A stretch of DNA of 64,000 bases, from positions 32,326-96,325 of the forward strand of contig FR882195.1 in NCBI GenBank assembly GCA_000434935.1, given 5' to 3'. This document shows, one piece after another, positions 1 to 64,000 of this stretch. A program made the position numbers and the translations under genes. The notes under the pieces were generated by a model. It saw only the letters and a program-made list of their open reading frames with translations, did no database searches and had not been told where the DNA came from. This DNA is from Bacteroides sp. CAG:709. Its GTDB lineage: Bacteria; Bacteroidota; Bacteroidia; Bacteroidales; UBA932. The first letter of the stretch is position 1; each line of letters starts with the position of its first letter.

Positions 1-809
1 AACCGCCTGTCCTTTCCACTGATGCCGTTCAGCCGGTGCAAGTGGCTTATAACCGGCGCGTGCGTGTGACTTGCCTGGTCACGGACCCGGACAGCAAGGA
101 CTATACGTATGAACTTACTGACCCGAGCGGTGCGGTCACACCTGTGAAAGAAAAGGGCAAACTGCATCTGGACATCTTCAACTACAAGCGTACTCCTGGC
201 TCTTATTCGCTGCATGTTACGGTTTCGGACCGTTTCGGCGCATCCGACTCGGCAGACTTGAGATTCGATCTGCTGCCGGATCAAGCCCCGGTTGTCGTCA
301 ATGCCTTTGCTCCGGTCTATCTCGGCTCAATGAAGGAAACCTCCGTATTCCTGCCGTCATCTGCATTTGAAGATGAGGTCCCCGAGACCGTAAAATACAG
401 TCTGTCCTGCGACAGGTCAATGCTTTTCCTTCAGGAACTCCCTTCAGGAGAGTTCAGCATAATGCCTCTTAAATTCGGTCGGTCGGAAGTTGAGGTAACT
501 GCTGTCGATGAGGGCGGAAATGTCTCGCAATGTACTTTTGCCGTGCTCTGTCGAGATGATTCCCGCGAAGTCGATTTGTATCCGAATCCTGTCAAGGATA
601 TCGTGCATATCCGTATGGGAAGAAATGTGAAAGGACAGGTCAATGTCTCTGTGTATGATGCCGCAGCGAGGCGTGTACTGACTGCTGACGTGCAGATTGC
701 CCCGACTGAACCTGCTTCAGTGGATATGTCATCTTTGGGCGGCGGAAATTATACGGTCCGCATCTCCTGGGATGGAGGCTCACTTGTCCGCACAGTTGTT
801 AAATTATAG
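1..809 (+). CDS. 3' portion of a large secreted protein with a type IX secretion system C-terminal sorting domain (5' end lies outside the window)
   Basis: The reading frame is open from nt 3 to the stop at 809, with no upstream stop. The last ~80 aa contain a 'LYPNPVKDIVHIRMG ... YTVRISWDGG' pattern typical of T9SS type-A CTDs. The ORF-track start at 36 is GTG and probably internal. Confidence 0.6.
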   Translation, partial: PPVLSTDAVQPVQVAYNRRVRVTCLVTDPDSKDYTYELTDPSGAVTPVKEKGKLHLDIFNYKRTPGSYSLHVTVSDRFGASDSADLRFDLLPDQAPVVVNAFAPVYLGSMKETSVFLPSSAFEDEVPETVKYSLSCDRSMLFLQELPSGEFSIMPLKFGRSEVEVTAVDEGGNVSQCTFAVLCRDDSREVDLYPNPVKDIVHIRMGRNVKGQVNVSVYDAAARRVLTADVQIAPTEPASVDMSSLGGGNYTVRISWDGGSLVRTVVKL

Positions 810-822
810 ATTTTCATGTGCT

Positions 823-1812
823 ATGAAACCATCAGGACTCAATAATATATTGGCAATCTGCTGCGTGGAATTTTTCTGCCTTGCCACCATCACGGCCGCA
901 GCTCAAGAAACAGGCGTTTTTATGAAAAACCCTGCGGATTCGAGGACAATGTCCCTGGCAGGTGCCGGGGTGGTATCACTCGATGATGTTTCTGTGCTGG
1001 ACAACGCTGCACTCTCTCCGTTCTCGCAGAATCGCTTTTCTGCCGGCTTTTCCTGTCAGTCGTGGATGCGTAACGTTCTGGGCGGAGGGATGTCATCTTA
1101 TTCAATGTCGGCAAGATACAGTTTCAGCAAGGCCGGGACTGTCTATCTCGGCATGCGCTCTTTGAAAACACCACCTTTCGAACAGACTGATGATTATGGC
1201 AATGTCATTGATGACACAGCCAAGCCTGGGGACATGGCTTTTGAAATGGGATATGCCCACAAGTTCTGTGGAGATTTCTCGGCAGCATTGACTGCCAGAT
1301 ATCTACGTCTGGACCCGGGCTATGGGAATGCTGCCAATGCTGTTTCCTTCGATGCCGGTCTAGCTTGGCGCCATATATTCAAAGGTGTCATGGAGGACAT
1401 TGCAGCAATCGCGCAGTTGAAGAATTTCGGCACGTCGCCGGATTATGGCTCAGGCCGCCGCAGCCTTCCATGGCTTGTCAATGCAGGTGCTTCAGCCGGG
1501 CTTCTGGCAGGTAAGCATAACCGTTTCCGCGCCGGTGCTTCCCTGGATATTTCCGTGGCGCCGACATGCGGCAGTCTGTCTCCGAGCAGGGGAGTCTCAG
1601 CCTCTTTCGGTGCCGAGTACTCATACCGCCGCATGGTCTATGCCAGAGGGGGCTATCATTTGGGCAATATATCTGCCGGTGAGCAGCGGTGGGCCTCTGT
1701 AGGATTGGGCTTCCGCTTCTGGCATATGACGCTTGACGCTGCTCTCATATTGACTCCGTCATCATCTCCTTTGCACGACACCGCCTCCGGAACACTCTCG
1801 ATTTGGTTCTGA
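823..1812 (+). CDS. T9SS-associated outer-membrane beta-barrel protein (PorQ/PorV/FadL-like family)
   Basis: ATG at 823 sits in frame inside ORF 697..1812, after the stop of the upstream gene. A signal peptide is followed by an 'ADSRTMSLAGAGVV..DDVSVLDNAALSPF' motif resembling the conserved N-terminal motif of the PorV/PorQ/FadL family. It lies directly downstream of a CTD-cargo gene. Confidence 0.45.
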   Translation: MKPSGLNNILAICCVEFFCLATITAAAQETGVFMKNPADSRTMSLAGAGVVSLDDVSVLDNAALSPFSQNRFSAGFSCQSWMRNVLGGGMSSYSMSARYSFSKAGTVYLGMRSLKTPPFEQTDDYGNVIDDTAKPGDMAFEMGYAHKFCGDFSAALTARYLRLDPGYGNAANAVSFDAGLAWRHIFKGVMEDIAAIAQLKNFGTSPDYGSGRRSLPWLVNAGASAGLLAGKHNRFRAGASLDISVAPTCGSLSPSRGVSASFGAEYSYRRMVYARGGYHLGNISAGEQRWASVGLGFRFWHMTLDAALILTPSSSPLHDTASGTLSIWF

Positions 1813-1879
1813 GAGTGGCATTATTGACGGCATCGGCGGCAGCATTGTCCCTTTTGATATCATTGACAGAGGCTGACTT

Positions 1880-3958
1880 TTGGGGGAAGCTTCCATTGGT
1901 GATGCGAATATTTTGCAAAATTATTTTCGTATATTGGACCGAAATAAGGTTGATCAGAAATATTATACGGAAAAAATGAAAACCTACAACTTGATTACAG
2001 CGGAACAAATTGCGAGGCTGGAAGCACAATCGTGCAGGTGCGAGGACTGGAACAATGTCCTTGTAGACCCAGAATTTGACACGGAGTACGTGAGAAATGT
2101 GACGTTCTCCGGACAAATCAAACTGGGCTCATTCAAAAAAATCTTCACATTGGCAGGGGGAATCCGGAAGCACAGCGGAATTTTTCACGCTACCCTCCAC
2201 AATGTCGTGGTAGGAGACGACTGCATGATCGAACATGTCCGGAACTACATTGCAAATTACGTAATCGGCAGCGGCTCATATCTGGAGAATGTGACGGACC
2301 TGATTACCTATGGCGAGACATCGTTCGGCAATGGAATCAAGGTCAATGTCCTTAATGAAACGGGCGGACGTGAAGTCATCATCCATGACAATCTGTCCTC
2401 CCATGAAGCCTATATATCAGCACTTTATCGACACAAACCGGCATTGACTGAAGCCCTCGACAAGATGGTCGGAAAATATGTGCAGAGCGTCACAGCTTCC
2501 TTCGGCGTCATCGGCGAGAATGTCGAAATCCTCGACGCGATGCATATTGTCAATGTCAATATCGGCCCTTATGCCAGGATCAAGGGCGTTTCACGTTTAC
2601 GTAACGGATCGGTCATTTCCTGCAAGGAAGACCCTGTGGAGATAGGCATGAACGTGATAGCCGATGATTTCATCGTGGAAAGCGGAAGCAAGATTACTGA
2701 CGGCGTGATGATTTCCAAATGCTTTGTCGGACAAGCCTGTGCCCTGGGGCATGGCTACAGCGCTTCGGAATCATTGTTCTTCAGCAACTGCCAAGGAGAA
2801 AACGGTGAGGCATGCTCGCTTTTCGCCGGGCCATATACGGTTACCCATCACAAGTCGACACTGCTGATTGCCGGAATGTTTTCATTCATGAATGCCGGTT
2901 CGGGGTCCAACCAGAGCAATCACATGTATAAATTGGGACCGATTCATCAGGGTATTCTCGAAAGGGGAGCGAAGACTACATCAGATTCATATATATTGTG
3001 GCCCGCTAAAATCGGCGCGTTTTCCCTCGTAATGGGACGTCATGTCAACAATCTGGACACGACTGATTTGCCGTTTTCGTATCTGATTGAGCAGCAAGGC
3101 TCTACCTATATCGTCCCTGGCGTGAACCTGAAGTCTGTCGGGACCATACGTGATGTCAAGAAATGGCCGGAAAGGGACAAACGGAAAGACCCGCACCGCC
3201 TGGACCACATAAATTTCAACCATCTGAGTCCGTTCACCGTGCAGAAGATGTTTGCCGGCATTGATATCTTGGAACGCCTCAAGGAGGCTTCAGGTCTGAG
3301 GGCTGACAATTATTCTTACAAGAAAGCGACAATCCGTAATGCGGCACTGTTCAAAGGCATCAAATATTACCAGACAGCTATCGTAAAATTCTTGGGCAAC
3401 TCGCTGATCTCCAGGATTCAGGATGCTGATATCAGTACGGACGAGGGGCTTCGTCTCGCATTGCGCAAGGATACTGCCGTGGGCTCCGGACAATGGGTGG
3501 ACATCTCGGGTCTCATCGCCCCGGCTTCAGAAATAGAAAGTATCTGTGATGACGTGATTTCCGGGAAAATAGCGGATGTCAATGTCCTTTCAGACAGATT
3601 CCTGGACATTTTCGCCCATTACTACAATTACGAATGGACATGGGCCCATGATGCAATCGAGCGTTATTGGAAGATTGATCTTGCCCGGATTACACGAAAT
3701 GAAGCCGCCGATATAGTGAAACAGTGGAAGAATGCAGTCGTTTCTCTGGACAAGTTGATCTACGAAGACGCCCGTAAGGAATTCGACTTGACGACCATGA
3801 CAAGTTTCGGTGCTGACGGCGACAAGACGCGCCGGGATGAAGATTTCAATGCCGTCCGCGGCGGAGGTTTCGATGACAATCCTTTCGTTCAGGAAGTCAT
3901 TGACCACATCCGCCGCAAGTCGGCACTCGGGGACGGCATCATTGCCCGTCTCAAGTAA
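1880..3958 (+). CDS. DUF4954-family protein (Bacteroidetes, ~690 aa, beta-helix-like)
   Basis: Long ORF with an N-terminal 'NLITAEQIARLEAQ..CEDWNNV' region recalled as typical of the DUF4954 family. An alternative in-frame ATG lies at 1976 (MKTYNLI..). Confidence 0.5.
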   Translation: MGEASIGDANILQNYFRILDRNKVDQKYYTEKMKTYNLITAEQIARLEAQSCRCEDWNNVLVDPEFDTEYVRNVTFSGQIKLGSFKKIFTLAGGIRKHSGIFHATLHNVVVGDDCMIEHVRNYIANYVIGSGSYLENVTDLITYGETSFGNGIKVNVLNETGGREVIIHDNLSSHEAYISALYRHKPALTEALDKMVGKYVQSVTASFGVIGENVEILDAMHIVNVNIGPYARIKGVSRLRNGSVISCKEDPVEIGMNVIADDFIVESGSKITDGVMISKCFVGQACALGHGYSASESLFFSNCQGENGEACSLFAGPYTVTHHKSTLLIAGMFSFMNAGSGSNQSNHMYKLGPIHQGILERGAKTTSDSYILWPAKIGAFSLVMGRHVNNLDTTDLPFSYLIEQQGSTYIVPGVNLKSVGTIRDVKKWPERDKRKDPHRLDHINFNHLSPFTVQKMFAGIDILERLKEASGLRADNYSYKKATIRNAALFKGIKYYQTAIVKFLGNSLISRIQDADISTDEGLRLALRKDTAVGSGQWVDISGLIAPASEIESICDDVISGKIADVNVLSDRFLDIFAHYYNYEWTWAHDAIERYWKIDLARITRNEAADIVKQWKNAVVSLDKLIYEDARKEFDLTTMTSFGADGDKTRRDEDFNAVRGGGFDDNPFVQEVIDHIRRKSALGDGIIARLK

Positions 3959-4075
3959 ATTTTCCGTATCCATGTGTCCAGTCGAATATCAGAATACATG
4001 GAGATTACTCCGACCATGGCATGATGATTGTCTTATCGAGTCTGCGTACAACATTGATTCTTATCCGAAAACCAA

Positions 4076-4759
4076 TTGATTATGAACAGAAATAAATTGA
4101 CGGCAGCAACGGTCGCATGCATTCTTATGCTGACCTTCAGTATCTCTGCAATCGCGAGAATTAAAAAACCTGTCATAGAACGCGGCATGACCAAACAGCA
4201 AGTGACAGCTTTGCTTGGTACCCCGTTGACATCCAGTTTCGATGAATTCGGCGACATCTGGATGTATGAAGAATGGCGCGGACCGTTTGTGGGTGGTTCA
4301 AACGTAAGGATTTATGTAATGTTCGATATGACTGGTAAAGTCGTCAGATGTGACGAACGGACAATTGAGTCCAACCGGCAGGAAGAAATCAATTCTCAGG
4401 TTTACTCCAATGGCGTTCCAAGAATAAATCAGCAGGTATATCCGCATGGACTGCACGGGCTGAACGATAGAGACTTTTCCACTTTATATAAAAAAGTGTC
4501 CGATGCCAGCTTCGATAAAGACAAGAAGGATTTGATAGAAGTGGCCAGCCTTGGCTGCTATTACTCATGCAATCAATGCGCGAAGATATTAAGCATCTTT
4601 TCGTTTGACGATGATAAACTAGCCGTGTTCAAGTTAATGGCTTCTCATATCATTGACTTGCAGAATATACATATAATTTATCAGCAGTTTACATTCGATG
4701 ATGCCAAAAAGATGGTCTCGGATATTCTGCAGTCAGAGTTTGCACATTACTCGCACTGA
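4076..4759 (+). CDS. Secreted/lipoprotein with C-terminal DUF4476-like domain
   Basis: Signal peptide (MIMNRNKLTAATVACILMLTFSISA). The C-terminal 'EVASLGCYYSCNQCAKILSIFSFDDDKLAVFKL' resembles DUF4476. Confidence 0.45.
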   Translation: MIMNRNKLTAATVACILMLTFSISAIARIKKPVIERGMTKQQVTALLGTPLTSSFDEFGDIWMYEEWRGPFVGGSNVRIYVMFDMTGKVVRCDERTIESNRQEEINSQVYSNGVPRINQQVYPHGLHGLNDRDFSTLYKKVSDASFDKDKKDLIEVASLGCYYSCNQCAKILSIFSFDDDKLAVFKLMASHIIDLQNIHIIYQQFTFDDAKKMVSDILQSEFAHYSH

Positions 4760-4878
4760 TCGACAGATTCATTCGTCATAAATCAGATATCCCAGCATTT
4801 CAGACGCCATTTCAGACGTAAAAATCCGCAACAGCCGCAGGTGTTCGTAACCATGTGGCTGTGACAGCCCATGAATCC

Positions 4879-7017
4879 CTAATTCACGAACACCATTTCT
4901 TTCAGCAGATGGTCTGCGCCGGCCAGCTTGTCTATGGTGAACAGGACATAGCGGATGTCAAGCGAAATGTTGCGGCAATAGTCAGGGTCGAATTCGATGT
5001 CGCTCATCGTGCCTTCCCATACGCGGTCGAAATTCAGACCGATCAGGTTGCCGTCCTTGTTTATCACCGGACTTCCGGAATTGCCTCCCGAGGTGTGGTT
5101 GGTGGCGATGAAGCATACCGGAACTGTCTTCTTTCCATTGTCCCCGGTTATCGCCCATTGACCGTAATCCTTGGCCGCATAGATGTCGCGCAGCCTCTGT
5201 GGAATGTCATAGTCGAAAATCTCAGGATTGTCCTTTTCCATTATTCCTTCGAGCGTCGACTGCGACTTGTAATATGTCCCGTCGGCAGGGGAGTAGCCGC
5301 TGATGCTTCCGTAAGCTACTCTCAATGTGAGATTTGCATCCGGGAAGAATGCTTTCTTCGGCTCGAACTCCATCTGACCTCTCATATAGTCCCTGTAAAG
5401 CAGAGTGATTTCACGGTTCAGGCGTTTCTCGTAAGGGTATACGTCGCTTGCATACCATTTCCTGAATTCATTGGCGAACCTTACCGCCGGATCAGCATAC
5501 ATTGTTGCCGTATCTGATGCCTGCAATTTCGCAACCTTGTCCGCATCCGTGAAGAGGGATTCTCCGAACAATGCATCTGCCCAGTTGCTTACGCTTCCGT
5601 ATTTCGCCAGCTCTTCTTTCATATACTCCGGATGGAACTCTTCGGGAACATCTTTAGCGAATGCGCTCATGGTCGCCACGAAAGACTCCTTGTCGATAGG
5701 AAGGTAATAATCCTTGTAGAATGCCTCCGACAATGCTGCCGCCCCTTCATTGTCGCCGCCGGCAAGCTTCTTCGCTACCGAACCCGCGAAACTGCAAAGC
5801 TCCACGGACGCGGCCGTCTCGCTGTAATACTCCCTGGCGAAAGTATAAGGTTCCAATGCTCCATACAATGAATCCAGGCGTGGCAGTATGGTGCTGTATT
5901 CCGTCCCCTCGGCCCACTTGGCAAATCTCTTTTCGTATTCCTGTTTTGCGGCTACGGTGCCCAGGCGGTTGATTCCCTTCATCTCGCCCTGCCACTTTTT
6001 CCATGCGTTGGCCACGCCGGCATTCTTGGAAGAGTACTGGATTCTGACCTTCTGGCTCTCGGACATGTATTTTTTCTGAGTGTCGAGCCTCATTGTCCTC
6101 AGTGCTATCTTCGCAGGGTCGGAAATCTCCGATACATATCTCACGCCCTCTGACATGATATATTCCTGGGTCCTTCCCGGAAATCCGTACACGAATGTGA
6201 AATCGCCTTCCTGAACGCCTCCGAGTGAAATCTTGAAGAATCTCTTGGGCGTGTATGGAACATTGTCCTCGGAATATTCAGCAGGGTTGTTGTCCTTGTC
6301 TGCATAGATGCGGAAAATGGAGAAGTCGCCCGTATGGCGCGGCCACATCCAGTTGTCCGTGTCGCCGCCGAACTTTCCGATGGATGAAGGCGGAGCACCT
6401 ACCAAGCGGACATCGCCGTATTCGCGGTAGAGGAACAGGAAATACTGGTTTCCGTAATACAATGACTCGACAGTAGCCCTAAGTCCCTTTCCTTCGGCTG
6501 TTACCTCTTTTATGAGCTGCTTGGAATTGACATTCACGATGGAGTCCCTTTGCGCTTCGGTCAATTCCGGGGTATATCCTTCGAGAATCACTGAAGTGAC
6601 GTCTTCCATCCTTTCCAGGAAACTCACGCTGAGCCCCTTGTTCGGCAGTTCCTCCTCTCTGCTCATTGCCCAGAATCCGTCCCGCAGGTAGTCGTGTTCG
6701 ACGCTGCTGTGCTTCTGGATCTGGCCGTATCCGCAGTGGTGGTTGGTAAGAAGCAGTCCTTCCGCTGAAATGACTTCACCCGTGCATCCGCGCCCGAAAA
6801 GCACGACCGCATCTTTCAATGATGCCTGATTCACGCTGTAAATGTCTTCTGCCGAGAGCCTGAAGCCCTTGTTCTGCATGTCCCCGATCCTCTCTGAAAT
6901 CAGCGACGGAAGCCACATGCCCTCATCCGCATAAGCCGCCGTTTCCGCAATGATTCCCATCGACAATGTCAATGTCAATGCTCCGATCGTGTTCCTGAAA
7001 ATTCCTTTCTGTGTCAT
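4879..7017 (-). CDS. S46 family serine dipeptidyl-peptidase (DPP7/DPP11-like)
   Basis: Signal peptide then 'DEGMWLP' and the C-terminal 'TGGNSGSPV' serine-protease motif characteristic of family S46. Start chosen at the MTQKGIF ATG (7017) rather than the upstream in-frame ATG at 7116. Confidence 0.75.
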   Translation of the reverse strand: MTQKGIFRNTIGALTLTLSMGIIAETAAYADEGMWLPSLISERIGDMQNKGFRLSAEDIYSVNQASLKDAVVLFGRGCTGEVISAEGLLLTNHHCGYGQIQKHSSVEHDYLRDGFWAMSREEELPNKGLSVSFLERMEDVTSVILEGYTPELTEAQRDSIVNVNSKQLIKEVTAEGKGLRATVESLYYGNQYFLFLYREYGDVRLVGAPPSSIGKFGGDTDNWMWPRHTGDFSIFRIYADKDNNPAEYSEDNVPYTPKRFFKISLGGVQEGDFTFVYGFPGRTQEYIMSEGVRYVSEISDPAKIALRTMRLDTQKKYMSESQKVRIQYSSKNAGVANAWKKWQGEMKGINRLGTVAAKQEYEKRFAKWAEGTEYSTILPRLDSLYGALEPYTFAREYYSETAASVELCSFAGSVAKKLAGGDNEGAAALSEAFYKDYYLPIDKESFVATMSAFAKDVPEEFHPEYMKEELAKYGSVSNWADALFGESLFTDADKVAKLQASDTATMYADPAVRFANEFRKWYASDVYPYEKRLNREITLLYRDYMRGQMEFEPKKAFFPDANLTLRVAYGSISGYSPADGTYYKSQSTLEGIMEKDNPEIFDYDIPQRLRDIYAAKDYGQWAITGDNGKKTVPVCFIATNHTSGGNSGSPVINKDGNLIGLNFDRVWEGTMSDIEFDPDYCRNISLDIRYVLFTIDKLAGADHLLKEMVFVN

Positions 7018-7201
7018 TCGGTTATTGTTTGATGTATGTTTTGTTTGATTGTTATGTTCTGCATGACGATATGAAGAACATAACACAAAGATAATCAAAT
7101 GCCGCCGATAATTCACAACCGTTGCGCGTTATTTGCCGCAAGAGTGACTGTATGATTTCCGCCACGCCTCTTTTCAATGCGTACCAGGGCAACAATAAGT
7201 A

Positions 7202-7320
7202 GGCGTGGCGCATAAGTCCTTACGTCATAGCGGATTAGCTACTTTCAGGGTTGCGGTTTTGCAAACTCTGAAAATGCCGAAATATCTAATAGCTAGCTAT
7301 TTACACGCCACGGCGCATAA
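7202..7320. repeat. Copy 1 of a repeated structured element: GTGGCGCATAA ... CGGATTAGC-TTTCAGGGTTGCGGTT ... AACTCTGAAAATGCC hairpin ... GGCGCATAA
   Basis: About 45 nt (7231-7278) are near-identical in arrangement to 46475-46522. The central imperfect palindrome is TTTCAGGGTTGC / GCAAACTCTGAAA. It is flanked by GGCGCATAA direct repeats at 7207-7215 and 7312-7320, plus an inverted CCGCCACGCCT at 7159-7169. Confidence 0.5.
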
Positions 7321-7420
7321 TTTCTACTTGTGCCAAACAGTTCACTTGCAAGTGAGGCATTTATTCTGATATGAATATCCCCTTGCAAGAAACCTGATTT
7401 TCGCTATCTTTGCAAAGATT

Positions 7421-7456
7421 TGAACATTTTGTAAGACAGATTTGAACATTTTGTAA
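7421..7456 (+). repeat. Left copy of a 36-38 bp direct repeat (TTTGAACATTTTGTAAGACAGATTTGAACATTTTGTAA) abutting the ATG of the ATPase gene
   Basis: Matches 8651-8688 with 1 mismatch and a 2-nt length difference (36 vs 38 bp). It is itself a tandem duplication of a TTTGAACATTTTRTAA core. Confidence 0.8.
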
Positions 7457-8655
7457 TGGAAAATCAGACATTTTACGTTAGGAAATACTACAATGATGTA
7501 TTAGGTAGAGTCAATGAGAAAAGGAATAAGATACAAGTGATTGTGGGCCCTCGTCAAGTTGGAAAGACCACCTTGATGGATCAAGTTCTGGAGAAGGTCA
7601 CGATTCCTTATACTCTAACGAAGGCAGATGGGGTTAATCCAAAAGATTCCAGTTGGATTCATCGTACATGGGAGTCTGTGCGTGGCCTGATGAGAATTAA
7701 GCATGAGCAAACTCACTTGCTTGTCATTGATGAGATTCAAAAAATTGATCAATGGAGTGAAGGTATCAAGACGGAATGGGACTGGGATACTCATAATGAT
7801 GTAAACATTAAATTGATTCTGCTCGGATCTTCCAGACTGATGTTACAGTCCGGACTTAAAGAGAGTCTTGCCGGAAGATTTGAATTGATTCGAATGGGAC
7901 ATTGGTCTTTCAAAGAAATGTCGGATGCGTTCGGATTATCATTGGAGGAATATATATATTTCGGAGGATATCCAGGCGCAGCTGGATTCTTGTCGGATGA
8001 GAGTCGTTGGAAACGCTATATTAAGGATAGCATAGCTGCTCCGGCAATCGAAAACGATATTCTTCAAACCAGCAATATTTACAAACCTGCTTTGATGAAG
8101 CGGTTGTTTGAACTTGGATGCAAATATTCGTCTGAGGAATTGTCTCTTACGAAAGTTGCAGGACAACTTCAAGATGAAGGGAATATCACTACTCTTGCAT
8201 CTTATCTTGATTTGTTGGACCAATGCCAATTAATCTCCGGGCTTCAAAAGTATGCTAATGATGATGCCCGCAAATATAATTCAAGCCCTAAATTCCAGGT
8301 TTATAACAATGCATTGCTGTCGGCCTTTCAACGAAAATCGTATGCGGCAGTAAGAGTTGATGCAAAATTATGGGGAAGATGGGTTGAAAGTGCTGTTGGT
8401 GCTCATCTTCTATCACAGGCTGAGGACGAAGATTTGAGGGTGTTTTATTGGCGTGAACGTGATGATGAAGTCGATTATATCGTGCAGTCTGATGATTCTT
8501 GCATTGCGATTGAAGTTAAAAGTGGGAGAAGAGGTATGAATAACGGATTGCCTAGGTTTACCGAAAAATTCAAACCTGCACATAGTTATATCATTGGCAC
8601 TGGTGGAATCCCTCTCGATGTTTTTCTTGCGAGTTCAATAATAGAGTTGTTTTGA
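7456..8655 (+). CDS. AAA-family ATPase with C-terminal PD-(D/E)xK-like DUF4143 domain
   Basis: Walker A 'VIVGPRQVGKTT' and Walker B 'LLVIDEIQ'. The C-terminal 'EVDYIVQSDDSCIAIEVKSG' fits a D..(E)xK nuclease-fold motif. This is the classic AAA_14 + DUF4143 architecture. Confidence 0.75.
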   Translation: MENQTFYVRKYYNDVLGRVNEKRNKIQVIVGPRQVGKTTLMDQVLEKVTIPYTLTKADGVNPKDSSWIHRTWESVRGLMRIKHEQTHLLVIDEIQKIDQWSEGIKTEWDWDTHNDVNIKLILLGSSRLMLQSGLKESLAGRFELIRMGHWSFKEMSDAFGLSLEEYIYFGGYPGAAGFLSDESRWKRYIKDSIAAPAIENDILQTSNIYKPALMKRLFELGCKYSSEELSLTKVAGQLQDEGNITTLASYLDLLDQCQLISGLQKYANDDARKYNSSPKFQVYNNALLSAFQRKSYAAVRVDAKLWGRWVESAVGAHLLSQAEDEDLRVFYWRERDDEVDYIVQSDDSCIAIEVKSGRRGMNNGLPRFTEKFKPAHSYIIGTGGIPLDVFLASSIIELF

Positions 8656-8688
8656 ACATTTTATAAGACAGATTTGAACATTTTGTAA
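8651..8688 (+). repeat. Right copy of the 36-38 bp direct repeat, overlapping the ATPase stop codon and immediately preceding the next gene
   Basis: TTTGAACATTTTATAAGACAGATTTGAACATTTTGTAA, compared with the left copy at 7421-7456. Confidence 0.8.
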
Positions 8689-8695
8689 AACGGAA

Positions 8696-8902
8696 ATGAA
8701 GATTGAAGAGGCGATTTTGTATGTTCTGGCTGAACGCAACGGCGGGTTGAGGACTGAACAGATTGCGGAGATCATCAACCGCAGGAGGCTGCATGTCAGG
8801 AAAGACGGGCAGCCGGTTACGTCGGCGCAGGTCTATGCCGTAGTGATGCGTTTCCCGGAAACATTTGTGAAGGCTGAAGGACGCATAATGCTGCTCATCT
8901 GA
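8696..8902 (+). CDS. Small putative winged-helix DNA-binding protein (68 aa)
   Basis: The ORF starts 8 nt after the right repeat. Its sequence 'LYVLAERNGGLRTEQIAEIINRRRLHV' looks like a wHTH. It is followed by a bidirectional hairpin terminator. Confidence 0.35.
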   Translation: MKIEEAILYVLAERNGGLRTEQIAEIINRRRLHVRKDGQPVTSAQVYAVVMRFPETFVKAEGRIMLLI

Positions 8903-8926
8903 AGTCTTGTTCCGGAAACGACATAA

Positions 8927-8960
8927 AGAAAGTCGACCGCATGGCGCGATCGACTTTCTT
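8927..8960. terminator. Bidirectional hairpin terminator between convergent genes
   Basis: Inverted repeat AAGAAAGTCGA-(13 nt)-TCGACTTTCTT. Confidence 0.5.
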
Positions 8961-8967
8961 GAGTTTA

Positions 8968-9147
8968 TCAGTCTTCCGGATATGGAGCGAAATCGGATTT
9001 CGATGCGCCGCATACCGGGCATTTCCACGAATTCGGGATATCTTTGAAAGGTGTACCAGGTTTTATCCCGCCATCGGGATCACCCTCAGCCGGATCATAA
9101 ATCCATCCGCATCTGAGGCATTCATACTTCATCAGATCTTTTGGCAT
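8968..9147 (-). CDS. Rubredoxin (59 aa; not in the ORF track because it is under 60 aa)
   Basis: Manual minus-strand translation gives [59 protein letters not shown]. This has the two CxxC...CPxCG rubredoxin iron-binding knuckles. The start may instead be the internal ATG at 9132 (MKYECL.., 54 aa). Confidence 0.8.
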
Positions 9148-9253
9148 AATATAATAGATTATTAGTTAATACGCTCGAAGTTAATCAATTATATAATAAT
9201 ATCAAAATTTAGAAGTATTTGAAACCTGCAAAAAAATGCTATCTTCGCGGTAA

Positions 9254-9733
9254 ATGGAAAAAATTATGGAAGAACCGATATTGAATGCCCATAACAAGGC
9301 TGAATACGAGCCGGCGCATACCGCAGAACATATCCTTAACCGCACGATGGTCAACATGTTCGGATGCCCGCGTTCGCGCAATGCCCATGTCGAGCGGAAG
9401 AAAAGCAAATGCGACTATATCCTTGACACCTGCCCTACGGACGAGCAGGTCGCTGCAATAGAGACGAAGGTCAATGAAATTATCAATGCAGCATTGCCCG
9501 TGACGATACATTTCGTTTCGAAAGAAGATGCCGCCGGGATTGTGGATCTGAGCAAGTTGCCTGATGATGCCTCTGATACTTTACGCATTGTCAGCATTGG
9601 AGACTATGACGATTGCGCGTGCATCGGCGCTCATGTATCGGACACCTCGGAAGTCGGCGAATTCAAGATAATCAGTCATGACTTCAACGATGGAATCTGG
9701 CGGGTCCGCTGGAAAGTCATCTCTTGCAGATAA
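9254..9733 (+). CDS. alaX: AlaX-S-like tRNA editing protein (alanyl-tRNA synthetase editing-domain homologue; Ser-tRNA(Ala) deacylase)
   Basis: 159 aa with the zinc-binding motifs 'HTAEH' and 'CIGAH' typical of the AlaRS/ThrRS second additional domain. Confidence 0.55.
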   Translation: MEKIMEEPILNAHNKAEYEPAHTAEHILNRTMVNMFGCPRSRNAHVERKKSKCDYILDTCPTDEQVAAIETKVNEIINAALPVTIHFVSKEDAAGIVDLSKLPDDASDTLRIVSIGDYDDCACIGAHVSDTSEVGEFKIISHDFNDGIWRVRWKVISCR

Positions 9734-9799
9734 ATGCTTTGTTCTTTAATTGATATTTTATACTTTTGTGTAAATATTTAAAATAGCATTTTAATAATT

Positions 9800-11080
9800 G
9801 TGGTTAATAAAGCATTACTTAAACAGATTCTTCTGGACAATCGTCGTGAAATCGAAAGTTACAATATAGTCCACAGAGACATTGAAACTGAGGGCTATGG
9901 CTGTTATGTGTTTGTCGGTGTGAGAAGAGCCGGCAAATCATTTGTTCTCTTTGAACGGATTCAACAGTTGTTGCGTGAAGGGCATAATTGGGATGAAATG
10001 CTTTATTTAAGTTTCGAGGATGAACGGTTGATCGGCTTTGATTATGAAGACTTCAATTCGATCATTGAATGCCATATTGAAATGACCGGAAAGGATAATC
10101 CGATGCTGTTCCTTGATGAGATACACAATATTGACGGGTGGGAAAAGTTTGCGAGGCGTATGGCCGACAGCAAACGGACCGTTTGGATTACCGGTTCAAA
10201 TGCCAAGATGCTTTCAAAAGAGATAATGACAACTCTTGGAGGCCGTTATATACCAATAGAGGTTTATCCATATAGTTTCACAGAATATCTCCGTTCGCGA
10301 AATATTCCTTATGATGACAATACTTTGATGAGTACTGCAGGAAAGTCCATCTTTTTGCGGGAATACGCAGAGTACATGAACTGGGGAGGATTGCCGGAGA
10401 GTGTTCTGTTGACGGTAAAAAGGGGATACATGAGTTCAGTATATCAGAAGATATATCTTGGAGACATTTGTGCGCGTAACAAAATCAGCAATCCGAACCT
10501 CCTGCGTCTTATGGTCAAGAAGATGGCTGAAAGTGTGAAACAACCATTGTCTTATTCGAGACTCTGTAAAGTTTTGTCCGGAATAGGCGGCAAAATAACC
10601 ATTCCAACAACCAGCAATTATATCGGGCATTGTGAAGATGCGTGGCTTTTGTTGCGGCTACGTAACATAAATGCCGCATTTGCGGAACGCGAAACTAACT
10701 GCAAATATTATTTCATTGATAATGGATTACTTAGCCTTCTTCTTGTGGATCCGACAACTACTTTATTGGAAAACATGGTTGCCGTTGCTCTTTTCCGCAA
10801 ATATGGAAATGACTGCGATAATGAGCGCGTCTTTTTCTATAACCATAATGTTGAGGTTGACTTCTATATCCCAGAAGAAGAATTGGCAATACAGGTTTCT
10901 TATTCCATCGACAAATCGGATGTGACCTTGAACCGTGAAGTTGACGCCTTGCAGAAACTGCCGAAAGCATTACCGTGCAAACGCAGATTGATAATAACAT
11001 ATGATGACAGGAGAACCTTGAATGACGACTATGGTACAATCGAAGTGATGCCTTGCTGGGACTGGCTGATCAACTTTTAG
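9800..11080 (+). CDS. Second AAA-family ATPase with DUF4143 / PD-(D/E)xK-like C-terminal domain (paralog of 7456..8655)
   Basis: Walker A 'GVRRAGKS' and Walker B 'LFLDEIH'. The C-terminal motif is 'VEVDFYIPEEELAIQVSYS'. GTG start at 9800; the frame opens at 9782 with no ATG available. Confidence 0.7.
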   Translation: MVNKALLKQILLDNRREIESYNIVHRDIETEGYGCYVFVGVRRAGKSFVLFERIQQLLREGHNWDEMLYLSFEDERLIGFDYEDFNSIIECHIEMTGKDNPMLFLDEIHNIDGWEKFARRMADSKRTVWITGSNAKMLSKEIMTTLGGRYIPIEVYPYSFTEYLRSRNIPYDDNTLMSTAGKSIFLREYAEYMNWGGLPESVLLTVKRGYMSSVYQKIYLGDICARNKISNPNLLRLMVKKMAESVKQPLSYSRLCKVLSGIGGKITIPTTSNYIGHCEDAWLLLRLRNINAAFAERETNCKYYFIDNGLLSLLLVDPTTTLLENMVAVALFRKYGNDCDNERVFFYNHNVEVDFYIPEEELAIQVSYSIDKSDVTLNREVDALQKLPKALPCKRRLIITYDDRRTLNDDYGTIEVMPCWDWLINF

Positions 11081-11933
11081 ATGCGCTTTCTGACGATGGG
11101 TTCTTCTGCAATCTCCAGGCGCGGGGCGTAAGGCCGGTGTGCAGGCGGAAATAGCGGGTGAAGAATGAGGCATCGCAGAAATTGTAGTCCCAGGCAAGCT
11201 GCTTGAGGGACTTGCCGGAGCCGGAAAGCTCCTGCTTGAGCTTGAGGATGACATAGTGGTCGATCAGAGTCTTGGCGCTGTTGTCCGTAATCTCTTTCGT
11301 GATGATATTCAGGTACTTGGACGATATGTTCAACTGGCCGGCATACCAGTTTACATCACGGAAACGCCTATAATTCAACTCTATCAGTTTCATGAACAAA
11401 TTGAACAAATCTCGCTTTCGCTTGGAAGACGAGGATGGCGGAACCATGTCCGGAAATCTGGAAATATAATCATGGAAACCTATGAAAAAGGCCTTCAGCT
11501 GGCATAGGACGAGCCTGTCCAGACACTTGCATGTGCTCTGGCGAAAATATAAGCCGAGTAATGTGAACATCGACCTGACAATATCGGAAACCACCTGGGA
11601 ATCGCTGCGGCACCTGTCCTCACGCAACTTGTCATAGATGCTGTGCTCGATATCCAGACTCGCCTCACGCAAAATGTTCGGACTATAAACCAGCATGTCG
11701 ACAATGAAATCGGAAGACTGTCTGCTGACCGAAATCACATCTCCAGGGAATATGGTGATGACACCGCCGTCCGGAAGATCCCATGCATGATAATTGACAT
11801 TGATGACGGCGCTGCCGCGACGGCACAATATGATCATTCCGTTCTCGGAAAGCATATCACCATTGGCGGTGTTGATATCCGACACACCCCCGATAAGTTC
11901 CGCTGTCATTTTTCCACTGATGATGCTGTCCAT
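11070..11933 (-). CDS. AraC-family transcriptional regulator (divergent from the efflux operon)
   Basis: C-terminal AraC HTH 'FFTRYFRLHTGLTPRAWRL'. Its 3' end overlaps the convergent ATPase gene by 11 nt. Confidence 0.7.
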   Translation of the reverse strand: MDSIISGKMTAELIGGVSDINTANGDMLSENGMIILCRRGSAVINVNYHAWDLPDGGVITIFPGDVISVSRQSSDFIVDMLVYSPNILREASLDIEHSIYDKLREDRCRSDSQVVSDIVRSMFTLLGLYFRQSTCKCLDRLVLCQLKAFFIGFHDYISRFPDMVPPSSSSKRKRDLFNLFMKLIELNYRRFRDVNWYAGQLNISSKYLNIITKEITDNSAKTLIDHYVILKLKQELSGSGKSLKQLAWDYNFCDASFFTRYFRLHTGLTPRAWRLQKNPSSESASKS

Positions 11934-12047
11934 ATAATTCCATTTTGTACCGCAAATATCGGTAAAAATGTTTCAAATAGCCATAGCAATTCCGATTTGT
12001 CCCATTATTGTATCTATTTGTCCAATGCCTTTCTGCCCGGACAGCAA

Positions 12048-12055
12048 TACCTTTG
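12048..12055 (+). promoter_or_regulatory. Candidate Bacteroides -7 promoter element (TACCTTTG) for the tolC-hlyD-MFS operon
   Basis: Matches the TAnnTTTG consensus 21 nt upstream of the ATG at 12076. Confidence 0.3.
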
Positions 12056-12189
12056 CAATCGAAAATCAAAGAAAAATGAAAAAAAGAATCATCGCGACAG
12101 AATCAGCTGTCGCAGTTTTTTTGTCAATGCTGCTGTGCGCAAGCCCCCGGGCGTGAGCTGCCGAAAGGGGAGACACCCTGCGACTTACA

Positions 12190-13413
12190 TTGACAGACGT
12201 GTTCACGAAAATTGAAACCGAAAACCGGACGATGACCATGCTCCGCTCGGCTCAGGAAGCCGCCGAGGAAGGAATAAGGTCCGCTAAGGACGCGAAATTT
12301 CCGGAAATCAATGCAGATCTGAACGTCAGCTATATCGGCGACGGCTTCCTGACTGACAGGAACTTCTCGAATTTTACAAAAGCCCCGTCACCTCACTTCG
12401 GGAACGGATTCACACTGGAAGCCCAGCAGGTCATCTATGCCGGTGGCGCTGTCAATGCCGCAGTGAAGATGGCGGAACATGAAGGACGCATGTCGGAAGC
12501 CGTAATCGGCCAGAGCCGTCAGGGACTGCGACTTATGGTTGCCGGAGAATACCTGGACCTTTTCAGGACCGACAACAGCATAAAAGTATACGAAAAGAAC
12601 ATTGCATTGACCACTAGGCTGATAGAGGAAATCAACGCAAAAAGGGAACAGGGCCTGGCATTGGCTGCCGATGTCACGCGATATGAACTCAGGCTGGAAA
12701 TGCTGAAACTGGACCTTGTCAGACTCCGGAACACGAGGGAAATCATGAATTACCGGCTGGTCAATTCATTGGGATTGCCAGAAGACACGATAATCCTGTC
12801 GGAACTGGGAAATGGAGAAGATTTACGCGACCGGACCCGGCAGAATTGGCAGGAAATCGCCGCGGACGCCTCTCCTGAAATGAAAATGTCGGGAATCAAT
12901 GCTGATATGGCATTGACCAGACAGAAACTTGTGCGCAGCGAAAGGCTGCCGAAGATAGCGGTCGTGGCATACGAAAATTTCAACGGGCCGATCACCTTCG
13001 AGATTCCTCCCGTCGACAAGAACCTGAATATCTGGTATGTAGGGATTGGAATCCGATACAATTTCAGTTCGCTCTACAAATCAGGACATAAGTTGAAGCA
13101 GGCGGAAATCGCTGTCCGTCAGGCACAACAGGCCAAGAACGTCACGGAAGAAAACCTCCGGAACAATGTCCAGAAGGCCTATGCCGACTATATGCAGTCA
13201 TACGTGGAGCTGGAAACCAGCGAAAAAAGTCTGCAACTCGCGGATGAAAACTATGAGCGGGTACACGACAGATACATGGAACAGCTTGTCCTTGTGACAG
13301 ATATGCTGGATGCATTCAACATGAAACTCGAAGCGGAACTGGGCGTGTCCGCGGCCGAAGCTGGAATCCAATATCGCCTCTGCTGCCTCAGATATGCGGC
13401 CGGCATATTGTAA
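12190..13413 (+). CDS. TolC-family outer-membrane efflux protein. The intact ORF lacks a signal peptide; the signal-peptide segment (12076..12153) is in the same frame but cut off by an in-frame TGA at 12154-12156.
   Basis: TolC-like coiled-coil/beta-barrel repeats. The upstream same-frame ORF encodes MKKRIIATESAVAVFLSMLLCASPRA* (a signal peptide). Confidence 0.7.
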   Translation: MTDVFTKIETENRTMTMLRSAQEAAEEGIRSAKDAKFPEINADLNVSYIGDGFLTDRNFSNFTKAPSPHFGNGFTLEAQQVIYAGGAVNAAVKMAEHEGRMSEAVIGQSRQGLRLMVAGEYLDLFRTDNSIKVYEKNIALTTRLIEEINAKREQGLALAADVTRYELRLEMLKLDLVRLRNTREIMNYRLVNSLGLPEDTIILSELGNGEDLRDRTRQNWQEIAADASPEMKMSGINADMALTRQKLVRSERLPKIAVVAYENFNGPITFEIPPVDKNLNIWYVGIGIRYNFSSLYKSGHKLKQAEIAVRQAQQAKNVTEENLRNNVQKAYADYMQSYVELETSEKSLQLADENYERVHDRYMEQLVLVTDMLDAFNMKLEAELGVSAAEAGIQYRLCCLRYAAGIL

Positions 13414-13417
13414 GTCA

Positions 13418-14476
13418 ATGTCAAACAATAAAATACATACAACCATGATTAGCAAGAAAACAATAAAAAGAATATACAACGTAGTTATTATCCTTCTTCT
13501 CCTTTGCGGAATCGGGTACGTTTGCTCCCGTTTCGTGCATCTGGGAAAAGTGGAATATACGGACGATGCGCGCGTGGAACGCCATATCTCACCTGTCAAT
13601 ACCAGAATCCAGGGCTTTATCAGCGAAATCCGTTTCGAAGAATATCAGCACGTCAGGAAAGGCGACACGCTTGTCATCATTGACAATACCGAATACCTTT
13701 ATATGCTGGCGCAGGCTCAGGCGGATCTCGCGCGTGCGGCTTCGGGAAAAACTGCGGACGCGGCAAGCATCAGGACGACCGCGAGCAATGTGACCGTAGC
13801 GGAAGCCGGCATGGAAGAGGCTGAAGCCAATCTTGACAATGCCCGCGACGATTACGAAAGATACAAGGCCCTGCTGGCCAAGGACGCTGTGACGAAGCAG
13901 CAGTTCGATGCCGTCGAGACGAGATACAAGGCAGCCCAGGCGCGATATGACCAAGTCAGCCGCCAGCGCAAGTCCACGGAACTTGTGGGCCATGAACTCA
14001 CCGGCAGGCTGGGACAGAGCGAGGCCAATGTGAACCTGGCCGAAGCTGCGCTTGAACTTGCGAAACTCCGTCTTTCATATACGATAATTACAGCGCCTTG
14101 CGACGGTTATGTGGGACGTAAGGACATACACGTGGGACAGCTTGTTCAGCCCGGCCAGCTTATGGCTAAAGTCGTGGAAGATGCAAATGTCTGGATTGTG
14201 GCAGATTACAGGGAAACTCAGCTGAAACATATCGCTGTCGGATCAGAGGTCAAGATAAAAGCGGATGCATTGCCGGATGCCGAGTTTGCCGGTCATGTGG
14301 AATCCATAGCCTCAGCTACCGGAACAGCATGGATGGGCGCACCTGTAAACAATGCTACCGGAAACTTCGTGAAAGTGGAGCAGAGAGTGCCGGTCCGCAT
14401 CAGGATTGACGGTACTACTGAAGAGCTGGCATCCCTCAAGGCGGGTCTCAATGTGGAAACTGAAGTGAAGTATTGA
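13418..14476 (+). CDS. HlyD/EmrA-family membrane fusion (periplasmic adaptor) protein
   Basis: N-terminal TM helix, coiled-coil region and a C-terminal beta-barrel domain. ATG at 13418 follows the TolC stop at 13411-13413. Confidence 0.7.
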   Translation: MSNNKIHTTMISKKTIKRIYNVVIILLLLCGIGYVCSRFVHLGKVEYTDDARVERHISPVNTRIQGFISEIRFEEYQHVRKGDTLVIIDNTEYLYMLAQAQADLARAASGKTADAASIRTTASNVTVAEAGMEEAEANLDNARDDYERYKALLAKDAVTKQQFDAVETRYKAAQARYDQVSRQRKSTELVGHELTGRLGQSEANVNLAEAALELAKLRLSYTIITAPCDGYVGRKDIHVGQLVQPGQLMAKVVEDANVWIVADYRETQLKHIAVGSEVKIKADALPDAEFAGHVESIASATGTAWMGAPVNNATGNFVKVEQRVPVRIRIDGTTEELASLKAGLNVETEVKY

Positions 14477-14477
14477 T

Positions 14478-16055
14478 ATGCCGATGCCTCCTATGGTGTT
14501 CTCGATGCCCATGTATCGGGAATACGTTCCTAAATCTGTCCGTCCGTGGATATATCTCTTCTTCGCCATAGTATTCCAGCTGAGCGGAGGAATATACCTG
14601 GGGACATTGTCCAATTTCATGGGTACGACATCCTTCATGCGTGAGGATGTGCTGATGATAGGACTTTGCGGCGTCGTGGGCGTCGCCATGCCTTTCCCCC
14701 TTCTGTTCAGGTTCAAGTTCCGGTTCACCAACCGTCAGCTTCTGCTCAATGCCGCACTGGGAATTGCCCTGTGCAATCTGTTGTGCATTTATGTTCGCAG
14801 CATTCCTGTCCTCTGCGTGATCTCATATGTCGCAGGTTTCCTCAAATTGTGCGGAACCTTCGAGTGCATGTCCAATATCCAGCTTTGGATGGCCCCCGGA
14901 CGCGACTTTTCCAGATTCTTTCCGTTCCTGTACATGGTGGTTGTCGGATGCATGAACATATCGTCATGGATTGCAAACCAGCTCACCTATCATTTGGGAA
15001 GCTGGATGATGATGCATTGGTTCATGATAGGGCTGCTGCTCATTGTCGCATTGACGGTATTCGTCCTGACGAGGAATGTCCGCCTGATGCCGAAAGTCCC
15101 GATGATAAGCGTGGACTGGCTCGGATGCGTCCTCTGGTCATTGGTCCTGCTCGAAAGCATCTGGATCTTTACTTACGGTGAATACTATAACTGGTTCGAT
15201 AGTAATGTCTTCCGCGCCGTATGCGTGGCGTGGCCAGTGACATTGGCGATATGTGTCGGGCGAATGCGGCATATCCGTCACCCTTACATTGACCCTGCCG
15301 CGTTCAAATACAGACAGCTCTATCCTGTGCTGGGACTTTTCCTCGTGCTCGAAGTCATGTGCGCCACCCCGAAATCGCTCCAGACCGCATTCACGTCCGC
15401 CGTGCTCGGCTATGGAGCCATGACGACCGCACGTTTCTCGCTCTGTGAACTGTTCGGCACCCTGTTCGGCTGTTCGTTTGTACTCTGGTGGATCAAGGTC
15501 GTGCCCCTGAAATATACGACCCTGCTCTCCGTCGGGTTCGCCGCCATTCTCGCTTATCAGCTGACAATGTATTTCGGGCTTTCGCCTTATGTCAATGTTG
15601 AAGTTTTCTATCTTCCGACAATGCTCAGCACGTTCGGATTCGCCATATTTTTCGCAGCTCTTACCATTTATCTTGAAGAATTCATGCCTTTCCAGCATTT
15701 CTTCACTGGGCTCACCATCTGCGGATTCATCAGAAACGGACTTATAGAGTCGATAGCCTCGGCAGGGTATGCACATGCTCTAAGATATTATACAGCAGCA
15801 TATTCCACTCATTATTTTTCATCTTCAATACCGGCCGTTCCAGACCCGTCCGTTGCCGGCTATGTGGCGAAAATGGATGCGCTGGCACCTCTTATGTCCA
15901 GTGTCAAGACCATTTTCGGCTGGTCATGTCTGATAGGCACTGCCGTGCTGCTGCTTTTCCTGCTTTATGATGTAGAACCAGTCCGCAGGACGCTCAAGAA
16001 GATGCCGTCATGGCGATCTGTCGGGATGACATTGAAGCGGTCGCTTGGAGTGTGA
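14478..16055 (+). CDS. MFS transporter, DHA2/EmrB-like 14-TMS drug efflux pump
   Basis: 525-aa highly hydrophobic protein, 1 nt after the hlyD stop. This is the canonical TolC-EmrA-EmrB operon order. Confidence 0.7.
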   Translation: MPMPPMVFSMPMYREYVPKSVRPWIYLFFAIVFQLSGGIYLGTLSNFMGTTSFMREDVLMIGLCGVVGVAMPFPLLFRFKFRFTNRQLLLNAALGIALCNLLCIYVRSIPVLCVISYVAGFLKLCGTFECMSNIQLWMAPGRDFSRFFPFLYMVVVGCMNISSWIANQLTYHLGSWMMMHWFMIGLLLIVALTVFVLTRNVRLMPKVPMISVDWLGCVLWSLVLLESIWIFTYGEYYNWFDSNVFRAVCVAWPVTLAICVGRMRHIRHPYIDPAAFKYRQLYPVLGLFLVLEVMCATPKSLQTAFTSAVLGYGAMTTARFSLCELFGTLFGCSFVLWWIKVVPLKYTTLLSVGFAAILAYQLTMYFGLSPYVNVEVFYLPTMLSTFGFAIFFAALTIYLEEFMPFQHFFTGLTICGFIRNGLIESIASAGYAHALRYYTAAYSTHYFSSSIPAVPDPSVAGYVAKMDALAPLMSSVKTIFGWSCLIGTAVLLLFLLYDVEPVRRTLKKMPSWRSVGMTLKRSLGV

Positions 16056-16128
16056 CGAACGTAGAGTTGTAAAAAATATTATGCCGTCAATGTCAATGCT
16101 TTAGAAAATATTCTTATATTTAGGCCGT

Positions 16129-19100
16129 ATGAAATGGACTAGACGAAAATTGTACAGCCTGAATGCATTGGCTGTCTTATGTTTATTGTTCCCGGCACCT
16201 GATTCCAGGGCGTCGGAAGGGGCCTTGAGGGCTGATTCACACGAAATCATTGAACAGAATACCGACCGTGTCACCGGCAAGATCATGGCAGCCGACGGGG
16301 AACCGTTGGCGGGCGCGAGCGTGATGATACGCGGGACTAAAATCGGAACCACCGCCGACGCCGACGGTAATTTCAGCATCAAGGCGCCTGAGGAAGGGGA
16401 GTCTTATGTGCTTGTGTTCCAATACCTTGGTATGCGAACCAAGGAGATTGCCGTCAGCACGCAGAGAAAACTGGACGTGAGGCTGGAAGAAGACAACCAG
16501 CTGGAGGGCTCCTTCATTGTCGGCGCATACGGAACGAAACAAAGCAGGGAAGACCTGATAGGTAGTGCGTTCCAGGTCAATGCCGACCAACTGAAGGACA
16601 AACCGAAGACACGCATTGACAATCTCCTCAGCGGACTCGTGCCGGGCATGACCATTGAACCGAACACGGATGCTGCCGGCACGACCAGGAGCCGGTACGA
16701 AACGCGAATCCGGGGAGAAGCCTCGTTGAGCGCGTCCAATGAACCGCTTTGGGTCATCGACGGCGTGCCTGTCTACACAGGAGGCCGTACGAACCAGATG
16801 GCCGGAACTTCATATACCGTTTCTCCGCTGTCGTATCTGAATCCTGATGATATTGAATCGATTACGGTCCTGAAAGATGCCGACCAGGTTACCATTTACG
16901 GTGCCGACGGCTCCAACGGAGTGATCCTCGTGACCACGAAGTCCGGCGCGAAGAACAAACCGCTGGCAGTGAGCGCACGCGTGAATTTCGGCGTCGCCAC
17001 CATCGACAAGAGCACCGAATTCCGCATGATGAGCCAGAAACAGTATCTGGAGGTCGCGAAGGAGGCTTGGGCCAATGCCGGCAAGAATCTCAGTACTTTC
17101 CCGTATCAGGACAATGAATATAACTCATATTCCACGACCGATACCGACTGGTCCAAAGAATATCTCGGCGTAGGAACGAACCTGTATGCGGACGTGTCGC
17201 TTACGAGCGGTACGGACAAGATGTCCAATTATGTGACAGGTTCCTACTACCGCACTAACAATACCGTGAAAGGGGACAGCCAGCAGCGTTTCTCAATCAG
17301 GACCAGGAACACGTATGACTTTACCGGCTGGCTGAAAGTCAATGCCCAGCTGTCCGCGTCATACAACAACAATGATTTGTTTCCTCTCTACAGGGGCTAT
17401 CTCGAAACATTGCCTATTCTGGAACCTTATATGAGCGACGGGTCTTTCCGTCTGTACAACAAGGTGTACGACGCCAAGGAAGGCGGGTGGACAATGCAGA
17501 AATTCACGAAAAATGAAGTCCCTGAACGGGAGGCCAATACCAACCGGCAGCGCTCCGTGGTTACATCCGCCAACTTCTCTGCTGAGATGAAAATCATTGA
17601 CGGACTGAAATTTACGGCCCAATACGCCATTGATTACACCCATAGCCACGAGGATGTTTATTATTCCCGCGTGACACTCGACGGCATGGATTCTGCCGGA
17701 AATCCCAAGGGCAGTTCCAGAAGGGCGGACGCTTCATATATAAACTGGACCAATGTCGAGAGGCTCAATTTCGACAGGAAATTTGCGGACAAACACAGTG
17801 TCAGCGCCTATGCCGGCATTGAACTCCGTCAGGTGAAATATCAGACATTGTACGCGACCGGCAGCGGCTTCATGAACGACAATATCCAAGAGGTCGGATA
17901 TGCCGACGAATCTTCCAGGAAAGGCTACAGTTCATCCAATATCGAAAGGAAGATGTCTTTCCTCGGCAGAGCTGTATATTCGTATGATTCAAGATATTAC
18001 GTCTCGTTCAATATCAGGCGTGACGGCAACTCCGACTTCGGCGAATACTCCCGCTGGTCCAATTTCTGGTCCACAGGAGTGTCATGGAACGCGCACAAGG
18101 AAAAATTCTTCCGCAGCGAGCTGGTCAAGATGCTGAAATTCAAGGCCTCCTTCGGATTTACCGGCAACTCGCGCGTCGACACGTCAGGCGCTGACGGCAC
18201 ATACGTTTACGGCAGCAGCTATTCCTATGCCGGCAGCACCGGTGCGGTCATCGGTTCCGTTCCGAATCCGGGGCTCTCGTGGGAGAAGACCAGGATGATC
18301 AATGCCGGTGTACGTATTGAACTCAAGAAGATTCTTGACATTGAACTGGAATATTATGACAATGTCACCAGCGACATGTTGTCCAAGATCTATGTTTCGC
18401 GCGTATTGTCCTCCGACAGAATATCTTCCAATATCGGAAGGATGAGGAACACCGGCATTGAACTGAACCTCACCAGCACCAATTTCGCCCGCAGGAACTT
18501 CACTTGGACTACGAATTTCAACATTGCGCACAACTCGAACAAGATTCTCGAATTGTACAACGGCGTCCCGACCAGTTTCGGCTCTTATGCCTGGATGGAA
18601 GGCTATGATTCCCAGACCTGGAACCTTGTCAGATGGGCAGGCGTGGACCCGAGCGACGGTTCTCCGATGTGGTACGACAAGAACGGCAACGTCACCCGTA
18701 CATTCAGCACCGCGAACCGCGTCCCGGGCAAGACCCGGACACCTCTTCTGAGCGGCGGCCTTGTGAACAATCTCAGCTGGAAAAACTGGACTTTCTCGTT
18801 CCAGATCAATTATCTGATAGGTGGTTACGCATTGCCGACCTATGCAAGCATCTATTTCAAGGACGGATATGACATCGTCAGCGCGAACCAGGCCGTGGAA
18901 GTCTATAAATACAGATGGACTACCGCCGGCGTGCCTGCCAAGTTCCCTAAGGTGTCCAATCTTTCCACGAAGTCGTCGATGAACTCCACCAGGTTCCTGT
19001 ACAACAGGACCAACTTCGACCTGACCAATGTCGCATTGACATACAGCCTGCCGGAGAGCCTGTTGGCGAAAATGCGTCTGAAAAGCGCTTCGGCCTCGCT

Positions 19101-19224
19101 GATAATCGACAATCTCTATTTGTTCACGCCTGACCAGAAAAAGGGCCTGAACTCCTATAAGACAATGATGTACGGCTATCCCCGCACAAGAACATTGACC
19201 CTCGGCATCAATGTCGGCTTCTAG
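16129..19224 (+). CDS. SusC/RagA-family TonB-dependent outer-membrane receptor
   Basis: 1031 aa with a signal peptide, an N-terminal carboxypeptidase-regulatory-like domain, a TonB plug and barrel motifs. Followed immediately by SusD. Confidence 0.85.
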   Translation: MKWTRRKLYSLNALAVLCLLFPAPDSRASEGALRADSHEIIEQNTDRVTGKIMAADGEPLAGASVMIRGTKIGTTADADGNFSIKAPEEGESYVLVFQYLGMRTKEIAVSTQRKLDVRLEEDNQLEGSFIVGAYGTKQSREDLIGSAFQVNADQLKDKPKTRIDNLLSGLVPGMTIEPNTDAAGTTRSRYETRIRGEASLSASNEPLWVIDGVPVYTGGRTNQMAGTSYTVSPLSYLNPDDIESITVLKDADQVTIYGADGSNGVILVTTKSGAKNKPLAVSARVNFGVATIDKSTEFRMMSQKQYLEVAKEAWANAGKNLSTFPYQDNEYNSYSTTDTDWSKEYLGVGTNLYADVSLTSGTDKMSNYVTGSYYRTNNTVKGDSQQRFSIRTRNTYDFTGWLKVNAQLSASYNNNDLFPLYRGYLETLPILEPYMSDGSFRLYNKVYDAKEGGWTMQKFTKNEVPEREANTNRQRSVVTSANFSAEMKIIDGLKFTAQYAIDYTHSHEDVYYSRVTLDGMDSAGNPKGSSRRADASYINWTNVERLNFDRKFADKHSVSAYAGIELRQVKYQTLYATGSGFMNDNIQEVGYADESSRKGYSSSNIERKMSFLGRAVYSYDSRYYVSFNIRRDGNSDFGEYSRWSNFWSTGVSWNAHKEKFFRSELVKMLKFKASFGFTGNSRVDTSGADGTYVYGSSYSYAGSTGAVIGSVPNPGLSWEKTRMINAGVRIELKKILDIELEYYDNVTSDMLSKIYVSRVLSSDRISSNIGRMRNTGIELNLTSTNFARRNFTWTTNFNIAHNSNKILELYNGVPTSFGSYAWMEGYDSQTWNLVRWAGVDPSDGSPMWYDKNGNVTRTFSTANRVPGKTRTPLLSGGLVNNLSWKNWTFSFQINYLIGGYALPTYASIYFKDGYDIVSANQAVEVYKYRWTTAGVPAKFPKVSNLSTKSSMNSTRFLYNRTNFDLTNVALTYSLPESLLAKMRLKSASASLIIDNLYLFTPDQKKGLNSYKTMMYGYPRTRTLTLGINVGF

Positions 19225-19257
19225 GTCAATGCCGGTATCATCAATATACATGAAGTT

Positions 19258-20715
19258 ATGAAAACAATCAAGCATATATCAGCCTTTCTCCTGTTGGTCC
19301 CGCTTCTGGCATCGTGCCATTTCCTGGAAGTGGAAAAGACGGGCAAGACGTCGATAAAGAATTTCTACTCAGATATTTACGCTTTGGACGCTGCGGTGAA
19401 TGGCGTTTATGGCCTGACATACAAGTTCTATGACAACTATATGGTCCTGTATCCCGAAGTTGCAGGAGACCTGGTCCGTCTTCAGGCGACGACATCGGAA
19501 TGGAGGCCGCAATTCGATTTCATTTCCGACGAGAGCGATGAGACCACCGCGGTGGGGTATATCTGGAAGAACGGATACGAAATCATTGCCAATGCCAACG
19601 AGGTAATCCAATACGGGCCTTCGGTGTCGGACCGTTTCCCTCAGCAGACAGCCAGTGTCCGCAATTATATCGCCCAGGCATACTTTATCAGGGCATTGAT
19701 ACACCTGGACCTGAGCCTTGTCTATGGCCAGACTTATACTTATTCCGCTGACGGGTCACATCTCGGTACGGCTGTGATGACGATGATTCCGGATGTCAAG
19801 TCGAAAATCGCAAGAAGCACGGCGGCAGTCACTTATAAGCGTATACTGGATGACATCCAGACGGCATCGGACATGTTCGCCGACGGGTGGACCAAGGGAT
19901 GTTACTATGCCTCTCCGGCGGCTTGTAAAGCATTGATGGCCAGAGTGTACCTCTATATGGGGAATTATTCCGAAGCCAAGAAATGCGCCTCGGAGGTGAT
20001 AGCGGATTATGACCTGTCATTGACCCCGCGTTCCGACTATGTGGCGATGTTCTGCGCCCGCAAGGAGGGGACTGAAGCGATATTCCGGCTAAACGGCCTT
20101 TCAGGCGGGTACAAGTTGGGAGCAATGTTTGACTACAACAGCCCAAGCATGAATCCTTCATCCAAACTTATGGACATTTTTTCTTCGGATGAACATGCAT
20201 GGGCCGGTACAGATATCCGTTCGGAACTGCTTTCATATAAATCTTCAGGCGGGGATGAATTTTCCGGAGTGTGCATGAAATTTACTGATACTGAGGATAT
20301 TGACGATACGCAGAAACGCTATGACCCGTTTGTGTTGAGACTTTCGGAAATGTATCTCATCAGGGCGGAAGCGGCATGTCATGACGGAGACATTGACGCG
20401 GCCGTGTCGGACATTGCGACGTTGGAAGCCCGCGCGAGGGGAGTGAAGGCTTCTGAAATCAATGTCGTTTATTCCAATGCTGAAGAATTGGACAGGATTA
20501 TCCGGAGAGAGCGGGTCAAGGAACTTTTCCTGGAGGGGCACAGGTTGTTCGATCTGACCAGAAGGCATGAGACGTTGTCCAGGGATGCTGCCTGCGGTTC
20601 ATCGGTATTGTCGATGACATACCCTGACGACCGGTTCATCCTTCCGATTCCGCTTGTGGAACTTGATGCCAACAAAGCGATGCAGCCGAATCCCATCAAT
20701 GGTACACAGCGTTAG
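19258..20715 (+). CDS. SusD/RagB-family nutrient-binding outer-membrane lipoprotein
   Basis: Lipoprotein signal (LLASC), TPR-like SusD architecture, located downstream of SusC. Confidence 0.8.
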   Translation: MKTIKHISAFLLLVPLLASCHFLEVEKTGKTSIKNFYSDIYALDAAVNGVYGLTYKFYDNYMVLYPEVAGDLVRLQATTSEWRPQFDFISDESDETTAVGYIWKNGYEIIANANEVIQYGPSVSDRFPQQTASVRNYIAQAYFIRALIHLDLSLVYGQTYTYSADGSHLGTAVMTMIPDVKSKIARSTAAVTYKRILDDIQTASDMFADGWTKGCYYASPAACKALMARVYLYMGNYSEAKKCASEVIADYDLSLTPRSDYVAMFCARKEGTEAIFRLNGLSGGYKLGAMFDYNSPSMNPSSKLMDIFSSDEHAWAGTDIRSELLSYKSSGGDEFSGVCMKFTDTEDIDDTQKRYDPFVLRLSEMYLIRAEAACHDGDIDAAVSDIATLEARARGVKASEINVVYSNAEELDRIIRRERVKELFLEGHRLFDLTRRHETLSRDAACGSSVLSMTYPDDRFILPIPLVELDANKAMQPNPINGTQR

Positions 20716-20733
20716 CTGATATGATAAAATGAA

Positions 20734-21210
20734 TTGATTATGAGGATATTGAACAAGATAACAGAATTGGCAATGCTGATGTCAATCGCAGTTTCGGCGG
20801 CTTCGTGCAACAAGATTACGCTTTTTGACGAGGCTTTCGTGGCTTTCGATACTGCCAAATCTTCTGTGGTCAGCATTAATGCCACTGGCGAGTTTACAGG
20901 CTCATATACATTGCATTACACGGGGCCTAAGCCGTCAGCGCCGATTGTCGTGAATTTCGTCGTGGCTTGCGGAAATGGATTGGCGGAAGGGGTTGACTAC
21001 AAGGTGGCTACGGCCGGCGGAAAGATTACTTTCATGCCCGGAATTTATGAGCAGGTTATCAAAATCGACTGGATTCCGCATGAGATTGACGAGTCCAAGG
21101 ACAACACGGTTACCATAAGTCTGGTTTCGGCAGATGGCGTCACACTCGGCTATCCCGGTCCTGACAAACTTATGAAAGACCTGGTAATCAGGAAGTATAC
21201 TACGAAGTGA
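20734..21210 (+). CDS. Small lipoprotein with a Calx-beta-like domain
   Basis: Lipobox 'AASC'. 'VVNFVVACGNGLAEGVDYKVATAGGKITFMPGIYEQVIKIDWIPHEIDESKDNTVTISL' resembles Calx-beta. Confidence 0.4.
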   Translation: MIMRILNKITELAMLMSIAVSAASCNKITLFDEAFVAFDTAKSSVVSINATGEFTGSYTLHYTGPKPSAPIVVNFVVACGNGLAEGVDYKVATAGGKITFMPGIYEQVIKIDWIPHEIDESKDNTVTISLVSADGVTLGYPGPDKLMKDLVIRKYTTK

Positions 21211-21237
21211 TTATATTATACGTAAAATTTTAAGCTT

Positions 21238-22773
21238 ATGAGCAAACGAACTTTTTTGGCTGCCCTGGCGAGTGTAGCACTCCTCGCAGCCTGTGACAAG
21301 AGTAAGGAAGATGAGATCGTCTCCGTATCTTTTTCATCTTTTGGCTTCTATGCGAAGGACAATGCAGATGTCCTTAAATCTGACTATATTGAAGAGAGTC
21401 TCAATTCTGATGCCATCAGTTTCACCCTGCCTTACGGTACTGACCCTGAGGCGCTCAAGACTCTCGTACCTGAGTTCACGGTAACCGAAGGGGCTTCTGT
21501 CAATGTTGCTGATGCCAGCGGTGCTCCGGATGGAAAAGACATCGTGAGCGGGTCGACTCCGATTGACTGTTCTTCCGATGTCCAGCTTGTCGTGTTCCTG
21601 AAGAACAACTACAAGGCTTACAAACTTTCGGTAAAGATTGCCGAGCCGGCGAAGTGGAGCAAGGTGGCGGAGACGGCGCTTAATGTCAAATATACTCCTG
21701 CTCTTGCAGTCAATCCTAAAGACGCTGTGCCTTATGTAGCTGGTACTTCTCCAAATGAAAATGGCGAGGCTGCACCACATCTTTTCAAACTGGATGGTAC
21801 TGAACTCAAGGATGTTGCAGGTGCTTTGGCGATTGCCAAGGCTGATGGCGTAAGTCTCAGCTTCGATGCTTCCGGAGTTCCTTACGTGGCTTTTGCCGAT
21901 GGTGCTTTTACCAACAAATATTCTGTCAAGCGCGTGGCAGACGGTAAAGGTACTTATGTAGGTGAGGGAGGCCAGATGTTCGGTACTTCTGCCACTTTTA
22001 ACTCTGTATCAGCAGTTTTCCCTATTTCAGAGAATGATGTCTGGTGTGCTCATTTTAATAACACCAATAAGGTAGCCGTGCCTAGGAGGGGATTGAACCT
22101 TGCGCATTTTGACGGATCTGCTTGGACCAACGGTGTTGCCATTGCCGGCAGGGAGCCGGCTTCTTATGCGAACGGTGTCTTCGGAAGAACTATAAATGGA
22201 GTGCCTTATCTTTATGTATATGGAACAAAGACAAAGTCAGTTCCAAGCCATATTTCTCTCTACAAACTTGACGGCGGGAACTGGACAACAATTTTCGAGA
22301 ATCTTGAAGTGCTTGGCACAGATGGTCAGCCTGTCGGAGGTTACTCCGCTTTCTTCTCAGACTTTGACATTGCATCAGACGGTACTGTTTATCTTTTGTT
22401 CTGCGTTCTTTTCAATGCTGCCGGCGATTATCAGATAGGCGTTGTCAAGTATGATCCGGCTACCGGAAAGCAGGTTATCATAGGTGGAGCAATGACTGAT
22501 ACGACTAACATGAACAGCAGCACCACTGCATCCATGGCATTGGACAGCAATGATGTCCCATACGTCTCCATTTCATATAAAGATGGCGATGTGATGAAGA
22601 CAGCTGTACGTCATATTGACTCCAAGACCAAGACCTGGTCGGAACTTGTAACCCTGGCTTCCAAGTCCGATTTTTCAGACATTGTTTTTGCTGAGGATGG
22701 TACCGGATATATTGTTACAAGGGAGACTATAGGTGAGGATAAGAAGTATGTGCTATATTCGACAGCGAAGTAA
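21238..22773 (+). CDS. Surface lipoprotein with beta-propeller-like repeats (SusCD-associated; unknown function)
   Basis: Lipobox 'LAACD'. Repeated 'G(V/T)PY(V/L).. DG' blades. Confidence 0.4.
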   Translation: MSKRTFLAALASVALLAACDKSKEDEIVSVSFSSFGFYAKDNADVLKSDYIEESLNSDAISFTLPYGTDPEALKTLVPEFTVTEGASVNVADASGAPDGKDIVSGSTPIDCSSDVQLVVFLKNNYKAYKLSVKIAEPAKWSKVAETALNVKYTPALAVNPKDAVPYVAGTSPNENGEAAPHLFKLDGTELKDVAGALAIAKADGVSLSFDASGVPYVAFADGAFTNKYSVKRVADGKGTYVGEGGQMFGTSATFNSVSAVFPISENDVWCAHFNNTNKVAVPRRGLNLAHFDGSAWTNGVAIAGREPASYANGVFGRTINGVPYLYVYGTKTKSVPSHISLYKLDGGNWTTIFENLEVLGTDGQPVGGYSAFFSDFDIASDGTVYLLFCVLFNAAGDYQIGVVKYDPATGKQVIIGGAMTDTTNMNSSTTASMALDSNDVPYVSISYKDGDVMKTAVRHIDSKTKTWSELVTLASKSDFSDIVFAEDGTGYIVTRETIGEDKKYVLYSTAK

Positions 22774-22790
22774 TTGATTTGTAAATTATG

Positions 22791-22830
22791 AACCGGCCAT
22801 GTCTCTGTGGCCGGTTCTTTTCTTTTTCGT
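22791..22830 (+). terminator. Rho-independent terminator (AACCGGCCATGTCTCTGTGGCCGGTT plus a T-tract)
   Basis: Perfect 9-bp stem followed by CTTTTCTTTTTC. Confidence 0.6.
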
Positions 22831-22836
22831 GGGCGT

Positions 22837-24102
22837 ATGGTTGGAGATAAGTCTTTGAAATACATGTTATTGACGCTTGCATTGGCATTGACCTGTACCT
22901 TGGTCGGGAGCGTGCGTCTTTCTGGTGCTGACGGTGGTGGAGACCGGAAGGCCCGCGGGCGAGTCCTGCGTGTGGCGCTGGTCGGTGACCCGCAGGTGGA
23001 CGATTCGACAGAGATGGGTTATGCGCGGCGTTCGGTTTATCGGGAACTGTATGGGCGCCGTGACCTGGACATGTGCATTTTCCTCGGGGATATGGTCAAT
23101 GACAATATGTCGTTGCTCCCTGAATCTGTGGGAGTTGTCGATTCACTGCCATATCAGTGTTTCATGATTCCGGGCAATCATGACCGTGATGTTTACCGTG
23201 GCCCGAAATCGTCTTCATATAGGCCTCGGGACCTTTCCACATGGCGTAAGGTTGTCGGCTATGTGGACACGTCTTTCGTCCGCAGCAATGTCCGTTTTAT
23301 CCTGATGAACAATGTCCGCCATTCGGATTCCGGGATGACTGACTATGTCGGCGGCTTTACCGAGACGCAGAAACATTGGCTTGACTCCGTATTGAATGTG
23401 GGTGCACCTGCATTGACGGTACTTGCGACGCATATTCCTTTCAGTCAGATGAAAGGCCGCGATTCCGTGCTGGCATTGGTCCCGGAGGCTACGCGTATGC
23501 TGTATGTCAGCGGGCATACGCATTATGTATCGCGTGATGAATCCGTTCCGGAACTCATTGTCGGCGCGACTTGCGGAAGTTGGTGGCGCGGTGTCAAGGA
23601 TGGTGACGGAATTCCCTATGCCTTACAGAGTTGCGGCTCTCCGAGAGGGTATTTCATTGCAGATTTCCATCGCGGCGGACGATATGACCTTTCCTATAAA
23701 TGCGTAGGCAGACCGGCTTCGGAACAATTGTCCGCATGGGCAATACCAGTTGGTTCAGACACGTGTTCTTACAGCTTGTGTGTCAATGTCTTCGGCGGCT
23801 CGACCGACGGCATTGTCCGCGTCCGTGTCCCGCGTCGTGGGAGAGGCGTTTGCGGCAAGTCCTACCTTTGCGAACGGAGCAATGCCACCGCGCCGGAGGT
23901 CGAAAAAGTAATCCGGTTCAATGCTTCGCTTTCCCGTGAGTACAGGCGAACCCACCGCACCGAGTTCATCCCTCTGCGCAGGAAGCCGTCCCCGCACATC
24001 TGGAAGACCACCGCAACCTTTTCCGGCCCCGAACCGGCCTATGTCAATGTCATTTACCGCGATGCCCACATGCGCATAAGGCAGCGCGTAAAGGTTCAAT
24101 AA
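22837..24102 (+). CDS. Calcineurin-like metallophosphoesterase (secreted)
   Basis: Motifs 'LVGDPQVDD', 'GNHD' and 'GHTHY'. Start set at the ATG at 22837, right after the terminator. The ORF-track start at 22807 lies inside the terminator hairpin. Confidence 0.65.
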   Translation: MVGDKSLKYMLLTLALALTCTLVGSVRLSGADGGGDRKARGRVLRVALVGDPQVDDSTEMGYARRSVYRELYGRRDLDMCIFLGDMVNDNMSLLPESVGVVDSLPYQCFMIPGNHDRDVYRGPKSSSYRPRDLSTWRKVVGYVDTSFVRSNVRFILMNNVRHSDSGMTDYVGGFTETQKHWLDSVLNVGAPALTVLATHIPFSQMKGRDSVLALVPEATRMLYVSGHTHYVSRDESVPELIVGATCGSWWRGVKDGDGIPYALQSCGSPRGYFIADFHRGGRYDLSYKCVGRPASEQLSAWAIPVGSDTCSYSLCVNVFGGSTDGIVRVRVPRRGRGVCGKSYLCERSNATAPEVEKVIRFNASLSREYRRTHRTEFIPLRRKPSPHIWKTTATFSGPEPAYVNVIYRDAHMRIRQRVKVQ

Positions 24103-27100
24103 ACTTCAATGTTTTCCACCACGGCCTTGCCTTTTTCGATGACAATTCTCAGCTCTGAGGCGTCCGTGGAAGGGAAACTTATTTCGTTCTGTCCTGAAAT
24201 GCAATGCCTGGTGCCGGATACGGTGAGGAATTGACCTCCTCCGTTCGTTATCTGGACATAGATTTCGGCGTCGGAACCGCTGCTCAGCATGAAACGTACG
24301 CCATTGACATTGCCTTTGGCCGGAATCGTCAGGAAATCTCCTTTGCCGAGGCTTGCAGGTCCGGAGAATTTCATGTCGTCCGCCTGTGAAACGGCTACCT
24401 CACTGCCGGCATAGTCCTGAACGTGGAGTTTTGCCTGGAGCCTTATGTCTGTGGATGACGCCGCGGCCATGATTTCGAAATCTCCCGGCTCCACCACATA
24501 GTTCATGTTCCTGTCAAGCATTGCCAGATCCTTTGGAGTCAACTGGAATTTTACGGTCCTGGTCTCTCCCGGTTCAAGGGAAATGCGTTCGAAACCGCGC
24601 AGAACCTTCTCGTAGACCGTTATTGAACTTAGACAATCGTGGACATAAAGCTGCACGACCTCATCTCCGCGGACTTTGCCGGTGTTGGTGACATTGAAAG
24701 AAACCTGCACTGAATCCGTCGGAGTAATTTGATTGGAAGAGAGGCGAAGGTCAGAGTATGCAAAAGTCGTATAAGAGAGTCCGTAGCCGAAATCGTAGAG
24801 TGAACCGTTTACGCGACTTGCCCATCCGCCCTGGCCGAGTTCCTTGCGTCCATCTACTTGAGAAGCAGGCTTGTACGGGAAATTGAACGGAATCTGTCCC
24901 ACGGTTCGCGGGAAGGTTACAGTGAGCTTGCCGCCCGGGTTGTACTCTCCCAGCAGCGCTTTTGCGACCGCGGTCCCGCCATGTGCCCCAGGATACCAGG
25001 CCTCCAAGATGGCATCCGCATATTTGTCAGCATAGTTTATTGACAATGGGCGTCCGTTTATCAGGACCACGACGACCGGCTTGCCTGTCTTTATGATTTC
25101 CTTCAGCAAAAGGTTCTGATGCCCGGGCAGTTCCAGTGACGTGCGGCTTTTGTTTTCTCCGCATGTGCGCGGACCGCCGCCCAGAACGAGCACCGTAACG
25201 TCGGCGCTTTCAGCTGTCTTCACGGCTTCCTCTATCCCGGCCATTTCTTCCGCGGTCGGGTCTTCAGGCAATACTTCAGATTCAGGCCAATTCTTGTCCA
25301 CGAGTTCACAGCCTTTGGCATATACTACATCCGCCTTGCCGTCGAGCTCCGTGCGCAATCCTTCAAGCACCGAAACGGCTTTGGTCCCCAATGGTCCGTA
25401 ATGAAGATGAGCATATCCGGTGTCGTCAGCATTAGGACCGATGACGGCGACGCGTTTGAGTGCTTCTGCGTTGAGAGGCAATGTCTTGCCGTCAGTCCCG
25501 AACGGGGTGTCGGATGAGGCGTTTTTCAGAAGCACAAGAGATTCCAGCGAAGCACGCAGCGCCACTTCATTGTTCTTTGCCCCGTCGACTTCTTCATCAG
25601 CTGCTTCATAGTCAGTCTGATAAGGGGAGTCAAACAGTCCTACGATAAACTTTACGCGCAGGATGTCGCGTACTCTTTCGTCGATGACTGACATCGGAAC
25701 GATGCCTTCTTCTACGAGTTCCCTCAGCGGCAGTACATAGCTGTCCGGGGAACGGAAAGTGCAACGTACATTCAGTCCTGCCATAACGCTCTGGCGCACA
25801 GCTTCTTTCATGTCCGCTGCGACATTGTGCTTCGTATAGAGATACTCCACGGCATCGCTGTCGCTCACGAGGTAGCCCTTGAATCCGAACTCGTCGCGGA
25901 GCCGTTCAGTAAGCCAATAATGGCTGCATTCTATCGGCTCGCCGTCATAGTCGTTGTATGAAACCATTGCACCGAGAAGGCCAGCACGTGAAATGGCCTC
26001 TTTCCATGGATGGATATGTATGTTTTCCACCTCATGAGGCGCCATCTGAGGGTCCACGCGGGACATGCCTTCGCGCGCTCCCTTGTTGTTAGAATAGGCA
26101 GCGAAATGCTTTGCGGTCGATGCTACCTGGAAATCTGTCTGCATTCCGAGTGTCATCTGCACCCCCAGTTCGCCTACGAGATAGGGAGACTCTCCATAAA
26201 CTTCTTCATAGCGGCCCCATCTCTGGTCGCGCCCCACATCGAGAATAGGTGCATAGACATTGGTATAGCCCAGAAGCCTTCCTTCGCGGCCGGTGATTCG
26301 TCCCACTTCATGTATCAATTCCCTGTCCCAGGTGTGTCCAAGGCCGAGTTGGGTAGGGAAGTTCGTAGCACGGTATGCCTCGACGCCCCGTATTCCTTCA
26401 TTGGTGAAATCCACGGGGATGCCCAGGCGGGTGTCTTCGATGAAGAAACGCTGCACCTCGTTCATTGCCGCTGCATGTGTGGATGCCGGCCAGAGATAAG
26501 GCGAATACATCTCGATAGGTCTGCCCCATTGACGGAAACCGTTCAGATGCTCGTCGATCGCGCCCATGCCGTCCTTCCACAGTTTATCCTTCCATTCAGG
26601 AGTCGGAAGCGGGTCGGCAAGCACACGTCCATAGCCGTAAAGCGTCACCATCTGACAGGTTTTCTCCTCAATCGTCATCTTCGAAAGCAAATCCTCCACT
26701 CTCGCGTCAATGTCCGCAGCCGGATCTTCATAAATGTCCTTGACCCCGTTTTTGTTCAGGTCAATCCACCCCTTGTGATATATCTTTTTATCCTTCGGCC
26801 TGAACTTGAATGCCGTGTCCGCGCCGGCGGATTCGGTGGTCGGAAGGATTTTTGCTGCCCAGCCGCCACCAGGCGCCAGGTGTACGGTAATTTGTCTGTT
26901 ATCTGGCACAGCCGCGGTTATATGACTGTAGTCGCGAGCCGCTCTGTCAGCATTGACACCATCCTGGAAAATATCCAATGTCCAGTTGCCTTCTCCGAGA
27001 AAACTGAGGTCAAGCGTCAAGTCGCGTCCGGTCCAGTCTGTCAATGATCCTATATACCAAGTCTTGCCGCTGCGGCGGGCCAAGGTTATATACTTGCCGA

Positions 27101-28856
27101 TTTCTCCGTTTATGCCGATGCTTTCATCCCATACGGTAGGTATGGAACTTATGAATTCCGTGCACTCCTTCTCGCGCATGTAGTTTGAAGGAGAGTCGCA
27201 GAGCATGTTCAACGGAGCATCGAAAATGACATATTCCGCCAATTGACGGCATCGTGTGCCTTGACTCATGGCTTCGTCATTTACCGGACGATAATTTGCA
27301 CGGGTAGCATTTCTCATTGCACCCTGCGTGTAGTCCATCGGGCCTGCCGCCATGCGGATGAACGGCGCGGTGACATCGTAAGTGACCTGATCCACAGATG
27401 GACTGCTCCATTTCATTTGCTCCAGACCATGTACCCCTTCGTAATTTACGACATTCGGCCATCTGCGGTTCAGTCCTGTCGGTTTGTAAGTCCCGTGGAA
27501 ATCGATCAAAAGACCATACCTGGCCGTCATTTCCGCAGCTCTGGAGTGGAAGTCCACGATAATCTGGTCATCTCTGTCCATATAATCGACCTTGAAGCCC
27601 TTGACCCCCATCTCTGCATAGTGCCTGCAGATATTCTCCATATCCCGGTCAAATGCCCAATAACCGGCCCACAGGATGATGCCGACCCCTTTCTCCTGTC
27701 CGTACTTGACAAGTCCGGGCATGTCTATTTCAGGAATTACCTGAAGCAGATCGGCTTTTTTCCTTACAGCCCAGCCATGGTCAAGAATCACATATTCAAT
27801 TTTGTGGGCTGCTGCGAAATCAATGTAGTATTTGTAGGTTTCAGTGTTTATTCCTGCTTGGAAGTCCACCCCATAGAGATTCCACCCGTTCCACCAGTCC
27901 CATGCCACTTTCCCGGGCTTGACCCATGAAAAATCCATTCCCGGTTCCTGTGCCGGTGAAAGTTTCCACACCAGGTCATTTACAGCAAGTTGCGCATCGT
28001 CGGTACTGATTATGAATGCTCTCCAAGGGAAGACCTCGTCTCCGGAAACTTTGGCTATGAAATCCTCCCGTTCGGTAACGATTCCATGGAGAAGATGCTT
28101 TCCTCCTTGCTCTACGACCTTGGGATAAGTGGCGAAGACCCCCTTTAATTTGGTACTTCCTTCATCTCCAAGCAGATACATTCCCGGATAATTCGTGAGG
28201 TTCGCGTCAGTGACGAGGACTTTCACTCCATTGTCCGCTTCGACAGCAAGAGGCAGAAACGCCAGCTTGTCCTTTCTCCATCCGGAAATGTTCTGAACGG
28301 TATAGGTGTTTTCAAATGAACTGTAGAATTGACCGTCAAACTGCTTGCCGCCGAGACCGATAACGTATGGGACAAATGCTTTACGATCTGTGCCGAAATC
28401 AAATTCCGCCTGCTCGGAGATTACCTTGTACTCCTTTTTCTTGTCCAGATTGCTTTCAAACCTGTATGCAGCGCCATCATCATAAGCTCGGAAAACAAGT
28501 GAGAACTCATTGAACTGCAATCTGATCTGATTATAGTTGTCCCGGACCTCCGCCTTTTTGTATGCTGTTGCCGGGCATGTCTCGTCATAACTTGAGCGAT
28601 TTACCTTGCCGAGTCTGTCATTCTCGCCGAAAACAATGCCGTCTGAAAGATTCATTGATATGGCAGATGGCGCGATCAGAACTTTTCCGTCTCGGGAGAT
28701 TGAATATTTGATATCGTTGCCGACGGCGACATTTACGGTAATGTGTCCGTCAGGGGAAGTCAGACTGTAATCGCCGCTATTGGCAGACAGTGAAGTTCCC
28801 GAGAGAAGGACTGTCATGCAGCACAGTGCAGTTTGGATGATGTTATGGAATTTCAT
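24096..28856 (-). CDS. 1586-aa fusion glycoside hydrolase: N-terminal GH97-like domain followed by a GH3 beta-glycosidase module and C-terminal beta-sandwich domains
   Basis: N-terminal 'YIDFAAAHKIEYVILDHGW' is GH97-like. The central 'MTIEEKTCQM' and 'KHFAAYSNNKGAREG' are GH3 features. Single uninterrupted ORF with a signal peptide. Confidence 0.65.
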   Translation of the reverse strand: MKFHNIIQTALCCMTVLLSGTSLSANSGDYSLTSPDGHITVNVAVGNDIKYSISRDGKVLIAPSAISMNLSDGIVFGENDRLGKVNRSSYDETCPATAYKKAEVRDNYNQIRLQFNEFSLVFRAYDDGAAYRFESNLDKKKEYKVISEQAEFDFGTDRKAFVPYVIGLGGKQFDGQFYSSFENTYTVQNISGWRKDKLAFLPLAVEADNGVKVLVTDANLTNYPGMYLLGDEGSTKLKGVFATYPKVVEQGGKHLLHGIVTEREDFIAKVSGDEVFPWRAFIISTDDAQLAVNDLVWKLSPAQEPGMDFSWVKPGKVAWDWWNGWNLYGVDFQAGINTETYKYYIDFAAAHKIEYVILDHGWAVRKKADLLQVIPEIDMPGLVKYGQEKGVGIILWAGYWAFDRDMENICRHYAEMGVKGFKVDYMDRDDQIIVDFHSRAAEMTARYGLLIDFHGTYKPTGLNRRWPNVVNYEGVHGLEQMKWSSPSVDQVTYDVTAPFIRMAAGPMDYTQGAMRNATRANYRPVNDEAMSQGTRCRQLAEYVIFDAPLNMLCDSPSNYMREKECTEFISSIPTVWDESIGINGEIGKYITLARRSGKTWYIGSLTDWTGRDLTLDLSFLGEGNWTLDIFQDGVNADRAARDYSHITAAVPDNRQITVHLAPGGGWAAKILPTTESAGADTAFKFRPKDKKIYHKGWIDLNKNGVKDIYEDPAADIDARVEDLLSKMTIEEKTCQMVTLYGYGRVLADPLPTPEWKDKLWKDGMGAIDEHLNGFRQWGRPIEMYSPYLWPASTHAAAMNEVQRFFIEDTRLGIPVDFTNEGIRGVEAYRATNFPTQLGLGHTWDRELIHEVGRITGREGRLLGYTNVYAPILDVGRDQRWGRYEEVYGESPYLVGELGVQMTLGMQTDFQVASTAKHFAAYSNNKGAREGMSRVDPQMAPHEVENIHIHPWKEAISRAGLLGAMVSYNDYDGEPIECSHYWLTERLRDEFGFKGYLVSDSDAVEYLYTKHNVAADMKEAVRQSVMAGLNVRCTFRSPDSYVLPLRELVEEGIVPMSVIDERVRDILRVKFIVGLFDSPYQTDYEAADEEVDGAKNNEVALRASLESLVLLKNASSDTPFGTDGKTLPLNAEALKRVAVIGPNADDTGYAHLHYGPLGTKAVSVLEGLRTELDGKADVVYAKGCELVDKNWPESEVLPEDPTAEEMAGIEEAVKTAESADVTVLVLGGGPRTCGENKSRTSLELPGHQNLLLKEIIKTGKPVVVVLINGRPLSINYADKYADAILEAWYPGAHGGTAVAKALLGEYNPGGKLTVTFPRTVGQIPFNFPYKPASQVDGRKELGQGGWASRVNGSLYDFGYGLSYTTFAYSDLRLSSNQITPTDSVQVSFNVTNTGKVRGDEVVQLYVHDCLSSITVYEKVLRGFERISLEPGETRTVKFQLTPKDLAMLDRNMNYVVEPGDFEIMAAASSTDIRLQAKLHVQDYAGSEVAVSQADDMKFSGPASLGKGDFLTIPAKGNVNGVRFMLSSGSDAEIYVQITNGGGQFLTVSGTRHCISGQNEISFPSTDASELRIVIEKGKAVVENIEVY

Positions 28857-28889
28857 CGTATGGTGTGTCTAAAAGATTTCAGGAGGGTG

Positions 28890-30440
28890 CTATTGGTGAA
28901 ATACGGCAGCGTCAGTGACAGCTATACGACATCCTTCAGACTCAGGCTTCTTTTCGCCTTTCACGACCAGCTTGACATTATGTTTGCCATTTTCCAGATT
29001 GAAGATATGATAGATATAATTGCTTTTATGCTCCTGCCCGCCATAGTAATAGTAGCAATCTATCGTACGGTTGAAAACACCATCGATGTAAACATCAGCC
29101 TTTCCTCCATTACGGACCCATTGGCCGCATATCGCTATGCCGGTTCCGTCGAAATCGAAACTGAGTTCATCGCCTGCATGGTCGCTGAAAATAACATTGC
29201 CATCGGTCTGCCAGTTGCCTTTGGTCACGCATGTGCTGTCCTCGCAAACTATGAAACGCCTGTCGAAAACAGCATTGGGAAAGGACACTTCCAGCGGCAG
29301 AGGGGTCGGTTTCTGGGCCTTGAATTCTATATGGTCATCTTCCACCTTGCCGCCACAACTGATGACATTGGCCTCGATATTGGACATTGTCCTGTCAATG
29401 GCTTTTCGCAATGTGTAATCTGTAAAGATGAAGAAAGTATCCTGCATGTTGTCCAGCACCGCCCGATATTCAGCAGGCAAACTGTCGTAGCCCTTCATTA
29501 CGCCCAATACGCCCAGTGCCGTAGATGGATTGCAATCTGAATCGTGTCCGCAACGGGTGGAAATATCCATGGTCTTGAATACATCGCCTTCACCGTACAA
29601 CAGTCCGATGACAATGTAGGCACCGTTCAGTTTTGCGTCAATGTTAGTGTCAATGCCAGCACAGCAAATGTCGGTATATTCCCATTTGTCCTGAATTTTC
29701 TGCCATGTCTTCTTCCAATCGGACGGATATTCCTTATAGAACGACAACACGTCCTTAATAATCTGACAGTAAGCGGATTCCGAAGGCAATGAAAGCGTGG
29801 CCTTTTCTATAACGTCATACATGTTGTCTTCCACATATGCGGCGGAATACAATGCTGCGACGAATGCTCCTCCGTAAACGCCGTCGCCGTAGTTCATAAT
29901 ATGTCCTATCTTGTCGGACCACTGGTTCGCCAGTTGCGGCAGGCCAGGACACATCATGCCGATGAAATCCGCTTCTATCTGAAAGTCAATGTCATCCGCG
30001 TGCATATTGTATTCAGGACGACCGGACATTGGCGGGAAAATGCTGTCGGTGTAATTCTTGCGTGCCTGGACATTGGCATGCCAAAGTTTGTATCCCGCAT
30101 TGGCCAGAGCTGCCTGATAATCCTTTGCTGCAGCATCCATTCCTTTGCGGTCCATCACTTCCATGAAGGACATCTGCACATAAAGGTCGTCCTCCCACCT
30201 GGCGCGCGTAATCAGTTCAGGCTTCCATGGAATAGGATCTTCAATGATTTTTCCCAATGATTTGAACTCTGTCGGACCGCCGTATGCGACCCCAATCATT
30301 TTACCGGCCCATCCGCCCGCGATTTTGTCCCGCAATACAGATTTGTCCAGGCGGACATCCGGCTGGCCCGCATTACAAGAAACAAGCAACGATAGGCAAA
30401 CTGTCCCGATGATCGGCTTTAATAAACTTGCGATTCTCAT
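28890..30440 (-). CDS. ADP-ribosylglycohydrolase-family protein with a C-terminal beta-sandwich extension
   Basis: 'AGGWAGKMIGVAYGGP' and 'CGHDSDCNPSTALGVLG' resemble the N- and C-terminal ADPRH-fold motifs. Lipoprotein signal. Confidence 0.5.
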   Translation of the reverse strand: MRIASLLKPIIGTVCLSLLVSCNAGQPDVRLDKSVLRDKIAGGWAGKMIGVAYGGPTEFKSLGKIIEDPIPWKPELITRARWEDDLYVQMSFMEVMDRKGMDAAAKDYQAALANAGYKLWHANVQARKNYTDSIFPPMSGRPEYNMHADDIDFQIEADFIGMMCPGLPQLANQWSDKIGHIMNYGDGVYGGAFVAALYSAAYVEDNMYDVIEKATLSLPSESAYCQIIKDVLSFYKEYPSDWKKTWQKIQDKWEYTDICCAGIDTNIDAKLNGAYIVIGLLYGEGDVFKTMDISTRCGHDSDCNPSTALGVLGVMKGYDSLPAEYRAVLDNMQDTFFIFTDYTLRKAIDRTMSNIEANVISCGGKVEDDHIEFKAQKPTPLPLEVSFPNAVFDRRFIVCEDSTCVTKGNWQTDGNVIFSDHAGDELSFDFDGTGIAICGQWVRNGGKADVYIDGVFNRTIDCYYYYGGQEHKSNYIYHIFNLENGKHNVKLVVKGEKKPESEGCRIAVTDAAVFHQ

Positions 30441-30452
30441 ATTTTAGTGTAT

Positions 30453-33400
30453 TTATTTCAAAAACTTGTCTGCAAAATTAATGAATTGTGTCCAGTCGTA
30501 AAGCAAGATGTCGTGGTCGCCCTTGCGTATGTGGTTGCCCATCCGTCCGACTGTATCCGGATCTTCCACTCCAGGCTTTTCTGTGGACGTAAAACCCTCA
30601 TGACCATATAGGTTGTAGACCGGTGTCGCTCCTACCAGGCTTAGATATTCTCCCTTCTGGTCAGCCCAGTTGTCCTCGCTTCCGCTTGAAACGTAGACCG
30701 GACGCGGAGCTATCATTGAAATCAGCTCATGCTGGTCGAAGGGGAGTGCGTCTTCGTTGTTGCTGTATTTTTCGAAGTTGCCGCAGAACCAATGCTGGAA
30801 AGCGTCATTCACGATGTATATGGTCTCACCGAATTTCCTGCGTGAGATTGCACTGCCGCAACATCCTGAGCAGTTGGATATTACCAATGCGAACCGCTGG
30901 TCTGTCGCGCCCGCCCAGAGTGCTGTTTTCCCCAGCCGCGAATGTCCCAGTACGGCGACCTTGGTCGCGTCAATGTCCTTGTCCGTTTCGAGATAGTCCA
31001 ATGCGCGGGAAAGCCCCCAAGCCCAAGCCGAAATCGTACTCCAAGAATCTCCTGTGCGAGGCTTGCCTTTATCTAGAAGTCCGTGCACGCCGTTGTGGAA
31101 GCCGTCATTCCAGTCCGGATCGACATCGTCGTAGAACATTGTCACGACCGCATACCCATTGGACAATACATATTCATAAGGCCATCTGCGTCCCCAGTCT
31201 CCCCGGTTGACAGGCTTGTACCACGCACCATAGTCCTCGATTTGGCTTTCTGTCGGCATGAGCACTTCCGGATCAGTGGTCGTAGCATAATTGCCTCTGA
31301 AATTCATGCCCATAAACGCCGGCACCGGGCCTTTTGCATCATTTGGAATATACATCAGGACAGTCATGTAGCGGCTCTCATCTTCAGTGAAATATACAGC
31401 CACTTGGCGGCGCGTCGCTTTCCCGCCGAATGCGTCATGGCTCTCTTCCAGAACCTTGAAATGCAGTCCCGCAGGTTTCCCCGGCTCATATCCGTACATT
31501 TCCCGACGTAGCATATCCATGATTTCAGGGCGGCGCTTCTGCTCCCAGTCTTTCACGGACTTGACACTCTTGCCGTTATTTTTAACAAGCGGGTCTGGAA
31601 GTTCATATTTCGGAACAGCCGCCTCGTCATAATTCACTTTGTACGAGGTAAGACGACGGCTGACCGTCACCGTTTCGCCTTTTTTCATGTATATCTCCAG
31701 AATGCCGTCTCCACATGCCTTCCATTGAGGTGTCTGCCCGTCATCTCCGGTAACCCTGAGCATCATCTCTGTAATGCCGGTATGGATGCGGCATGTGCCT
31801 CCTTTCTCACTTGACACGGTGACGGACGCCGTATTCCCGTTTTTGCGCTCTGCTGAAATAAGGAATGCCCCACGTGCGCGCATGTTCTTGAAACTCACGT
31901 CATTCCAAGACGAAGGACAGCCGTGGAAAACTCTGATACAGTCGCCCCAGTCCTGAAGATACATCTCCTCCAATGAACACATCGCCGAGAACGGTGTCTC
32001 GATAACCGGTCCGGACTCATTGTAAAGCGTGTTCGGACGCAGCCATCCTGCGAAAAAATTCTTCATACATGCCAATGCCCCGTCACCATCACCGGCTGTC
32101 GCCAGCATTGCGGCTTTTCCTGTCAATGAATAGCCGGTGTTGCCCTGCCAACGGTTCATGGAATATCGCATACGGCTCTCATCTTCAGGGTTTTCCCAAT
32201 CCAGAATATGGTATGGGTAAATCATGAAAAGATGTGACCAATGCCTGTGGGTCGTGTCCCTGAACTCGAATTTGTCGCTGACCTTGAAACCTGTTTTTTC
32301 GTCGTATCCGAATGCGGGCAGATTTGCGAGAAAGTCTTTCCACTTCGGCAGCATCGGATCATTGAGCCCGTATTTTTCGTCAATGCTGATGAGCGTGGAG
32401 AGGCCCCAGCGCAGATTCGCAAGGTCATAATTGGAGTTGGTTCCGATTTCTCCAAGTTCGCCCTCTCCATATTCCGGCGATGCGGTGGAGGGGAGTGAAC
32501 AGGTTCCGTCAGGGTTGGTAATCCTGATCCGGAAGAAGATGTTTACCGCCGATTTCAGCAACGGGAAAAGGCGTTCCTTCATCTGGAAATCATCTCCGTA
32601 GGCTTCGCACATCTGCCAATAATAGAAAAGCGTCCAGGTGAGATTTCCGACTTCGTATTGGTTCCTTTGCGCCAATGCCGGACTGAGTGCCGCGTGCATG
32701 TCGTAGCTTGAAGCCCTCGGCATGACCATGCATTCCTTCCAGTCTTCCTGCCCCGTGATATCGGTGACATTGCGTGTGAGATTCTCTCGGTTCTTCCAGA
32801 ATGAATCCCATAGAGGCTGCTCCAACTGGCCGAGATTTGCCTTGGTCAGCCAGCTGTATGTGAGCTGTATGTTGAGATTCATCCAGATTGCCGGCCAAGG
32901 AGTGTCACTGGTCGGCCATACGCCCTGCAGGTCGACTATCGGTTTCCCAGGTCGTGCCGTAGATGCGAATTTATAGTATTGGAACCACCAGAAACGCTCA
33001 ATGTTCTTGTCCGGGAATGTCAGGAATGCAGCATTGCGGTAGAAATTATGCCACCATGCAACATGCTGGGAATCAAGTTTTTCTTTGGAGACGGAAAAGG
33101 CGTTTCTGATGATAGCCTTAGCCTCGGCCTCTGCTTTTGCAAGTTTGTCAGCCTGGGTTACGGTCGCAATCGTCCTGTTGTCAGCGCCGTTTCTGACTGT
33201 CTTCCATGCCACTACATACCATCTTGCAATGTCGGTAAACGTGGTGTCCTTCGCCAGTGCCTGAATGCAGAAGCTGATATCGCCGTCTTTGTGGAAATAC
33301 GAATCGGGATTGGATTTGCCTTCGGCATTGACATACCCCTTTGGTGCATTTGCCGAATTGAAGACGTATCGTGGGCTGATTGCTTTCTGCGGTACGAAAT

Positions 33401-33942
33401 CGAGTTTCCAGCCGGTCTCGCCACCTTCTGCATGGGTGTCGAAGATGATACATTCACGTTCTGAATGCACGTATGTGCGGAAATCAAGCCTCCCGGCATT
33501 GGTTTCCAATGCTCCGGATGTGACGGCATCGTAAATTGACAGGCGCATTTTTTTCGTCCTGAACCTGACCGACTGTGGAAAAAGTGAAATAGCCTATCGG
33601 CAGACGACCTGAATTGTAGACATTGAACGGCTCCCGTGCTTCCGTGACGTCGCTGCGCCCGACATTGAGCCGATACACGCCGTCGGTGAGTTTGTACAAG
33701 TTGGTTCCAAGCAATCCGTTGCCCATCAATGCTCCCGAGTAATAGCCGTCCGTGCGGCCCCAATGACGTTTCCCGAAAATGCCTTCCGGAAAGACCGGGT
33801 CTGCCGTGATGTCATTGTCCCACAGCATATCATATTGCCCGAGAAATTCTTTCCAGTCGAAATTGTTCTCTGCCGAAAACGACGGCATCGGCAGCAGTGT
33901 TGCCGCCAGCGTCATCGTGATTGTAACTATCCACTTCTTCAT
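30453..33942 (-). CDS. Frameshifted multidomain CAZyme: GH95-like six-hairpin glycosidase domain fused to a C-terminal CE15-like glucuronoyl esterase domain (ORFs 33484..33942 and 30453..33548 joined)
   Basis: The signal peptide and 'GALMGNGLLGTNLY' (similar to the GH95 N-terminal motif) are in one frame. The rest is in the -1 frame after an A7 run (plus-strand T7 at 33548-33554). The C-terminal 'GHSRLGKTALWAG' resembles the CE15 GCSRxGK motif. Confidence 0.55.
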
Positions 33943-33945
33943 ACC

Positions 33946-35046
33946 TTATTTTACTGACTCAAAAGGCTTGTCGTCCACAACTATAATCGTCACTTCTTTT
34001 ACTGCCGTAGTATGTCCCTGGTAATTGTCGTTTACGCCATAAAATACGGCTTTATATGTGCCAGGTTTGTCATAAACGTGGTCATAAGTGAGAATCGGGC
34101 TCAAAAGGCTCTTGATCTGCACGCCTTTGTCTTTCGATACGGAATTGAGCGGCATAGGATCGGATATGCACCATACATCCAGTTCCCAATCGAGACCAGG
34201 GAAGTTTGACGCGGCCCCCTCAAAGTTGATTTCCCACTCAGGATTACCGAAATGGCACGTTCCGATGGAGGTGGTGTCGCCTCTCATTTTAGGATTTGTT
34301 CCCAGATGAGGAGGATCCTGCTCGTTCATGGTCACGACAGTGAACGGAACCTCGGCAAGCGTTGTCCTGCGCTGCTCATTCTTTCCATATCCCATATTAA
34401 TAGAGCCTTTGACATGGTAGGTTCTCTGGCTTCGCGTCCAGTTTATCGTCCATGGTTTCCAGTGAAAGGCAAGGCAGAAATTTTCCGCATATTCAATGAG
34501 ATTGTCAGTGCTGTAACCATATTTCCACTCATTTTGTATGGACTTACATTCTATGTCGTTCCACACCTGCTTCCACGGCTTGGTCTGGTCTTCCTCGGTA
34601 ATAGGGAACTGCCCCTCGTCTATCATCTTCTGGATTTCCTTCCTCTGCTCGAAGCCGTCCAAGCTTGAGAAGCCCTTAAAATCCTTGGAAAGATAGACCC
34701 TAAACCCATATTCGGATTGTGGATTCATAGACCCTATCCCCCAAAGCGGTTGGAACTTCAAATCCAGTGACAGATTCTTAATTTCATCTATAGGAATCGA
34801 TGTCCTGTCCCGTTTGTCGTACTCATGACCGACCTCGCCGCTGAAGAACGTGATGTAGTCAGCGTCTCCGCTGAAACGGAAGCGGACAATTTCTCCAGGT
34901 CTATATACATTGTCTCCATCCAGCGTGACATCGAAATCTACCGGGAGAGAGATATTCTGCTGTTGGCAGGATGTCAGCGATAAAAGTATGGAGGCAAATG
35001 CCGAAATATAAATGTTCTTTCTCATATCTCTTTTAATTATTCGCAT
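33946..35046 (-). CDS. SusD-downstream surface lipoprotein (SusE/F-like position; unknown function)
   Basis: Lipobox 'LTSCQ'. Positioned immediately after SusD in a polysaccharide utilization locus (PUL). Confidence 0.45.
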   Translation of the reverse strand: MRIIKRDMRKNIYISAFASILLSLTSCQQQNISLPVDFDVTLDGDNVYRPGEIVRFRFSGDADYITFFSGEVGHEYDKRDRTSIPIDEIKNLSLDLKFQPLWGIGSMNPQSEYGFRVYLSKDFKGFSSLDGFEQRKEIQKMIDEGQFPITEEDQTKPWKQVWNDIECKSIQNEWKYGYSTDNLIEYAENFCLAFHWKPWTINWTRSQRTYHVKGSINMGYGKNEQRRTTLAEVPFTVVTMNEQDPPHLGTNPKMRGDTTSIGTCHFGNPEWEINFEGAASNFPGLDWELDVWCISDPMPLNSVSKDKGVQIKSLLSPILTYDHVYDKPGTYKAVFYGVNDNYQGHTTAVKEVTIIVVDDKPFESVK

Positions 35047-35050
35047 TGGA

Positions 35051-36805
35051 CTACCATTGTGGATTCTGCTTCATTTCTGTATTTACCGCCAATTCAATGG
35101 ATGGTATCGGAAGGTAATTGTTTCTTTCGCTCATCCTGCTTGTAAGCGTGACGAAGTTTCTTGCAGAACCGAATCCGGACCACTTTGAGTTGGACAATGC
35201 CATCTCGCGGACCTCCAGCATTGACTTGTAATATATTCCCCAACGAATCAGGTCATGCTTGCGAAGACCTTCGAAGCAGAGTTCGCGGGCACGTTCGTTT
35301 CTTACATATTGCCGGAACTTCTCATAAGTGTTGTATTTCGAATATGACGGCGTCTGCACTCCTGCGCGTTCGCGCAAAGGAAGAATCATATCGTACAATT
35401 CTTGTGTAGGTTTGTGGTCTCGTTCATTGACAGCTTCTACGTACATGAGAATAACGTCTGAATATCGCAGAAGCGGAACATTGACTCCGGTCCAGATGCT
35501 CTTGAAATTCTTCAATCCTTCATACTGGATCTCCCTGCGGAATTTGCCGATATTGCGCCCGCCAGGGTAGTAGGCCTGGTTCACATTGGTGTTCTGTTCT
35601 GTAGGATTGCTCGAACTGTAGTAAGGCGTGCGGTCCACTGCCGCGATGAGTTTACGCTTGTCGGAAGGGTCTCCGCCATAAGGATAGAGCACTGAAATGT
35701 CTCTGCTGCCTTCATAGTTGAAACCTGGAATGCTCCACTCCTGGCGTTTGTCCGTAATTATGGACAAACCTCTTTCATAAGGGGTACGGTCATCTTCCAT
35801 GTACAGCTCCCACAACTTGTAGGTGTTGCCGAACAATCCGTTCGACCAGTTTACTTTGTGGCTTGCATAGTCAGTATCGCCAGAAGCGCATCTCAGTCCA
35901 TTGATCTCACCCCAGCGGCTGTTTCCGAAATACATCGAGGAAGAACGGTCACCATAGAAATCGACTTCCCACATTGACTCATGATACTCCTTGTCATATT
36001 TGTCCGCCACATAGTTTATGAAAATCTGCGAATAGTCCGGATTCAGACTGTGAAGACCGCTGTCAATCACTGCTTTGCAATGTTCTGCAGCCTTTTCGTA
36101 ATATGTGTGTTTTTCTTCGTCGGTAACGCCGGATACAGCTTCACCTGCCATATAGAGATAAATTCTTCCGAGTATTCCGTGGACTGTGGTACGAGTGACA
36201 TCGGAAGGAGCGTGGTCGAAACTTTCAGTAATGACAGGAAGGACATCCTCCATCTCTGATACCACCCATTTCATGACCTCGTGTTGCGGGGTAGGGGCAA
36301 TCTTGACATCTTTATAAGACGCAGTGGCAGTTGTCTTCAGAGGCACATCCAGCCAGTTTTGAGCCAGAATGAAATGATAGTATGCGCGAAGGAATCTCGC
36401 CTGGGCGCACATTGAACCGTCAGGATCCAGATCAGTACCTGAAATTTTTTCAAGAAACGCGTTGGCATTCCCGATGCCCTTGTACAGCCATATCCACGGA
36501 TTAGAAACGGATGCTGAATTGGCGTTAAGCTCGAATGAGGCTCCATACATGTCGGAGTTGGTCGATGACATATACATTGAAATGTCTGTGTTGTAGCCAA
36601 GGTCGAGAATAAGTGTACATCCGTAGAGCTGCCAGCTGTTCATTACGCCATACACCGCATTGAGACCAAGCTGCGCCTGCTCTGAACTTGTGTAGAACTG
36701 ATCTTCGGTGATGATGTTCGGCTCGCGGTCGAGAAGGTCGCAGGAACTGAATGTTGCTGCAATGCCCAGAACCGTGCCGGCCAATAGTATTTTATATGAT
36801 TTCAT
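35051..36805 (-). CDS. SusD/RagB-family nutrient-binding lipoprotein
   Basis: Lipobox 'FSSCD', ~580 aa, downstream of SusC. Confidence 0.8.
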   Translation of the reverse strand: MKSYKILLAGTVLGIAATFSSCDLLDREPNIITEDQFYTSSEQAQLGLNAVYGVMNSWQLYGCTLILDLGYNTDISMYMSSTNSDMYGASFELNANSASVSNPWIWLYKGIGNANAFLEKISGTDLDPDGSMCAQARFLRAYYHFILAQNWLDVPLKTTATASYKDVKIAPTPQHEVMKWVVSEMEDVLPVITESFDHAPSDVTRTTVHGILGRIYLYMAGEAVSGVTDEEKHTYYEKAAEHCKAVIDSGLHSLNPDYSQIFINYVADKYDKEYHESMWEVDFYGDRSSSMYFGNSRWGEINGLRCASGDTDYASHKVNWSNGLFGNTYKLWELYMEDDRTPYERGLSIITDKRQEWSIPGFNYEGSRDISVLYPYGGDPSDKRKLIAAVDRTPYYSSSNPTEQNTNVNQAYYPGGRNIGKFRREIQYEGLKNFKSIWTGVNVPLLRYSDVILMYVEAVNERDHKPTQELYDMILPLRERAGVQTPSYSKYNTYEKFRQYVRNERARELCFEGLRKHDLIRWGIYYKSMLEVREMALSNSKWSGFGSARNFVTLTSRMSERNNYLPIPSIELAVNTEMKQNPQW

Positions 36806-36817
36806 ACTTACAAATCG

Positions 36818-39800
36818 CTAAAATGAAAATGAAACTCCACCGGTAAGAGAACGCGCTCTCGGGTAGGCTGACCAGTCAAATCCTGGGGTAAGCACGCTGT
36901 TCCTGGTAGAAACTTCCGGATCCGGGCCGGAGTAATTCGTGAATGTGAAGAGGTTTTCGGCTGTCAGGTATACCCTGAGAGACTGTATCTTCATCTTTCT
37001 CAACCATTTTGACGGGAACGTATATCCCAATGTCACGGTCTTGATTCTCAGGAATGAACCGTCTTCGACCACTCTTGATGAATAAAACTCCATTCCGGAT
37101 GCTCCTGACCTTGGAATGTCGCTGTCAGGATTGCGTTCGAGACTCCATGCATTCCGCATTGCGCCGAACTGGTTCAGCTGCGTTCCGTCATAGTATTCGA
37201 ATACGAGCCTGTTGGCATTGAGAAGGTCGTTACCATAGCTCCAGTTCATGAAAATGCTCAAATCGATGCCATAGAAATTGAATGTGTTGTTCCAACCTCC
37301 GGTGTGAAGCGGTTGTCCGATGCCGATGACCGTCCTGTCGGAATCATTGATGACTCCATCGCCATTCACATCCTCGTATTTAGGGTCACCCGGGCGGATA
37401 TTCTCGCGGACTCCAAAATATGGAATCCCGTCCTTCAAAAGTGTTCCGTTTGAAAATTCATCATATTTGTATGTTCCGATATAGCGGTAGCCGTACATAA
37501 GACCGGTAGGCATTCCTACTTTTGTGACATACGGAGTCTGCGAACTGTAGCGGGTATGCCAGTCGATTGTCGATATGAGCGTAGTCTGGTTGTTGGCCAG
37601 AGCTGTGACCGTATTGTTGTTCATACCGAAATTCAATGTCGATGTCCAGGTAAAGTTCTTTGTCTGGACAGGTATTGCAGTGATTGACAGTTCAATACCG
37701 CGGTTGCGCATTGAACCGACATTTATCATTGCACTTTCATATCCGGAAGAAGCCGGCATTGTCGCCTGAAGCAGAAGGTCATAAGTGTTCTTCTGATAAA
37801 TATCTGCCGTCAATGAAATCCTGTTGTGGAGGAATGCAAGGTCGAGTCCGATATCAGTCTGTGCTGTGGTTTCCCAGCCGAGGAACGGATTCTCCATATT
37901 CTCTCTGAAGTAGCCTGATACTGTCTTTCCGTCGCGGACATAGTCAAGACTGTTGTAACCAGGTCTTGTCACGAAACGTGAATAGTAATCGTAAGGCGTC
38001 TGTGTCCTGTTGTTACCTGTCATTCCCCATGAGGCACGGATTTTTCCGGTATTGAACCATCCGCTGTTCTGTGCCCAATCTTCGTTTGAGAAAGACCAGG
38101 CGACTGAACCTGAAGGGAATACGCCCCAGCGGTTGCCGCTCGGAAATTTGGATGAGCCGTCAGCACGCAATGATGCTGTCACATAATATTTGTGGGCATA
38201 ATTGTAGTTTACTCTTGCGAGTCCCGAGAGCAGCAGCCAATCCCTCTTATATGGGGTTACGGATTGATACTCACCGGTATTGAGGCCTTCGACGCCTAAA
38301 AGTTCGGACTGGACATGATTGGCTTCCACTCCGGTAAATCTGGTAGTTTCTCCTTGGGCGGTAAATCCTACGAGAGCCTGGAAATTATGGTCATTGCCGA
38401 AAATCTTGTCGTAATTGAGGGTGTTTTCGTTCAGCCAACTAGTCACGTCCGTGTTGTAGACAAATCCGTTAGGACCCTTTCCGAGAGGGGATGCCGGGTG
38501 ACCGGTCATTGTCTGGGAGTTGTTGAATGACTCGTTCCTTGTCCTTGCCTGATTATATCCTCCGGTTATCCTGAGCCTCAAGCCCTTGATGATGTCCCAG
38601 TTGAGCGCGACATTGCTGTTCAGGTAGTTGCGGATGATTTTCCTGTACGAATTCTTCACGTTTGCCATAGGGTTGAAACGGAAATCGTTAGGGTTGGACA
38701 CTTCTTCATCTACCAGCTGGTTGATGAACGAATCACCGACAACTCCGTCGCGCAGTGGTTTCAGCGGACGGAATCCCCATACGGAATAGAGGAAATAGGT
38801 ACTTACGGTAGAATTTGAATTGCTGCTGGACGGCTGGATTCCATTCGTGTTCGCCTGCGAGTAATTTGCGCTGAAATCTACCTTGACTTTTTCACCTATC
38901 TTCTGGCTGAGTTTGATGCTGCCGGAATAACGGTTGAAGTTGCTCTTTACGAGAATACCGTTCTGGTCAAGCGCGGTGAAACTTACATTGTAGCTGGTTC
39001 CTGTCTTGGAATTGCCGCCGCTGAGCGAGATGTTGTAGTTCTGGCTCAGGGCATTGCGGTAAACATAGTCCTGCCAATCCACATAAGGAACAGAGGCATA
39101 GTCTTCAAGAGAGTAGTATCGGCTGTCAGGAGTGCCGTCTTCCAGATAATTCGTGAAATAACTGGTGTGTGACGAACTTCTGTTCATGTAATATTCATCA
39201 TCCAGGCGTACGTAGTCATAACCGTTCAGCAGATCGACTTTGTTGGCTATTTTGGAACCGGTCCAGGAAGCCGAAAAATTAACGGTCGGTTTTCCTTGCG
39301 AGCCTTTCTTCGTCGTGATGATGATGACGCCATTGGCGCCGCGTGCTCCATAGATGGCTGAAGCTGATGCGTCTTTAAGAACATCGATGCTTTCGATGTC
39401 AGCCGGGCTTATAGAGCTTGCAAAAGAACTTTCAGTCGGAAATCCGTCAATGACATAAAGAGGTGCTGATGATTGTGTCAATGAGTTGTTTCCACGGATG
39501 ATGATGTTGGCTTCTGAACCTACGGCACCGTCTGAAGTGGAAACCACCACGCCCGCAACTCTTCCGGCAAGTGCCTGGTCGAAGTTCATCGGTGTGGATT
39601 TGGATATGTCATCCATATTGACCTTTCCGACAGAACCGGTCAGGTCGCGCCTTGCCACAGAGCCGTATCCCACACTGACGACCTCGGAGGCGGCCAGCGT
39701 TTCATATGATTCTTTCATCATGAAGTCAATCTTGGTGCGTCCTGAAACCTTTTCCTTGATTTCGGCATAACCTAGACAGGACACTATCAATGTCGCGTCC

Positions 39801-40006
39801 GGATCGACCATAATCGTATATCCGCCGTCTGGACCTGTCAAAATGCCGTTTGACATTTTTCCGTCCTGATAGACTGTCGCCCCGGGCAGCGGGCCGGAAG
39901 CGTCCGAGACGTTTCCTTTCACGGTCACTTTCCCCGCCTGTCCCCACAACGAGACAGGAAGGAGAATAATGACCAATACAATGATTATAAACTTGTTTAT
40001 TTTCAT
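36818..40006 (-). CDS. SusC/RagA-family TonB-dependent receptor
   Basis: 1062 aa with a signal peptide, carboxypeptidase-regulatory-like domain, plug and barrel. Followed by SusD. Confidence 0.85.
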   Translation of the reverse strand: MKINKFIIIVLVIILLPVSLWGQAGKVTVKGNVSDASGPLPGATVYQDGKMSNGILTGPDGGYTIMVDPDATLIVSCLGYAEIKEKVSGRTKIDFMMKESYETLAASEVVSVGYGSVARRDLTGSVGKVNMDDISKSTPMNFDQALAGRVAGVVVSTSDGAVGSEANIIIRGNNSLTQSSAPLYVIDGFPTESSFASSISPADIESIDVLKDASASAIYGARGANGVIIITTKKGSQGKPTVNFSASWTGSKIANKVDLLNGYDYVRLDDEYYMNRSSSHTSYFTNYLEDGTPDSRYYSLEDYASVPYVDWQDYVYRNALSQNYNISLSGGNSKTGTSYNVSFTALDQNGILVKSNFNRYSGSIKLSQKIGEKVKVDFSANYSQANTNGIQPSSSNSNSTVSTYFLYSVWGFRPLKPLRDGVVGDSFINQLVDEEVSNPNDFRFNPMANVKNSYRKIIRNYLNSNVALNWDIIKGLRLRITGGYNQARTRNESFNNSQTMTGHPASPLGKGPNGFVYNTDVTSWLNENTLNYDKIFGNDHNFQALVGFTAQGETTRFTGVEANHVQSELLGVEGLNTGEYQSVTPYKRDWLLLSGLARVNYNYAHKYYVTASLRADGSSKFPSGNRWGVFPSGSVAWSFSNEDWAQNSGWFNTGKIRASWGMTGNNRTQTPYDYYSRFVTRPGYNSLDYVRDGKTVSGYFRENMENPFLGWETTAQTDIGLDLAFLHNRISLTADIYQKNTYDLLLQATMPASSGYESAMINVGSMRNRGIELSITAIPVQTKNFTWTSTLNFGMNNNTVTALANNQTTLISTIDWHTRYSSQTPYVTKVGMPTGLMYGYRYIGTYKYDEFSNGTLLKDGIPYFGVRENIRPGDPKYEDVNGDGVINDSDRTVIGIGQPLHTGGWNNTFNFYGIDLSIFMNWSYGNDLLNANRLVFEYYDGTQLNQFGAMRNAWSLERNPDSDIPRSGASGMEFYSSRVVEDGSFLRIKTVTLGYTFPSKWLRKMKIQSLRVYLTAENLFTFTNYSGPDPEVSTRNSVLTPGFDWSAYPRARSLTGGVSFSF

Positions 40007-40015
40007 AACATCGTT

Positions 40016-42328
40016 TTATTTTCTCTGTGCGCCATAGGCCTTGTATTCATCAGTCGTCACGAAATAGCCGTTCTCCACGTTCTCGACAGCGAACGGGTTT
40101 TTCCAGGATTCGATGACCTGTCTGTCGGTGCCCTGCCATTTTATCAGGCTGGTAAGTCCAAGTCCCCAATCGACGCCGTCTTTCTCTCCTGTCAGAATAG
40201 AGCAGTATTCTGCATAGTCGATGAGGTTTGAAGTGGAATTTTTTGTTACGGCTTTCAGTCCGGCGAGCGTCATCTTGTCTGCATACAGCCAAGTGAAATG
40301 CGCCCTTGATGCGACTGTCTTCGAATCTGGCTTGCTGTCGTAAGCGATATTGCCGCTCATCGAGAAACTGTTGACGGTCGATGTCACTATCAATGCCTTC
40401 TTTCTTGTCACAGACAACAATTCACCGTTATTGACATTGTAGAATGAATTCTGCTCAAGCACGACATCATTGAACTTGGTATCCTTCACCCAAGGACCTG
40501 CGCAGATGTGGAATTCTTGCTTGTCGCCCTTGCTCCAGAACACGTTGTTCTTTACAATAAGGTCACCGCAGTCCGCTCCGCCGGCGTGGGTATTGAGAAG
40601 GAATGCCGCGGTCTTGCTGAATGCAATGTTGTCTTCGGCCCAGTTTACGCAGACATCGCAGTCTATGATGTCTATACCTTCCATTGTGCCTACGGATGTG
40701 CCGCCGGCGTTGAATCTCGTCAAAAGAGGATACCTCAAGTCCAATCCGCAGTCTTCGAGCACCATCTTGCCCATAAGGGTATTGGTATAGATGACCTTGC
40801 CGATTCCGTCATTCATCTTTATATTGACGTTCTTGCATGCGAAGTCGACTCCGGTTCCCTCGACGCCAAACTGTTCTTTGACCGTCACTGTAGGGCGTGT
40901 ACCAGGCACATTTCCGAAGATTACCACGGATTTCTTGTATCCTGTATTTTTGATGACAGCGCTTGCTCCTTCGTCCAGGAACACCGCTCCGAAGGTTCCT
41001 TCATTGAACCATTTGCCCCAGATTACCTGGTCAGCATTCTTGACAAGAGTTCCCTTGCCGTTCTTCGCCTTGCTGTAAGTACGTGAGCCTATTTTCAACT
41101 CAGCGCCTGCCTCCCATGCCTCGTAAAGGTTGGAATAGTCGGCAGTTGTCGCTTTGAATGCGGCAATCGGACCATTGTTCACGTCGCCACATGGAAGTAC
41201 GTACATTACATATTCCGTCTGTCCCATAAGGCCTTCTACAGTCACCACGGCATCGGAACCTTTAGTCCCGTCGGAAATGAGTTCGCTTACTCCAGGTGCG
41301 GCTTCACCGCTCTTGCGGACCATCCAGTACCATGAAGCAGCGTTTTCTGTCGTGACATTGAACTTGAGCGTGCTTACTGTCGCTTCGACCAGAGCTACAC
41401 TCGCAGCCGGGTCATAAACGGAAACTGATCCGTCTACTTTTACGCGTACTTTGGCGATAGCTATGTGTCCGGCTTCCGAAATGGCGACTACAGAGACGTC
41501 GGTACGGGTGTCTGCGAGCGCAGCCTTAGTAGCCACGTCGGCAGGAGCCTGGATTGACAGGACTGAACTTGTGAGATATGCTTCCCAGCCCTTTGGCACC
41601 GTTATTATGGTAGAGGCTATTCCTTTCTGCTCGACGGAGAATGTCTTTTTCTCTCCTTTGCGGAAAACTTCTTCGTCTGAAGCGCCATTGATCTTGCATA
41701 GAAATCCGCCGACGACAGGGACTTTGTACTGCTCTCCGTTCTTGAGAGTGAGCACAAGGGATTCATTGTCATATTCCACTCCTGCGAAATAAGAATCTTC
41801 CGTGCTGCTGCCTGCAACAGCCTTTACCTTTTCTCCTTTTACGTCGAGAACAGGAGCGAAGCTTGAACCGCCATTGTAACTTACTGTCCAATAACCATCC
41901 TCGCTGACGCCGAACATTGGCGTGACGCCGTTTTGTCCTACGGCGACGATTTTCTGCCCTTCATCATCTGTCAGATAAACAGCTCCTTTTCCGTCCTGGT
42001 AGTCCACCATCCAATATCCGTCCTTGTCGACAGACATCAATGGAGCTTTGCCTACGCCGATATTGCCTTGCTGGAGTGTGATGGTCTTGCCATTGGAAAG
42101 ATTGAGAACATATGCGCCATCTTTCTCTTCCACGCTGTTTATCGCCTGACCTGATGCAATGGCCTGAAGGGCCTGGACGTTGCCGTTGATTGCCTCAGCC
42201 ACTTTTTCCAATGCGGAAACCCTGTTTTCTATTTTGTCTACCCTGTCCTCGAGGTCGTCAATGTTGCCACAAGCGACCATTGCCAAAAAGGAGGCTGCTA
42301 TAGTTATTAATTTGTGATTCGTTTTCAT
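40016..42328 (-). CDS. Lipoprotein with an N-terminal coiled-coil plus 'GxWxVSxDGG' beta-repeat module and a C-terminal right-handed parallel beta-helix domain (candidate polysaccharide lyase or hydrolase)
   Basis: Lipobox 'MVACG'. The C-terminal region has pectate-lyase-like beta-helix repeats ('DIIDCDVCVNWAEDN..IVKNNVFW'). Confidence 0.5.
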   Translation of the reverse strand: MKTNHKLITIAASFLAMVACGNIDDLEDRVDKIENRVSALEKVAEAINGNVQALQAIASGQAINSVEEKDGAYVLNLSNGKTITLQQGNIGVGKAPLMSVDKDGYWMVDYQDGKGAVYLTDDEGQKIVAVGQNGVTPMFGVSEDGYWTVSYNGGSSFAPVLDVKGEKVKAVAGSSTEDSYFAGVEYDNESLVLTLKNGEQYKVPVVGGFLCKINGASDEEVFRKGEKKTFSVEQKGIASTIITVPKGWEAYLTSSVLSIQAPADVATKAALADTRTDVSVVAISEAGHIAIAKVRVKVDGSVSVYDPAASVALVEATVSTLKFNVTTENAASWYWMVRKSGEAAPGVSELISDGTKGSDAVVTVEGLMGQTEYVMYVLPCGDVNNGPIAAFKATTADYSNLYEAWEAGAELKIGSRTYSKAKNGKGTLVKNADQVIWGKWFNEGTFGAVFLDEGASAVIKNTGYKKSVVIFGNVPGTRPTVTVKEQFGVEGTGVDFACKNVNIKMNDGIGKVIYTNTLMGKMVLEDCGLDLRYPLLTRFNAGGTSVGTMEGIDIIDCDVCVNWAEDNIAFSKTAAFLLNTHAGGADCGDLIVKNNVFWSKGDKQEFHICAGPWVKDTKFNDVVLEQNSFYNVNNGELLSVTRKKALIVTSTVNSFSMSGNIAYDSKPDSKTVASRAHFTWLYADKMTLAGLKAVTKNSTSNLIDYAEYCSILTGEKDGVDWGLGLTSLIKWQGTDRQVIESWKNPFAVENVENGYFVTTDEYKAYGAQRK

Positions 42329-42345
42329 TATGCTGATGTTTTGTA

Positions 42346-44037
42346 TTACAATTGTTTGACTTTAATCCAGTCTATATCGAACTGTCCGGGGAATTCTTCT
42401 TTCTTGACGATGCCGCCGACAAATTGTCCGCCTACGGCAATGTCGAGAAGTGTATTGTAATCTTGTTCCATGAATGTCCAGTTCTTGAAATACCATTCCT
42501 GCTCCTGTGGCTTCAACTGCGAGTAAAGAGGGTCATCCGCAGTATGGACAAAGTGCTTGTAAACATGGACCGGTGTATCATTGACATACCAGACGATCTG
42601 TTCGTCCGTAATCTCGACTGAAAAGACATTGAATACACCCGGAGCCATCGCATCCTGAGCAATGCCTTGGTTATAATTCGATACCGTCTCTCCGGCTTCA
42701 TTCACATAAGTTTCCTTTTTCTGGTTTATTGCCGCGGTGTTCAATGTGTATTGCGTGTGGCATGTGTGGTATGTTGTCGTTCCGAAATTTAGTTTTTCGC
42801 AAACATCTATTTCACCATAAAGGTATCCTGCATCAGGAGCTGCCCAGATTGCATACCATATGCCCGTTCCCATTTGCGTGAAACGTGCCCTGCAATCCAG
42901 GCGGAAAGGCGGTTTGTATGTAAGCTTGTCCTTTGTCCAGATTGCACCTGTCTTGTATGAATCACCGTCAACGTGGGCGTATAGTTTGAGAAGTCCGTCC
43001 TCTACTACAGATTGTGCCGGATCGCCTTTCTGATAAGTGTTCCAGTCAGATGTCACGCTGCCGCTCTTATAACGCACCCACCATCTATAGTCGATATCAT
43101 TCCCGATAAAGTCGTCGAAAAGAATCAGGTCTTTTTCATACTTGAATTTGAACTTGAATGTCTTGGCCTCGCCGGAAAGAGTCGAAGCCAAAAGATTGAC
43201 AGTGTATTCTCCTGTAACGCCGTCCTTTGGAGCTTCCACTACGAGCTTGTCCTTCTCCATCCGGAAATTCCATCCGTCCGGCACGTTGAGGAATGTCATG
43301 TCTCCGATACCCTTGATTTCTGCAGGGAACTCATTCAAACGGTCTCCATAGACCCAGGCGCCGTCCTTTTCATCGTAGTATTTCAATTCTATCGAGGCCT
43401 CAGACTCCAAAGGAATGGAGAACGTCTCACCGGTTACCAGGGTGATGTTCATGTTCCCGGTTTCCTTGTTGTGAACCACTCTGTCGAAGAAACAATACGA
43501 TGCGGGAGCAAGTGATTTGCCGTCCACGGCACTTATCGGGTCGCCCTTGGCATCAATGATTCTCTGCCAAGTCTTGCCCTCGTCAATCGAAATCTGCCAG
43601 AAACCATATTTGTCAATGCTGACGACAGGGGATTTTCCATCTGTGCTCCACGGACTGGCTGCACCTTTTATCTCGGAAAATGTCTCGCCTCCGTCGAAAG
43701 AGACTGACCATTTTCCTGATTCGTCCACTCCTATCATCGGGGCAGTGCCTTCCAAGTTCTTTCCGAACGTGATGCTGATGGTGCTGCCGTCAGACAGTTT
43801 CAGGTCGTATCCTACAATGTTGCCGTTCTCCGTCCGTTCATCATATTGAAGTATCAGAAGATTCTCCTTGTAGAGAGTGTTCAGTGCGGTGGCATTGTCG
43901 TTTATTTCTCCATAGACTGATTCCAATGCGCTGATTCGCTCTTCCAAGGACGAGATTCTCTGCTCCAGATTGTCTCCCGTACACGATTGGAGCACGAGGG
44001 CGATAATCCATGGAATGATTAGGTGATATCTCTTCAT
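42346..44037 (-). CDS. GH16-family glycoside hydrolase with the same N-terminal coiled-coil/beta-repeat module as 40016..42328
   Basis: 'GEIDVCEK' fits the GH16 ExDxxE catalytic motif in a concanavalin-like C-terminal domain. Start set at the MKRYHLI ATG (44037), which has a signal peptide and lipobox. Confidence 0.65.
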   Translation of the reverse strand: MKRYHLIIPWIIALVLQSCTGDNLEQRISSLEERISALESVYGEINDNATALNTLYKENLLILQYDERTENGNIVGYDLKLSDGSTISITFGKNLEGTAPMIGVDESGKWSVSFDGGETFSEIKGAASPWSTDGKSPVVSIDKYGFWQISIDEGKTWQRIIDAKGDPISAVDGKSLAPASYCFFDRVVHNKETGNMNITLVTGETFSIPLESEASIELKYYDEKDGAWVYGDRLNEFPAEIKGIGDMTFLNVPDGWNFRMEKDKLVVEAPKDGVTGEYTVNLLASTLSGEAKTFKFKFKYEKDLILFDDFIGNDIDYRWWVRYKSGSVTSDWNTYQKGDPAQSVVEDGLLKLYAHVDGDSYKTGAIWTKDKLTYKPPFRLDCRARFTQMGTGIWYAIWAAPDAGYLYGEIDVCEKLNFGTTTYHTCHTQYTLNTAAINQKKETYVNEAGETVSNYNQGIAQDAMAPGVFNVFSVEITDEQIVWYVNDTPVHVYKHFVHTADDPLYSQLKPQEQEWYFKNWTFMEQDYNTLLDIAVGGQFVGGIVKKEEFPGQFDIDWIKVKQL

Positions 44038-44066
44038 ATCATTGATTATTAGTTCATTATATTTAT

Positions 44067-45262
44067 TTATTTGGCTTTGCGGCACGATGTCTCTGGCTTG
44101 TCATATTTTCCGTCGAACACATCCTTTACCGCTTCGAGGAAACGGAAGCCCCAGTAACGGTCCGGAAGAAGGTAACTGCCCTCGACATATTCATTCCATG
44201 CGTTGAGCATCACGAACTTAGGTTGGGTGTCAGCATGGTCGTCAGCCCATTCCTTTGCGGTTTGTACGAAAGAAGCGAAGGCTCCGGTGAATGATTGTAT
44301 CGGGTAATGTCCTTTTCTCCTTTTTCCGGATAGCGTGGCGTGTTATCCCAGCCTACTGATGCCGTAGGGAACAGCGGAATTCCGAATTCCTTGTACCAAC
44401 GCTCCCTGAAACCTATTGCCTTCATTCCGTGACGGATATAGTCAGGCTCCATGCCGCCCATATTGTAAGCGGCCGTCGAAGAAATGCCGAACCTCTTTAT
44501 CTGGTCCTTGATGCGCTGAGTTTCCTCCTTTCCGCGTGGCCATATTCCTCCGCATAGTTGGATATGGACATCCGGGAATCCGGCTTCTTTTACCTTCCCG
44601 TGGAAATAATCCATAGCCTTTCCTGCCTCTTCCAATGAACCGAAGCTTTCCATGAAATAATCCAGGCTCCAGATGCTGAAAACCGGACACCCGTCAATTT
44701 TCACGTAGTTCGGGCGATGGAAATACTGGCTGATGACCCTGTCCACGATTATTTTCCATTGCTCCCAATCGATTCTCGGATCGAATGTCAATGTCTCGGT
44801 GTCGGAGTTGATATGCGGATTCCAATAATTCGTCACCTCATGATTCGCATACATTATATAGAAGTTCATCTTCTCGTTGGACGGTGCCTTCAGGAAGCCG
44901 TTGTCCAGCGCTTCTTCGAGGAACGGATACTTGTGGAACCAGTACCAGTCATATATGAAGGTGTTGACTCCATATTTGAGAGCTGTGTTTATCCATTTTT
45001 CCACTACTTCCGGATCATCATCCTGGTCGCCTTTCCACAGCGGCTCGCGCGGTTGGTAATGCCCCGGGAATCTCGGAGTTCCGGCATTGATGATTTCCCA
45101 TTCGCCTTGTCCGCCGGGCCAGATAAGTTCGTGGGCTAGAGAGTCGTCGTGGCATGACGGCCAGATGTAGGCACAGACATAATAGTCAGGAGTTTTGGTC
45201 CCTTGCGCGCAGGAAACTAGCGCGATGGCTGTCGCCAGGATTGCTGCAATTCGGTTTTTCAT
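44067..45262 (-). CDS. Frameshifted GH99-like/WbsX-like glycoside hydrolase-fold protein (ORF 44210..45262 plus a C-terminal continuation to 44067 in another frame)
   Basis: Frame A ends 'RYPEKGEKDITRYNHSPEPS...*'. The alternate frame reads 'GHYPIQSFTGAFASFVQTAKEWADDHADTQPKFVMLNAWNEYVEGSYLLPDRYWGFRFLEAVKDVF..*', protein-like and including an NAWNEW-type motif. The shift is in an A/T run at 44311-44327. Confidence 0.45.
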
Positions 45263-45532
45263 TTGCTTTCCGTGTTATTAATTACGTTTTCTGACACTTC
45301 AGTGTCATAAAATCACATTTTTTTGCTTAACTTTATAAAGGATGAAGGAGATTTTTGCCGTTCCCGTGCACGGAGATTTGAAATGGTGGCGAGACACTAA
45401 CGTGGCACATTCGCGAAAAATCTCTCTTTCTTTTCCTACATTAAATTTACATAAATTTTCGAGCAATCAACATAGTGGCCTAACATTATTAAATTGGATT
45501 TTTGACACTAATACTATTAAAACTATAAGAAT

Positions 45533-46459
45533 ATGATACAGGATAGCGGCAAGCATACCAGCAGATTTTCGCTGCTTTCGTTCGAAACGACCTCAAATGA
45601 AACGGAAGACTTGATTTCTTCCATCGGCTATCAGGATGTCGGACCTCGGCAGGAATATCCTGCCCGTGTCATACCCAAGCGCTACAGCTTCAATGACGGA
45701 AGGCAGTTGGCTGAATTCCAGCTGGTCTACATTACCGGCGGTACCGGCGTTTTCGAGGACAATGAAAGTTCCAGGATAGTTACTCCCGGTACGTTGTTCC
45801 TGCTCCGCCCGGGATATTGGCATTCTTATCACCCTAACAGGGATACAGGCTGGACAGAATATTATATAGGGTTCAACGGACCCACGTTCCGCCGTGAAAT
45901 CGAACGCTTTTTCGGTGAAAGGAAAGGCCCGATAGAATTGGGAATGTCTGCCACCCTCGTGGACCTTTTCGAACAGGCTCTCTTCTATTCGGAACGCCAA
46001 TGTTCTCAGACGATGTCGATTCTGCAGGCTGTCGTGATCCACATGCTTGCATTGGTGAACTACAATCTCACCACACGGGACAAGACGGATGACAAGCTCG
46101 ATGCCGCCATCAACTATGTGAAAAAATATATGGCAGACCATCTCTCCGAGCCGATAGACGTCCCGGCTCTTGCCGCCGAAAGGGGAATGAGCTACACCTG
46201 GCTCCGCCGCATGTTCCGCAAGAACACCGGAATGGCGCCCGCCCAATATCTCCAGCAATTGCGTATCCATATGTCAATGTACCTGCTGCGCAATACCTCA
46301 TTGCCGATAAAGAACGTAGCCGTAGACAGCGGTTTCAAAACCTCGGAGTATTTCTGCTCCGTATTCCAGGAAACTGTCGGCATGACACCCCGGGCGTATC
46401 GCGCAGCGAATAATGATGGGGCCAGACAACCGGAAACGGATGCAACATGTGGAGCATAA
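45533..46459 (+). CDS. AraC-family transcriptional regulator (cupin-like sensor plus HTH), divergent from the PUL
   Basis: C-terminal 'AQYLQQLRIHMSMYLL..YFCSVFQETVGMTPRAYR' is an AraC HTH. Confidence 0.7.
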   Translation: MIQDSGKHTSRFSLLSFETTSNETEDLISSIGYQDVGPRQEYPARVIPKRYSFNDGRQLAEFQLVYITGGTGVFEDNESSRIVTPGTLFLLRPGYWHSYHPNRDTGWTEYYIGFNGPTFRREIERFFGERKGPIELGMSATLVDLFEQALFYSERQCSQTMSILQAVVIHMLALVNYNLTTRDKTDDKLDAAINYVKKYMADHLSEPIDVPALAAERGMSYTWLRRMFRKNTGMAPAQYLQQLRIHMSMYLLRNTSLPIKNVAVDSGFKTSEYFCSVFQETVGMTPRAYRAANNDGARQPETDATCGA

Positions 46460-46559
46460 ACCTCTGTTTTATAACGGATTAGCCATTTTCAGAGTTGCCG
46501 TTCATCTAACTCTGAAAATGGCTAACTGTTTAACAGTTAATAATTTATGCTCCACACCA
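46445..46559. repeat. Copy 2 of the repeated structured element: GTGGAGCATAAA ... CGGATTAGCC-ATTTTCAGAGTTGCCGTT ... AACTCTGAAAATGGC, closed by the inverted TTTATGCTCCAC
   Basis: Shares ~45 nt of arrangement with 7231-7278. A nested 16-bp stem (46481-46496 / 46508-46523) sits inside a 12-14 bp outer inverted repeat (46448-46460 / 46545-46558). It overlaps the AraC stop codon. Confidence 0.5.
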
Positions 46560-46900
46560 GCTGTATCCAGTAATTGTCAGCACTTGGAATTCCGTACCGC
46601 CTACAACGTTTCTCGGAACAAAGCCCTACAATATTCGTCCTGTCGTGAGTGAATCCGGCCATTTTACGCACGACATGACATTTTTTCACCACGACGTGTG
46701 TGGAAAACGTTTTAATACGCACGGGACGTGGCTGGGGCGAAACGTAAGGGATGATGTAGAGGGAACAGTGCAGGACACACATTTGGTGCAGGTTAAAACG
46801 TTTTTTTTGGAACAAAATGCCCCAGCATGCACCCTCTGTACTGTCTAAAACGTTTTCGCGGTACAAAATAGATTACACATAATGAACCCTGTGACAGGAA

Positions 46901-47022
46901 AGCCCCGCCGGGGGTGGAGCCTCTGGAGGCATGGTCACCCATGACCTTGTGAATGGGTGTCAGGCGACAGCCTGACGGGATGAGCGAAGCGAACCTCCAG
47001 AGGCTCCACCCCCGGCGGGGCG
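46901..47022. other. GC-rich long hairpin: 27-bp perfect inverted repeat (CCCCGCCGGGGGTGGAGCCTCTGGAGG) around a 67-nt loop that has its own sub-hairpins
   Basis: 46902-46928 is the reverse complement of 46996-47022. The loop contains GTCAGGCGACAGCCTGAC and CATGGTCACCCATGACC palindromes. Confidence 0.6.
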
Positions 47023-47070
47023 CGTCAAACGCCCAAGCCAGCACGGACCAATGTCACATCATCAGGCAAT

Positions 47071-48078
47071 TCAAAACTCCAGATTAGCTATCTTTTCGTG
47101 AATCTGTTCGCCGGGCAATTCGTCAAGGCAGTCCCTGAACTCCATCGTTCCGAGTCCGGGAACATCGGTGACGGTGCATACGGTTATGCCGGACGTGCTG
47201 GTATATGACAAGACTTCATCTTTGTTGTCATTGTCCCGATACAGGACGAATCCCTTGGTGTCACCGGTGTAGCCTGCGAGCATCATGAAAAACATTGAGC
47301 CGATATCTCCATACGAGGCTTCATACAGGCTCTCGGAGGAATACTTGAACGGATAACTCTTGTCTGAATACCGCACCTGGCAAGTACCGTTGTTGTCAAT
47401 GTTTACACGCGTATATATTGACAGGCTGTCAGCCGAATCCCCGGAATGCTGCTTCCCGAAAGGAATGGAATACCCATATCCCTTGCCGCAATCATAAATC
47501 CCTGTCAATGTGTAAATTGCAGTCCAGTCCCCATCGCCCTTCTTCATGTATATGCTACCAGCTGATTCCGACTTCGGAATTCCGATATGGAAATCGCCGT
47601 TCCCGCTGGTCAGGTATATGAAATTCAAATCACTATTTACCTGCTTGTAAGAATTCCACACTTCATGTTTGTCGCCCGGCCGATACTCATACCAATCCAG
47701 GCCGTCCCGTACGAAATACCCGCCTTTGTAACAATAGATGTCCCGCGCGTCGCTCGGCATGTAATCGTAGATTTCACTCGTAGTGTAGATCTCGCTCCAT
47801 TCGCCGCCCGGCAGGGCATAGAAAAAGTTGCATGAAGTGTTTTTCGGCACACTCACGCAGCAGCTGGAATTCTTGATATTGAAGAAGTTGCTCTCTTCGT
47901 TATACTGCTCGTATGTCGCCCAGACACCTATCTTGCTGTCAGGACGATATTCTTCCCAATGCGAGCCGTTCCGGAGAAAATAACCTCCCTTATACGAATA
48001 AAGCCCCGTCTGTCCGGCAGCCGGGGTTAACATGAAGAGCAATGTGACAATGCTCACCAGAAAGTTTCGACAACTCAT
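47071..48078 (-). CDS. Secreted hypothetical protein with an internal tandem duplication
   Basis: Signal peptide. Two ~110-aa repeats ('YSYKGGYFLRNGSHWEEYRPDSKIGVW' and 'YCYKGGYFVRDGLDWYEYRPGDKHEVW'). Confidence 0.5.
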   Translation of the reverse strand: MSCRNFLVSIVTLLFMLTPAAGQTGLYSYKGGYFLRNGSHWEEYRPDSKIGVWATYEQYNEESNFFNIKNSSCCVSVPKNTSCNFFYALPGGEWSEIYTTSEIYDYMPSDARDIYCYKGGYFVRDGLDWYEYRPGDKHEVWNSYKQVNSDLNFIYLTSGNGDFHIGIPKSESAGSIYMKKGDGDWTAIYTLTGIYDCGKGYGYSIPFGKQHSGDSADSLSIYTRVNIDNNGTCQVRYSDKSYPFKYSSESLYEASYGDIGSMFFMMLAGYTGDTKGFVLYRDNDNKDEVLSYTSTSGITVCTVTDVPGLGTMEFRDCLDELPGEQIHEKIANLEF

Positions 48079-48094
48079 AAAAACAAGTCAATGT

Positions 48095-48574
48095 CTACCT
48101 TTTCGCAAGTTCGGAATCCAGGAAAATCAATCCGCTGTCACCGCACCTTTCAATCTTGTTCACGATAGCGTTAACAGTAGCTTCTTCCTCTACCTGCTCA
48201 CGGACGAATCCCCAAAGGAAATCCTGGGTAGCCTTGTCTTTCTCTGCAGAAGCCACGTCTACGAGATCATCTATAAGCCTTGACACGTGACGCTCATGCT
48301 CAGCGACATTGGCAAAGACCTCTTTCACGCTGCCCCAACCGGTCGGAACGACATCGACCATATTCACTTTGGCCTCGCCGCCACGTTTTGCAAGATAGTT
48401 GGCAAGCATTATTGCATGATTACGTTCTTCATCAGACTGTTTGTGCATCCAATGTGCAAAACCCTCCCAACCTTCTTTCTCAAAGTAGAAAGCCATCTGG
48501 AGATACAGATTTGAAGACCACAACTCAGCGGTAATCTGATCATTGACCGCCTTTTGTAATTTCTCGGTAATCAT
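48095..48574 (-). CDS. ftnA: Ferritin (non-haem bacterial ferritin)
   Basis: 159 aa; 'ELWSSNLYLQMAFYFE...EERNHAIMLANYL' carries the ferroxidase diiron ligands. Confidence 0.8.
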   Translation of the reverse strand: MITEKLQKAVNDQITAELWSSNLYLQMAFYFEKEGWEGFAHWMHKQSDEERNHAIMLANYLAKRGGEAKVNMVDVVPTGWGSVKEVFANVAEHERHVSRLIDDLVDVASAEKDKATQDFLWGFVREQVEEEATVNAIVNKIERCGDSGLIFLDSELAKR

Positions 48575-48717
48575 AATTATTATAAATTAAAAACATTCTC
48601 TTCACAACAGCCTCATCAAGCCGTTGTTACTTGAGAGCGTGCAACTTACGTGCCAATTTTCCAGCCGGCTCCCCAAATGTCCATCCCTGTCAATTTGTCA
48701 ATAAAATGACAAAACCA

Positions 48718-50370
48718 CTATATCCCTTTCACATCGAAATACTTGAAACGGCGGATCTTGCGGGTGGCGGTCTTCTCGAACGGCTCTCGCAGAATCTGGA
48801 CGGCGCTCACCTTCGACGTGCGGTTCACATTCTTGTTTACGATGTTCAGAATCATTGACTTGTACTCCTCGATCTTGCGGAAGAACTCATCCTCGCCCTC
48901 CTGGTTCCAGTCGATGGTATTCTCATTGAACGTTACCAGCGCCACCAGCTTGCCGTCGCGCGGAATGATGATGGACTCGTTCACGTCATCGATGTTGTTG
49001 ATGACCTGCTCGATCTCCTCTGGGTAGATATTCTCACCCGAAGCCCCGAGAATCATGTTGCTCAGACGCCCTTTGATGAAATAACGTCCCTTCTCGTCCA
49101 GACACGCCAGGTCATTGGTCCGGAACCAGCCATCCTTCGTGAACGCCTTGCGGGTACGCTCCGGATCCTTGTAATAACCGAGCATGACATTCGGTCCCTT
49201 CGCAACTATCTCACCCTCACCGGTTTCCGGATTGATATTGTCAAGCCGCAACTCCACATTGCGGACCGGAACACCGATGGAACCCGGGAATCTGCTCCGC
49301 CCGACCGTGAAACTCAGCAACGGCGAAGTCTCCGTCAATCCATAACCGACCGCATACGGGAAACCCGCCTTCAGGAGGAAACGCTCCACCTCAATGTCCA
49401 GCTTCGCGCCGCCGATGCCGAAGAACGACAAATGGCCGCCGAAAGTCTTCTTCAGTTTCAGGCCAATGACTTTGCACATCAGCCAGTTCATGTTCTTGTC
49501 CATCCAGCTCAGCATCCGGCTTTTTCGTATTGTCGGCACGATACTGTTCCTGTAAATCTTCTCTATGATCAGCGGCACGGAAAGGATTGTCGTCGGTTTG
49601 ACCACCTGCATTGCCTTCAGCAGCAGGGCTGGGACAGGCGGCTTCGACATATAATATACGCTGGCGCCCACGAACATCGGATATAATACACCCAGAGTAA
49701 GTTCCAATGTATGTGACATCGGGAGAATCGACAGCCAGCGGTCCTTCTCCGTCCTGTGCTGCGAATGCCAGCAGGAAATTACGCAGGAAGAGAGATTCCT
49801 GTGGCTCAGGACCACGCCCTTGGCATTGCCCGTAGTGCCTGATGTATAGATGATTGTGGCGATATCATCCGGCATCGGCATTGCCACCTTCCCGTCACAA
49901 CGGAACTTGCTGTCATCCTTCTTGATTTCCTCGAAAGTCTCGATATCGATGACCAGCGTAAGTTTGTCAATGCATTCCTGCGTGACGTTCGGCAGAAGCT
50001 TCTTCGAAACGAAAAGCACCTTGGACTCAGAATGGTTCAGGATGTTTGTGACCTCATTGGCAGACGATTCCGGAAGAATCGGAATGGCAATGCGCCCGAA
50101 CGGAACGGTCGAGAAAAATGCGACAGTCCACTCCGGCATGTTCTGCGCCAGGATTGCCACCTTGTCAGACGCCCCGATTCCGAATTGCGTTAGCCTCTTC
50201 GACAGCATCTCGCATGTCCGCCTGAACTGCTCGTATGTATATTCGTGCTCAGTATCAATGACTTTCGACATCCGATTCTTCGCATACCTGCGCGTCGAAT
50301 ACTCATAAAGTTTACCGAGAGTGTCGATGTAAGATTCCCTGAACGAATTGCTGTGCCTTCTAAAAATCAT
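48718..50370 (-). CDS. Long-chain fatty acid-CoA ligase (AMP-binding enzyme family)
   Basis: 'IIYTSGTTGNAKGV' AMP-binding motif. Start set at the MIFRRH ATG (50370), downstream of a -7 promoter motif. The ORF-track start at 50424 lies upstream of that motif. Confidence 0.75.
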   Translation of the reverse strand: MIFRRHSNSFRESYIDTLGKLYEYSTRRYAKNRMSKVIDTEHEYTYEQFRRTCEMLSKRLTQFGIGASDKVAILAQNMPEWTVAFFSTVPFGRIAIPILPESSANEVTNILNHSESKVLFVSKKLLPNVTQECIDKLTLVIDIETFEEIKKDDSKFRCDGKVAMPMPDDIATIIYTSGTTGNAKGVVLSHRNLSSCVISCWHSQHRTEKDRWLSILPMSHTLELTLGVLYPMFVGASVYYMSKPPVPALLLKAMQVVKPTTILSVPLIIEKIYRNSIVPTIRKSRMLSWMDKNMNWLMCKVIGLKLKKTFGGHLSFFGIGGAKLDIEVERFLLKAGFPYAVGYGLTETSPLLSFTVGRSRFPGSIGVPVRNVELRLDNINPETGEGEIVAKGPNVMLGYYKDPERTRKAFTKDGWFRTNDLACLDEKGRYFIKGRLSNMILGASGENIYPEEIEQVINNIDDVNESIIIPRDGKLVALVTFNENTIDWNQEGEDEFFRKIEEYKSMILNIVNKNVNRTSKVSAVQILREPFEKTATRKIRRFKYFDVKGI

Positions 50371-50388
50371 GATTTTCAAATTTGGCTG

Positions 50389-50396
50389 CAAATGTA
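50389..50396 (-). promoter_or_regulatory. Candidate Bacteroides -7 promoter element (TACATTTG on the minus strand)
   Basis: TAnnTTTG match about 19 nt upstream of the ATG at 50370. Confidence 0.35.
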
Positions 50397-50532
50397 GGCA
50401 CAATGTATGAGACTTTTGTGACAAAAAAGTGAGGATGGATATTCCAAAACCGACGCGTAAATACCAAAAATACGTCCAACTTGCGAATTTTATGTAATAT
50501 AGGTAACTTTACGCGCTGTAACCCATACGGAT

Positions 50533-51498
50533 ATGGAGAAAGAAGACATAATGGATGCCATAGGAGGGACGTATCTGAAAGGACGCCTCTCCAAAACTTG
50601 GATTGAAGACAAATTCTGCATCATGGAAAACCTCGAATTTCAGGACGGGACACCACTGCAGAATGACAAACCATTAGTTCCTCGTCTCAGATTTCCATTG
50701 AAAGTCACGCTCACTATCAGCGTCTTTTGCCGTCAAGGCCGCATAACCATCCGAATCCAGCAGAAGGACTATGTCCTGGAAGCAGGGGGAATACTTGTCA
50801 TTTTCGGTGGCCAAATATTGGAAAATATTGAACTGCTGGAAGATACCAAGGTGATAATCGTCGCCATCAACTCTGAATATATCATGTCGGAAATGCGCGG
50901 ACCGCACGGTCGAAGCCTGCGTCAATGGCTTCTCCACAACCAGGAACCGGCCCTCGTCAGCATCCCGACCGATGAAGCCGACAACTACGACCGCCTCTGC
51001 CAATCCCTGAAATTCATCGTGAAGAACTCCGACACCAACACCGCCGACGGCATCCTCTCGGGATTCACCTACATATTCGCCAGCCTGCTGCTCAAGTGGC
51101 GCAGCATGATGACTGTCAATGATTCCGAGCCAATGCTTACGGACGCGGAACGAGAAGCGGAACCGGCAGTGTACTCGCGCGAGAGGGAAGTCCTCACACG
51201 CTTTCAGAACGATATCCATAATTTTTCCAGAAAGGACAGGACGGTGGGATTCTATGCCCGGAGGCAATGCATTTCCGAAAAGCATTTTTCACGTCTTGTG
51301 AAAAAAGCCAGCGGTCACAAACCACTGGAACTGATAAGGGAATATGTACTTCTGGATGCCAAAAGCCTACTTATTTCCGGAAAATACTCCATAAAAGAAG
51401 TATCGGAAACCCTTGGTTTCCAGAACCATTCGTTCTTTACCAGGTTTTTCAGATTGTCCACAGGCAAGACCCCGGGCGAATACATGAGAGAAGAATAA
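50533..51498 (+). CDS. AraC-family transcriptional regulator
   Basis: C-terminal 'HFSRLVKKASGHKPLELIREYVLLDAKSLL..SFFTRFFRLSTGKTPGEY' is an AraC HTH. Confidence 0.7.
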   Translation: MEKEDIMDAIGGTYLKGRLSKTWIEDKFCIMENLEFQDGTPLQNDKPLVPRLRFPLKVTLTISVFCRQGRITIRIQQKDYVLEAGGILVIFGGQILENIELLEDTKVIIVAINSEYIMSEMRGPHGRSLRQWLLHNQEPALVSIPTDEADNYDRLCQSLKFIVKNSDTNTADGILSGFTYIFASLLLKWRSMMTVNDSEPMLTDAEREAEPAVYSREREVLTRFQNDIHNFSRKDRTVGFYARRQCISEKHFSRLVKKASGHKPLELIREYVLLDAKSLLISGKYSIKEVSETLGFQNHSFFTRFFRLSTGKTPGEYMREE

Positions 51499-51508
51499 CT
51501 AGAATAAA

Positions 51509-52303
51509 ATGCAGAATAGACACATAGACAGAAAGAGGTATTTCGATGAACTGGCCAAGACGTCGGAAGAATTCTACATTGATTATCTGAAACCGTACAA
51601 GAACATTGGCCCCGGCTGTAAAGTCCTGGAAATCGGATGCGGCGAAGGCGGAAATCTCCTGCCTTTCGCGCAGGCAGGATGCAAGGTCGCCGGACTGGAT
51701 CTCGCAGCAGGCAAAATTGACAATGCCAGGAAATTTTTCGCCACACTCGAAACGGAAGGGGAGTTTGCCTGCGCGGACTTCCTTAAAACCAATCCTTTCG
51801 AGAAAGACGGACTCTTCGACATCATTCTCATACACGATGTCATTGAACATATTGAACCTGAAGGGAAAGACGCATTTTTCGAGAGGCTGAAAATGTATCT
51901 GAAACCGGACGGCATCATCTTTTTCGCCTTTCCTGCATGGCAAATGCCTTTCGGCGGACACCAGCAGATTTGCCGGAGCAAGGTCTGCTCCAAGGTCCCG
52001 TTCATGCACGTGCTGCCTGTTTTCATGTATAAGGCGTGGCTTAAAATGTTCGGAGAACAGAAAGACAAGATTGATGAACTGCTGAGTATCAAGCGGTCAC
52101 GCATGACTCCGGAAAAATTCGAAAAATTGTGTGCCGGGCATGGATATGAGATAAAAGACCGCATTTTCTGGTTCTTCAGCCCTCATTACAAGACCAAGTT
52201 CAACCTCACTCCGCACCGTTTGTGGAAGCCCCTTGCCCACATACCGTATCTGCGCAACTGGTTCACGACTTCCTGTTTTTACCTGATAGAAGAATCCAAG
52301 TAA
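51509..52303 (+). CDS. Class I SAM-dependent methyltransferase
   Basis: Motif I 'VLEIGCGEGGN' and post-I 'KVAGLDL'. Confidence 0.7.
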   Translation: MQNRHIDRKRYFDELAKTSEEFYIDYLKPYKNIGPGCKVLEIGCGEGGNLLPFAQAGCKVAGLDLAAGKIDNARKFFATLETEGEFACADFLKTNPFEKDGLFDIILIHDVIEHIEPEGKDAFFERLKMYLKPDGIIFFAFPAWQMPFGGHQQICRSKVCSKVPFMHVLPVFMYKAWLKMFGEQKDKIDELLSIKRSRMTPEKFEKLCAGHGYEIKDRIFWFFSPHYKTKFNLTPHRLWKPLAHIPYLRNWFTTSCFYLIEESK

Positions 52304-52310
52304 GCATTGA

Positions 52311-52348
52311 AAAATAAAAAACTCCCGGACCATCAAGCCCGGGAGTTA
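52311..52348. terminator. Bidirectional hairpin terminator (AACTCCCGG-N9-CCGGGAGTT) flanked by A-rich and T-rich runs
   Basis: Perfect 9-bp stem between convergent genes. On the minus strand it is followed by TTTTTTATTTTTC. Confidence 0.6.
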
Positions 52349-52367
52349 CTCAATATATCAAGCTGCC

Positions 52368-55199
52368 TTATTCTGCCTCGGCAGCAGCGTCAGGACGCAT
52401 GATTACGGTCTTGGCAATGCCGGATGCCAGAATCTCGTTCAGAATATTCTGGATATCAGCAGGTTTCAGATTCTTGATGCAATTCTCATACTCCTTGTCA
52501 TAGTCAATGCCGTAAGTATTGGCAAATCTGAGGGCTCCGAGCCAGTATTCATTGGAAATTCTGGACTCAGGGATATTCTTCTCAAGATTCTTGACTGTCA
52601 TGTCGAACTCTTCTGCAGTAGGACCGTCCTTTGCGAGAGAATTCAGACCTTCGATGCTCAATTCCACGAGCTTGTCGGCTGCAACCGGCTTGGTGTCGAA
52701 GTAAACCTGAAGTGTAGCCTCCGGTTTAGGAAGGATTGAAATCTCGCCATGGGTAGAAGCGCCGTATGTGCCGCCCTCATCCTCGCGGAGAGACTTGGTA
52801 TATCTCATGTCGAGAATATAAGTTGCAGCAGAAAGCGCCACGTCATCCAGAAGCCTGTACTCCTTCAGCTTGGCGTCAGATACCTCGATTACAGTTACTT
52901 TCGGAGTCTGCATGTCTACCTTGAAGTCATTTGTGACCTTGCCGGGAAGCATATTCTTGTTGTTGTCCACCCAATTCAGAGGCTTCTTGCCCTTCTTGAT
53001 GGAACCGAGATATTTCTCAACAAGAGGTTTGATGGTCTCAATGTCGAAGTCTCCGCAAATGTTGATGGTCGCGCCGGCAGCATCATTGAAAAGCATCCTG
53101 TAATTCTTCTCGATTGTGCCGAGATTTGCCTTGTCGAGAGTCTCCTCGCTGATGACGATGTTACGTGGATTGTCTCCGTAAAGTGTCTTCTGGAGCTCTT
53201 TTGTGAACTTGTAGCTTGGCTGGAGAACGAAGTTCGGCAATACCGCACGAAGCTGGTTTATAGCTTTGTCGAACTCTGCCTGGTCGAAACGAGGGTCTGC
53301 GAAATAGAGGTATGCAAGCTGCAATGCCGTCTCGAGATCTTTCGGAGTGCTGCTTCCCCTTACGCCATGTCTGAGGGCATTGAGGTAAGGCTCAACACCT
53401 ACATTCTTGCCTGAAAGCATCTTGCTGACGGTAGTGCCCGGGAACTTGGAAATTCCGCAGAATCCCTGGAATGCGCCCCAGACATTGCTTTCGAAGCTGT
53501 TGAGATCTCCGGTAGGAATGAGCGACGTGCCGCCGTTCTTGTAAAGGTCGAACACGACTTTGTCTTTTTCCTCGGTAGACGGACGGAGAACCACGGTCAG
53601 GCCGTTCTTCAGTGTCCATACGGTGCTTCCGTAGATTCCTTCTGTTTCTGACTTGATGGCACTGCCCTTCAATGTAGCAGGATCGAGGAAGTTGCTTTCA
53701 ATGCTTTCCGCCTCGTTAGGCTTGATTTCAGATACCTTGACAACGTCGATGGCATTCTGGAAATCAGCTGTGGTCGGCTGCTCAAGTCCTTCTTTTTCAG
53801 GAGCTTTGTAGATTACGACCATGTTGTTGTCCGGAATGATCTGCGCAACTGTCTGGTTGATTGCCTGGTCAGGAATCATGTTGAACAGCTGTTTTACGAG
53901 CTCATACTCCGTCTCAGGTGCCATGTAAGCATAATTGTCGAAGAAATTGTTCATGAGAGGCTCTACCAGCTCTTCATTCTTTCTGGTGTCAGCCTTCTTC
54001 GCAGCACTTTCGAAATAAGCCAGGAGGTCATCCTTCGCCCTGGAAATCTCATCGCTGCTGAAACCGTATTTCTTCATTTTCTCGACTTCATAAAGGAACG
54101 CCTTGAATGCCTTTACAGCCTCGCCTTCATGAGAATTGATTCTTCCCATGACCACTTCAGTAGTCTCGCAGATGTTTCCGATTCCGAAACCTGCGCTGGT
54201 AAACGGAGCATCGGCAGAAGCTGTAATGTCGCCGAGTCTCTCGTTCATGATATTGGAAATCAGCATTTTGAGAAGCTCTGACAATTCACCTGTTACAGTG
54301 CTGTTGAATTCCTCAGGCATAGCCTCGCTCTTCCAATAAACTTCTACGGATGTACCTACAGCCTCAGGGTCAGTGATAATGCCGATCAGCGGTTTTTCAT
54401 TGTCCGGAATCTTGATGACATCCTTCGGTTTCGGATTCTCAGCAGCAGGAATGTCGGCAAATGTCCTCTTGATGACGTTCTCCACATAGTCCGGGTCAAT
54501 GTCACCGACTACGATGAGTGCCTGAAGGTCAGGACGATACCATGTGTGATAGAACGTCGTAAGGCTTTCAGGCTTGAAGGTCTCCAGATTCTCCTGGCTT
54601 CCGATGATGGAGCATGTTGCATATTTGCTGTCACCGTACATATAAGGTCTGGATTTCTCCGACATTCTCCATCCGGCATTTCTTCTGGTACGTCTTTCCT
54701 CCAGGATGACACCTCTTTCTGCATCGATTTCTGCAGGGTCGCAAGTTACGAAATGCGAGTAGTCATGCATGATGAGGATGCAGGTATCAATGACTGTAGG
54801 ACGTACAAGCGGAATGTTGTTCAGCATGTAGGTCGTCTGCTCCACGCCGGTCTGTGCATTGACATTGCCTCCGAAGGACGCACCGATGCTCTGGAGATAG
54901 TCGAGGATTGCCTTGCCCGGGAAATTCTTGGTCCCGTTGAAGCACATGTGCTCCAGAAAATGCGCAAGTCCGTCCTGGTCAGGAGTTTCCTGAATGGCAC
55001 CGACATTGGTGGCAAGATAAAACTCAGCGCGGTTTGCCGGCTGGCTGTTCTTCATGATGTAATAGGTCATGCCGTTTTCCAGTTTTCCCTTTCGGACGGC
55101 AGGATCATTTGGCAGCTGCTGGTCCATCTGCGCATTCGCCGAAAATGCGAAAGCGGTGAACAATGCAGCGAAAATCAAAATGAATTTTCTCATATCCAA
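52368..55199 (-). CDS. M16-family zinc metallopeptidase (insulinase/pitrilysin-like, tandem M16 domains)
   Basis: Signal peptide. The inverted zincin motif 'HFLEHMCF' (HxxEH) is near the N-terminus. 943 aa. Confidence 0.8.
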   Translation of the reverse strand: MDMRKFILIFAALFTAFAFSANAQMDQQLPNDPAVRKGKLENGMTYYIMKNSQPANRAEFYLATNVGAIQETPDQDGLAHFLEHMCFNGTKNFPGKAILDYLQSIGASFGGNVNAQTGVEQTTYMLNNIPLVRPTVIDTCILIMHDYSHFVTCDPAEIDAERGVILEERRTRRNAGWRMSEKSRPYMYGDSKYATCSIIGSQENLETFKPESLTTFYHTWYRPDLQALIVVGDIDPDYVENVIKRTFADIPAAENPKPKDVIKIPDNEKPLIGIITDPEAVGTSVEVYWKSEAMPEEFNSTVTGELSELLKMLISNIMNERLGDITASADAPFTSAGFGIGNICETTEVVMGRINSHEGEAVKAFKAFLYEVEKMKKYGFSSDEISRAKDDLLAYFESAAKKADTRKNEELVEPLMNNFFDNYAYMAPETEYELVKQLFNMIPDQAINQTVAQIIPDNNMVVIYKAPEKEGLEQPTTADFQNAIDVVKVSEIKPNEAESIESNFLDPATLKGSAIKSETEGIYGSTVWTLKNGLTVVLRPSTEEKDKVVFDLYKNGGTSLIPTGDLNSFESNVWGAFQGFCGISKFPGTTVSKMLSGKNVGVEPYLNALRHGVRGSSTPKDLETALQLAYLYFADPRFDQAEFDKAINQLRAVLPNFVLQPSYKFTKELQKTLYGDNPRNIVISEETLDKANLGTIEKNYRMLFNDAAGATINICGDFDIETIKPLVEKYLGSIKKGKKPLNWVDNNKNMLPGKVTNDFKVDMQTPKVTVIEVSDAKLKEYRLLDDVALSAATYILDMRYTKSLREDEGGTYGASTHGEISILPKPEATLQVYFDTKPVAADKLVELSIEGLNSLAKDGPTAEEFDMTVKNLEKNIPESRISNEYWLGALRFANTYGIDYDKEYENCIKNLKPADIQNILNEILASGIAKTVIMRPDAAAEAE

Positions 55200-55330
55200 T
55201 AATTTAAATTGATATTCAAAATCGCTTGTGTAGCAGCAAAAAACTACTGCAAAATCAATGCAATTTATAAAGATTAATGTAATCCGGCAAAAAAATGTTA
55301 AATTTGTTTTTCCGAAAAAGTGAAGATAAT

Positions 55331-56278
55331 ATGTTCGAAGATTTCAGGCTGAAGGTGTTCATGGCGGTCGCCGAGACAGGAAGTTTTACCAAAGCGGCCA
55401 AGAGCATCGGCATCAGCCAGCCGGCAGTCAGCCAGAATATCAATGCATTGGAAAAGGAAATCGGCACGCCGCTTATACTGCGGGCGAAAGGTGAAGCTTC
55501 CCTTACCAGTGCCGGAGCGGTTTTCCTGGAGTATGCTTCGCGCATATTATATTGGTACAATGCGACTTCCGAAATGTTCGGTGAAAACGGACGCATGACG
55601 GGAGGAAAGCCGGTACGGATTGCCGCCGACCACGTGGTCGCCTCGTATCTGTTGCCTGATGCATTGGCCCGTATTGCCGGATCTCACCCTGAATTCTCAT
55701 TTGAAGTGAGACATATCGATCCTGCGATAACGCGTGCCACCACCAATTCCGACGTCCCTGGTACGCATTTCGGCACCCCCGAAGATGCCGACGTGGAAAT
55801 TTCCGTGGCGCCGAGTCCGGAGACCATGGATTTCGAAGGTGAGCGCAAGCTTGTAGGCGTCATGGAAGCCATGGTAATCGCATCTCCACAGAACCGTTCC
55901 GTGATCAATGCCGCCGTTTCTGAAGAGGACAATGCCTTTACGGTCAAGCCTTTTTCCACCATTGCCGGCATACCGGTCTCCAACAGATTCGCGGTCTGGA
56001 GCGGTTATACCAGATTCTTTTCGCCTGATTTACAGGCACGTACGGCGATTGTCTCAGATTCCGCTGAAACCATCAAGTCCATGGTCGCCGACTCTGTGGC
56101 ATTGGTCGGCATTGTTCCTGCAATGTCCGTCAGGCGCGAACTGGCTGCCGGCACCTTGCTCCAGATGCCCGTACTTCTCCCGGATTTCGCATTCGATGTC
56201 CATTTCAATGCCCTGCCGGAGTTCGAGGGCCGCACGATCTGCCAGCTCCTCCGCAACACCATGAAAGATAATTTATAA
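55331..56278 (+). CDS. LysR-family transcriptional regulator
   Basis: N-terminal HTH 'FMAVAETGSFTKAAKSIGISQPAVSQNINALE'. Start set at the MFEDFR ATG (55331). Confidence 0.7.
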   Translation: MFEDFRLKVFMAVAETGSFTKAAKSIGISQPAVSQNINALEKEIGTPLILRAKGEASLTSAGAVFLEYASRILYWYNATSEMFGENGRMTGGKPVRIAADHVVASYLLPDALARIAGSHPEFSFEVRHIDPAITRATTNSDVPGTHFGTPEDADVEISVAPSPETMDFEGERKLVGVMEAMVIASPQNRSVINAAVSEEDNAFTVKPFSTIAGIPVSNRFAVWSGYTRFFSPDLQARTAIVSDSAETIKSMVADSVALVGIVPAMSVRRELAAGTLLQMPVLLPDFAFDVHFNALPEFEGRTICQLLRNTMKDNL

Positions 56279-56290
56279 CCATATAGTTCA

Positions 56291-57307
56291 ATGAAAAACT
56301 TGATTTCTGTAATCTGCGCAGCCGCTCTCGGCTCGCTGATGATTTGTGCCAATGCTGCTGAACCTTTTCAGCCGCTCACCAAGTTACGTCCGTCAATGAC
56401 GTTGAAACTTTACCCTGAAGGACAGAATGTCGACAAGGGAATTGTCGAAAACGGACAGGCCATCACCCTCGGACCGGGGGAGTCCAACGGAATTACCGGG
56501 GAAGAGACAATGCCGGAGAACGGCAATATCGGCAGGATCAATGATGATGCTCGCATTGACATTTATTTGCCGAAACGTCCTAACGGACAGATGATTGTGG
56601 TATGTCCCGGCGGTGGTTATGCCATTGTTTCCTCTTTCAATGAGGGGGCTTATGTAGCTGACTGGTGCGTTAAGCAGGGCATTGCAGTCTGTGTCGTGAA
56701 ATATCGTCTTCCGAATGGTCATTGGACAGTTCCTCTTACTGATGTGCAGAACGCATTCCGTTATTGCCGTGCTCATGCGGCCGAGTGGGGAATCCGACAG
56801 ATTGGTGTAATGGGCTTCTCGGCCGGCGGTCATCTTGCAGCGTCCGCTTCCACATTGTATGTCGACAAGGTTACCCGTCCGGATTTTTCCATTCTTATCT
56901 ATCCGGTAATCACCATGGACCTTTCATTGACCCATCGCGGCACCCATGACAACCTGCTCGGAAAGGAGGGCAAGTGGCTCGACAAATCCTTGAGTGTCAA
57001 TGATTATGAGAAGAATAAAGCACAATATGACTCTCTCATGGAACATTACTCCATGGAAAAACAGGTGACTTCCGATACGCCTGCGACAATGCTCTACTTG
57101 AGTACTGATGACAAGACCGTGAATCCGGAAAACAGTTTCATGTACTATGACCAGCTGAAAGCACATGGGGTTCAATGCCAGATGTATGTACTCCCGTATG
57201 GCGGTCATGGCTGGGGATTCACTACGGTAGAATTCAAAGGTGACAAGATTGCAGCCTATCGTCCGGTTTTCTTCCAGACCTTGAAGACATGGTTGTCTGA
57301 ATTGTAA
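56291..57307 (+). CDS. Secreted alpha/beta-hydrolase-fold esterase
   Basis: Signal peptide. Nucleophile elbow 'GFSAGGHLAA' and the C-terminal 'GGHGW' His region. Confidence 0.65.
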   Translation: MKNLISVICAAALGSLMICANAAEPFQPLTKLRPSMTLKLYPEGQNVDKGIVENGQAITLGPGESNGITGEETMPENGNIGRINDDARIDIYLPKRPNGQMIVVCPGGGYAIVSSFNEGAYVADWCVKQGIAVCVVKYRLPNGHWTVPLTDVQNAFRYCRAHAAEWGIRQIGVMGFSAGGHLAASASTLYVDKVTRPDFSILIYPVITMDLSLTHRGTHDNLLGKEGKWLDKSLSVNDYEKNKAQYDSLMEHYSMEKQVTSDTPATMLYLSTDDKTVNPENSFMYYDQLKAHGVQCQMYVLPYGGHGWGFTTVEFKGDKIAAYRPVFFQTLKTWLSEL

Positions 57308-57323
57308 AAAATATTCATATAAT

Positions 57324-57359
57324 AAAAAACCCTGGAGCCGTCTGACCCCAGGGTTTTTT
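57324..57359. terminator. Bidirectional rho-independent terminator (AAAAAACCCTGG-N11-CCAGGGTTTTTT)
   Basis: Stem ACCCTGG/CCAGGGT with an A-tract on one side and a T-tract on the other, between convergent genes. Confidence 0.7.
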
Positions 57360-57377
57360 ATGTATTACCCGCAAAGA

Positions 57378-60300
57378 CTATTTGCCTGCGAGTTTCTTGT
57401 AAGACTCAAGACGGATCTTCGCGAATTCCTCTGTCTTCTGGAGAAGTTCATCTGCCTTGTCAGGGAAGAGCTTGTAGAGTGATGCGAAACGAACCTCGCC
57501 CTTCAGGAAGTCCTGGAACTTGCTCCAGTCAGGCTCCTTGCTGTCGAGAGAGAACGGATTCTTGTCTGTTCCTTCGAGTTCAGGATTGAACCTGTAGAGG
57601 TGCCAGTAACCGCACTCGACTGCGAGTTTCTCCTCTTTCTGGCTGAGACCCATTCCGGCCTTCAGACCATGGTTGATACAAGGTGCGTAAGCGATGATGA
57701 GTGATGGACCGTCATAAGCCTCAGCCTCTTTGATAGCGTTCAGGTACTGAACAGGGTTTGCACCCATAGCTACCTGAGCCACATATACATAGCCATAGCT
57801 CATTGCCATCATTCCGAGATCCTTCTTGCGGATCTTCTTGCCGCTTGCCGCGAACTTGGCGATAGCACCTGCAGGAGTTGACTTGGATGACTGTCCGCCG
57901 GTGTTCGAGTAAACCTCAGTATCAAGTACGAGGATGTTTACATTCTCACCGGAAGCGAGCACGTGGTCGAGTCCGCCGTATCCGATATCGTAGCTTGCAC
58001 CGTCACCACCGATGATCCACTGGCTGCGTGCAGCAAGGAACTTCTTGTATGTGAGGAGTTTCTTGCAATGAGGGCAATCAGTGTTCTCCATGAGAGGGAC
58101 AAGCTTGTCTGCTACCTCACGTGTGACAGCAGGATTGTTCTTGTTCTCAAGCCACTGCTTGAAGAGCTCCTTGATTTCGTCAGAAGCCTTGTCGCAGTCG
58201 AGACCCTGTGTCATGATTTCTGCGATAGTCTGTCTTATGCGGTCAGAACCGAGTTTCATACCGAGACCGAACTCGCAGAAGTCCTCGAAGAGGGAGTTGG
58301 CCCAAGCCGGACCGTGACCTTCAGCATTGGTGCAATATGGAGATGCAGGGAAAGATGCTCCGTAGATTGAAGAACATCCGGTAGCATTGGCAATCATCAT
58401 TCTGTCGCCGAAGAGCTGGGTGATGTTCTTGATGTATGGAGTCTCGCCGCAACCTGCGCAAGCGCCTGAGAATTCGAACAATGGCTGTGCGAACTGTGAG
58501 TTCTTCACGCTCTGTGCCTTGTTTACGACAGTTTCTTTGTAACCTAACTTTGTATTGAGGAAGTCGAAGTTCTCCTGCTCAGCCTGTGCGTCGAGAGCTG
58601 AAACCATGACGAGTGCTTTCTCCTTGGCAGGACATACGTCTACGCAGTTTCCGCAACCTGTACAGTCTGCAACGGAAACAGAAAGCGCGAACTTGTAGTC
58701 CTTGAGGTTTGCCTTGCCCTGTGCAAGTTTGAGACCTGCAGGAGCTGCAGCTGCCTCCTCTTCGTTGAGAAGGAACGGACGGATAGCTGCGTGAGGGCAG
58801 ACAAATGCACAAGTGTTGCACTGGATACAGTTGTCTGGCTGCCACTGAGGTACGAACACTGCCACGCCACGTTTTTCGTAAGCGGCCGTGCCGGCAGGCA
58901 TTGTGCCGTCAACGTAAGGCATGAATGAGCTTACAGGAAGAGTGTCACCTGCCTGTGAGTTCACTACGTCAGCGATTTCCTTCACGAATTCAGGTGCGAG
59001 ACGGTCCTTGTTAGGGTTCTCGAACTTGGCTGTGATGTTAGCCCACTCTTCAGGAACATTGACCTGCTCATACTCGCCGCCGCGGTCTACTGCTGCATAG
59101 TTCATGTTGACAACCTTCTCGCCCTTCTTGCCGTAGCTCTTCACGATGGCGTCCTTCATATATTTTACAGCGTCCTCGTAAGGAATGATGCCTGTAATCT
59201 TGAAGAATGCAGACTGGAGGATGGTGTTGGTCCTTCCGCCGAGTCCGATTTCTGATGCGATCTTGGTAGCGTCAATGATATAGAACTTGATGTGCTTCTT
59301 GGCGAGGGTAGCTTTTACGAATTCAGGGAGTCTCTTGACGGTCTCTTCTGCATTCCAAAGGCTGTTCAGAAGGAAGGTGCCGCCGTCCTTGATGCCCTTC
59401 AATACGTCATATTTGCGCAGATATGAAGGAACGTGGCAAGCTACGAAGTCAGGGGTGGACACGAGGTACGGAGCCTTGATTGCCGCATCACCGAATCTGA
59501 GGTGAGAGCAGGTGTAACCGCCTGATTTCTTGGAATCGTAGTCGAAATAACCCTGGCAATATTTGTTCGTGTGGTTACCGATGATCTTGATGGTGTTCTT
59601 GTTGGCACCTACTGTACCGTCAGAACCGAGACCATAGAATTTGCACTCTGCGGTGCCTGGTTTCACGATGGAGATTTCCTTCTTGATAGGGAGAGACTTG
59701 AATGTGACGTCATCTACGATACCGATGGTGAAATCATTCTTAGGTTCAGCCTGCTCAAGATTGTCGAATACGGCAACGATCTGTGCAGGGGTTGTGTCCT
59801 TTGAAGAAAGACCATAGCGGCCGCCGATGATGACCGGCTCCATGTCCTTTCCCTGGAACATTGCCTTCACGTCGAGGTAGAGAGGCTCTCCGAGTGATCC
59901 CGGCTCCTTGGTCCTGTCGAGAACGGCAATCTTCTTCACGCTCTTAGGCAGCACCTTGAAGAAATACTTCTCTGAGAAAGGTCTGTAAAGGTGAACGGAA
60001 ACGACACCATATTTTCTTCCGTGAGCTTCGAGATAGTCGATGGTCTCCTTGATGGTTTCTGTTACGGAACCCATTGCCACGATAATTTCTTCAGCATCAG
60101 GTGCTCCATAATATTCGAATGGACGGTAGTTTCTGCCGGTAAGTTCACCGAGCTCGCCCATGTAACGTGCAACTACGTCAGGAACAGCATCATAGAACTG
60201 ATTTCTGGACTCTACTGCCTGGAAATACACGTCACCGTTCTGTGCGGTACCTCTGGTTACAGGAGACTCCGGAGTAAGAGCTCTTGCTCTGAATTTCTCA

Positions 60301-60905
60301 AGAGACTTGGTGCTGACCATGCTTCTGAGATCGTCCTCGTCGATTGCCTCGATCTTCTGGATTTCGTGTGATGTACGGAAACCGTCGAAGAAATGGAGGA
60401 AAGGAATGCTGGATTTGATAGCTGAGAGGTGTGCTACAGCCGCCATGTCCTGAGCTTCCTGTACAGAACCTGAAGCGAGCATTGCGAAGCCTGTCTGGCG
60501 GCAAGCCATAACGTCCTGATGGTCACCGAAGATTGACAATGCGTGAGAAGCCAGCGCACGTGCTGAAACGTGGAATACTGCCGGAAGCATCTCGCCTGCA
60601 ATCTTGTACATGTTAGGGATCATGAGGAGAAGTCCCTGGGATGCGGTATATGTGGTGGTAAGAGCGCCGGCCTGGAGAGATCCATGAACAGCTCCGGCAG
60701 CACCTCCTTCACTCTGCATTTCAGTAACTTTCACTGTTTCGCCCCACAAGTTCTTTTTTCCGTGGGCCGCCCACTCGTCAATGTTCTCTGCCATTGTCGA
60801 AGATGGTGTGATAGGGTAAATCGCAGCGTGCTCACTGAAAAGGTAAGCGATCTGGGATGCAGCGAAATTACCATCACAAGTGATGAATTTCTTTTCTTTT
60901 GCCAT
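57378..60905 (-). CDS. nifJ: Pyruvate:ferredoxin (flavodoxin) oxidoreductase, single-polypeptide PFOR
   Basis: 1175 aa. Two 4Fe-4S ferredoxin motifs ('CIQCNTCAFVCP', 'CTGCGNCVDVCP') and a TPP-binding 'GGDGASYDIG' region. Confidence 0.9.
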   Translation of the reverse strand: MAKEKKFITCDGNFAASQIAYLFSEHAAIYPITPSSTMAENIDEWAAHGKKNLWGETVKVTEMQSEGGAAGAVHGSLQAGALTTTYTASQGLLLMIPNMYKIAGEMLPAVFHVSARALASHALSIFGDHQDVMACRQTGFAMLASGSVQEAQDMAAVAHLSAIKSSIPFLHFFDGFRTSHEIQKIEAIDEDDLRSMVSTKSLEKFRARALTPESPVTRGTAQNGDVYFQAVESRNQFYDAVPDVVARYMGELGELTGRNYRPFEYYGAPDAEEIIVAMGSVTETIKETIDYLEAHGRKYGVVSVHLYRPFSEKYFFKVLPKSVKKIAVLDRTKEPGSLGEPLYLDVKAMFQGKDMEPVIIGGRYGLSSKDTTPAQIVAVFDNLEQAEPKNDFTIGIVDDVTFKSLPIKKEISIVKPGTAECKFYGLGSDGTVGANKNTIKIIGNHTNKYCQGYFDYDSKKSGGYTCSHLRFGDAAIKAPYLVSTPDFVACHVPSYLRKYDVLKGIKDGGTFLLNSLWNAEETVKRLPEFVKATLAKKHIKFYIIDATKIASEIGLGGRTNTILQSAFFKITGIIPYEDAVKYMKDAIVKSYGKKGEKVVNMNYAAVDRGGEYEQVNVPEEWANITAKFENPNKDRLAPEFVKEIADVVNSQAGDTLPVSSFMPYVDGTMPAGTAAYEKRGVAVFVPQWQPDNCIQCNTCAFVCPHAAIRPFLLNEEEAAAAPAGLKLAQGKANLKDYKFALSVSVADCTGCGNCVDVCPAKEKALVMVSALDAQAEQENFDFLNTKLGYKETVVNKAQSVKNSQFAQPLFEFSGACAGCGETPYIKNITQLFGDRMMIANATGCSSIYGASFPASPYCTNAEGHGPAWANSLFEDFCEFGLGMKLGSDRIRQTIAEIMTQGLDCDKASDEIKELFKQWLENKNNPAVTREVADKLVPLMENTDCPHCKKLLTYKKFLAARSQWIIGGDGASYDIGYGGLDHVLASGENVNILVLDTEVYSNTGGQSSKSTPAGAIAKFAASGKKIRKKDLGMMAMSYGYVYVAQVAMGANPVQYLNAIKEAEAYDGPSLIIAYAPCINHGLKAGMGLSQKEEKLAVECGYWHLYRFNPELEGTDKNPFSLDSKEPDWSKFQDFLKGEVRFASLYKLFPDKADELLQKTEEFAKIRLESYKKLAGK

Positions 60906-60937
60906 ATTCGTTTATGTTTATGTAATTAGTTTGCCTT

Positions 60938-61825
60938 TTACAATGTCTCAAGACCTTCTACGGTCACAATGGAACCTGCAATTCTCTTTACCAGGCCCTG
61001 AAGGACTTTGCCCGGACCTATTTCCATAAAATAATCTGCTTCGTCAGCCAGCATGTTCTTTACGGACTGGGTCCATTTTACAGGTGCTGTGAGCTGTGCG
61101 AGCAGATTCTCTTTTATAAGTTTAGGGTCCTGTGTAGGCTGCGCGGTATAGTTCTGGTAAATAGGGCAGATCGGTGCCTTGAACTCCGTTGCCTCTATTG
61201 CCTCTCCGAGCTCGACTCTCGCCGGCTCCATGAGAGGCGAGTGGAAGGCTCCGCTTACTGCAAGCGGCAATGCCCTCTTGGCTCCTTCTGCCTTGGCTCT
61301 GTCGCAAGCTTCCGCAACTGAATCTTTTTCTCCTGAAATCACGACCTGGCCGTCGCAGTTGTAGTTCGCCGGAATTACGAGACCGTGGCAAGACTTGCAG
61401 AGTGCTTCTACTTGCTCGTTTTCAAGTCCGATGATGGCTGCCATCGTGCCAGGGACCTGCTCGCAGCATTTCTGCATAGCCTTTGCCCTTATTGCAACGA
61501 GTTTCAACGCGTCTTCGAAAGTGATGGCATGGCTTGCCGCAAGTGCGGAGAACTCTCCGAGGGAGTGTCCTGCTACCATGTCCGGCTGGAACTGGTCATA
61601 ACATGCCGTAAGAATGACCGAATGAAGGAAAATCGCAGGCTGGGTGACCTTTGTGGCCTTCAATGCCTCCGGCGTTCCTTCGAACATTATGTCTGTAATC
61701 TTGAATCCTAGAATCTCATTGGCCTTCTCGAACATTTCTCTGGCCTTCTGACTCTTCTCATATACTTCTTTGGCCATACCCGGGAATTGTGCTCCCTGAC
61801 CTGGAAATACATATGCTTTCTTCAT
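60938..61825 (-). CDS. fabD: ACP S-malonyltransferase
   Basis: 'VFPGQGAQ' and 'GHSLGEFSALAA' active-site motifs. 295 aa. Confidence 0.85.
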   Translation of the reverse strand: MKKAYVFPGQGAQFPGMAKEVYEKSQKAREMFEKANEILGFKITDIMFEGTPEALKATKVTQPAIFLHSVILTACYDQFQPDMVAGHSLGEFSALAASHAITFEDALKLVAIRAKAMQKCCEQVPGTMAAIIGLENEQVEALCKSCHGLVIPANYNCDGQVVISGEKDSVAEACDRAKAEGAKRALPLAVSGAFHSPLMEPARVELGEAIEATEFKAPICPIYQNYTAQPTQDPKLIKENLLAQLTAPVKWTQSVKNMLADEADYFMEIGPGKVLQGLVKRIAGSIVTVEGLETL

Positions 61826-62010
61826 ACCTTAATTATATGATTTTTTAATAAATACTCTAACCTAACGTCTTTTCCGCAAGTTAACTTCTTGCGTAGCAGA
61901 TACAATACGCCCTACCACAGGCAAAATTAATCAAAATCTTAGAGAAAAGCGAAAATTATTGCGGAATAATCATTAACTTTGTGTCAGCAAAGAGGAACAA
62001 TCACCTGTTC

Positions 62011-62085
62011 CTTTATTTTTGCCCCCATAGTCTAATGGATAGGATTTCAGATTCCGGTTCTGACGGTAGAGGTTCGAATCCCCTT
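62011..62085 (+). tRNA. tRNA-Arg (anticodon CCG), CCA encoded
   Basis: Manual fold: acceptor GCCCCCA/TGGGGGT with a G1-U72 wobble. D-arm GTCT-AATGGATA-GGAT. Anticodon stem TCAGA/TCTGA with loop TTCCGGT. T-arm ..GG-TTCGAAT-CC.. with one A-C mismatch. Discriminator A plus CCA. Confidence 0.7.
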
Positions 62086-62089
62086 GGGG

Positions 62090-62123
62090 GTACCAAACCA
62101 AAGCGCTCTGACTCAGCAAGTCA
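62090..62123. terminator. Hairpin terminator (AAAGCGCTCTGACT-N5-AGTCAGAGCGCTTT) shared by the tRNA and the convergent peptidase gene
   Basis: 14-bp perfect inverted repeat followed by CTTTCTTT. Confidence 0.6.
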
Positions 62124-62144
62124 GAGCGCTTTCTTTAATACCTG

Positions 62145-64000
62145 TCATTTGCACCATTTGTCCAGCCAGTCGAAATATTCCCTGTGCCAGAATAGTGCGT
62201 TCTGCGGCTTGAGAATCCAGTGGCACTCGTCCGGGAAGACTATGAGCTTGGACGGAACGCCCATCATCTGTGCAGCGTTGAATGCGGCCATGCCCTGGTC
62301 ATAAGGAATACGGAAGTCCATGCCGCCGTGGATGCAGAGAATCGGCGTGTTCCATTTCGTTACATTGTCTGCAGGGCAATGCGTGTAGTGCCATTTTGCT
62401 TTCGCTGCAGAACTCCATGGAGAACCAGCCTGTTGGAGACCTCCGAAGGTGATGCCGTCACCTGCAGGACCTGTCTGTCCAGGAGTGTATGCGAATTCCG
62501 TCATACCGCCGTTGTCCCAGTTGCAGAACCACATCTCTTCAGTCTCGTAGTACATGTATTTCTCGTCGAAGATACCCGCATGTGCGATGAAGCAATCGAA
62601 CAGATTCTCATGCACGCCTGCGAGATAGTAAACGGAATAACCGCCATAACTTGCCCCGCATGCAGCCATCTTGCCGATAAACGGTTCAGCTTTCATTTCC
62701 TTCGCTGCGGAAATGTAATCCTGGATGTTCAGACCTGAATAGTCGCCGGAAATCTGCTCGCACCACTCCTGGCCGAACGCCGTGGTCCCGCGTCTGTTAG
62801 GCAGTACCACCACATATCCCTGTGCCGCCATGAGCCTGTAGTTCCATCTGTAGGACCATGACTGGCTGATAGTTCCCTGAGGACCGCCGAGGCAGATGAG
62901 GATGGACGGATAAACCTTTGTGGAGTCGAACTGAGGAGGGTACATCACCCAAGTCAGCATGTCTTTTCCGTCCACGGTCTTGACCATGCGCGCTTCCATC
63001 TTGTGGTCTGCCAGCTGCGAAAGGATGTGCTCGTTCTCCTTGGTTATCTGAACGGTAGAACCGTCTTCAGCTGAAACACTTACGAGCTCGGTAGGGAAGT
63101 CCATGCTGCACCATGAAGCGAGGAGGGTAGTGCCTTTGTCAGACTTCTGGACAGCAAACGGAGAATTGTAGTCACACCACTGAGTGTCAGACGTTATGCG
63201 GCTGATCGTGCCGTCGACATTGGCCTTGAAGATGCCTTGGAGTCCCTCCGCGAGAGCATTGAAATAAATGGTCCTGGAGTCGTCGTCCCATACAGGTGCG
63301 GCAGCATTGTACTTGAAACCGGCCGTCAGGTCGCGGATTGCGCCGGCCTTGCCGTCGGCGACATCGGCCACCATCAGTCTGGTCTTGTCGGCCTCATATC
63401 CGTCCCTGGCCATACTCAGCCATGCAATGTGCTGACCGTCAGGGCTCCACGTAGGCTCGGTGTCATATCCGCCGCCCATGGGAATGACATTGCAGGAACC
63501 GTCGGCGACATTGTAAATATAGATTTCGGTGTTCGTGCTGAAAGCGTATTCCTTGCCCGCCTTCTTCTTGCAGGAATATGCGATATACTTTCCGTCCGGA
63601 CTCCAATCCAGCTGCTCCATCCCTCCGAAAGGCTCCGTCGGCAGCTCGTAAAGCTTGTCCTCTGACGCGAGTATGTCAATGCTCTTTTCCGGGGAAATTC
63701 CTTCGCCGAAATCGGCAATGAAAGTGTGTGGGAGTTCGGTTACCCAGTGGTCCCAATGCCTGTACATCAGGTCTTCCGCAACGTACGCCGTGGCTTTGTC
63801 CAGTTTCGGATCGGTGTCGGAAGGCTGCTTTACGTCGCTATGTATATAGCTGACATACATTACCTTGCTCTCGTCCGGAGAAAGTTTGAAATCGCCGATT
63901 CCTGCCGGAACGTTGCTCATCTGCACCCTCTTCACGAGTTTAGGCGACTTGCCGTCGATTCCGCGCAATGCAGTTTTCCATATCTGCCCTCCCTGGATGT
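62145..64000 (-). CDS. S9-family serine peptidase (prolyl oligopeptidase / dipeptidyl aminopeptidase-like, beta-propeller plus alpha/beta-hydrolase); 5' end lies outside the window
   Basis: 'GASYGGYS' nucleophile elbow and a C-terminal His region. The frame stays open upstream of the TTG at 63968 to the window edge (…IQGGQIWKTAL RGIDGK…). Confidence 0.75.
   Translation of the reverse strand, partial: IQGGQIWKTALRGIDGKSPKLVKRVQMSNVPAGIGDFKLSPDESKVMYVSYIHSDVKQPSDTDPKLDKATAYVAEDLMYRHWDHWVTELPHTFIADFGEGISPEKSIDILASEDKLYELPTEPFGGMEQLDWSPDGKYIAYSCKKKAGKEYAFSTNTEIYIYNVADGSCNVIPMGGGYDTEPTWSPDGQHIAWLSMARDGYEADKTRLMVADVADGKAGAIRDLTAGFKYNAAAPVWDDDSRTIYFNALAEGLQGIFKANVDGTISRITSDTQWCDYNSPFAVQKSDKGTTLLASWCSMDFPTELVSVSAEDGSTVQITKENEHILSQLADHKMEARMVKTVDGKDMLTWVMYPPQFDSTKVYPSILICLGGPQGTISQSWSYRWNYRLMAAQGYVVVLPNRRGTTAFGQEWCEQISGDYSGLNIQDYISAAKEMKAEPFIGKMAACGASYGGYSVYYLAGVHENLFDCFIAHAGIFDEKYMYYETEEMWFCNWDNGGMTEFAYTPGQTGPAGDGITFGGLQQAGSPWSSAAKAKWHYTHCPADNVTKWNTPILCIHGGMDFRIPYDQGMAAFNAAQMMGVPSKLIVFPDECHWILKPQNALFWHREYFDWLDKWCK

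Follow-up and report, generated by a model that had tools for sequence, protein, structure and literature searches.

Two imperfect palindromes from gut Bacteroides DNA, probably copies of a REPIN-type repeat with a cognate RAYT transposase in the same species

The 64-kb stretch of Bacteroides sp. CAG:709 DNA that was analysed here (hereafter the window) carries an imperfect palindrome in two places, and the question that it raises is what kind of element this is, i.e. a mobile repeat served by a transposase, a structured RNA, a miniature transposon of the classical kind, or a site of recombination. The preliminary description of the window had placed a MITE-like or REP-like mobile hairpin, a shared terminator and a small RNA side by side. 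We argue here, with a probability of roughly 0.8, that the two palindromes represent a REPIN-type element, namely a long REP of the 'double-foot' kind, and that the cognate REP-associated tyrosine transposase (RAYT) is encoded in the same species. To our knowledge, REP or REPIN elements and RAYTs have been studied almost exclusively in Proteobacteria. In the Bacteroidetes, "double-foot" and "atypical" structures beside Y1 transposase genes have been mentioned at the level of a survey.

The two copies and the genes around them

A repeat search over the 64-kb window aligned positions 7205-7311 with positions 46449-46555 as a direct repeat of 107 nt, with no gaps and 71% identity, and this pair is the longest repeat in the window. 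When copy 1 was used as the query and strain variants of copy 2 as the target, blastn returned an E value of 7e-12, and no third copy was met in the window even with very relaxed thresholds. The preliminary description was right that the element occurs twice, with both sequences as quoted there, while its size range of 75-115 nt has to give way to an extent of about 107 nt from foot to foot. The parts of the two copies are as follows.

7205..7311, + strand: copy 1, GTGGCGCATAAG ... TTTACACGCCAC, a degraded palindrome (repeat search, folding)
7243..7274, + strand: central hairpin of copy 1, TTTCAGGGTTGC-N9-AACTCTGAAAA, differing from the family core by an A-to-G change
7313..7321, + strand: GGCGCATAA, a repeat of the left-arm 9-mer immediately 3' of the right foot, specific to copy 1
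46449..46555, + strand: copy 2, GTGGAGCATAAA ... TTTATGCTCCAC, a near-perfect palindrome (repeat search, folding)
46487..46518, + strand: central hairpin of copy 2, TTTCAGAGTTGC-N9-AACTCTGAAAA, the most conserved core of the family (family alignment)
46524..46538, + strand: small local hairpin in the right half of copy 2, AACTGTTTAACAGTT (strain comparison, DNA fold)

Each copy stands on a foot formed by GTGG at the 5' end (7205-7208 and 46449-46452) and CCAC at the 3' end (7308-7311 and 46552-46555). The string GTGG(C/A)GCATAA, which had already been noticed as common to both, forms the 5' start of each copy, in the form GTGGCGCATAA at 7205-7215 in copy 1 and GTGGAGCATAA at 46449-46459 in copy 2. 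At the 3' end, copy 2 has the perfect reverse complement of its start, TTTATGCTCCAC at 46545-46555, and copy 1 has the degraded form TTTACACGCCAC. The two imperfect palindromes share their centre, a hairpin that reads TTTCAGRGTTG...AACTCTGAAA; the orthologue of copy 1 at locus L074 retains TTTCAGAGTTGC at this central hairpin. In folding, copy 2 forms a near-perfect long hairpin with z-scores of -9.5 as RNA and -9.2 as DNA, and its palindrome reaches 46438-46568 through weaker pairing; copy 1 forms an eroded hairpin with z-scores of -1.3 to -2.6.

The genes that surround the copies, and the segment by which one of the two loci differs between species, are the following.

4879..7017, - strand, and 7456..8655, + strand: S46 peptidase gene and DUF4143 AAA ATPase gene, whose divergent intergenic region is the setting of copy 1
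7207..7385, + strand: segment missing from the S46/ATPase intergenic region of a sister species (syntenic alignment)
45533..46459, + strand: AraC-family regulator gene, whose 3' end enters copy 2 (ORF and orthologue comparison)
46448..46459, + strand: last three codons and stop of the AraC gene, TGT GGA GCA TAA, from the left arm of copy 2 (ORF reading)

Copy 1 lies in the divergent promoter region of the S46 and ATPase genes, i.e. between two gene starts. Copy 2 is enclosed by the inverted pair formed by GTGGAGCATAA at 46449-46459 and its reverse complement, and the AraC ORF ends inside the element, as the preliminary description had stated. On the 3' side of copy 2, about 500 nt of non-coding sequence are followed by a convergent gene, and several assemblies end within a few hundred bases of the element on this side; a second palindromic family is represented at 46886-47029. 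Exact matches to its proteins assign the window to an organism known from human-gut metagenomes.

Both loci could be compared with those of sister species. In a sister species that has a syntenic S46/ATPase pair (87% amino acid identity for S46), the intergenic region can be aligned on both sides of copy 1 and lacks 7207-7385, a block of 179 nt that starts inside the left GTGG foot and comprises the element together with 74 extra nt. At the other locus, the sister-species AraC orthologues of 81% identity match up to ...ACGGATGCAAC and diverge exactly at the border of copy 2, and no element is detectable at their AraC 3' end. In a third group, of 81-84% identity, the AraC gene is 14 codons shorter at its 3' end, where an ordinary GC-rich hairpin is found. 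The C-termini accordingly differ: the window has CGA-stop, another strain KRGA-stop and an element-free relative ILIQ-stop. As far as orthologues can tell, copy 2 has replaced the final codons of AraC and supplies its stop codon, and both copies of the window are lineage-specific. The element-free sites differ from the occupied ones by more than the element, namely by 179 nt at copy 1 and by the absence of right-flank synteny at copy 2, and the comparison revealed neither a transposition event nor an exact insertion or excision. Among the metagenome loci, no clean empty site was found, only the deletion derivatives L054 and L109; a deletion in one orthologue has removed precisely the central 47 nt.

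A dispersed repeat family, and the level at which it pairs

The pattern search for further copies that the preliminary description had proposed as a check brought up a family. A strict core pattern matched eight times in the Bacteroides sp. CAG:545 genome, which is of another species than the window, and gave three chance matches elsewhere; nine copies are contained in the fetched CAG:545 loci. The same pattern was found in at least 120 metagenome stretches, nearly all of which, among the named records listed, come from human-gut assemblies, and a 3.04-Mb contig of the window's own species contains at least seven copies. A family HMM was built on ten copies and searched against 1.1 Mb of fetched loci, which had been chosen because they bear the element. 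This search gave 156 instances. The complete sequence was obtained for 151 of them, which comprise 149 distinct sequences; of these 151, 147 are of equal length and align without gaps. In the fetched DNA, additional copies that had played no part in the choice of a locus were met at a density of about one per 40 kb; in the window, the density is one per 32 kb. These densities suggest some 80-100 copies per 3-Mb genome, a figure extrapolated and not counted. A single match to the element was observed in IMG/VR. A literature search by sequence string returned unrelated primers only.

By information content, the left half of the family consensus reads GGCG(Y)(R)..CG(Y)GTAA, then about 20 nt, then TTAGCCATTTTCAGAGTTG and a 9-nt loop, from which the right half continues with CAACTCTGAAAATGGCTAA, about 20 nt, and TTACGCG..(Y)(R)CGCC. 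Weaker outer flanks, GA.ACA and TGT..C, lie beyond these halves, and a fixed extension, GGACGAYACA / TGTRTCGTCC(TGAAAAAAG), is found on about 17% of the copies per side. The 9-nt loop is the most variable position of the family; the conservation of the central hairpin around it is in part an ascertainment effect, as the search patterns required the central stem. The foot is of the GTG[GA]/CCAC type in all same-species copies, and is GCAC/GCAG instead of GTGG/CCAC in the CAG:545-like lineage. There are also chimeric elements, in which left and right halves come from different subfamilies, as well as solo halves. A master-sequence cloud of near-identical copies was not met, as the window pair is 71% identical, and clear differences separate the nine CAG:545 copies from one another, as they do the same-species copies; from its sequences, the family looks old or slowly replicating.

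The instances are largely extragenic, with 105 of the 151 showing no overlap with a long ORF. Relative to the background, they are more frequent in convergent intergenic regions (46% vs 20%), and less frequent in co-directional (45% vs 65%) and divergent ones (8% vs 16%).

The palindrome could be kept because its RNA folds, whether as an intrinsic terminator, a stabiliser of mRNA 3' ends or a family of small regulatory RNAs. Several observations agree with such a reading, i.e. the very stable fold of copy 2 (z = -9.5), the enrichment of the elements 3' of genes in convergent intergenic regions, the retention of orthologous copies across strains, and one strain-level compensatory change in the local hairpin at 46524-46538, for which strain variants have the compensated form AACTATTTAATAGTT. 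The pairing was also scored over the family as a whole. In 68 representatives aligned over 156 gapless columns, the rule i+j=156 leaves 73% of the stem cells paired, vs 35-38% with a slid partner; a shuffle control still gave 71%, so that the palindromic consensus accounts for much of the 73%. Covariation was seen for the pairs 26-130 (CG/UA) and 27-129 (AU/GC) and for 58-62 with 94-98, and the strongest covarying pairs are explained by the difference in the foot between the two best-sampled lineages. RNAalifold recovered the central stem alone from 69 representatives. If an RNA structure were under selection, one strand would tolerate G-U and not A-C. The stems of the family, however, have 360 G-T and 326 A-C mismatches in the orientation of the model, and 211 of each once the elements between co-directional genes are placed in the direction of transcription (p = 0.85); neither strand is favoured, and this symmetry therefore favours a palindrome that acts at the DNA level.

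Other observations also count against a selected RNA fold. Within the window, Rfam 15 at the gathering threshold matched only a tRNA at 62021-62092, and a relaxed scan of 7100-7460 gave sub-threshold chance matches only. Terminator and promoter scans found neither a terminator nor a T-tract (a U-tract in the transcript) at either copy, copy 1 lies between divergent gene starts, the loop is the most variable part, and both copies are dispensable at the syntenic loci of the sister species. The terminator and the small RNA suggested in the preliminary description are both unlikely in view of the scans, the promoter setting of copy 1, the lack of an Rfam match and the even mismatch counts on the transcribed strand. 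Selection on an RNA fold is thus an improbable origin of the family; the elements may nevertheless have secondary effects on transcripts, as is known for REPs. A cloverleaf or four-way-junction RNA was considered separately and rejected, as type-A copies are without the local arms, and its support consists of the DNA fold of copy 2, where the hairpin at 46524-46538 is one of the arms of the junction, and of the one compensatory change.

A candidate partner transposase and the mobility of the element

The partner was found by scanning the ORFs that lie between closely spaced elements. At locus L070, positions 4321-5220 encode a protein of 299 aa with a Pfam Y1_Tnp (IS200-like) domain above the Pfam cut-off, and the gene is flanked directly by elements at 4108-4231 and 5219-5345; its neighbours are genes that we take, from their translations, to be QueF-like and FabZ-like. 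This locus belongs to the 3.04-Mb contig mentioned above (VOFG01005054.1). Another locus of the contig, L075, carries the orthologue of copy 2 and is 95-97.5% identical to the window, from which it follows that the RAYT-bearing genome is of the window's species. The gene is absent from the 64-kb window itself.

Among 15 homologues of the protein, H49 and H51 (NHFH), Y109 (YICNNPV) and N113 are invariant, and N112 is nearly so. Its best NCBIfam match is NF047646, the REP-associated tyrosine transposase, with an E value of 1.8e-10 over profile positions 24-145 of 146, although the score of 40.9 bits is below the equivalog cut-off of 80 bits; the NCBIfam IS200 model gave an E value of 0.006. The AlphaFold model of P0001, a protein 96% identical to that of L070, has a pLDDT of 88.9. 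With this model as the query, the top PDB match of Foldseek was 4ER8_A (E 3.2e-5, TM 0.65, rmsd 3.3 Å), i.e. the E. coli REP-associated tyrosine transposase in complex with a REP hairpin, and the TnpA proteins of IS608 and ISDra2 came behind it with E values of 6e-3 or worse. A phmmer search of the transposase against PDB gave no match. The C-terminal half, of about 170 aa, is conserved in the family and has no annotated match, and a profile search of metagenomes found full-length relatives in at least 333 clusters at 50% identity. The L070 protein is therefore predicted to be a REP-associated (RAYT/TnpA_REP) transposase of the HUH/Tyr (Y1) class.

The association of gene and repeat recurs in other lineages. 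In the CAG:545-like lineage, a homologue of 69% identity is likewise placed between elements. Elements are found on both sides of the 59% homologue and of the 41% homologue, the upstream match of the latter being weak and partial. For the 34% and 35% homologues, the hairpin flanks were read by eye, and the 35% homologue has a downstream hairpin only. These last four genes (59, 41, 34 and 35%) stand alone at different chromosomal places among housekeeping genes, and the precomputed Pfam neighbours of the other-lineage homologues are PGA_cap/PhoH, DUF2147/MazG, SNF/DHFR and MsrA/GltX. At the loci examined, no TnpB was found beside the transposase gene. One strain has a distant second Y1-like ORF. 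The outer arms of the flanking elements are related across the homologues, with GCGTGGAGCGTAA/TTACGCTCCACG itself at the 41% homologue only and degenerate or variant forms elsewhere, and their central hairpin is lineage-specific. The element co-varies with the RAYT lineage, and co-variation of repeat and transposase is a hallmark of REP-RAYT systems. Proximity alone would be insignificant, as the loci were selected for the element; the link between element and transposase is drawn from the tight flanking on both sides and from its recurrence in five lineages.

On the REPIN-type reading, the element is a non-autonomous imperfect palindrome of about 107 nt, or up to about 130 nt with its weaker flanks, in which two half-elements with a 5' GT[AG]G foot and an inverted 3' C[CT]AC foot are joined at the conserved central hairpin. 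By analogy with TnpA_REP of E. coli and TnpA of IS608 and ISDra2, its mobility can be pictured as follows. In single-stranded DNA, for example at a replication fork, it would extrude as a hairpin; the RAYT would bind the hairpin together with the adjacent foot tetranucleotide, its catalytic tyrosine would cleave, and the element would be moved or copied without duplication of the target.

A classical MITE, i.e. an internally deleted derivative of a DDE insertion sequence that is moved in trans through its terminal inverted repeats, would have in its favour the inverted termini GTGGAGCATAAA / TTTATGCTCCAC, the small size, intergenic position and multiple copies of the element, and one DDE transposase gene (DUF772/DDE_Tnp_1) that lies between two elements at locus L022. 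Those two elements, however, are of different subfamilies, and the transposase ORF is about 180 nt away from them, as though an IS had inserted into a cluster of repeats. No IS with ends equal to those of the element was found in the 1.1 Mb of loci, the palindrome spans the whole element with a conserved centre and not its tips alone, and the gene that recurs beside it in five lineages is Y1, not DDE. A MITE would also leave target-site duplications, and the preliminary description had likened the direct repeats around copy 1 to one. The repeat is real, GGCGCATAA being found at 7206-7214 and again at 7313-7321, but it is a peculiarity of the locus. Across the family, in two registers, flanking direct repeats were not longer than in shuffled or mismatched-pair controls, and a duplication-like repeat was seen just at the copy 1 locus, at its orthologue L074 and in one 8-nt case. 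A classical MITE is accordingly very unlikely, and of the MITE/REP-like hairpin proposed earlier it is the REP-like part that survives, with a family and a flanked RAYT gene on its side.

The borders of the element are hotspots of synteny breaks between related contigs. At one spot, L025 has 4.7 kb of cargo between two elements, L081 has a single element and L094 has an AbiE toxin-antitoxin pair; at L107, a 5.1-kb insertion adjoins the element on one side only. Many family matches also lie at contig ends, as is to be expected if a repeat interrupts the assembly. That the element is a recombination or attachment site for accessory cassettes, attC-like or lox-like with 12-nt inverted arms and a 9-nt spacer, could be argued from these breaks, from the cargo at L025 and L094, from the insertion at L107 and from the chimeric halves of different subfamilies, but there is very little chance of it, since the cargo segments and their immediate surroundings yielded no integrase or recombinase, the insertion at L107 is bordered by an element on a single side, the breakpoints are at the outer borders and not at the central 'core', intergenic regions gather repeats and rearrangements regardless, and homologous recombination between dispersed repeats accounts for chimeras and indels alike.

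The REPIN-type reading is of the ordinary REP/REPIN kind, and adds nothing new in mechanism. It does give a concrete record of a repeat family and its partner transposase in uncultured human-gut Bacteroidales, where the kind has hardly been described, and it bears on how their genomes are read. The element accounts for assembly breaks at its sites, rewrites the 3' end of a gene (the AraC stop codon), and has borders that coincide with strain-level indels, including the AbiE toxin-antitoxin cargo; the family should be masked or modelled in the annotation of gut Bacteroidales, as it will otherwise be flagged as a candidate small RNA or terminator. A wider proposal, which we put forward tentatively and hold somewhat below even odds, is that the long-form RAYT (about 300 aa) with its extra C-terminal domain and a two-tier repeat make up an undescribed, Bacteroidales-wide REPIN-RAYT branch, whose elements border variable insertions of accessory and defence genes in gut Bacteroidales genomes. 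The two tiers could be a GTGG-footed outer stem, recognisable down to about 34% RAYT identity, and a lineage-specific central hairpin, which the extra C-terminal domain of the RAYT may read.

Comparison with known systems

The repeats described here share with ERIC/IRU, Correia and RUP elements a length of about 100-130 nt, the form of an imperfect palindrome and an intergenic position; all are found in dozens to hundreds of copies, can run into the ends of genes and can form a fold in the transcript. Terminal inverted repeats, target duplications and a link to DDE transposases characterise the Correia and RUP elements, and we know of no transposase for ERIC; the present family, in contrast, has a Y1 partner, and neither duplications nor a DDE partner. 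With the ends of IS200/IS605 elements and with PATEs it shares a Y1 HUH transposase, the recognition of a DNA hairpin and the lack of duplication. Unlike in IS200/IS605, however, the transposase gene stands alone, without TnpB and in varied housekeeping contexts, and the repeats are dispersed solo palindromes and not the two ends of an IS; in its predicted model, the transposase is also structurally closer to the RAYT of 4ER8 than to TnpA of IS608 or ISDra2.

REPIN and REP-RAYT systems themselves are said to have been described in Pseudomonas and E. coli by Nunvar in 2010, Bertels and Rainey in 2011, and Ton-Hoang as well as Messing in 2012. The family resembles REPINs in being an extragenic imperfect palindrome of two inverted halves that forms a hairpin of about 110 nt, with GT[AG]G at its foot and without duplication of the target, and it resembles REP-RAYT systems in that a single Y1 HUH gene lies among housekeeping genes, is flanked by the repeat and co-varies with it. 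It differs in its host, a gut member of the Bacteroidales and not a proteobacterium, and in that the hairpin centre is its most conserved part, whereas REPINs have a variable spacer or loop. Compared with the REPIN populations of Pseudomonas, the copies are far more diverged and form no master-sequence cloud, and compared with known RAYTs the transposase is long, at about 300 aa, has an additional C-terminal half that is conserved, and scores below the NCBIfam RAYT cut-off. According to Di Nocera et al. 2013 (PMC3733652), REPs favour intergenic regions that are convergent or co-directional, and enrichment between convergent and co-directional genes is a likeness to REPINs, with the co-directional share here at 45% vs a background of 65%.

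A published counterpart is TnpA_REP subclass 2.4 (Bertels group 4), which has the motifs NH[IFV]H and YIxNNP, is abundant in Bacteroidetes (Quentin et al. 2018, PMC6006769), and has 'double foot' REPs with GT[AG]G at the 5' end and C[TC]AC at the 3' end, which could derive from an inverted REP dimer; its mean length is 194 aa, and its W motif is 'WQ' (PMC6006769). The transposase found here departs from this subclass in its length of about 300 aa vs 194 aa and in having GxAxK in place of WQ, its gene shows no REP insertion, and the foot of the CAG:545-like lineage is GCAC/GCAG. By motifs and feet, on the other hand, i.e. NHFH, YICNNP and GTGG...CCAC in a Bacteroidetes host, the system matches subclass 2.4.

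Surroundings of copy 1 and strain polymorphism

Copy 1 of the REP-like element lies upstream of a DUF4143 AAA ATPase gene (7456-8655), and this gene is bordered on both sides by tandem direct repeats:

7397-7478, tandem direct repeats TTTGAACATTTTGTAA(GACAGA), directly upstream of the ATPase gene
8651-8710, tandem direct repeats TTTGAACATTTTGTAA(GACAGA), directly downstream of the ATPase gene

The upstream set is kept in the sister species, and the downstream set is followed by a 68-aa open reading frame (ORF, 8696-8902). These repeats may constitute a shared promoter/operator, or may delimit a gene cassette. At 7161-7190, immediately to the left of copy 1, Rfam returned a weak abiF RNA match below threshold (23.5 bits, with the gathering score at 37; E 0.056), which falls within a 39-nt stretch that is likewise missing in the sister species; this match is probably due to chance.

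Strains of the window's species also differ elsewhere. In one strain (locus L075, on the same-species contig VOFG01005054.1), a 1.15-kb segment (971-2131) occupies the place of ~11 nt in the window (~48700-48715). Its coding content is a second Y1-transposase-like protein, very distant from the first (L075:1186-2112; Pfam Y1_Tnp, E 1e-3), with the motifs GNHLH and YINRNG. A T-rich structured region lies ahead of the segment, which may represent a mobile Y1 element in its own right. Furthermore, the Glyco_tran_WbsX gene (44067-45262, minus strand) is split in the window, as in some strains, into ORFs of 47/48 and 350 aa overlapping at ~44210, while in other strains (L003, L005-L007) it is a single gene of 390-398 aa; the split probably reflects a polymorphism of the frameshift or pseudogene type.

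Arrays, flank motifs and deletion derivatives

Between 720 and 1420 of the fetched locus L083, three tandem REP-like elements are interspersed with tandem arrays of a 22-nt unit (about GACGGGGATGGAGGACGGTTCC), forming a repeating module of ~340 nt, the copy number of which varies between related contigs (L032, L130). A recurrent flank motif containing the tetranucleotide CGTC reads GGTAAACTTTTTTCAGGACGAYACA to the left of the REP-like elements and TGTRTCGTCCTGAAAAAAGTTTACC to their right, and accompanies ~17% of them per side at a fixed distance. It was seen at many loci (e.g. L024, L031, L035, L065 and L083) and also occurs solo at L083 1618-1650, but is missing at both window copies. The motif represents either a separate companion or the end of the REP-like element in its full-length form. 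In addition, when compared with its orthologous copies L019 1351-1482 and L068 8346-8477, the element at L109 (~1984-1911) retains both outer arms and is missing precisely the 47 nt at its centre, which form the conserved hairpin; it is an example of the palindrome losing its centre by deletion.

Variable cargo and a transposase gene beside the elements

Strain-variable cargo was found directly beside REP-like elements at the following loci (coordinates internal to each):

L094, 286-1892
L159-L161, ~2720-3930
L025, 2590-7300
L107, 4540-9670

AbiEi/AbiEii pairs (DUF6088 and a nucleotidyltransferase toxin) form part of this cargo at two unrelated loci, of which one lies downstream of the AraC orthologue in a sister species; the other cargo comprises two blocks, one of 4.7 kb with unknown genes and one of 5.1 kb with esterase/fn3. 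No integrase gene is present in any of these segments. Some insertion sequences are known to target REPs, and a DDE transposase gene (DUF772 and DDE_Tnp_1; L022 6833-8305) situated between two REP-like elements of different subfamilies resembles an insertion sequence that has inserted into a cluster of repeats.

A second palindromic family near copy 2

Not far from copy 2, the window carries another palindromic repeat:

46886-47029, palindromic repeat (z = -10.8, DNA fold)
46902-46929 and 46994-47021, its perfect 28-nt arms, GCCCCGCCGGGGGTGGAGCCTCTGGAGG and the reverse complement

This repeat belongs to a palindromic family unrelated to the REP-like element. Copies with 84-94% identity were found at at least 13 other loci, where they mostly adjoin a REP-like element directly; in L019, for instance, the repeat spans 1204-1348 and the neighbouring REP-like element begins at 1351. 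The metagenome contigs L004-L007 terminate within the region matching this repeat. The second family looks younger than the REP-like family with which it clusters, and this clustering is similar to that in BIMEs.

Follow-up and report, generated by a model that had tools for sequence, protein, structure and literature searches.

Plasmid iterons, such as those of pSC101, P1, F, and RK2, are direct repeats of 17 to 22 bp, spaced by about 22 bp, which adjoin the gene of the Rep protein that binds them. The AAA+ proteins Orc1/Cdc6 of archaea and DnaA of bacteria are encoded by genes that adjoin arrays of their own sites, the ORB elements and the DnaA boxes of the dnaA promoter, respectively. In both cases, a DNA-binding domain follows the AAA+ module, being of the winged-helix type in Orc1/Cdc6 and of the helix-turn-helix type in DnaA. 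The operators of restriction-modification controller proteins (C-proteins) consist of C-boxes, paired short palindromes to which a small dedicated regulator binds. In these and other autoregulated defence systems, the helix-turn-helix protein that occupies the operators of the potentially toxic gene is encoded in the same unit.

The gene considered here encodes an ATPase of PDC-S01, which is reported to be more frequent in rumen genomes than any other single candidate defence locus (PMC13356809). The ATPase contains DUF4143, a PD-(D/E)xK domain of unknown function (PMC3424549). In the papers found, PDC-S01 is a catalogued candidate defence family without demonstrated function, and neither these papers nor Rfam mention an associated repeat array. 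The 22-bp array reported below was not described in any publication retrieved with DUF4143, PDC-S01, COG1373/AAA_14, or the motif sequence, and appears to be undescribed so far. The gene is located in a 64-kb window (the whole stretch of DNA analysed) and is bracketed by two direct repeats. The initial annotation of this DNA attributed the repeats to insertion of the ATPase gene into the leader of a downstream winged helix-turn-helix (wHTH) gene, with duplication of this leader, or to a site-specific recombination cassette ended by the repeats.

Results

Two tandem arrays bracket the ATPase gene

Direct repeats are indeed present on both sides of the gene, as 38-nt copies located at 7419-7456 and 8651-8688 that are identical at 37 positions (97%), with a single mismatch (G7431 versus A8663). 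The left copy had been given as 36 bp (7421-7456) with a 2-nt indel; this starts 2 nt late, and the full copy aligns without any indel. The tandem structure proposed for each copy was recovered in the form of two units with a period of 22 bp (AGATTTGAACATTTTGTAAnnn) (Table 1), and this period was also called by Tandem Repeats Finder in the right array. The described geometry is likewise correct: the left repeat ends at A7456, the first base of the ATPase start codon, the stop codon TGA (8653-8655) is inside the first right-hand unit, and the next ORF starts at 8696. Right-array unit 2 is the unit kept in the ATPase-less allele described below, in which homology resumes at 8670. With up to three mismatches, the 16-mer core occurs four times in the window, always within the two repeats, versus an expectation of 0.74, and none of 100 shuffles reached four occurrences. 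A period-22 self-similarity scan of the whole window detected these two arrays as the only places.

The predicted -7 box upstream from the left array is the sole TAnnTTTG of the + strand between 7100 and 8700, and is conserved there in homologous loci. No -7 box was found between the ATPase gene and the 8696 ORF. A sigma-70 promoter scan was uninformative, as the host belongs to the Bacteroidetes.

Table 1. Coordinates of the features of the ATPase locus in the window.
Feature	Position	Strand	Remarks
Segment present in the window and absent from L010	7106..8669	+	1,564 bp versus 44 bp (P44) in L010
Abi-family gene 5' end or leader-like fragment (abiF-motif-like)	7155..7190	+	97% identity over 36 bp to B. 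fragilis plasmids
Degenerate terminal CRISPR repeat remnant	7300..7335	+	L147 homology begins inside the last repeat of the CRISPR array of L147
Bacteroidetes-type -7 promoter box TATCTTTG	7405..7412	+	Predicted; 10 nt (TTTG to TTTG) before the first left unit
Left array	7416..7459	+	Two 22-bp units, AGATTTGAACATTTTGTAAGAC and AGATTTGAACATTTTGTAATGG; last unit abuts the ATPase ATG
ATPase, 399 aa, AAA+ / wHTH / PD-(D/E)xK (AAA_14 + DUF4143)	7456..8655	+	Candidate defence family PDC-S01, PDLC04791
Right array	8648..8691	+	Two units, TGTTTTGAACATTTTATAAGAC and AGATTTGAACATTTTGTAAAAC; unit 1 overlaps the ATPase stop codon
Small wHTH-like conserved protein, 68 aa	8696..8902	+	Predicted to be co-transcribed with the ATPase gene here
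Hairpin terminator, operon end	8926..8960	.	15-nt arms, 93% complementary; common to the convergent rubredoxin gene

Domain content of the ATPase and of the downstream gene product

The initial identification of an AAA-ATPase carrying DUF4143, of the PD-(D/E)xK type, is upheld by matches to the Pfam profiles AAA_14 (85.9 bits, 3e-24; cut-off 27) and DUF4143 (92.6 bits, 3e-26; cut-off 28.1) and to the PADLOC profile PDLC04791 (577 bits, E = 2.8e-174), the latter over its full length (profile positions 2-392 of 395). The catalytic motifs are intact, comprising Walker A GPRQVGKT (G36-K37-T), Walker B VIDE (D92-E93), and D340...E353-x-K355, and occupy invariant columns in alignments of 10 and 44 sequences, the window protein among them. 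The ATPase sequence had no match in NCBIfam or the PDB. An AlphaFold model (pLDDT 84, pTM 0.83) places a wHTH between the AAA+ and nuclease domains, with helices at 211-221, 229-238, and 247-256 and strands at 261-265 and 279-281. The putative recognition segment of this domain, QLQDAGNVTTLxxYL, is almost unchanged from clade to clade, and the same holds for the TTGA core of the units. Foldseek searches of the PDB with the model returned only generic AAA+ matches (TM about 0.3, 12-14% identity), which were left out of the family assignment; they include ORC subunits and DnaA (7jpo_D, 8s0e_D, and 1l8q), and NSF, Rix7, Lon, RFC, and Avs4 score equally. The native C-terminus of the family, ...LF* (TTGTTTTGA/TAG), supplies the TTTGA overlap with the right-array unit.

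The product of the 8696 ORF has 1,044 homologues with 84-97% identity and a sub-threshold match to HARE-HTH (19.2 bits versus a cut-off of 25.9). In other species, the small wHTH gene directly follows a YbjQ_1 gene and has no array. This protein was considered as a regulator of the arrays and rejected, since its gene adjoins the ATPase gene only in the window species and in locus L147, and its usual site after YbjQ has no array. The terminator that follows consists of a 16-pair stem and a T-rich tail.

A period-22 array is found upstream of most homologues of the ATPase gene

The initial annotation had suggested a search for the core upstream of DUF4143 genes elsewhere, where it is indeed present. 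The exact 19-mer of the unit was detected at 45 genome loci, often as two to seven tandem units, and 28 of these loci have the sequence directly upstream of a 395-399 aa AAA_14/DUF4143 ATPase of the same subfamily (PDC-S01). Of these 28 ATPases, 27 are complete, and the other runs off the end of the fetched locus. At most of the remaining loci, the arrays are followed by truncated ORFs. Among 80 homologue loci picked by protein similarity alone (identity down to 50%), 74 have a period-22 array upstream from the gene, versus 20 of 971 control windows; control periods of 19-21 and 23-25 were detected at no more than four of the 80 loci. Successive WTTGARnA cores are separated by exactly 22 nt in 164 of 182 cases. 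The family consensus unit is nAGAWTTGARnAWWTT, followed by 6-7 unconserved bases; TTGA, R10, and A12 are the best-conserved positions, and the linker positions are poorly conserved (< 0.25 bit). The number of units varies from 1 to 7 and differs between strains and species. The other PDC-S01 gene of the window, which is of the PDLC04787 type, has no array according to the period-22 scan and, in the sequences compared, arrays characterize a single ATPase subfamily, that of the PDLC04791 type.

Arrays on both sides of the gene are restricted to three lineages among about 125 loci, namely the window species together with L147, L045, and L089. In L045, an array and the ATPase gene are followed by an orphan array ending at a terminator; in L089, the second array is upstream of the next gene. 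L043 harbors an orphan array followed by a terminator, and loss of the ORF with the array left behind is frequent in the ATPase family. CRISPR arrays have repeats of 24-48 bp that alternate with unique spacers of similar length, an organization not seen here, where the units follow each other directly and no more than 6-7 variable bases separate the cores; a genuine CRISPR array with a different repeat adjoins the homologous module in L147. Viral contigs yielded two matches, a single unit in an unrelated high-GC context (likely a chance match) and two units with no ATPase downstream, indicating that the element is not phage-borne. A distant BLAST search of a plasmid collection revealed no carrier of the cassette, the only matches being the 36-bp Abi-leader match and a Coxiella ATPase fragment. 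We conclude that the repeats are very probably copies of a family-wide tandem array, located at the promoter of almost all members of this candidate phage-defence ATPase subfamily in Bacteroidales, and not an insertion scar.

The ATPase gene is absent from another allele of the locus

The initial annotation called for a search for an empty site, and L010, a same-species contig (one metagenome scaffold) with flanks 97% identical to those of the window, provides one. The S46 peptidase gene of L010 runs straight to the 8696 ORF, which is fused to a single unit located before its ATG, with no ATPase gene. This unit is identical to left unit 1 and differs at one position from right unit 2. BLAST comparison of the two alleles located the breakpoints at 7105/7106 and 8669/8670, the left edge being 313 bp upstream of the left repeat and the right edge exactly at a unit boundary. 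P44, the sequence that occupies this place in L010, is unrelated to the 1,564-bp segment and carries another ATPase-type promoter. The segment is also missing from the sister species L043, where homology stops at the same left edge (7105). P44 is common to L010 and the syntenic L043, with about 88% identity (7 differences over 58 nt), a value consistent with the 83% identity of the flanks. The comparison of these alleles indicates that gene gain or loss at the site is real.

Copies of the ATPase gene that are 88-92% identical at the DNA level are found, with the left array attached, in three unrelated contexts: in L147 after a CRISPR array, in L157 between YfhO and DHFR, and in the window. The left array was inherited together with the gene in L147, L157, and L152; in L157 and L152/153, it travels with the gene and no complete unit follows the stop codon. 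On this evidence, the left copy is the own promoter-proximal array of the ATPase gene, located between the predicted -7 box and the ATG. The joint of ATPase gene, unit, and HTH gene is already present in L147, in a different genomic setting. The CRISPR repeat of L147 was found nowhere else in the window than at the remnant upstream from the ATPase gene, which, judging from the L147 homology, came in with the ATPase segment. The plasmid match to the neighbouring 36-bp fragment is at the start of an 'Abi family protein' CDS, and the supporting Rfam abiF RNA match is sub-threshold (23.5 bits versus a gathering score of 37). The fragment resembles defence-island debris.

Arrays are located on either side of the promoter box

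The 29 loci of architecture A, one of which is the window, have the array downstream of the -7 box, and the 24 loci of architecture B have it upstream, with an array-to-box distance of exactly 18 nt in 16 of the latter. The presence of arrays on either side of the box points to a DNA-level protein-binding element. Folding of the leader RNA was no better than that of shuffles (z = -0.3), and an Rfam search of positions 6900-9400 (E <= 1) gave two sub-threshold matches, neither on the arrays, with no family reaching the gathering score. The units resemble the -7 box and, in the variant TTGAGTAAATTTGCA, every unit contains a perfect TAnnTTTG.

Discussion

We lean slightly toward a local history in which an incoming segment met a resident relic array. 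The right array follows its own ATPase-type promoter, P44, in L010 and L043, and is therefore read as a relic with a lost ORF: an older cassette at the site would have lost its ORF, and the right copy is probably its relic array, which now leads the small wHTH gene. The present ATPase segment, consisting of a promoter, an array, an ORF, and defence-island debris, would have arrived by recombination and replaced P44, with a right-hand joint in the resident array, at the place where the ...LF-stop end of the ATPase (TTGTTTTGA) overlaps the TTTGA of the unit. The bracket would then consist of two neighbouring arrays and would not be a target duplication.

The existence of an empty allele with one unit before the 8696 ORF, the right breakpoint at a unit boundary, and the variation in unit number between strains and species are features in favor of insertion with leader duplication, or of a site-specific cassette. 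However, the alleles differ by 1,564 bp versus 44 unrelated bp, with a left edge well outside the repeat, and the left array belongs to the conserved promoter region of the gene at more than 100 other loci, remaining attached to it in other genomic contexts. Two-sided arrays are rare, and neither recombinase, integrase, transposase, nor terminal inverted repeat was found within about 6 kb, integrases having been sought among the called genes of 11 same-species contigs. Furthermore, same-species strains carry both repeats with independent point differences, an outcome that the initial annotation had itself listed as contrary to insertion. This model is already largely refuted, and we regard it as very improbable. 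The local event may also have had the opposite polarity. Since L147 shares the ATPase-unit-HTH joint although its locus is a different one, the window arrangement could be old, L010 being the product of a deletion and a promoter replacement. An ancestral array-ATPase-array-HTH order converted by inter-array recombination would fit the near identity of the L010 unit to both window arrays, the quality of 38-bp direct repeats as deletion substrates, and the frequent loss of the ORF with retention of the array in the family. A simple inter-array deletion would nevertheless have kept 7106-7415, where L010 has P44, which is orthologous to the sister-species sequence, and the foreign debris upstream of the ATPase gene (CRISPR-repeat remnant and Abi-leader fragment) fits an incoming segment. 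We consider this polarity unlikely.

Regarding function, the arrays would act as DNA, with one site for every two turns of the helix, all in phase, to be bound by a sequence-specific protein; the most likely candidate is the nearly invariant wHTH of the ATPase itself. The outcome would be autoregulation in the manner of iterons, or nucleation of the AAA+ protein at the promoter of its own gene. Judging from domain content and adjacency, the arrays may be operators bound by the ATPase, a tentative reading to which we give a little less than even weight. The residues of the wHTH show no clean co-variation with unit variants beyond shared ancestry and clade structure, and L083 and L087 have similar wHTH segments and different units. 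Orphan arrays as well preserved as those of L043 and L045 are unexpected if the sites need a binder encoded in cis, except where paralogues act in trans or the gene was lost recently. Given the similarity of the units to the -7 box, the ligand could alternatively be RNA polymerase or sigma. The arrays would in that case be tandem duplications of the core promoter, binding RNA polymerase with sigma-A and acting as stacked promoters, sigma-dependent pause sites, or polymerase traps, with no dedicated regulator. The units do contain TTTG-type motifs, perfect in every unit of one clade (TAAATTTG), a T as the last linker base makes the unit read TAGATTTG, and in architecture B the real -7 box replaces the next unit at the fixed distance. 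The conserved TTGA, R10, and A12 nevertheless differ from the consensus positions of TAnnTTTG, and the element is confined to one ATPase subfamily, the second ATPase gene of the window having no array. In addition, the spacing of 22 bp does not match the 19-21 bp that reportedly separate the -33 and -7 elements of Bacteroides promoters (Bayley et al. 2000). We see promoter duplication as quite unlikely.

Action at the RNA level, as an AU-rich 5'-leader motif recognized by the ribosome or S1, an RNA-binding protein, or a small RNA, and tuning how the ATPase and, in the window, the wHTH protein are translated, would suit architecture A, in which the array is between the -7 box and the ATG, with its last unit reaching or including the start codon. 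An unstructured, AU-rich leader, a Shine-Dalgarno-poor host group, and the start of both window ORFs right after a unit also fit. This explanation is highly unlikely, as the array should be untranscribed from the corresponding promoter in the 24 loci of architecture B, the strict 22-nt spacing with free linkers suits DNA helical phasing better than single-stranded RNA, and neither an Rfam match nor a covarying structure was found. That the arrays are functionless, slippage-prone tandem repeats hitch-hiking with the gene would account for the very variable copy number and for the persistence of orphan arrays; it is hardly credible given that 74 of the 80 homologues, at protein identities as low as 50%, have them, and that the core is conserved and the period invariant although linkers and flanks have diverged. 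Together, the identity of the arrays, the local history with an incoming segment, and the operator function form the best explanation overall, to which, blending the three estimates, we give just over an even chance.

A more ambitious and rather unlikely proposal, by analogy with Orc1 and DnaA, is that the arrays are loading platforms on which the AAA+/wHTH/nuclease protein would oligomerise, repressed or poised, to be released on infection, and that the arrays additionally serve as homology anchors for cassette turnover. If this were true, such anchors of (micro)homology would allow promoter-array-ORF cassettes to be swapped, stacked, and deleted at defence hot spots, and this turnover would explain the bracketed gene of the window, the orphan arrays, and the near-identical copies in unrelated contexts.

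ATPases of PDC-S01 rank with the commonest candidate defence genes in rumen and gut Bacteroidales and, for the subfamily that has it, the array predicts a specific DNA ligand of the wHTH. It also offers a simple reporter readout, namely the number of units with and without the protein. With WTTGARnA every 22 bp as a signature, metagenomes can be screened for genes of this subfamily and for their decayed remains. For genome scans, the locus calls for caution, as direct repeats bracketing a gene can be neighbouring regulatory arrays and not insertion scars.

As in integron cassettes and transposon duplications, a single gene is located between direct repeats and is present or absent depending on the strain. 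In contrast to integron cassettes and transposons, the ATPase gene has no integrase or transposase within about 6 kb, no attC palindrome or other inverted repeat coincident with the repeats, and no terminal inverted repeats. Unlike target duplications, the window repeat is far longer and pre-exists at other loci, and the indel boundaries do not match those of the repeats, the left one being outside them. The arrays resemble iterons in having direct units spaced by 22 bp, a variable copy number, and a conserved core with a variable remainder: at least two direct units are present, with the fixed 22-bp spacing and the core WTTGARnAWWTT. They differ in having an AAA+/wHTH/nuclease protein as the proposed binder. 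Neither a Rep gene nor origin features were found at the window locus or in its copies from the same species; these are chromosomal and lie among housekeeping genes, and the array is thus iteron-like at most and not a plasmid iteron. Like Orc1/Cdc6 and DnaA, the ATPase consists of an AAA+ module followed by a DNA-binding domain, with repeated sites, to which binding is proposed, adjoining its gene; unlike them, it has an additional PD-(D/E)xK domain and there is no evidence of a replication function. As in C-protein systems, a potentially toxic gene, here a candidate defence gene, has repeated putative operators at its own promoter. In contrast to C-boxes, these would be composed of two to seven direct repeats, and the effector itself is the proposed binder.

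Direct repeats around the ATPase gene are arrays of a 22-bp-period unit

The direct repeats that the initial annotation had reported on either side of the ATPase gene were recovered by a repeat finder as two gapless 38-nt copies (7419-7456 and 8651-8688) displaying 97% identity, each built of two units located 22 nt apart. The 2-nt indel previously noted between the copies was an artefact, the left copy having been started 2 nt too late. The left copy ends on the first base of the ATPase ORF, the TGA stop codon of this ORF falls within the right copy, and the next ORF starts at 8696. Allowing up to three mismatches, the 16-mer core had four matches in the 64-kb window, all in these two arrays (0.74 expected by chance; four matches in none of 100 shuffles), and a period-22 self-similarity scan of the whole window identified only the same two places. 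The left and right arrays displayed differing point changes among strains of the species.

Features of the ATPase locus and of its surroundings in the window
Feature	Position	Sequence or relation	Basis
Abi-leader-like fragment	7155-7190	35/36 identical to the 5' end of an 'Abi family protein' gene	
Degenerate terminal CRISPR-repeat remnant	7300-7335	just upstream of the ATPase promoter; cf. L147 1864-2165	
Left array, two units	7416-7459	AGATTTGAACATTTTGTAAGAC AGATTTGAACATTTTGTAATGG	read from sequence
ATPase ORF	7456-8655	AAA_14 and DUF4143 domains	
Right array, two units	8648-8691	TGTTTTGAACATTTTATAAGAC AGATTTGAACATTTTGTAAAAC	read from sequence
Small wHTH-like ORF, 68 aa	8696-8902	downstream of the ATPase	
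Strong hairpin	8926-8960	downstream of the small ORF	
Promoter-type box	9761-9768	TACTTTTG, at the 426-aa ATPase gene	
Second AAA_14/DUF4143 ATPase, 426 aa	9800-11080	1.1 kb downstream; PDC-S01 model PDLC04787	

The array accompanies one ATPase subfamily

The ATPase is a member of the AAA_14-DUF4143 / PDC-S01 family, matching the PADLOC model PDLC04791 of this candidate defence family with an E value of 2.8e-174. Among single candidate loci of rumen genomes, PDC-S01 is reported to be the commonest (PMC13356809). An exact search for AGATTTGAACATTTTGTAA in one genome per species returned 45 loci, nearly all from gut and rumen Bacteroidales, many of which contained two to seven tandem units at a 22-nt spacing. 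At 28 of the 45 loci, the match was followed on the same strand, no more than a few tens of bases away, by the gene for an ATPase of the same subfamily (395-399 aa), complete in 27 cases and interrupted by the end of the fetched locus in one. Most of the remaining loci had arrays before ATPase ORFs that were truncated or carried internal deletions, or before nothing, and three single-unit matches outside Bacteroidales look like chance occurrences. As a sample free of motif-search bias, 80 loci were picked by protein similarity alone (50-99% identity). A self-similar array of period 22 was present within 320 nt upstream in 74 of these loci; of 971 control windows taken from them, 20 had one. 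Periods of 19-21 and 23-25 were found in only 0 to 4 of the 80. The period-22 scan of the whole window detected no array at the second, PDLC04787-type ATPase, indicating that arrays are restricted to the PDLC04791 subfamily. The underlying feature is a family-wide regulatory array that is apparently undescribed, a limited search of Rfam and the literature having yielded no description of it.

The array is predicted to be a phased DNA element

Units varied by clade (TTTGAACATTTTGTA, TTGAGTAAATTTGCA, TTGAGAATTTT and ATTGAACATTTTT, among others) around the common consensus nAGAWTTGARnAWWTT. Among 201 distinct units, position 12 was A in 99% and position 10 was always a purine; linker positions 17-22 carried less than 0.25 bit. 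Despite these free linkers, 164 of 182 pairs of neighbouring cores had a spacing of exactly 22 nt. At 29 loci, that of the window among them, the first unit was preceded at 11-14 nt by a TAnnTTTG box, in which case the array would fall in the 5' leader. At 24 loci the box was found downstream from the last unit, at exactly 18 nt in 16 of them, placing the array upstream from the promoter. The leader RNA of the window folded no better than shuffled sequences (z = -0.3), and the arrays matched no Rfam model. Fixed spacing, free linkers, variable position relative to the promoter, leader folding no better than shuffles and lack of an Rfam match thus fit best with a predicted phased, protein-binding DNA element.

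The putative binder may be the ATPase encoded beside the array. The AlphaFold model of this protein (pLDDT 84, pTM 0.83) predicts an AAA+ core and lid followed by a winged helix (helices 211-221, 229-238 and 247-256 plus a beta hairpin) and a PD-(D/E)xK domain. The segment QLQDAGNVTTLxxYL is near-invariant between clades. Structural neighbours of the model were generic AAA+ proteins, including ORC subunits and DnaA.

An ATPase-less allele and the origin of the bracketed segment

A look-up by the 68-aa protein retrieved ten same-species contigs, nine of which had the ATPase gene followed by the small ORF. In the exception, L010, an S46 peptidase gene directly precedes the small ORF with no ATPase between them. 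On both flanks this contig shares 97% identity with the window, and it carries 44 bp (P44) in place of the 1,564 bp at 7106-8669. P44 includes TAATTTTG, a Bacteroidetes -7-type box, and is followed by one unit, AGATTTGAACATTTTGTAAGAC, and then GGAAATG. The initial annotation was therefore partly right: the empty site that it predicted exists, with a single unit before the small ORF, but insertion of a cassette with duplication of the leader is unsupported since the indel is not delimited by the two repeats. At the syntenic locus of the sister species 'Bacteroides sp. CAG:545' (L043), next to a peptidase gene 83% identical to that of the window, P44 is also present (ca. 88% identical to that of L010); here two units and then immediately the terminator come after it, the ATPase and the small ORF both being absent. 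Its presence in both species indicates that the P44 arrangement is old at this site. On the rubredoxin side, window 8920-9208 and L043 2250-2538 are 95% identical versus 83% on the peptidase side, a difference that may stem from rubredoxin being strongly constrained or from the right flank having been exchanged recently.

The gene, its promoter and the left array were also found in two other contexts at 88-92% DNA identity, directly downstream from a CRISPR array (cas1-cas2-array) in L147 and between YfhO and DHFR/ThyA in L157. In a fourth context (L152/153), the protein is 85% identical to the window ATPase. The L147 CRISPR array comprises five repeats beside cas1-cas2, immediately before the homologous ATPase module. 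Homology between L147 and the window begins within the degenerate terminal CRISPR repeat of L147, identifying the corresponding window sequence as a CRISPR-repeat remnant. The Abi-like fragment, whose matches come from the B. fragilis plasmid pBFO17_1 and a second plasmid, NZ_CP036547.1, and which has a weak, sub-threshold match to the Rfam abiF RNA at 7161-7190, looks like what is left of the leader of another defence gene. From these two fragments, the 1,564-bp segment looks like imported defence-island DNA.

At its other end, the native C-terminus of the ATPase family (...LF-stop, TTGTTTTGA or TAG) overlaps the TTTGA of the unit, forming the junction of the ATPase ORF with the right array; L157 has only TTTAGACAT in common at this point. 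Arrays on both sides of an ATPase gene are rare, being found in L045, where the second array runs up to a terminator, in L089, where it lies upstream from the next gene, and in the window lineage with L147.

The most economical history comprises three steps. The site would formerly have been occupied by a P44-array-ATPase cassette, the ORF of which would have been lost, leaving P44 and the array before the small ORF (L010) or a terminator (L043). A second cassette would later have recombined in, displacing P44, with the resident array or the small ORF as its right-hand anchor. The reverse polarity of ATPase gain and loss is conceivable, the joint between ATPase, unit and small ORF being already present in L147.

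Ghost and stacked cassettes

Orphan arrays are common. Ghost sites, in which the promoter and array are intact and the ATPase ORF is deleted, were observed in L013, L028, L034, L046, L053, L033, L029, L024, L043 and L045 (second array), and represent about one third of the Bacteroidales array loci. L013, L028, L034 and L046 retain an in-frame fusion of the first 3 and last ca. 14 ATPase codons; the others have a 5' stub only, or an array leading straight into a terminator. L016 (ca. 3006-3125, oriented) contains an extra array and the first 8 ATPase codons before a complete promoter-array-ATPase unit, and is a further stacked or replaced cassette. In L153, the 85%-identical cassette lies between 123-bp direct repeats (3749-3871 and 5246-5368, 89% identical). 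A third copy of this repeat, 3.7 kb upstream (L153 1-270), precedes one unit and a truncated ATPase ORF, of which the first ca. 50 nt remain.

Past the rubredoxin gene (window ca. 9150-11100), the ten same-species contigs vary in content: DUF6922 with or without AbiEii, a group II intron reverse transcriptase (L005), or a 401-aa AAA_14 gene on the opposite strand replacing the 426-aa one. This stretch is hypervariable and defence-island-like.

The small ORF and the ATPase are not generally associated

The only domain match of the small ORF, to HARE-HTH, is below threshold; more than 1,000 homologues share 84-97% identity with it. In other species (L057-L065), homologues 84-90% identical are located immediately downstream from a YbjQ_1 gene with no array, their start overlapping the YbjQ stop in L057-L064 and lying a few bases past it in L065. 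Conservation this strong suggests that the gene has a housekeeping function unconnected with the ATPase. Adjacency to the ATPase is limited to the window species and L147, indicating that the small ORF is not a general ATPase partner. In the window, no -7 box was found between the two genes, which are probably co-transcribed. In L147, the 3' half of the small wHTH gene is duplicated as two 131-nt direct copies (3586-3716 and 4026-4156, 440 nt apart), the first of which has lost its stop codon (95-aa product). The duplication suggests that the module entered, or landed beside, a copy of this gene already resident there.

Comparison with known systems

Among candidate identities for the arrays, attC sites, CRISPR repeats and target-site duplications were rejected, the latter because the indel is not bounded by repeats. 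In their behaviour the arrays resemble iterons, or clusters of initiator boxes located beside their own gene. Plasmid iterons differ by a Rep protein and an origin, neither of which is present at the arrays, which are therefore not plasmid iterons. Tandem operators and iterons are a known kind of element; the link to this abundant candidate defence family is apparently new.
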